DNA of 20,000 bases from Mesotaenium endlicherianum (taxonomy: Eukaryota): assembly GCA_009602735.1 (NCBI GenBank), contig WELA01001462.1:358297-378296 (forward strand), read 5' to 3'. Below the pieces are notes generated by a model. That model ran no database searches and was not told where the DNA came from. It saw only the letters and a program-made list of their open reading frames with translations. Below are positions 1 to 20,000 of this stretch, piece after piece. How positions within the stretch are numbered: the stretch's first letter is position 1; every line of letters begins with the position of its first letter. A program made the translations under genes and the position numbers.

Positions 1-1056
1 TCTACTCAGCGAGTAGATGCCAATGCTGCTGCTGCATTTGCTAGACTACCACCCCAGAGTGTAGACTGGGGAGCATTGTTCGTTCAAATGCAGTCGCAAA
101 TGGCGACCATGTCTCAGTCCCAACAGGAGGACAAAAGAATCATAATGTCCCCACTGCGGGACAGAGACCAACTGGGGTCTCAAACCATTAGTGGTGGTGG
201 CAGAGGGCCTAGTAAGCCCAAGCCAAAACCTCCCCAGGACTATGATCCTGAGGGAAACAGAAAATATTACCTGATCAAGTTTCTCGCGGATGTTGAGCAG
301 TGGCTGGAGAACTACCCAGAACTGCAAGATTACGAGAAGGTCAGGCACACCGGTGCGCTACTCAAAGACGATGCCGCAGACTGGTGGCTATATTGGAAAG
401 GAGAGCGTAAGGCTCAGCAACTTGGTGACCCTACGTGGGTAGAGTTTGTCGAGAAGTTGCATGAGAAGTTTGATGTCATCAACCAGCAGGAGAAAGTTAT
501 ATATGCGATGATCTCCCTGACACTGAAGCAGACCACTTCAGTTGTTGAGTTTGCTCAAAAGTTCCAGGAGAACATGATGAAGCAGCCAGACTTGCCAGAA
601 CGGTATAGGATAGCATACTTCAGGTATGGCTTGAAATCCGAGGTCTCTGGTCATTTTGCTGAGAAGAAGTATGAGAAACTGGCTGACTTGATCCAGGATG
701 CTGACGCCTGGGATCAGCAGCAGTTCAATCACAAGCGCCAGAGTAACGCTTTGGTGTCTAAGATTGTCAAAAAGCCCCACGGTTCCTACAATGCAGTTGA
801 AGGAGACCAGGCTGAGGATAATCAGGGTGATGAATATGAGTATGAGTACAATGCTATTCAGTCTAGAGGTAGAGGTGGTCCCTCTCGAGGTGGCTATGGA
901 AGGGGTGGTGGTAGGACTAAGCCAAGACCAGCCTCAGCAAAATCGATTTGTTTCCATTGCCAGCAGCCAGGTCACTTCTGAGAGCAGTGTCCAGTCAAGC
1001 ACCTCCCAAAGGTCGAGAGAAAAGACCAGCCTTTAAAAGACAGCAACAGTCAGTAA
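1..1056 (+). pseudogene. gag: gag (capsid plus CCHC zinc knuckle), one premature stop
   Basis: Frame is open from base 1. Retrotransposon capsid-like motifs LLKDDAADWW, PTWVEFVEKLHEKF, LKQTTSVVEFAQKF, YFRYGLKSEV; RGG-rich linker. CX2CX4HX4C reads CFHCQQPGHF*EQC with TGA at 979-981; next stop TAA at 1054-1056. Confidence 0.92.
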
Positions 1057-4000
1057 TCCAATCTACTGACTATGAGGATGCTAGAGATAGTGAGTCGTCA
1101 CTAGCTGCCCTCGTAGCAGGTAATATGGGTCCTGCTGAACTGGAGTCACTATGCATGCCTCACAACCAGATAAAGGAGACCATCAGCAATATAGACATCC
1201 AGAGAGTGCACACTCTGGATGCTCTTGTTCCACCTGATGTCCAACATTTCTTTGCTAAGTCAGGAGAACAATGCGAAAGTCAGGAAAAGACAGTCCCCCC
1301 CCCCCCTATCCTACTGCATTTGTTGACGGAGGGGCGTCACTTACTTTTATCCATAAGGACTTAGTTAAGCGGCTAAGGCTGCCTACTGTCACCCAAGGGA
1401 ATAGAAAAATATTCCTTAAAGATGCCTCAAGTATCCCGAGAGGAGTTATAACCAAGCCTATTGAGGTCCAGTTAGGTTCTGGCAATGCAGTTCTAACAGA
1501 ATCGCTTACATTTGAGGTACTCAACACTGGCTTTTATGATCTCGTGCTAGGCAGGTCCTGGCATAATAGACATCAAGCTGAAGTGTGTTGGAGCAGAGGT
1601 ACAGTTAAAGTGAGAGGAGCCAGTGATGGGCAGACTGACTTGGCACCCACCAATGCTCTTCCTCTTGTCCTGTGTGGATGGCAACTGAAGGAAAAGAAGA
1701 GGCTTCCAAAAGACAGAATGTTGTTTCTGCTGCTAAGAGTGATACCTCCTCAACCTGAAGTAGTGGTGGAGAAAAAGGTAAGCCCTCCGAAGCACCCTAT
1801 TGCTGCAAACATTGTTGCTCAGTACACGGATGTATTTAATATGCCTCCAGGATTACCCCCTAAGAGAAAATTAGATCATAGGATTGATGTATTACCTGGG
1901 AGTCAACCACCCTGGCAACGCACCTATGGCTTGTCTTATCTGGAGAGCGAGGAGTTGAAAACACAGATTGCAGAGCTTGAGGAAAATGGTAATATTTCTC
2001 CCAGTAAATCACCTTACGGCGCACCCATCCTATTTGTTAAGAAAAAGGACGGCAGTATGCGGACGTGTGTGGATTACAGAGCCCTGAACAGAATTACAGT
2101 AAAAAACAAGTATGCTTTACCCAGAATCGAGGACTTGCTTGATACCCTGTCTGGTGCTAAGGTGTTCAGTAAGATTGATCTCAAGAGTGGTTATCATCAA
2201 ATCAGAATTGCTGAGGAGGATGAACACAAGACTGCCTTCCGCACACGTTATGGACACTATGAGTTCAACGTGATGCCATTTGGACTGACTAATGCTCCTG
2301 CGACCTTCATGGGTGCTATGAATGACATCTTCAGACCTTACTTGGATAAGTTTGTGCAAGTTTTCCTGGATGATATTTTAATTTTCTCTAAAGATGAAGC
2401 TCAGCACACTGAACACTCAAAGAGAATCATGGACACTCTGAGAAAAAATCACTTATATGCTAAAATGAGCAAGTGTGATTTCTTTAACGAAAGTATTGAA
2501 TTCTTAGGCCACGTTGTCAGTAAAGAAGGCATCAGTGTGGATCCTAAGAAAGTCCAGACCATAAGGGACCGGCCAGTACCACAATTTGTCTCTGAAGTTA
2601 GATCCTTCCTCGGGTTGGCTAACTACTATAGGAGATTTATTGAGAATTATTCTACAAAGGCAAGTAAACTGACTGACCTTACTAAGAAAGACATAGGGTA
2701 TGTGTGGGGGGAAGAGCAGCAGGCTGCCTTCCAGAGCCTTAAAGATGCTTTTTGTTCTGCCCCGATGCTAGCCGTGTATGACCCCAGCAAACCGGTGCAG
2801 GTGGTCACTGATGCCTCTGACTTTGCCATGGGTGCTATTTTTTTGCAGCCTGCTGACAAAACCACAAAGGATGGTAAGGTACGGCAGGAGTGGCATCCTG
2901 TGTTGTATGGGTCTATGAAATATAATCCAGCGGAGATTAATTACTCAGTGCATGATAAAGAGCTGCTAGCTATCATTCATGTGCTCAAACAGTGGAGAGC
3001 ATACTTACATGGTAAAGCTTTTAAGGTGATTACAGATCATCTAGCTCTGACTCAGTTTCAGAAGAAGTCCAAGCTGTCGAGGAGGGAGAACCGCTGGAGC
3101 CAGATGCTGGAGCAGTTTCAAGTCCAGATCGACTACAAACCAGGGAAGTTAAATCCTGCTGATGCACTTTCTAGAAAGCCTGACTTGCAAGAAAGGAACT
3201 TTAGTCAGCATGGTGTAGATAAAGTCCTTTGTGCACTCACTTCACTGAAGGTGAAAAAGTCCTTCCTTGAACAACTTAGAAAAGCCTACCTTTCTGACCC
3301 AACATTTGAGCCCAGCCCCACTACTGGTATGTGTCGTGCTACTGCACTCGGGTATGAGCTTAAGTGAGGGGTCTGGGTGACTAAAACCACTTCAGGCAGG
3401 CTGAAGCTAGTCATTCCTAATAACGTGGAAATAAAATCCCTTTTATTGAGTCAAGCACATGTTACTCTCTAATATAATCTCAGACAGGGACTCAAAATTT
3501 GCCTCTTAGATCTGGAGGGCTTTAATGGGGTTAATGGGAGTCAAATAGCTGCTCAGCACAGCAAACCACCCTCAGACTGATGGGCAGACTGAAAGAACTA
3601 ACCGACTTCTGCAAAAGGTACTGAGAGCTTATATTAACCATAAACAAGATAATTGGGATGACCTGCTACCCCAAATCCAATTTGCGGTCAACAATGCGGT
3701 CCTCGCGTCAACGGGCAAGACTCCTTTTCAACTAAGCCTGGGTAGAGTCCTCAAGTCTCCTTTAGATGTCCTAGGAGAGTCTTTACCTCACCCTACAGGG
3801 ATTGACAATCTGGTCTCCCTCCACCTAACTAAGGAGTTTGCTGACACCCTGTCAGAAGTCCAGCAGAACCTGCACAGAGCCCAAGAATACCAACAAAAGT
3901 ACGCTAATCAGCACCGTCGAGAACTGACCTTTTCTAAGGGCGATTTGGTCAAACTGCATTCTCAGCACCTGTACCTCCCTGGTGTGGTCAAGAAAAAGCT

Positions 4001-4394
4001 TGGCCCTGTCTGGATCGGTCCATATTCGGTGGTGCGTCGTGTCGGAAAGAATGCTTACAAACTGAACATGTCAGCCAAATACAAGGGTCATCCGGTCTTT
4101 AATGTCTCCTTCCTGGAACCATACATCAAAAGTGATACACTGTTCACAGGTCGGTTACCTGTCCAACCGAGACCGGTCCCAGCTGTCCGGGACGGCGACC
4201 CTGAGGAATATGAGGTTGAGGACATTTTAGACGCGCGTTCGGTCCGTCGATCGTCTAAATATGTCATGAAGTACCTCATTTGATGGAAGGGTTACGATGC
4301 CTCTGGGGACACTTGGGAATTTAAAGACCATTTGACTAATGCCAAAGGAGCGTTGAAACGGTTCCACCTTCGGGCGGCTGGAGCACCTCTCTAA
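1032..4394 (+). pseudogene. pol: pol polyprotein (protease, RT, RNase H, integrase, chromodomain), disrupted
   Basis: [10 protein letters not shown]...[130 protein letters not shown]. Several in-frame stops, a frame change at the C12 run (1295-1306) and an internal deletion near 3467. Confidence 0.95.
4203..4370 (+). other. Integrase C-terminal chromodomain
   Basis: EEYEVEDILDAR...KYLI*WKGYDASGDTWEFKDHLTNA; aromatic cage residues Y/W/Y present; TGA at 4281-4283 interrupts it. Confidence 0.93.
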
Positions 4395-4788
4395 CAGTCA
4401 TTTCAGTTGACACGGGAAGGTGACAGGAGGTCCTGTCTCCATTTAAGTTGGAGGGGAAAATATATGACATTTAATGTGCGAGAGCGAGAAAGGGACAGTT
4501 ATGTGAACCCTAAGTGTCAGCATAGTGACAGAGGGGACAGCCTGGCCCACATAAAGCACCTTTAGCTGAAGGAAAAAGGGCCTCACACAGCCATACATCA
4601 CTTAACACACCTGAAAACACATTCATACGTTTATGTCTAGCGCACCGCAACTACGTCAACTCCTAGCAATCACCCTGTAAGGTAAACAGGAACGAATATA
4701 CTATATTAATACGAACTTACTCCCTTCTTGCAACTTCTAGGACAAAGGTCGATATCCTACTAAGTTGTGCCCTGGTTACATGTGCAGA

Positions 4789-6459
4789 ATGGCTCCCACC
4801 ACACAAAAAGAGGACAGAAAGCGCAAGGCAGAAGAAGCCAGGAGGACAATGGAGTAATACCAGAAGGAGCTGGCGGCGACGTCCCTCACCAGGATAGAAC
4901 AAGGAAGGGTCTGCAAACAACAAGAGGCGGCAGAAGAATCACAGAGGAAGAAGGATCAGGAAGCGGAAAACCTCAGGATAGCTGAGGAGGAGAGACAAAA
5001 GAAACAACAAGAAGAAGCGGCAGCGGCAGAGGAGGAGAAAAGGAAAAAGGCTGAAGCGGACAGGCAGATGAGCTTGGCCACTTACAGGTATACTGTGGTG
5101 GGTGGCCAAAACTTTGATAACCTGAAGGAAGCATTGCTGGCAGCCCAGGAGATCAACAAGCTGGAACAGACAACTCTACAGAGGGAAGGAATTGCAGCAC
5201 TGGATAGGTACATTGAGACACACACTGGTGTGGTCCTCTACGAGGATTATGCCAAGATGGTGGGCTATACAGCAGAGCAGGCCCGGTACCTTGCCGATGA
5301 TTCAGAGAACAAGCCAGTCCCAATACCGGGAATAGTGGGAGATTAGAGACTCATCATGGTGAGCATGCGGCCCGATAGCTTTAAGGATACGGTATTCTAC
5401 CTCACACTATTGCCAGCTTACAATGAAGTTGAGAGACGGAGCTGGGAATACTTGGCCAGGGAAGCAGGACAGCAGATGTTCTCTCCCCACTGGTTCCCAT
5501 GTAAACTGAGAAAGGTTGAGCATGGACCTCAGTACTACCAGCAGCCAACAGACTGGAGGTGGATGACCGTCACAAACAAAAAGCAGGAGTGTGACTGAGC
5601 CCAACCAGACAATGTCCACTATGGCCTAGACGGCTACCTCATCCTACCACCTCACATTGCCCCTTGGGACCCCAGGCTGAATGGCTGCCTGAGTAATATG
5701 AATGCAAAGACCAAAGAGCACAGGAGGAGGAGGAGAGACTACTTCTCTAACGGAAAGCATGCCTTCGTCAAATGGGCGAAGAATGCAGGCCAGATAGATA
5801 TCAGCAGGCTGAAGGCCAAGCAACCTCCAGCGCGCCCTAAGAAAGGGTTATCAGTAGACTACTCCATGTCTACCAGGGAGCAGGACGACTTGGTTGACGA
5901 GACACCTAATTTCTCAGAGGAGGAGGATGAGGAGGATGAGGAAGAAGAACAAGGCAGAGGAGAAGCATCAGGAGCTGGTACTCAGGAGACCCAGGGGCAG
6001 GCAGGGGCACTTCCTAAGGAACCAAGATCAGGTATATGGAACGTGATCCCGGTCATGGAGGCAACTGGACCCCGCACTCGCTCCCCCAGCCCACTTGCCC
6101 AAGCAAGGGAAGAAGCTGATCTGACTGTACTTGGCAGCAGACACCGGTAGAAATCCCCAGAGGACAGGGGTGCCAGAAGAGGAACACGCGGGGTGGCCAG
6201 AGGTATGCCGGCCTCACCCTTCGCTCAGGGACATGTACCTCTTGCCAATGTATTTCAGCATCCTACTGGAATGTCTGTCTATGTGGGGATCAACACCCAA
6301 GTGGGTGAAGAGCAGGCTACCATCCTTCGTTCACCTCGAGGTCCAACTTTAGAACAAACGGGGTTCTTTAGAAGGCCAGCTGCCAGACCTAGAGGGCTGT
6401 CCAGATCTAGGTCCATATCTCAGTCTCCTGATCCTGAAGACCCAGGAACAACCCCTTAG
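4789..6459 (+). pseudogene. Additional ORF (~556 codons) between pol and 3' LTR, unknown function
   Basis: ATG 4789 and listed ORFs 5068, 5356, 5698 and 6193 are all in one frame, broken only by stops at 4855, 5344, 5596 and 6148. E/K/Q/R coiled-coil-like N-terminus, aromatic-rich middle, RRRRR basic patch, acidic tract, SR-rich tail. Confidence 0.8.
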
Positions 6460-6556
6460 GTGACAGGCTGAAGAGGCAGTTAGTGGGGGAGGCTAGTCAG
6501 GTTCAGTTCTCTTATTTAAAACTTCTGCAATTTAATGTTGTTGAGGCGACAACAAG

Positions 6557-6571
6557 TTAAGTTGGAGGGAT
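6557..6571 (+). promoter_or_regulatory. Polypurine tract of the chromovirus
   Basis: TTAAGTTGGAGGGAT immediately before TGTAGTGAA. Confidence 0.8.
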
Positions 6572-7147
6572 TGTAGTGAATCAGTATGTTAGTAGATATA
6601 ATATTCATTTATATATAATAATTAATAATCAGTCTGCTGGACTTCATACTTAATATCAGTTTAATGACTCCATCGGAAGCAGCAGGCTGAAGTCAACTTA
6701 AGTCAGCTTGCTGACACATTCTTTGACAGCCAACTGACTTCCGTACTCGGTAGCAGCGAACTGCCTCGATATGCATCTAAGTGTGATATGCTAGATGAAT
6801 GGCCAGATGACATCCCTATGATGGATGGCGATTCGGGATGATGGGAGATGGCGGTGGATTTGGTGAACCGAGGTCCCTACCAACGTGGTTAACTCCCGGG
6901 TAGGCGGTGCCATCGCACTGGCCGTTGAACAGTAAACTCATTCCATGTACATATGCTAGGCATTGCTCTCGAGTTCGGCATTCGGAAACGAGGCCAACTC
7001 TCTTGTACAGCTTACCGAGAGATCTGAATCCAAGGCGAGAAGCCGTTGATACGCACTGTCTTCTAAACCTTGCTTATGTATAAGTTTACTGATTGCATTA
7101 TTGATGCTAGTTTACTCGCATTTGACTTACGAGTATCGTTCACTGCT
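6572..7147 (+). repeat. 3' LTR of the chromovirus (LTR1)
   Basis: Starts TGTAGTGAATCA after the PPT. Imperfect inverted end TTCACTGCT at 7139-7147, after which unrelated DNMT coding sequence begins. Shares its start and a core motif with the LTR at 7682. Confidence 0.7.
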
Positions 7148-7150
7148 AGT

Positions 7151-7681
7151 GTGTTTCCTTTGCCGTTTAACAAGTTAACAGAAAATACCATAAAAGATTG
7201 CTTGCTGGTATAAAGATCTTCATTAATTGTTAATCGCCTATTTGGTAAGTCGGTTCATTTTATTTTTGCTGGATTCTCTTACCGGCCATTCTCCCAAGCC
7301 GGAAGGAGAAAAATGATTCAATGATCATCAAACGCAACACTGGGGAAAAATGGTGAAAATCATCCAGTCGCTGCAAGAGCGCCAGCGTTAGTTTCCACCT
7401 GCGTTTGTGATTGAGAATGTACACTTGGAATTGGACTACAAGGAGATGAAGCCAGGGGCTTCATTGCTGATTTTTTACTCCACCTTAGGGCATCATGCCT
7501 TGCTGAACGACGCGAGGCATGGGGGATTATCTCAACGAGCCAGGATGCTTAGACAAAATTGTATATCCATTGAGCATTTGAAGGCTATAGATTCGATCTT
7601 GCGACGACCGCCCAACGCACAATCTGTGGGAGAAGTACTGGGGGTAATTACTAAATCAGTGGCAAGGAGGGATACCTACCT
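7151..7681 (+). pseudogene. DNMT3-like C5 cytosine methyltransferase, copy 2, N-part (motifs IV, VI, VIII)
   Basis: SVHFIFAGFSYRPFSQAG (degenerate GxPCQxFSxAG, 7250-7303), frameshift in A-run ~7310, then WGKMVKIIQSLQ...PPAFVIENV (motif VI ENV) and LLNDARHGGLSQRARMLRQN (motif VIII RxR). Colinear with the DNMT at 16225-17158. Confidence 0.85.
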
Positions 7682-8944
7682 TGTAATGAATCAATTCATT
7701 ATGTATTCAATTAATTGCATATATAAATATAACACTAAATAAGTATTATATCTATATACTCACAAGTGCGAGTTCATCTAAATGAATGTATGTCGATGTA
7801 ATGCGAGTTTACTTACTTACTTTGTCAAAAAGGTCAGCAGGATGACTTTTGTTCCATAGTGTAGTTTGCTGACTTTGTTGAAAAGGTCAGCAGGATGACT
7901 TCTGTATCATAGTGTAGTTTGCTGAGATTTATATATCAGTTATATATAGGATATAATATCAGTAGGTTGACGTATAGTAAGCTCGCTTGATATTAGTCAA
8001 TATACTTAGCTTCAGTACGCTGAGGATAGACATGTTCATTTAGATTGTTATTTGTAGATTGGCACATGTGACCGAAGTATACTGAAAGTCGGGAGGTCGA
8101 CTGAGATTTGGTAAACCGATGTCCTACCATTGTGGTTAACTCCTGGGTAGGCGGAGCCGTCGTCAGTCAACTGAACAGTTAGGACTTCAGTCAACCACCA
8201 ATTAATATGGTCGTTATACCTAGATCCGTGGGTCCCAACTTAACGGGTTTCCCACGAAACGGCGCACCTTGCGCCGTGGTCAACCAGGTGGTCACTAGGT
8301 ACATAGCAGGCTGGGATCTCGTGGTCCCTCATTCTGGACAGTAGGCTTTACAGTCGGATTTCTACTTGCAAATCATGTGTGCACTTTTGGGTTTGTTCTA
8401 ATGACCAGCCTTCACGGAAATTAACATGGTTGCTTTGTCTGCGCTCCAAATGGGACGAACTAGGACTTTTCGGAAAGGTCTTGTCAAGATGCATCCGTTG
8501 CCGTTAAGTTTGCTCAATTTGAAGTAGTATTGGCAGAGTTATGCCCTCTGACATTTCGGGGTCACACAGCGGACAGATTCCATGGTTTTGCACCTAAGTC
8601 AGTGGGATGTGTTTTAGCTACATTATGGTCATCTGAATGAGAGCCCCTTTGCTATTCAGTCCCCTGATGTTGTGCATGTGCTATACATGCTTGCATGCCT
8701 GGTAGGCAAGAGGCCATGAGTTTCTAAAGGAGAAGCTCTACTCCTCAAGCTCGCCTCTTTCTTGTGCCTTGTATTCGCGTGCAACTATGGCACACTACGA
8801 TGAGTGAATCAAGGGTTATAGATGAGTAAACGGAATTCGTTATGAGGGTGAAGATCGCTCCCTGATTTCACATGCTTCCACCTATCTCTGATCTTTTATA
8901 TTTAAATGAAATATATTAATCTTGAATAAGCAAGATTCATTTCG
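7682..8944 (+). mobile_element. Solo LTR (~1263 bp) related to LTR1, with 5-bp TSD
   Basis: Starts TGTAATGAATC and ends GATTCATTTCG (imperfect inverse of the start). Flanked by TACCT (7677-7681) and TACCC (8945-8949). Excision rejoins the DNMT frame. Confidence 0.88.
7821..7926. repeat. Tandem duplication, 2 x 53 bp, inside the solo LTR
   Basis: TTTGT..AAAAGGTCAGCAGGATGACTT...CATAGTGTAGTTTGCTGA at 7821-7873 and 7874-7926. Confidence 0.9.
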
Positions 8945-9247
8945 TACCCTCAGTATAGCATCAACAAGCCAGGGAAACCGAGAGAGGTTCTGCCTACCTT
9001 CACGGCCTACCTTGAGTCACGAGCTTTCTCTAAGGGAGGACCCGAGATGATTAAAGATTCCACCATCGGCTCGTTCTGGCGAGAACCATTTGCTATGAAG
9101 AAGGGAAGCTGTTTGAAGCTCCCAGATCAGGTGGTTCGGAACATCATCAACAAGGTTGGGAGGCCAGAGGCATCAAAGATCTTTGGCAACATGATTGGGC
9201 AACATACTATGACCTGGTTGCTGGAGACTATTATGACATGGCAATAA
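8945..9247 (+). pseudogene. DNMT3-like methyltransferase, copy 2, C-part (target recognition region, motifs IX-X)
   Basis: YPQYSINKPGKPREVLPTFTAYLESRAFSKGGPEMIKDSTIGSFWREP...KIFGNMI aligns with HPSFCQVNIPGHPRAAFSTLVSCPRSYTFCQFKPGMIFDSHTH*YVEP...LLGRVMD of copy 1. Confidence 0.82.
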
Positions 9248-11188
9248 TTGACTTTTGCCAACAAGCCTATGCCAAAGCCACCAACGGTATCAATTGGAAT
9301 ATATGCGGTGCCTACCTCAGATCAGAGATCTAACCAAAATGTGCAACAACGCCGGGAGGCAACTCCAATACGCAGAAATGCTGCTGGAGAACCCAGAGGC
9401 AACCATACCTCTCGCAAGGAAGCCGGGATGGTTGAATTGGCATGATGCCATGAGCTGCAAGACCGCATAGACAATAGAATGGCTAAGCTAACCACACCTT
9501 TGGCAAGAGAAGACACGCCCATGGCAGACAAAGATCCAAACGACGAGACTCCGCCACCAGCCGAAAAAGCAGCTGACAGGTCTATATCACCCACGCCATC
9601 TGGGCCATGGGTGGACGACACGCATGTCACATCGCCTTGGCTAAGAGAGGCGGCGTCCAGGCAAATAGAGGTGCCATCACCCGAAAGGGAGGAGACACCT
9701 GAACGGCAACAGACGCCAAGACTGGAGGTGACTTCTTTGCGTGAGGAAAAAGAAAATTCTAGTTCTGACACCAACGTCAGACCACGAGCAACCGAAAATG
9801 GACACTATTGGGAGGCAAGTTCAAGCAGTTGGGAAGCTAATCAGCGCTGTCTATCATCCTCACCAGATCGGAAATGGTCAAATGAGACTTCAAGCTAGGG
9901 AACCCTAGAGGACGATGATCCAAGAGAGGAAGATGATCGGACCCACCTTGCTGAGCGACAGTGCAATGTTGGTGAATGGGCTGAGGCAAGCAACCAGAAT
10001 TCTGTAGACTCTGGAGGGTCTGGAAAAACCATATGCTTGAAAGTGATTATTGAAAGTCACAAGGAGCTGAGCAAGAAATTGAGTAAAATGCTCTACGCAT
10101 CTGAGTCAACCAAGGAGGAGCATCCTATGGCTACAGTTTGTCTAACAGCTGGGAAAATCACCAGGCAAATTATGAATTAACTTTTGGAGGCTGATGCTGA
10201 TCGGCGCAAGGAAGGGAAGGTAGCGCAAGTAGCGCACTTCTTTGCAAAATGCAATTATCAACATGGCCAAGCTCAACACAGAAGACGACAAAGAACCGTT
10301 GCCACCTGGAGTGGAGGAGCCAGTTGAAGTCGAGGCAGGAACGCCTAATGCACCAGACTTCAACTTGCCTGAGCTCGCAGATGGAGGGGACGTAGGGGAC
10401 CAGATCCCACAATTTTCTACTTCAGAGCTGGACGTACAGGACCTGCAAGAGCTCAGAATTGATGATTGGGTATGCGACCAGTTAACACTGGAGGGGCCCA
10501 ACCCAACGGACCTATATGATGACTTGAGGTCGCCCACTGCCAGCATCACAGCACTGGAACATTCCACTCAGCGAGGGCGGCAATAGCCACCAGAGGTGAG
10601 TGCCTGTGTCGCTTAGGCGGAAGCAGTTGAAGGAAAGCCACAAGGTCGCGCAAGCAGGCCAAGGAAAGTGGCTCGCAAGGGAAACGCACCACTCAAACAA
10701 ATGTTGATGCGTTATTTCAAATACCAAGGGAAACCTTGCAGGGAAGGAGTTCCGCGAGAAATCACGACTGCCCCACCAAAACTAATTATGGAGATCCTGC
10801 AGAAAGAGAGCAATGCACGTCTAATGCGCAGAGCTGCTGCATTAGGTCTGAACATTTCCATGGTAACGCTTCCACCACTGTAATGCGGGGAAGAGCAGAG
10901 TCTGTCTCTAGGGTGCCCACAGCTACTGAGCAAGAACTCACTGACCTGAGAAGAACGGTGCAATGCTTGGTTGAGGAGAATACCGTGCGTAACAGGTTGG
11001 CAGATTTGCAGGATCGTTGGTTTGTGTCACGTGGCTGGACAGTCACACCACCACCAAGAGAAAATCTAGGAGTGACATTGGAATGCATAGTTTCACTGGA
11101 ACGTCAGTGGGGTGGGACTATCGACCCGAGGACCGCTGCCCATGACCCAGGTGAATTGGCCAGTGGCCAACGCACGTCCACCATTTGA
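9248..11188 (+). pseudogene. Decayed coding sequence of unknown function downstream of DNMT copy 2
   Basis: Chain of plus-strand ORF pieces (9255, 9479, 10242, 10668, 10736) rich in P/E/D/T/S with some helical-looking segments. No RT, RH or INT motif recognised. Confidence 0.45.
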
Positions 11189-11215
11189 AGCAGGCGGGAC
11201 GAGTACCAGCTAGAC

Positions 11216-11466
11216 TGTCGCAACGGAGACTGTCGGCAGATGCTAGGCATCGATATTGCATAGGTGGGAGAGAGAGCTCAAACATACAAGACGGACCGGT
11301 ACTACTAACCTAGGGACTGCGGGTAAAAACCCCCCCTAACGAGGGAAAAAACCCACAGCTTATTAGCTGCAAATGCGAAAAGAATAGTAAAGGTCTGAAC
11401 TAAGCACACCTGGGCAATCGAACATCTACTGGGCACCTACTGACTGAGCAAAAATAGCTATGAAAA
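11216..11466 (-). repeat. 251-bp LTR copy A
   Basis: Direct repeat of 12343-12593; about 24 substitutions by manual count (~90% identity), about 20 of them transitions, no indels. Confidence 0.9.
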
Positions 11467-11469
11467 CCA

Positions 11470-12340
11470 TGTAACGAGCCCAAGCAGATTAGTTGTGAGT
11501 TGTGAGGTGAAGGTGTTACAACACGGACGAGGACGAGGTGATTAACTTATGTGATGGCCGAGTTCGAGAGCACAATGCACGCACTTAATAAGCTTAAGGT
11601 GTGGGTGTGGTACGTGCTACCTTCTAACAGAGAGAAGGGTAAACAAGAGCACTCAATCCGCAAGCATTTCATTAAGACATGCACCAAGAAGTAGAATCAA
11701 CTTAAACATGAAAATGGACTTACAAAAGCTAACACCGAGATTGTGTGAGCGTGGAACCTAAGTAGTGTACCCTCACGAATCTATGCCCAATGCGAACCTA
11801 CCAAAATCAAGCGGAAAGGAATCCTACGACTTAACGCGTCATCGCGTTAAATCGACTAAATAACACCAAAACATATATGAACCGACCTGTGCTCAAGAGT
11901 ACGACGAGCGTGCGGACGAACAACGACCAACCCCCCACACCCCTCCAGTACTCTCCCTAACCCCTAGCAATCGCGTGGGCATATCCGGCGGGTTTGCCTA
12001 TAGTACGTGACGGCCCAGTCACCCATGCCTAGGGATCCTACTTGGTACCAGTGCTAACCCAACAAGCGGGCAAACTTGTGGGTCAACCTTCACACGTGTG
12101 GGCGGCACACCACGCGTGAAGGGAAAGGGAGTGCGCGGGATCCGGGCAGAGCCTCATAGCTGCTCAATAGCAGAACCTCGTGAGCGGATCAAAGGTCCAA
12201 GTATTCACCCTAGTTGTGAGTGGGCTAAGCCGTCCTCTCCTACCACCCTAACCCGACTAACCACTAGATCTTGCCATCACCCTCCACCCTCAAATTCTAC
12301 CCCTAGACACCAAAAGGATGCGACAGGCACGGGCATGACA
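11470..12340. mobile_element. LTR-like unit (~871 bp) between LTR copies A and B
   Basis: TG...CA termini with imperfect inverted ends TGTAACGAGCCC / GGGCATGACA; non-coding; no matching TSD found. Confidence 0.5.
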
Positions 12341-12342
12341 GC

Positions 12343-12593
12343 TGCCGCAACAAAGATTATTGGCAGACGCTAGGCATTGATACTGCATAGGTGGGAGAGA
12401 GAGCTCGAACATGCGAGACGGATTGGTACTACTAACCTAGGGAATGTGGGTAAAAACCCCCCCTAACGAGGGGAAAAGCCCACAGCGTATTAGCTGCAAA
12501 TGCGAAAAGAATAGTAAAGGTCTGAACTAAGCACACCTGGGCAATTGAAAATCTACTGGGCACCTATTGCCTAAGCAAAAATAGCTATGAAAA
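12343..12593 (-). repeat. 251-bp LTR copy B, the 3' LTR of the DNMT-PHD element
   Basis: On the minus strand it follows the end of pol and a PPT, and ends ...GTTGCGGCA. Confidence 0.85.
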
Positions 12594-12604
12594 TCCCACC
12601 CCCA
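12594..12604 (-). promoter_or_regulatory. Polypurine tract of the DNMT-PHD element
   Basis: Minus-strand GGGGGTGGGA directly abutting LTR B. Confidence 0.75.
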
Positions 12605-13039
12605 GCTGAAGGCGAGGGGATGCGGCAGAAGCTGAATAGTAAAAATTGGGAGACAGGAGAGGATTGTCAGGAGCGATGGACGATAGGACGACCTCAGGCG
12701 AACCGGGATTAGAAAACCCGGGCGGAAGATACTCCAATGATAGACGTGACGAACGGTAATGGGATAAAACTCCGTAGTAGAGCGGAGGGTTGGGGACATG
12801 AGCGAGACGCGGCCATCCACAAATGGGTATGCGGTGGGCGCACGTGAAGACTCAAGGAAATCCGGAGAGCGTCAGCAACGTCGGGGGTGAGCAGCGGCGG
12901 AGGGAGCCCACAAACGCCGGAGGACAGGGACTGCTCCCACCAGGCCAGGAGGGAAAACCTGCACGTGTGACGAAAGGAGGAACGATCAAACGAAGGAACT
13001 GAAACAAGGAAAGGAAAAGAGTAGTGAGGGAGTCCTAGG

Positions 13040-13190
13040 CTACCGGGGTGGGCGGCACGAGGGGCAAAACCAACCACCATTGGGATTCTAGGCAGAGGAG
13101 GAGACAAACAGGCTAAATGCGAACCAGCATTGCAACGATCGCACAGCAGCATCGAAGCGGGGCGACGAATTGACCCACACCCGTTGCAGG
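13040..13190 (-). pseudogene. PHD finger at the integrase C-terminus
   Basis: CNGCGSIRRPASMLLCDRCNAGSHLACLSPPLPRIP, then after a 1-nt frameshift (~13082) NGGWFCPSCR; gives the C4HC3 pattern; stop at 13040-13042. Confidence 0.92.
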
Positions 13191-13199
13191 GTTGGTTAG

Positions 13200-14335
13200 C
13201 CGAGACAGTGGCTTGCAATGGGTCAACCTCATGAAGGATATTAGGCAAGTGACAAGGTGCGCAATTCTTCATATTCTTGCAAATGGTGCGATCATCAGAA
13301 CCCTCAAGTGTAAGGACCCCATTAGGACTAACGGTGCGTGCTCGTAAGATGACTGGGCCGGCACGAACGTTAAGAGTATGGCGCATTTTACGTTGCAAAT
13401 AGACATAACCCCGACCTCAAACTTGACCGTACGAGGCTTGTATACCCCACTCCGTAAATGCGCGTAGCGAAACGTGTCCCGGTGCTGAGCAGTGAGCAAA
13501 TTACCCATAGCAATCGACATGTGCTTAAGGAACGAGGTAGCGCGTTCATTGAGGTGGGCGAGCAAGACATTGGGATCGTCAAGCTGAATAGGCAGAGTAA
13601 TACGACGACAAATGGCGGAAGGAAGGGGAGGTTCACGACCATACAGGAGGAAATACGGAGAATATGCGCGCAAGGACGCCTGGAAACTGAAGTTATAGCC
13701 CATGGCCAGCCACGGGATGTGCATGTCCCAGTCAGACACATCGCAAGTGAGGGCATACTTGCGCAGACTGCGCTCGACGGTTTTGCACTATGCGTTCCGC
13801 AAGCCCATCGACCTGGGGGTGGTCATGTGAGGTTATATGATGATCAATGGAAGATGTATCAAGCAATTTGGCCAGATCACCCTAGAACTCTGACTCTTGA
13901 TCAGTGAGGACCTCAGCACATGCTCCATACCGACACAAGATACGATCAGTAAATGTGCGAGCGATGTAAGCACTGGACTTGTCAGGGATACTGACCAGTT
14001 CGATCCATTTAGTAAGATGCTCAATCATGCCAAGAACGTAGCGCATGCCACACTTAAAGAGAGATAAGGGTCCAGCCAGATCCAACGACCATTAGTAAAA
14101 GAGCCCTCGCAGAGGGAGGGAGTTGAGGATAGAATGAAGTGCATTGAAAGTGTTCTTGACGCGGTCACAAGAAGTGCAGGAACGGACAAAATCGTTGACT
14201 AGGGTGACTAAGCCATCCCACCAAAACTCGGTTTGCAGGAGGGAGCTAGTACGCTTAACCCCAAAGTGCCCTGACTCCTCATGGATCTTACGAATGAGGG
14301 AGATGCGTTGAAGGGGAGGAGGAACAACTCAAGTA
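13200..14335 (-). pseudogene. Integrase (HHCC plus DDE core)
   Basis: IHEESGHFG...CTSC, WSLDLAGP, EVLTDQESEF, HPQVDGLAER, WDMHIPWLAMGY, SPYFLLYGREP; stops and frameshifts. Confidence 0.93.
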
Positions 14336-14475
14336 TGGTGAGGAAAGATGCGCAGTAAAGCCCCTTCATGCCAGTGATAGTGCGCACAGCGATGCAGGAT
14401 GCGGTCCCGCTCACGTGGAGAGATGGGTGAAGACCAGGCTCGGGTGCGTAAATACTCTAATACGCCAAGATCAGA

Positions 14476-15132
14476 TCAAACATCAGAAGCCTCACGCAGT
14501 GATGCAGCTGGACTCACGGCGCATGCACCCACAGGAGTAGGGAGAAGACCCAAATAATACGCGGCATGCCAGGCTGGTAGGATGTGTTCTTGCTGACTAG
14601 ACGCAAAGCGAGCCCCAATGGTGTTAACATCAGAAGGATCAGGGTTTCCACTAAGCCCATCCGCATCTTGGTTACTTAACCCGACTTTATGCTCAATAGT
14701 CGAGTCGTATTCCTGAAGTATGAGAGCCCAACGTGCGTGTTTACCCGTAAGTTTCTGGTTGGCCATTAACCACTTTAAAGGTTGGTGAGCAGTGATTAGA
14801 GTGAAGTGGGTACTGTAGAGGTAAGGACAAACATGTATGACAGCCCATACTGCAGCTGAACACTCCCCTTCATACGAACTGTAATTCCGTTCGGCACTGT
14901 TGTTATTATGGCTAGCATAAGCAACAACGTATTCATGCCCCTCTTCATCCTCCTGAGCAAGCACGGCTCCCAATCCCAGATGACTCCAATCGGTGTAAAG
15001 GGAGAAAGGCTTATTGTAGTTGGGTCTGCGGAGGATAGGAGCAGAGGAGAGAAGACCCTTCAGTTTGTCAAAGTCTGCCTGGCGTTCAGTATTCCATTCC
15101 CAGGGTACATTCTTTTTCAAAAAATTGTTCAA
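14476..15132 (-). pseudogene. RT connection and RNase H
   Basis: LYTDWSHLGLGAVLAQ, VVAYAS, ERNYSSYEGECSAAVWAV, ITAHQPLKWL, ARWALILQEY, NQDADGLS. Confidence 0.93.
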
Positions 15133-16055
15133 CGGACCGCGATTGAGCTAGAATCAGAGCAAAAGCGACGGTAATATCCAGTGATGCCCATGAAGGCCCG
15201 TAACTTAGATACGTCTATAGGAACTGGCAAACGTTGAATAGCATTGACTTTAACTTGTTGTGATGTTAGCCCCCCAGGTACAATGTGATGTCCAAGGTAT
15301 GGAACGGAAAGGGTAGCAACCTTTCATTTTCCCGGGTGACACTTGAGACCCGCGGCTTTCAAACTGTGCAACACATGTTCCACATGTACCAAGTGTTCCT
15401 CTACAGTACGGCTAAAAATGAGCACATCATCGATGTAACAACGAGCAAGAGGTAACCCACTCAGCATACGGTCCATGATACGCTGGAATCGGGCAGGGGC
15501 GTTCTTTAAGCCAAACGGCATAACCTTCCACTGGTACAGACGACAATTTCCCCAAAATGCAGTCTTATGTTTATCCTTGGGATCAATAAGGATTTGGTTA
15601 AACCCCTGACGTAGATCAAATACACTGAAGACAGTAGCGTCCTCAAGGACATTAAACATATTCTCAGGTACAGGCATGGGGTAGCGATCAAGCTTAGTAA
15701 CAGCATTGAGTCCCCGATAATCCCCACACATGCGCTTCTCAGTGTAATTCCCCAATGCGTCCTTCTTAGCAGGCATAACTGTGGGTGCCGCGAAATCAGA
15801 CATTGACTCCTCTATCATGCCAGCCTCTAAAAGCTCAGTAACCTTTTCACGCACAATGTCCTGTTCTACTCTAGCGTGTCAATAGTCCCGTAGAAACACC
15901 GATTCGGAGGTGGTGAGGTCAATGGTGAACTGTGACATGTTACAAATCCCTAAGTCCTTAACTAATCGTGCAAAGTATGATTCATTACGATCAAGCATCT
16001 GAGTGAATTGCACAACTTCCTTTTCAGTTAATTGTGTGCCCAGGTCCCACCCATC
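15133..16055 (-). pseudogene. Reverse transcriptase
   Basis: KRMCGDYRGLN, YPMP, FSVFDLRQGFNQI, KTAFW, MPFGLKNAPARFQ, CYIDDVLIFS. Confidence 0.96.
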
Positions 16056-16224
16056 CTTAGGTTTCTGTGCGGACGAAATCGATGAGGGGTCTGCGTGCTA
16101 TGCTGGAATTAAAAATTCTGACGGAGCCCCCCCTCCTGCAGCCAAAAACAGGTAGGCTGGAATATGTCGGAAAAGATCAGGGAGGCGGGCGTTGAGGATG
16201 GGTAAGACAGAGAAAGACCTTGTG

Positions 16225-17158
16225 AGCACATGAACATCCATGACACGGCCTAGCAATTGGCACCGCTGGGAGGGGGATAAGGACGGAGACGCAGTAGCAT
16301 GGGGAATAAATCCGAGAATGAGCTCGCGTTCGGACGCGGAAGGCTCGACATATTAGTGTGTGTGGGAATCAAATATCATACCAGGCTTAAATTGGCAAAA
16401 TGTGTAAGATCTAGGACAGCTGACAAGGGTAGAAAAGGCGGCGCGTGGGTGACCAGGGATGTTGACTTGACAGAAAGAGGGGTGATCGAGGCGAAGGACC
16501 TCCATTGGGCAACGGTGGGGAGCTAAGTCTGAAGAAACAGTGAGACGGGGAAGATGTGCATGCATGTGGTGGACCAGAGGTGTGAGGGTGATGGGTGAGA
16601 CAAAGTTTTGCCAGAACACTCGAGATCGATGAGCGTAGGATCCCACGGCGGCGGCATCAATAGGGACCCAGGCCCCAGGATGGATGTGATGGTGAGGAAG
16701 TCAGCACGAACGTGGGCCCGGGGATCGTCTGCGGAGTTAACATCTTCAAAGAGGTACGTTGGAGGAGAGAGCTGAGAGGTTTGGAGAAGCCCTAAGACAC
16801 GCACAAGCTCAAAAAATAACTGAGAGCGAGGGTCCGAGAGCCCCTTCCCAGTACCCGCCCGAGAATGACCCTGACACTCCCATCCACCTACGACCAGGTG
16901 AACGGGCCCAATGGCGTGCAAATGTTCCAGATGGATCAGGCGAACGTCAAAAGGCAAGGCTGAATAAGCCGTAGAGTATGCAGATGGGGGAAATAAGGTT
17001 GGGAAAGCTAGGGTGAGGAGAGCAAGGTGGTGTTGGCTTGCAAGTCGGGCAAGCGGGTCAGCGTCACAATAATAGTAGTGCGCAATACGCTGCCCACTGA
17101 GCAACAAACCCGCGACGGTAGAAGAGACCCCCGCAAATAAATCGAGCACCGTGATGCC
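16225..17158 (-). pseudogene. DNMT3-like C5 cytosine methyltransferase domain within Pol (copy 1)
   Basis: Motif I VLDLFAG; IV VVGGWECQGHSRAG; GLSDPRSQLFFE; VI YLFEDV; VIII IDAAAVGSYAHRSRVFWQN; IX-X ERELILGF...RCQLLGRVMD. One frameshift (~16668) and one stop (16353). Confidence 0.95.
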
Positions 17159-17524
17159 CTAGGGGGGTGGCAGCCAGGGCACAGGAGTGGTGGCAATGAC
17201 GATGGGAGAAGAAGGGTGTGCGGATGGGGAAGCGAGAGAGGGGCTGGGAATAGGTGCGAGACAGTGTAAGGTTGCGTGGATCTGCTGGATGGTAGCAGAG
17301 GGCGTGGTGTATGTGAGAGGGGGCGAGAGGATGGGTTGAGCAGAGCAGGCTGAGAGAGGTTCAGGAGTGGACTCAATGTCGTGCTGGAGGAGATAGGTAG
17401 GGTCGGAGAGATTGCCAGGACTGAGATCATCAATGGTGAGTGCAAACGCAGCCGCGACTGGACACGCGGGAGATAAGGGGGAGTGGGTGAGAATGAGGGG
17501 AAGACAACCCACATGGTGCCCCAA

Positions 17525-17835
17525 AGCCTCAAAGTCAACGCGATATGTGGCAATGCCTTGCCACAAGTCAATGGTGAGACCGACGAGGAAATTAAACTCC
17601 TGGCCGAGTAGGACATCATAGAATGTAGACTTGGTGACCATACATTGAGCATAGAGGGTGACAGCGGCGGGGGTATGGGCATTGAGTGTGGTAGGTATAC
17701 GACAACGTGATTGGTGTGGAAACAGGATTAGGACAGGGCTCAAGATCGTCAGCGGTGATGCGGAGGTGCTGACACATGACTGCTCCAAGAAGGATTGGCT
17801 GGGCCCCAATATCGAGAATGACTATACGGGGTGCG
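17525..17835 (-). pseudogene. Retropepsin-like aspartic protease
   Basis: VILDIGAQPILLG (degenerate DTGA) and, after a frameshift, FYDVLLGQEF. Confidence 0.8.
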
Positions 17836-19158
17836 AGATTGTCCATGCGAAAATACGCATGCTGGTTATCCACCATCATATTGCGGGGCAAAGCGCGCTG
17901 CCGCTCAAGAGGGGTAAGGAAGGACGGGTGGCGGAGCTGACCTGGAAGGAGACAAAACCTGTGAAGGGGCGAGAAAAAAGGAGAGAGCAGGGGGGAACGA
18001 CCCACCTGGAGGACGCGGTACGGAAGATGGCGAAGGAGAGGGCGTTGCGAGGTGAGCTAGCAGCGGAGAGTCTGGAGGATGGCTGGTAGAGGTCGAGGCA
18101 GGCACAGACGCGGCGAGGTAGGCCGGGGACTTGACGGCTTAGGGGCGATTGGCAGATGAAGCAGCGGGCGCCCACAGAGGAGAAACGTAGGTAGCTGGGA
18201 CGGGACGGTCGGTTGGGACGCGCGGCGGCGGAGGGTGCGGACAGCGACGGGGGAGCTTGAGCGTAATCGCCTCTTGAGCCTGTCCAAGAGCCGTAGAGGA
18301 CACAGTAAACAGAGATGGTGGAAGCAAGGCACCCCCCCGCAACTGGGATGGTGGCGGCGGAATGAACGGAGTTGGTTGAGGAATAAAATGCGACGGTGCT
18401 AGAGGAGGTACCGTGCCCACTGGAGTAGGAGGTAATTAATCAAGAGCATTTGAATCGCATGCGTCTACCAACGCTGGCAAAGAGGCAATGGACGTGTTCT
18501 CGACCTGACAATTGTAAGTAACTTTGCCAATACAAAAAGTGACAGTGCACGGCAGGGACGTGGAGTCGGACGGCAACGGACGACGGGACGGGGACGAAGG
18601 AGGAATCGGAACTCCCTGAATGTCGAAGCTGACAGAAAGGACTGACTGGCCAGCGGACAAACTGGTTGGAGCAGGAGTTGTCGGCTCAAGAGGCTCCACG
18701 GCTGCTCGCGCAAACAGGGCAGCTAGCGCAAATGGGAGAGGATTGCTGGTAGGAGGCGGGGTAGGCGGACGTGGCGGGCTGGACGGCTGCGGCAAATCGG
18801 CTACCACTTGCGCATATGAGGGAGGGAGCAGTAGATCTCTCTCCACTGCTGCGGCTGCGGCGCGCAGGTGGTCACACACCTGCTAGACTTGCAACTGCGC
18901 TGCGGGCACATCCTCCGGGAGGATGACCATAGTACCTGCAGCCCCCCCCTTAGCTCTGACATCCCACACCGGTACAGGCAAACGCGAGTGAGACGATCCT
19001 AACGTATCATCGGGCTCAAACAAGTCAAAGGACCGCGGCAGCTGAGCAGACTGCTTTGTATGCCGGCCATGGTCAGGATCGACGGGAGGTGGAGCGGATG
19101 GCTCATGCGCCGCTGTGACGTTTCTGCTTTTTCGAGAGGATCTTTCCTCGGTATTCAA
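17836..19158 (-). pseudogene. Pro/Ser-rich N-terminal part of the polyprotein (gag position)
   Basis: ORFs 18883-19158, 18436-18879 and 18139-18420 are in one frame separated by single stops. A CFIC...CAC cysteine cluster lies near 18100-18165. No capsid motif recognised. Confidence 0.5.
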
Positions 19159-19281
19159 GGAATATTTAATTCAAGTGGAAGAAAAATTCGTATACTTGTG
19201 GAAATTGACGAATACTTGAAAGAGCGAAAGTGAAAACTAACGTAGAATGTGTGCTTGTGAGAGTTGCACTCACAATGACTC

Positions 19282-19301
19282 TGCAGGTATTTATACCTGC
19301 A
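19282..19301 (-). promoter_or_regulatory. Candidate TATA box inside a palindrome
   Basis: TGCAGGTAT-TT-ATACCTGCA; minus strand reads TATAAATA at 19295-19288. Confidence 0.4.
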
Positions 19302-19558
19302 CAACATGAGGCACTGGAGTGCTTCGAGTCACCACCTAGGGCACTGGTTCATGTTCAACGAAAACGGTCGAAGGGACGTGTCCCATTCGGCCGAATGCAC
19401 AAAACGCGCAGTTGGCCGTTTGGAGACTTTTCGACGGTTTCCGAAAAACCGTTTCGCGCCAAACGGGCGTTTTCGCGTTCTCGCGACTTTCCGAAAAAGT
19501 CGCGATTGATCGCGGAGTCGCGTACAGATGCTTTCGTCATGAACCGGTAGTTTAAGAA

Positions 19559-19629
19559 GCTACTTTGGCCAATCGGTTAGGTGTGAACGTTTCAAACGAA
19601 AGTCGCGGGTTCGAATCCGCTCGGATGCA
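19559..19629 (+). other. tRNA-derived sequence (pseudo-tRNA or SINE-like head) with Pol III A and B boxes
   Basis: A box TGGCCAATCGG (19566-19576), B box GGTTCGAATCC (19608-19618), T-arm GCGG...CCGC. Acceptor and anticodon stems do not pair well. Confidence 0.6.
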
Positions 19630-20000
19630 AAGCGAATTTGCATATTTTGTTTCGTTTGACTTTACGACTGTTTGTTCGTATTAATGATACAACAGTTTCT
19701 TTGTATTACGACTAGTCGTAATCCGAAATCTGTGATTGTCCATTATTCGTAATAATGACAATCAAAATAACTTAATCAAACAATGATTAATGAAATTTTC
19801 ATCTCATAATTATTCAAAGTAAGTTTTTGAATAATTATGTCGTACTTTTGCGAAGTAGTCGAATTACGTTACGACGCTTTTTGCAATAGTATCTCGGTCG
19901 TTTCGCCAATCGACCGGGAATTAATCGGCACACGTGTGTGGCGAATAATTCAATGTGATGCAATCATTTATGAAATAACTTATGATAAATAGTATAACGT

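Follow-up and report, generated by a model that had tools for sequence, protein, structure and literature searches.

PHD-bearing Gypsy elements, and retrotransposons that combine a writer with a reader, are already published. REM1 of Chlamydomonas, a PHD-bearing Gypsy, reportedly has its PHD finger on a separate antisense ORF, and chromoviruses carry a histone reader at the integrase C-terminus. In animal DNMT3, the ADD domain adjoins and regulates the catalytic domain.

KnitGypsy-Dnmt3 (de Mendoza et al. 2018, PMC5890265) has an intronless, unrearranged DNMT3-like domain in its Gypsy pol and is organised as A-coding-B-A-B repeats. The consulted text and supplementary text of that paper name no PHD finger, although its Fig. 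4c may draw one. The K. nitens DNMT was inactive in yeast, a result that the authors regard as inconclusive; their discussion treats the role of retrotransposon DNMT3 domains as an open question. EpiLTRs (bioRxiv 10.64898/2026.05.21.726589) unite writer and reader in one LTR retrotransposon: a DNMT sister to DNMT4, a DAM with an NPP motif and a chromodomain. Gypsy-7a_cRei of Chlamydomonas is an active Gypsy whose PHD finger has been suggested to guide insertion; its 86 new insertions lie preferentially in intergenic DNA, and no DNMT is among the features listed for it (PMC9940879).

Our present results describe a related element in a stretch of 20,000 nucleotides from Mesotaenium endlicherianum, here called the window. 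Repeats are nested in the window, and near position 19129, where depth jumps, one of very high copy number begins. The element on the window's minus strand is, with high confidence, a degraded copy of a Ty3/Gypsy retrotransposon that belongs to the Gypsy-DNMT3 clade, the type represented by KnitGypsy-Dnmt3 (PMC5890265). It shows the Gypsy pol order PR-RT-RNase H-DDE integrase, and its full order is protease, DNMT3-like methyltransferase, reverse transcriptase (RT), RNase H, integrase, C4HC3 PHD finger, stop. The features are as follows.

17910..19128, minus strand: probable gag region and 5' part (putative position; matches neither Pfam nor the relatives compared)
17537..17909, minus strand: remains of an aspartic protease, interrupted by a frameshift (family profile matches; tblastn with P0095 and P0002)
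16221..17158, minus strand: DNMT3-like C5 cytosine methyltransferase (Pfam DNA_methylase, E 8e-7; family profile)
15288..15839, minus strand: reverse transcriptase (Pfam RVT_1, E 4.5e-26; stop at 15326-15324)
14710..15096, minus strand: RNase H (Pfam RT_RNaseH, E 2.4e-34)
13620..14316, minus strand: integrase zinc finger and DDE core (D, D and E retained; stops, and a frameshift near 13790)
13189..13407, minus strand: integrase C-terminal beta-rich domain and linker to the PHD finger (conserved across relatives)
13040..13188, minus strand: C4HC3 PHD finger, then the pol stop codon (Pfam PHD, E 1.6e-6)
12595..12603, minus strand: polypurine tract immediately before repeat B1 (from the sequence; relatives have a G-run there)
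12343..12594, minus strand: repeat B1, ending in CA and followed by a 2-base spacer (12342-12341)
11469..12340, minus strand: putative repeat A2, starting with TG (same first bases as A of the relatives L002 and L020)
11216..11468, minus strand: repeat B2, the 3' end of the element, ending in CA (90% identical to B1)

The preliminary description had placed a DNMT3-like domain and a PHD finger in one element. Pfam and profile matches bear this out, both domains lying on the minus strand at the coordinates given above. As in KnitGypsy-Dnmt3, the methyltransferase sits inside pol and is unrearranged and free of introns. A family profile places DNMT3A/3B of animals first (E 2e-18), the nearest solved catalytic domain, and then HaeIII (6e-9) and DRM2 (3e-8). 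Pfam frequently fails to recognise the DNMT of the family, as in P0159 (E 0.36) and P0197 (E 0.24). The window's domain retains the catalytic Cys, the Glu and RxR, and keeps 53 of the 64 positions conserved in the family, as judged from motif counts across 49 relatives. Its motif VI reads EDV, with D replacing an N that is present in 95% of these relatives.

The window's copy is dead. It has at least eight in-frame stops and six frameshifts, one of them within the PHD finger. The methyltransferase has a stop just upstream (17161-17159), a frameshift near 16670 and a second stop at 16355-16353. None of the matching RNA reads in three runs with the same species label (9, 117 and 97 reads) was at least 99% identical to the element, and 82-100% of them, depending on the run, continue into unlike sequence; the reads stem from related copies and say nothing about expression of this one. 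The window's copy by itself adds little, namely one more deep branch.

That the integrase ends in a PHD finger at the chromodomain position, as also first described, was borne out as well. All eight C4HC3 ligands are present (Cys 13188, 13179, 13143 and 13134, His 13119, Cys 13110, and Cys 13066 and 13057), the last pair in another frame behind a frameshift near 13082, and a stop follows at 13042-13040. The finger adjoins the integrase C-terminal domain, which is probably SH3-like, beta strands being predicted in a model of the relative P0212. In a neighbouring element, at 1-4400, this place is taken by a chromodomain (Pfam Chromo, E 3e-4, under the curated cut-off). To judge by its sequence, the window's finger is a canonical C4HC3 PHD and not an ADD domain; none of the 60 solved-structure matches listed, in either search, is an ADD entry, and the nearest solved PHDs among the matches listed are those of ATXR5, UHRF1/2, KAT6, KDM5A (PHD1), PHF21A and AIRE.

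Readers of unmethylated H3K4 are marked by the lack of an aromatic-cage Trp, a hydrophobic residue before Cys3 and an acidic one before Cys1 (PMC3241642). Among 165 parsed PHDs of the family (6 more could not be parsed), none has the cage Trp, 163 have the hydrophobic residue before Cys3, 155 an Asp after Cys3 and 154 a Trp before Cys7. An acid occurs within five residues before Cys1 in 113, about a third of the family being without an acidic patch, and exactly three residues before Cys1 in only 84, so that some members may distinguish K4 states poorly. Naturally intact fingers occur, for example, in P0322, P0072 and P0125. The window's finger has neither the family's aromatic residue before His nor an acidic residue before the first Cys. 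These sequence marks suggest that the family PHD reads unmethylated H3, which is also what ADD recognises, in agreement with the initial assignment of the finger to the H3K4-state readers.

It could be argued that the finger is a general nucleosome tether or a host-factor site which makes no choice of sites, and that the DNMT serves replication, by protecting or marking cDNA or RNA, and not chromatin state. PHDs are indeed often found as accessory domains in transposons of many unrelated kinds (PMC6673714, PMC8557442, PMC9940879), some bind non-histone proteins (PMC3241642), protective roles for retrotransposon DNMT are listed in the discussion of PMC5890265, and the acidic patch is missing from the third of the family mentioned above. 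We nevertheless hold this explanation to be unlikely: the H3-binding surface is strongly kept (163/165, 155/165 and 154/165 at its three positions), and the finger sits where chromovirus integrases have their targeting domain.

Relatives were recovered by a full HMMER search with the integrase-PHD piece; a word-index search gave none. In a tree of RT-RNase H sequences, the window falls into a clade of 37 rows (100/99) together with K. nitens, Coleochaete, Closterium and liverwort sequences. The K. nitens rows, P0037 and P0047, link the clade to KnitGypsy-Dnmt3, although they may not be the copies of PMC5890265 itself. The window's copy is a deep branch of its own, its RT-RNase H showing no more than 63% identity. 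It is set apart, by branches at 100/100 and 100/99, from the chromodomain-bearing neighbour, which stands for the chromovirus side of this tree in place of named reference chromoviruses. Since the window's RT lies outside the neighbour's group, the likeness of its reader to that of chromoviruses appears convergent. A chromovirus with a swapped reader was considered and rejected: besides the position of the RT, the element has no Chromo match, and its PHD finger is followed directly by the stop.

The preliminary description had called for a survey of the co-occurrence of the two domains. Of 91 tree rows, 44 could be scored: 36 have both domains, two DNMT only, none PHD only and six neither; within the clade, both are found in 36 of 38 scoreable rows. 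Among relatives found via RNase H, the PHD finger is present in 33 of 36 that could be scored. The pairing is therefore old and widespread; each domain can be traced to the base of the clade, and a single ancient ancestor handed down the two together. With one change on the tree for DNMT and two for PHD, each domain maps to one origin, so the survey offers a single independent contrast for co-occurrence. The domains also part: P0028 and P0356, of one subclade, retain DNMT and have lost PHD, and a related DNMT occurs in a DIRS-like ORF (P0003) which itself contains no PHD. No PHD-bearing member without DNMT was shown among the scored ORFs, P0293 being a candidate, for which viral contigs gave no match; as 20 of the 33 PHD-bearing ORFs start at or after RT, their upstream DNA is unseen and absence of DNMT cannot show there.

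One might suspect that a nested insertion or mis-assembly had joined unrelated DNMT and PHD pieces, the copy being broken and the window repeat-nested. The chance of this is practically nil. Over the whole pol, the pieces run colinear with individual relatives, continuous natural ORFs contain both domains (P0324, P0341, P0094), and both lie on one contig at eleven independent loci, which refutes such an artefact.

Two further variations are found among the relatives. In a large subclade (layout B), DNMT has shifted to a position immediately before integrase-PHD, which a second methyltransferase fold often follows. Many relatives, P0212 and P0205 for example, also have a tail with an N6-adenine-methyltransferase fold after the PHD finger; VIA-align showed this fold more clearly than Foldseek, which gave mixed matches for the complete 502-residue model. 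Unlike the EpiLTR enzyme, this tail has SPW/SPP-type motifs and accompanies a PHD. The window's element has no tail, and differs from EpiLTRs in having a PHD and a DNMT3-like domain, and neither an adenine methyltransferase nor a chromodomain.

The 3' end of the window's element shows the B-A-B part of the KnitGypsy-Dnmt3 pattern, the end of B1 and the start of A2 forming a CA-nn-TG junction. The 5' A repeat (A1) was not found in the window, where A2 has no second copy. L002 and L020 show the full A-coding-B-A-B pattern, though neither has clear target-site duplications, and the junction is common to the B-A-B repeats of the window's element and its relatives. We found no description in the literature of the PHD-DNMT3 pairing, of the adenine-methyltransferase-fold tail after PHD or of the CA-nn-TG junction of B-A-B repeats, though subscription papers, theses, Repbase, figures and bioRxiv supplements may contain one.

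We lean slightly towards a mechanism in which a PHD tether and a self-marking DNMT are two separately acting parts. Release of proteins by the protease in the particle is general Ty3 biology; here it would free DNMT and integrase-PHD as separate proteins. The PHD finger would bind the H3 tail and hold the integration complex at nucleosomes whose H3K4 is unmethylated, steering insertion away from promoters marked by H3K4me3, and the DDE integrase would act on the CA that closes B and the TG that opens A. DNMT would methylate the new cDNA of the element, which would enter the genome pre-marked, as proposed in PMC5890265.

Alternatively, the PHD finger would bring DNMT to H3K4-unmethylated chromatin and the insertion site would be methylated, much as by DNMT3 with ADD. 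Such coupling is doubtful. It would suit the retention of both domains across a deep clade (36 of 38 rows) and a PHD type that, like ADD, reads unmethylated H3K4; layout B, with DNMT directly before integrase-PHD and often a second methyltransferase fold behind it, would likewise suit physical coupling and speaks against separate parts. However, one origin gives one contrast, P0028 and P0356 keep DNMT without PHD, as does the ORF of P0003, and in the window's layout about 1,010 codons with RT, RNase H and integrase lie between the domains. The finger, unlike the reader of animal DNMT3, is a canonical PHD placed on the integrase, with ADD absent from the structure matches listed. The earlier suggestion that the element had rebuilt DNMT3 logic from separate parts is thus unsupported, given the shared origin and the loss of PHD where DNMT was kept.

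Wider still, though improbable as a whole, is a joint reading in which the clade ancestor would have had a DNMT3-like writer, an H3K4me0-type PHD and a phage-like N6-adenine-methyltransferase tail in one polyprotein. Its integrase-PHD would carry the writers to the site of insertion, and the element would thus define its epigenetic state as it arrives; insertion would proceed by cutting the CA-nn-TG junction from split direct repeats, combining DIRS-like replication with a DDE integrase; and streptophyte lineages, including the window's copy, would have lost the adenine tail.

The near-constant H3K4me0-type PHD of the clade, together with the natural variants (PHD-less, DNMT moved, second methyltransferase), allows the role of retrotransposon DNMT3 domains to be approached by comparing intact natural elements.

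Some observations touch on the tether and self-marking mechanism. In its favour, the active PHD-bearing Gypsy of Chlamydomonas makes 2.6-fold more insertions between genes, its authors leaving targeting versus selection open (PMC9940879). Against it speak the inactivity of the K. nitens DNMT in yeast and the CpG observed/expected ratio, which is 0.69-0.89 in the element versus 0.36-0.43 in the neighbouring chromovirus and bears no sign of long self-methylation. As a guide to self-methylation, however, CpG and CWG ratios are uninformative: they vary with the host contig, and they run in opposite directions in the two same-contig pairs, those of the window and of L060.

On the minus strand, a single colinear Ty3/Gypsy pol extends from about 17900 down to 13040, and its PHD finger has all eight ligands, the final two beyond a frameshift near 13082. 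The preliminary description was thus right to place a DNMT3-like domain and a C4HC3 PHD finger, the latter ending the integrase, in one element. Its features are:

Pol, minus strand, in order: protease remnant, C5 methyltransferase, reverse transcriptase (RT), RNase H, DDE integrase, conserved C-terminal domain, PHD finger, stop
17158-16221, minus strand: C5 methyltransferase (DNMT)
12594-12343: repeat B1, preceded by a polypurine tract and with CA at its end
After B1: 2-base spacer, TG-starting stretch, then repeat B2 with its CA end at 11216

The copy is dead, because at least eight in-frame stops and six frameshifts were counted within aligned segments (stops in an overlap and in a linker whose frame is uncertain are left out of the count). 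Its DNMT retains 53 of 64 family-conserved positions, catalytic Cys, Glu and RxR among them, and has an N to D change in motif VI. A DNA run containing the stretch includes many related contigs (1,125 aligned, 685 of them less than 95% alike); since some of these have other sequence than the window where its PHD is damaged, the PHD lesions look private to this copy. The element is a new, dead member of Gypsy-DNMT3, an already described family, and its interest comes mostly from family-level details.

Because DDE integrases process termini in CA and TG that have two bases to spare, the CA-nn-TG junction would be the substrate of the element's integrase. Similar junctions occur at 8 of the 15 loci whose sequence continues for 700 bases past the PHD, a count that is a description and not an independent test, the pattern having been derived from the same loci with variants allowed. 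B1 and B2 differ in 25 of 252 columns; 21 differences are transitions, 17 of those at CG or CHG sites, which matches the expectation for host methylation. The window contains no 5' repeat of the element. The full A-coding-B-A-B pattern of end repeats is present in two relatives (L002, L020) and is described for KnitGypsy-Dnmt3 in the covered text of PMC5890265. A very high-copy, AT-richer repeat (19129-20000) starts at the expected 5' end.

A family profile ranks DNMT3A/3B first for the methyltransferase, by nine orders of magnitude. The PHD is nearest to ATXR5, UHRF1/2, KAT6, KDM5 PHD1, PHF21A and AIRE. Among 165 family PHDs the cage Trp is absent from all, a hydrophobic residue precedes Cys3 in 163 and a nearby acid is found in 113; judged by its residues, the family PHD belongs to the unmethylated-H3K4 class as defined in the covered part of PMC3241642. 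The preliminary description had read the pair as DNMT3-like logic rebuilt from separate parts, which is not supported: the finger, some 1,010 codons away from the DNMT, is a domain other than ADD.

The family forms one RT-RNase H clade (100/99), apart from the chromodomain-bearing element at the window start, and the studied element is a solitary deep branch in it. In layout A (the window, streptophyte records and the deepest rows) the DNMT lies between protease and RT; in layout B, confined to one subclade (SH-aLRT 100), between RNase H and integrase. The two groups are largely separated in the DNMT tree as well, an agreement consistent with vertical inheritance. Some layout-B elements (proteins P0106, P0143, P0301) have a G-patch motif between DNMT and integrase. 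In P0003, a DIRS-like ORF of order DNMT-RT-Dam, the DNMT nests within the layout-A group on a long branch of unsure placement; exchange between Gypsy and DIRS-like elements is possible.

Both traits could be scored in 44 of 91 rows, four states being hand-set from cluster mates or inspection: 36 have both, two DNMT only, none PHD only, and six outgroups neither. Upstream DNA is unseen for many members, and no PHD-only member appears among the scored rows; P0028 and P0356 are complete pol ORFs with DNMT and without PHD. The pairing is widespread, but on the tree it amounts to one independent contrast, so that it is ancestral to the clade and how often it occurs does not speak for coupling. This weighs against joint action of PHD and DNMT as a coupled reader-writer, for which layout B is the main reason and which we consider rather improbable; a non-selective tether role of the PHD is equally so. 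The most likely reading, held with modest confidence and drawn from sequence, is that the PHD would tether integration to nucleosomes without H3K4 methylation and the DNMT would mark the element's own cDNA, each acting separately.

An RNase H search, blind to DNMT and PHD, gave 135 proteins, 120 of them listed; the matches listed include Klebsormidium, Calypogeia, Marchantia, Riccia and Closterium, and one is a Coleochaete transcript. After two outgroup-like rows were dropped, 36 of these listed proteins extended far enough for scoring, and the PHD is present in 33; of the other three, P0059 ends in a divergent Cys/His-rich stretch, P0097 lacks the finger and P0104 may end early. By RNase H score or PHD match, 21 of 80 metagenome loci belong to the family: 11 carry DNMT and PHD, in one further locus the PHD is decayed, and the remainder are cut or fragmentary; neither domain was found in the other 59. 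A full HMMER search with integrase end plus PHD yielded 296 representatives with E values no higher than 1e-10; in this PHD-baited set, 24 of the 26 with sufficient upstream sequence among the best 150 also encode a DNMT within that ORF. Two gene models of Marchantia, Mp_2g26090 and MARPO_0091s0058 (P0087, P0095), annotated as hypothetical proteins, are family pieces (protease-DNMT-RT-RNase H), and the gag region of P0289, a deep member, contains three CCCH zinc fingers. In some lineages (P0001, P0002) gag-protease-DNMT closes as a separate ORF without RT; DNMT and integrase-PHD may therefore be produced at different levels.

In 52 of the best 150 of the 296 representatives, the PHD is followed by an additional domain, about 200 residues long. 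Its motifs, DPW-x-G and SPW/SPP-like, are degenerate in many members. It matches phrog_799, a family of phage DNA methyltransferases (best E 8e-7; any strength in six of nine scanned proteins, E <0.001 in three), and its similarity to clusters from phages and bacteria in Atlas scores 0.95. The structural model, with a mean pLDDT of 86.5, can be superposed on METTL5 over 153 residues (Z 13.2, rmsd 3.2) and on M.TaqI over 160 residues (Z 12.6, rmsd 3.4), a predicted N6-adenine-methyltransferase fold, which alone shows no activity. Carriers include P0212, P0205, P0125, P0301 and other layout-B relatives, with three chromatin tools in one ORF, and also P0121, the deepest row. A small beta domain separates PHD and tail, with a weak Tudor match in P0159 (E 0.08). 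The tail is absent from the window's element and from PHD-complete streptophyte-type ORFs, in agreement with the absence of DAM-LTRs from streptophytes in the covered text of the EpiLTR preprint (10.64898/2026.05.21.726589).

That preprint already describes writer-plus-reader EpiLTRs. Also in print, in the portions covered, are Gypsy-DNMT3 (PMC5890265), PHD-bearing Gypsy elements (PMC9940879, PMC6673714) and PHD-transposon fusions (10.1101/2021.11.30.470311); the covered text of PMC12344493 mentions DNMT3 in retrotransposons and no PHD. Within the literature covered, to which Fig. 4c of PMC5890265 does not belong, no text concerns a PHD in the Gypsy-DNMT3 family, the tail or the junction.

The plus-strand Ty3 element at 1-7260 is very high-copy (contig depths add up to hundreds of thousands, vs about 65 for single contigs). 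Its integrase end is chromodomain-like at 4284-4367 (Pfam Chromo, E 3e-4), and an additional reading frame lies at about 4783-6460, ahead of a probable 3' LTR. A second DNMT remnant on the plus strand (7290-7720 and 8921-9253), strongly diverged and of the same type as that of the studied element, is interrupted by high-copy sequence inserted over about 1.2 kb. No RT was found near it, and further frames lie downstream at 9446-11188. The remnant sits in a low-copy repeat adjoining the 3' end of the studied element.

What the first reader, a model, noticed from the sequence alone, without database searches (positions are those of the whole stretch)
16225..17158. DNMT3-like DNA methyltransferase embedded in the Pol of a Ty3/Gypsy retrotransposon
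Seen: a C5-MTase domain with motifs I, IV, VI, VIII, IX and X in order. It is in the same frame as the protease C-terminus (single stop at 17159), and its C-part is in the same frame as RT (stops only). Motifs VIII-X (AHRSRVFWQN; ERELILGF...RCQLLGR) resemble DNMT3 (AHRARYFWGN; EMERVFGF...RQRLLGRSW). Known: DNMT-carrying retrotransposons are rare; from memory, de Mendoza et al. 2018 described them in Symbiodinium and the charophyte Klebsormidium. Inference: the enzyme was packaged with Pol and could methylate the new cDNA or the insertion site. It may be a new family or host for this system.
Basis: partly seen in the sequence, partly recalled or inferred. Interest (0 to 1): 0.9.

Follow-up and report, generated by a model that had tools for sequence, protein, structure and literature searches.

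The report
Dead retrotransposon carrying DNMT3-type methyltransferase
This is a broken copy of a jumping gene whose family encodes its own DNMT3-type DNA-methylating enzyme between protease and reverse transcriptase, likely to methylate its newly made DNA copy; the kind is known from one alga, and relatives also occur in other algae and in liverworts.

Summary
Observation confirmed. The minus strand holds a decayed Ty3/Gypsy element: gag remnant, protease, C5-methyltransferase (17158-16212), RT, RNase H, integrase, PHD finger. Pfam DNA_methylase passes its cut-off; a profile of relatives matches DNMT3A (1e-26) far better than DRM2 or bacterial enzymes. This copy is dead (about ten stops, six frame changes, one inside the DNMT). 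It is no one-off insertion: another copy in the same sample carries RT and both DNMT halves in order, 20 of 27 listed variant sites fall on third codon positions, and DNMT and RT distances co-vary across relatives. It is a new member of the Gypsy-DNMT3 kind described in Klebsormidium (de Mendoza 2018). Named relatives: Closterium, Marchantia (with DNMT); Coleochaete, Calypogeia, Klebsormidium (RT). The scan already noted this kind nine times in another genome, which those notes call a moss. Added here: relatives place the DNMT at two positions in Pol, and a sister clade that includes Marchantia genes ends Gag-protease-DNMT at an in-frame stop; 4 of 4 readable junctions read UAG-CAR-YYA, the TMV readthrough signal. 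The window's own stop there fits poorly and is more likely decay. Activity is untested; host unknown.

The parts
17900..18400 (-). Likely gag remnant with a decayed Cys knuckle (CFICQSP near 18150); most of gag and any 5' repeat not found
   Evidence: Sequence reading; no Pfam hit; depth at single-copy level. Weak.
17498..17909 (-). Aspartic protease, motif D-I-G at 17813-17805, frame change near 17710
   Evidence: tblastn with relatives incl. Marchantia proteins
16664..17158 (-). DNMT3-type methyltransferase, N-half (motifs I-VI; catalytic Cys at 16876-16874, Glu of motif VI at 16747-16745); preceded by a stop at 17161-17159
   Evidence: PF00145 E 8.1e-7; 189 bits to profile of relatives
16212..16676 (-). 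DNMT3-type methyltransferase, C-half (motif VIII, target-recognition region, IX, X); in RT frame; stop at 16355-16353
   Evidence: 143 bits to profile of relatives; tblastn
16098..16100 (-). In-frame TAG in the DNMT-RT linker, followed by CAC GCA (4 of 6 positions of CAR-YYA); decay stop or remnant of a leaky stop, open
   Evidence: compare relatives
15138..16055 (-). Reverse transcriptase (stops at 15881, 15326)
   Evidence: RVT_1 E 4.5e-26; tblastn
14700..15135 (-). RNase H
   Evidence: RT_RNaseH E 2.4e-34
13410..14400 (-). Integrase (zinc-binding part and core), with stops and frame changes
   Evidence: tblastn to intact relatives, 42-52% identity
13057..13190 (-). PHD finger at the integrase C-terminus
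   Evidence: PF00628 E 1.6e-6
12342..12593 (.). 252-bp direct repeat, copy nearer the element (90% to 11215-11466); membership in the element uncertain
11215..11466 (.). 252-bp direct repeat, far copy; membership in the element uncertain

Best explanation
This is a dead copy of a multi-copy Ty3/Gypsy family whose polyprotein carries a DNMT3-type cytosine methyltransferase between protease and RT, which in active copies likely travels in the particle and likely methylates the new cDNA, probably at CG, before a PHD-tipped integrase inserts it. Shown: the anatomy, the DNMT3 affinity, the decay of this copy, the presence of the domain in other copies, and long co-inheritance of DNMT and RT. Inferred: release by the element's protease and packaging (from position in the polyprotein), catalytic activity of intact members (from kept catalytic residues), cDNA as substrate and CG as context (by analogy with SymbioDIRS-Dnmt3), histone-tail reading by the PHD (established for PHD fingers, recalled; untested here).
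For: Domain order and frames. Profile of 22 sequences: DNMT3A E 1.3e-26, DRM-type 1e-13 to 5e-10, HhaI 2e-8. Model of an intact relative's domain (L001), pLDDT 90, matches DNMT3A/B/C in all 30 listed rows, top TM 0.69/0.82. One contig at depth 294, against 63-76 for pieces identical to the window, carries RT, DNMT C-half and DNMT N-half in order with like spacing, in runs X1 and X2 of one sample. 20 of the 27 listed variant sites in the DNMT are third positions, p 2e-5 (only the best-supported 40 of 1575 rows were shown). Nearest relative P0178 is the window's sister in both trees (RT SH-aLRT 97; DNMT 93/86) and has DNMT-RT-RNase H-integrase in one frame. DNMT and RT identities co-vary: rho 0.72 for 19 protease-DNMT-RT elements, 0 of 2000 permutations. 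Among 133 relatives the catalytic Cys is kept in 131, the motif VI Glu in 133, the two motif VIII Arg in 130 and 128. SymbioDIRS-Dnmt3 methylates CG de novo in yeast (PMC5890265).
Against: No activity has been shown for any Gypsy DNMT3; the Klebsormidium one gave none in yeast (inconclusive per authors). No footprint of extra self-methylation: CG observed/expected under synonymous shuffles is 0.70-0.86 in this element against 0.33 in the ordinary Ty3 of the same window (one comparison only). The moss host DNMT3 makes CHH, not CG (PMC10952607 passage), so the context is open. The window's N-half alone does not separate DNMT3 from HaeIII and a stop-free stretch of the C-half has no PDB hit; the DNMT3 call rests on relatives. 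No host DNMT3 or named KnitGypsy-Dnmt3 sequence was in my trees. 0 of 205 RNA reads laid at 99% or more.
Confidence: 0.6

Rival explanations
1. The DNMT acts mainly on host DNA at or after integration (marking the flanks or the new insertion), carried there with the PHD-integrase, not on free cDNA.
For: PHD finger on the integrase; in a second large clade the DNMT sits directly before the integrase (22 proteins RT-RNase H-DNMT-integrase-PHD); a moss non-chromovirus clade, Phygy, prefers NCGN target sites (PMC6317226), though its identity with this clade is untested.
Against: In this architecture RT and RNase H lie between DNMT and integrase, so protease cleavage would separate them; no data on insertion sites.
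Confidence: 0.2
2. In this family the TAG at 16100-16098 is a programmed leaky stop, so Gag-protease-DNMT is the main product and the DNMT is made at Gag level, RT-integrase only by readthrough. Compatible with the best explanation; it changes the dose.
For: 4 of 4 loci of relatives with a readable DNMT-RT junction have an in-frame TAG followed by CAR-YYA (L001, L002, L003, L085); that hexamer is at 3 and 4 of 1045 in-frame places in two of them. 21 of 24 rows of a DNMT clade (SH-aLRT 98) were labelled as ending after the DNMT, including Marchantia proteins. The window's stop is in the same linker and is also TAG.
Against: The window lies outside that clade (99/97 for the clade); its sister P0178 is open through the linker; the context CAC GCA matches 4 of 6 positions, and a clear decay stop at 15881 has the similar CAC GCT; the copy has about ten stops. 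The four loci belong to one subclade and are not independent.
Confidence: 0.2
3. The domain is kept as a DNA- or RNA-binding module, or methylates RNA, and is not a DNA methyltransferase in effect.
For: No activity for the Klebsormidium enzyme in yeast; motif IV Pro is replaced by Glu in 51 of 134 sequences; no extra CG loss.
Against: Cys, Glu and Arg-x-Arg catalytic residues are near-invariant over very diverged relatives; DNMT2 scores far lower than DNMT3 (2e-5 against 1e-26).
Confidence: 0.12
4. A host DNMT3 gene piece fell into this one copy, or the join is an assembly artefact.
For: None found beyond lower summed depth over the DNMT than over RT, which faster divergence explains.
Against: Independent contig bridging RT and DNMT; same order in intact relatives; no introns or DUF3444; matching trees.
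Confidence: 0.02

Closest known systems
KnitGypsy-Dnmt3 of Klebsormidium nitens (de Mendoza et al. 2018, PMC5890265)
   Same: Intronless, unrearranged DNMT3-type domain in the coding region of a Gypsy element; kept catalytic residues; signs of purifying selection; Klebsormidium RT proteins fall in the same broad RT clade.
   Different: Another host (Klebsormidium RTs are 50-53% identical); dead copy; I could not see the paper's domain order (figure not held, main supplement too large), so whether it is the protease-DNMT-RT or RNase H-DNMT-integrase type is open; its DIRS-like repeat layout was not confirmed here.
SymbioDIRS-Dnmt3 (same paper)
   Same: DNMT3 in a retroelement Pol; two alternative domain orders also occur there; shown to methylate CG de novo in yeast.
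   Different: DIRS class with tyrosine recombinase, dinoflagellate host; here protease, DDE integrase and PHD.
Host DNMT3 of seed-free plants (Yaari et al. 2019, PMC6453930, passages)
   Same: DNMT3-type catalytic domain in linear motif order.
   Different: Host genes have a C-terminal DUF3444 and stand alone; here RT follows the domain.
EpiLTRs (bioRxiv 10.64898/2026.05.21.726589, passages)
   Same: LTR elements with a cytosine methyltransferase and a chromatin-reading domain.
   Different: Their DNMT is sister to DNMT4 and comes with an adenine methyltransferase and chromodomain; none seen here.
Stop-codon readthrough in TMV, SIRE1, MuLV, Tca2 (PMC2754532, PMC2194720, passages)
   Same: UAG-CAR-YYA in four relatives matches the TMV signal; in-frame stops between retroelement ORFs are known.
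   Different: Here the stop lies between DNMT and RT, after protease; readthrough untested, and doubtful for the window's own family.

Membership tests
Ty3/Gypsy LTR retrotransposon | Order protease-RT-RNase H-integrase; Ty3-type RT | tested here: met
   best PDB hit of nearest relative is Ty3 Gag-Pol, E 1.8e-84
Ty3/Gypsy LTR retrotransposon | Paired LTRs, primer site, target-site duplication | tested here: inconclusive
   No repeat pair flanks the coding region in the window; only a 252-bp repeat downstream; 5' end seems lost
DNMT3 family | Closer to DNMT3 than to DRM, DNMT1, DNMT2 or bacterial enzymes | tested here: met
   Profile E 1e-26 vs 1e-13 or weaker; fold of a relative. Rests on relatives; no tree with host DNMT3
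DNMT3 family | Catalytic Cys, motif VI Glu-Asn, motif VIII Arg-x-Arg | tested here: inconclusive
   Cys, Glu and both Arg kept in the window; Asn is Asp in this copy; met in relatives
Gypsy-DNMT3 (KnitGypsy-Dnmt3 kind) | Intronless DNMT3 inside the Gypsy coding region | tested here: met
Gypsy-DNMT3 (KnitGypsy-Dnmt3 kind) | DNMT in the same reading frame as RT and RNase H | tested here: met
   C-half is in the RT frame; nearest intact relative continuous. A sister clade has an in-frame stop there
Gypsy-DNMT3 (KnitGypsy-Dnmt3 kind) | DNMT under purifying selection across copies | tested here: met
   20 of 27 listed variant sites at third positions; a proxy from a truncated table, no Ka/Ks
Gypsy-DNMT3 (KnitGypsy-Dnmt3 kind) | DIRS-like arrangement of repeats | tested here: inconclusive
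   One downstream repeat pair, no upstream partner found
Gypsy-DNMT3 (KnitGypsy-Dnmt3 kind) | Same domain order and same DNMT clade as the K. nitens copies | not testable with these tools
   Figure not held, supplement too large; K. nitens proteins found hold RT but no DNMT
DRM | Rearranged motif order | tested here: not met
   Motifs I to X in linear order
Host plant DNMT3 gene | C-terminal DUF3444, stand-alone gene | tested here: not met
   RT follows the domain; no such Pfam hit
Phygy clade (Neumann 2019) | RT clade membership, tRNA-Trp primer site, NCGN target duplication | tested here: inconclusive
   No Phygy sequences at hand; no Trp-type primer site upstream of gag in L001, L003, L085 or this element; length similar
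EpiLTR | Adenine methyltransferase plus DNMT4-sister DNMT plus chromodomain | tested here: not met
   No Dam or chromo hit; DNMT3-type

The most novel reading that the evidence does not exclude
Gypsy-DNMT3-PHD elements are one old lineage spread from charophyte algae into liverworts and mosses, hidden in annotations as hypothetical host genes (at least 15 Marchantia gene models in one cluster). The DNMT has moved between two positions in Pol, and a land-plant clade makes it at Gag level through a TMV-type leaky UAG placed before RT, so each particle would carry many methyltransferases and deliver a pre-methylated copy; the clade may be the CG-inserting Phygy group. Marchantia makes this directly testable.
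Probability: 0.4. Interest if true: 0.72.

Novelty: new member of a known kind. Interest (0 to 1): 0.45.

Why it matters
Why a transposon keeps the enzyme that silences transposons is an open question; the published Gypsy case is one alga and an inconclusive assay. Relatives with open reading frames in Marchantia polymorpha, a genetic model, would make the question testable, and they inflate DNMT counts in bryophyte annotations. The conserved readthrough signal in a sister clade suggests the dose of the enzyme is selected. The window copy itself is only a fossil, and the scan has met this kind before.

Tried and rejected
No whole genome is held, so no count of intact copies or Ka/Ks. Whether family copies share the TAG at 16100 stays open; the one read lay obtained lists no rows there and has little depth in that bin. 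No RNA holder listed; in two RNA runs of the same species label 25 and 180 reads laid, none at 99% or more, both directions alike, so expression of this copy is not shown and the reads may come from relatives or DNA. Viral contigs: only distant phage-type methyltransferases (24-42% identity), no RT relatives, so no viral donor seen. Prokaryote genomes: nothing with P0178; with an alignment, 78 loci of which one (L085) had a DNMT hit, taken as eukaryotic contamination of a MAG. No tRNA or Rfam hits. No LTR pair or Trp primer site. Self-methylation footprint not seen. Atlas: nearest cluster for the DNMT is streptophyte (0.96) but phage clusters score the same, so it does not discriminate; nothing for ORF 4858-5346. 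Literature searches for Gypsy-DNMT3 in land plants or for readthrough at this junction found only the 2018 paper and later mentions of it; most subscription papers are outside the library. I did not try to identify the host.

Full report
Observation. Minus-strand translation and Pfam show, from high to low coordinates: a possible gag remnant, a protease (D-I-G at 17813), a C5-methyltransferase (PF00145, E 8.1e-7, above cut-off), RT (E 4.5e-26), RNase H (E 2.4e-34), integrase and a PHD finger (E 1.6e-6). tblastn with intact relatives fixes the order and six frame changes, near 17710, 16665, 15138, 13800, 13408 and 13084; ten in-frame stops were counted along those frames, one of them in an overlap of two frames. 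A profile of 133 relatives built without the window covers profile positions 1-169 at 17155-16664 and 166-319 at 16676-16212, with 189 and 143 bits against 3.1 for the best of 100 shuffles. The copy is dead: a stop before the domain, a frame change and a stop inside it, and motif VI reading E-D where 123 of 133 relatives have E-N.

Which methyltransferase. A profile of 22 sequences (21 relatives and the window's N-half) ranks DNMT3A/B/C at E 1e-26 to 1e-22, DRM-type enzymes at 1e-13 to 5e-10, HhaI and HaeIII near 2e-8, DNMT2 at 2e-5. The model of the intact domain of relative L001 (pLDDT 90.1) matched DNMT3 structures in all 30 rows listed. The window's N-half alone is ambiguous (HaeIII 2.7e-4, DNMT3C 4.6e-4), so the assignment rests on relatives. 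Motif order is linear, not DRM-like. No host DNMT3 sequence was available for a tree.

Family or accident. No genome is held. Contigs from two DNA runs of one sample were laid on 9500-20000. Pieces identical to the window have depth 63-76. One contig of depth 294 (224 in the second run) aligns to RT, the DNMT C-half and the DNMT N-half in order with like spacing; another covers 16260-16886. Summed depth over the DNMT bins is 575-1044 in X1; the tool warns that this is no copy number. Of the 40 variant rows shown (of 1575), 27 lie in the DNMT and 20 of them are third codon positions (p 2e-5), a selected sample but the pattern of purifying selection. RNA: 25 and 180 reads laid from two runs, none at 99% or more, both directions alike; this copy is not shown to be expressed.

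Relatives. The N-half hits 978 clusters at 50% identity, 317 at E 1e-10 (top 150 seen). The RT search gave 271 proteins (top 120 seen); named ones are from Closterium, Calypogeia, Klebsormidium, Marchantia and Coleochaete at 45-60%. Marchantia Mp2g26090 and MARPO_0091s0058 and Closterium proteins carry DNMT and RT together; a Marchantia cluster of 18 Gag-protease-DNMT proteins, 15 listed, sits on several chromosomes. Of 325 stored proteins, 219 had a DNMT hit; they show two Gypsy layouts, protease-DNMT-RT as here and RT-RNase H-DNMT-integrase-PHD, plus DIRS-like ones. The second layout is one clade in both trees (RT SH-aLRT 100, 86 of 139 rows sampled; DNMT 100/99, 42 chosen rows). The window pairs with the unnamed P0178 in both (97; 93/86), at 64% RT and 45% DNMT identity. 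DNMT and RT identities co-vary (rho 0.72, 19 elements of the first layout; 0.58 for all 52; 0 of 2000 permutations each), which fits one old capture, vertical descent and a later move of the domain; the direction of the move is not shown, as deep branches are unresolved. The host is likely a streptophyte alga or seed-free plant (inference from these names); it is none of the named assemblies.

A leaky stop in a sister clade. Loci L001 and L003 are near-complete elements with the window's domain order; in both, Gag-protease-DNMT ends at a TAG and RT-RNase H-integrase-PHD goes on in the same frame (L003 has one frame change in gag). L001, L002, L003 and L085, all four loci with a readable junction, read TAG-CAR-YYA, the hexamer that drives readthrough in TMV (PMC2754532, passages; PMC2194720, passages). 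It occurs at 3 and 4 of 1045 in-frame places in two of these ORFs. The four are related, so they are not independent, yet they differ at both degenerate codons. Proteins that end shortly after the DNMT form a clade with Marchantia members (99/97). If read through, the DNMT would be made at Gag level. The window has TAG CAC GCA in the same linker, but lies outside the clade, its sister is open there, and a decay stop at 15881 has a similar context; I give a programmed stop in this family about 1 in 5. The direct test on family copies could not be made.

Mechanism. Best guess: in active copies the polyprotein is packaged, the protease frees the DNMT, and it methylates the cDNA so that the new copy arrives marked, while the PHD steers integration. 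Near-invariant Cys, Glu and Arg-x-Arg argue for catalysis. CG as context is borrowed from SymbioDIRS-Dnmt3; moss host DNMT3 makes CHH. Against a strong footprint, this element is less CG-depleted (0.70-0.86) than the ordinary Ty3 beside it (0.33); the 2018 paper likewise saw no depletion in its DIRS-DNMT3 elements. Neumann 2019 reports that the moss clade Phygy inserts at NCGN; whether Phygy is this clade is untested (one search found no Trp primer site).

What is known. PMC5890265: read parts 1-5 of 7 of the text and passages of the review file; figures and the main supplement not seen, so the Klebsormidium domain order is unknown to me. Passages only: PMC12344493, bioRxiv 2026.05.21.726589 (names streptophyte Gypsy-DNMT3), PMC10952607, PMC6453930, PMC11982613, PMC2754532, PMC2194720, PMC6911290, PMC7466625; PMC6317226 passages and one supplementary row. 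Ten searches found no paper on these elements in land plants or on the stop. Earlier scan notes report the same kind nine times in another genome, called moss-like there; none matched the readthrough words, and no look-alike DNA was indexed.

Verdict. Real; a new, dead member of a known kind in an unidentified host. The wider range, the two layouts and the readthrough signal in relatives lift it above routine. Interest 0.45.

Noticed in passing
window 7250-7643 and 8945-9235, + strand: A second, separate DNMT3-type relic of the same broad family (profile E 3e-15 and 2e-14): decayed motif IV (AGFSYRPFS), FVIENV, SQRAR, then the IX-X part 1.3 kb further on. GT and AG sites near 7650 and 8953 could mark an intron, or the gap is an insertion. 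No RT beside it; stop and frame change inside. Could be an intron-bearing captured copy.
   Followed up: partly
L001:5083-5091, L002:2081-2089, L003:4661-4669, L085:3489-3497: In-frame TAG-CAR-YYA between DNMT and RT in four related elements (TMV-type readthrough signal).
   Followed up: yes
proteins P0043, P0083, P0086, P0140, P0149 and others: A large clade with the DNMT between RNase H and integrase (RT-RNase H-DNMT-integrase-PHD), hosts unnamed.
   Followed up: partly
proteins P0003, P0074, P0127: Retroelement proteins with both a DNMT3-type domain and a Dam adenine methyltransferase, DIRS-like by my reading.
   Followed up: no
window 1-4300, + strand: Ordinary Ty3 element (Ty3 capsid, protease, RT, RNase H, SH3) without DNMT and strongly CG-depleted.
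   Followed up: partly
window 19100-20000: Very high-copy repeat (summed depth about 1e5 against 70) with a tRNA-like stretch near 19570-19625 by eye; no ARAGORN or Rfam hit.
   Followed up: partly
window 4858-6459 and 9446-11188, + strand: Long reading frames broken by stops, acidic and coiled-coil-like, with no Pfam or Atlas match; likely unknown repeats.
   Followed up: partly
window 6857-6915 and 8105-8162: 59-bp repeat pair (86%), the first copy beginning near a primer-site-like TGG motif, inside the second DNMT relic's region.
   Followed up: no
L085 (9285 bp): A whole plant-type DNMT retrotransposon filed in a cyanobacterial MAG; likely contamination.
   Followed up: partly
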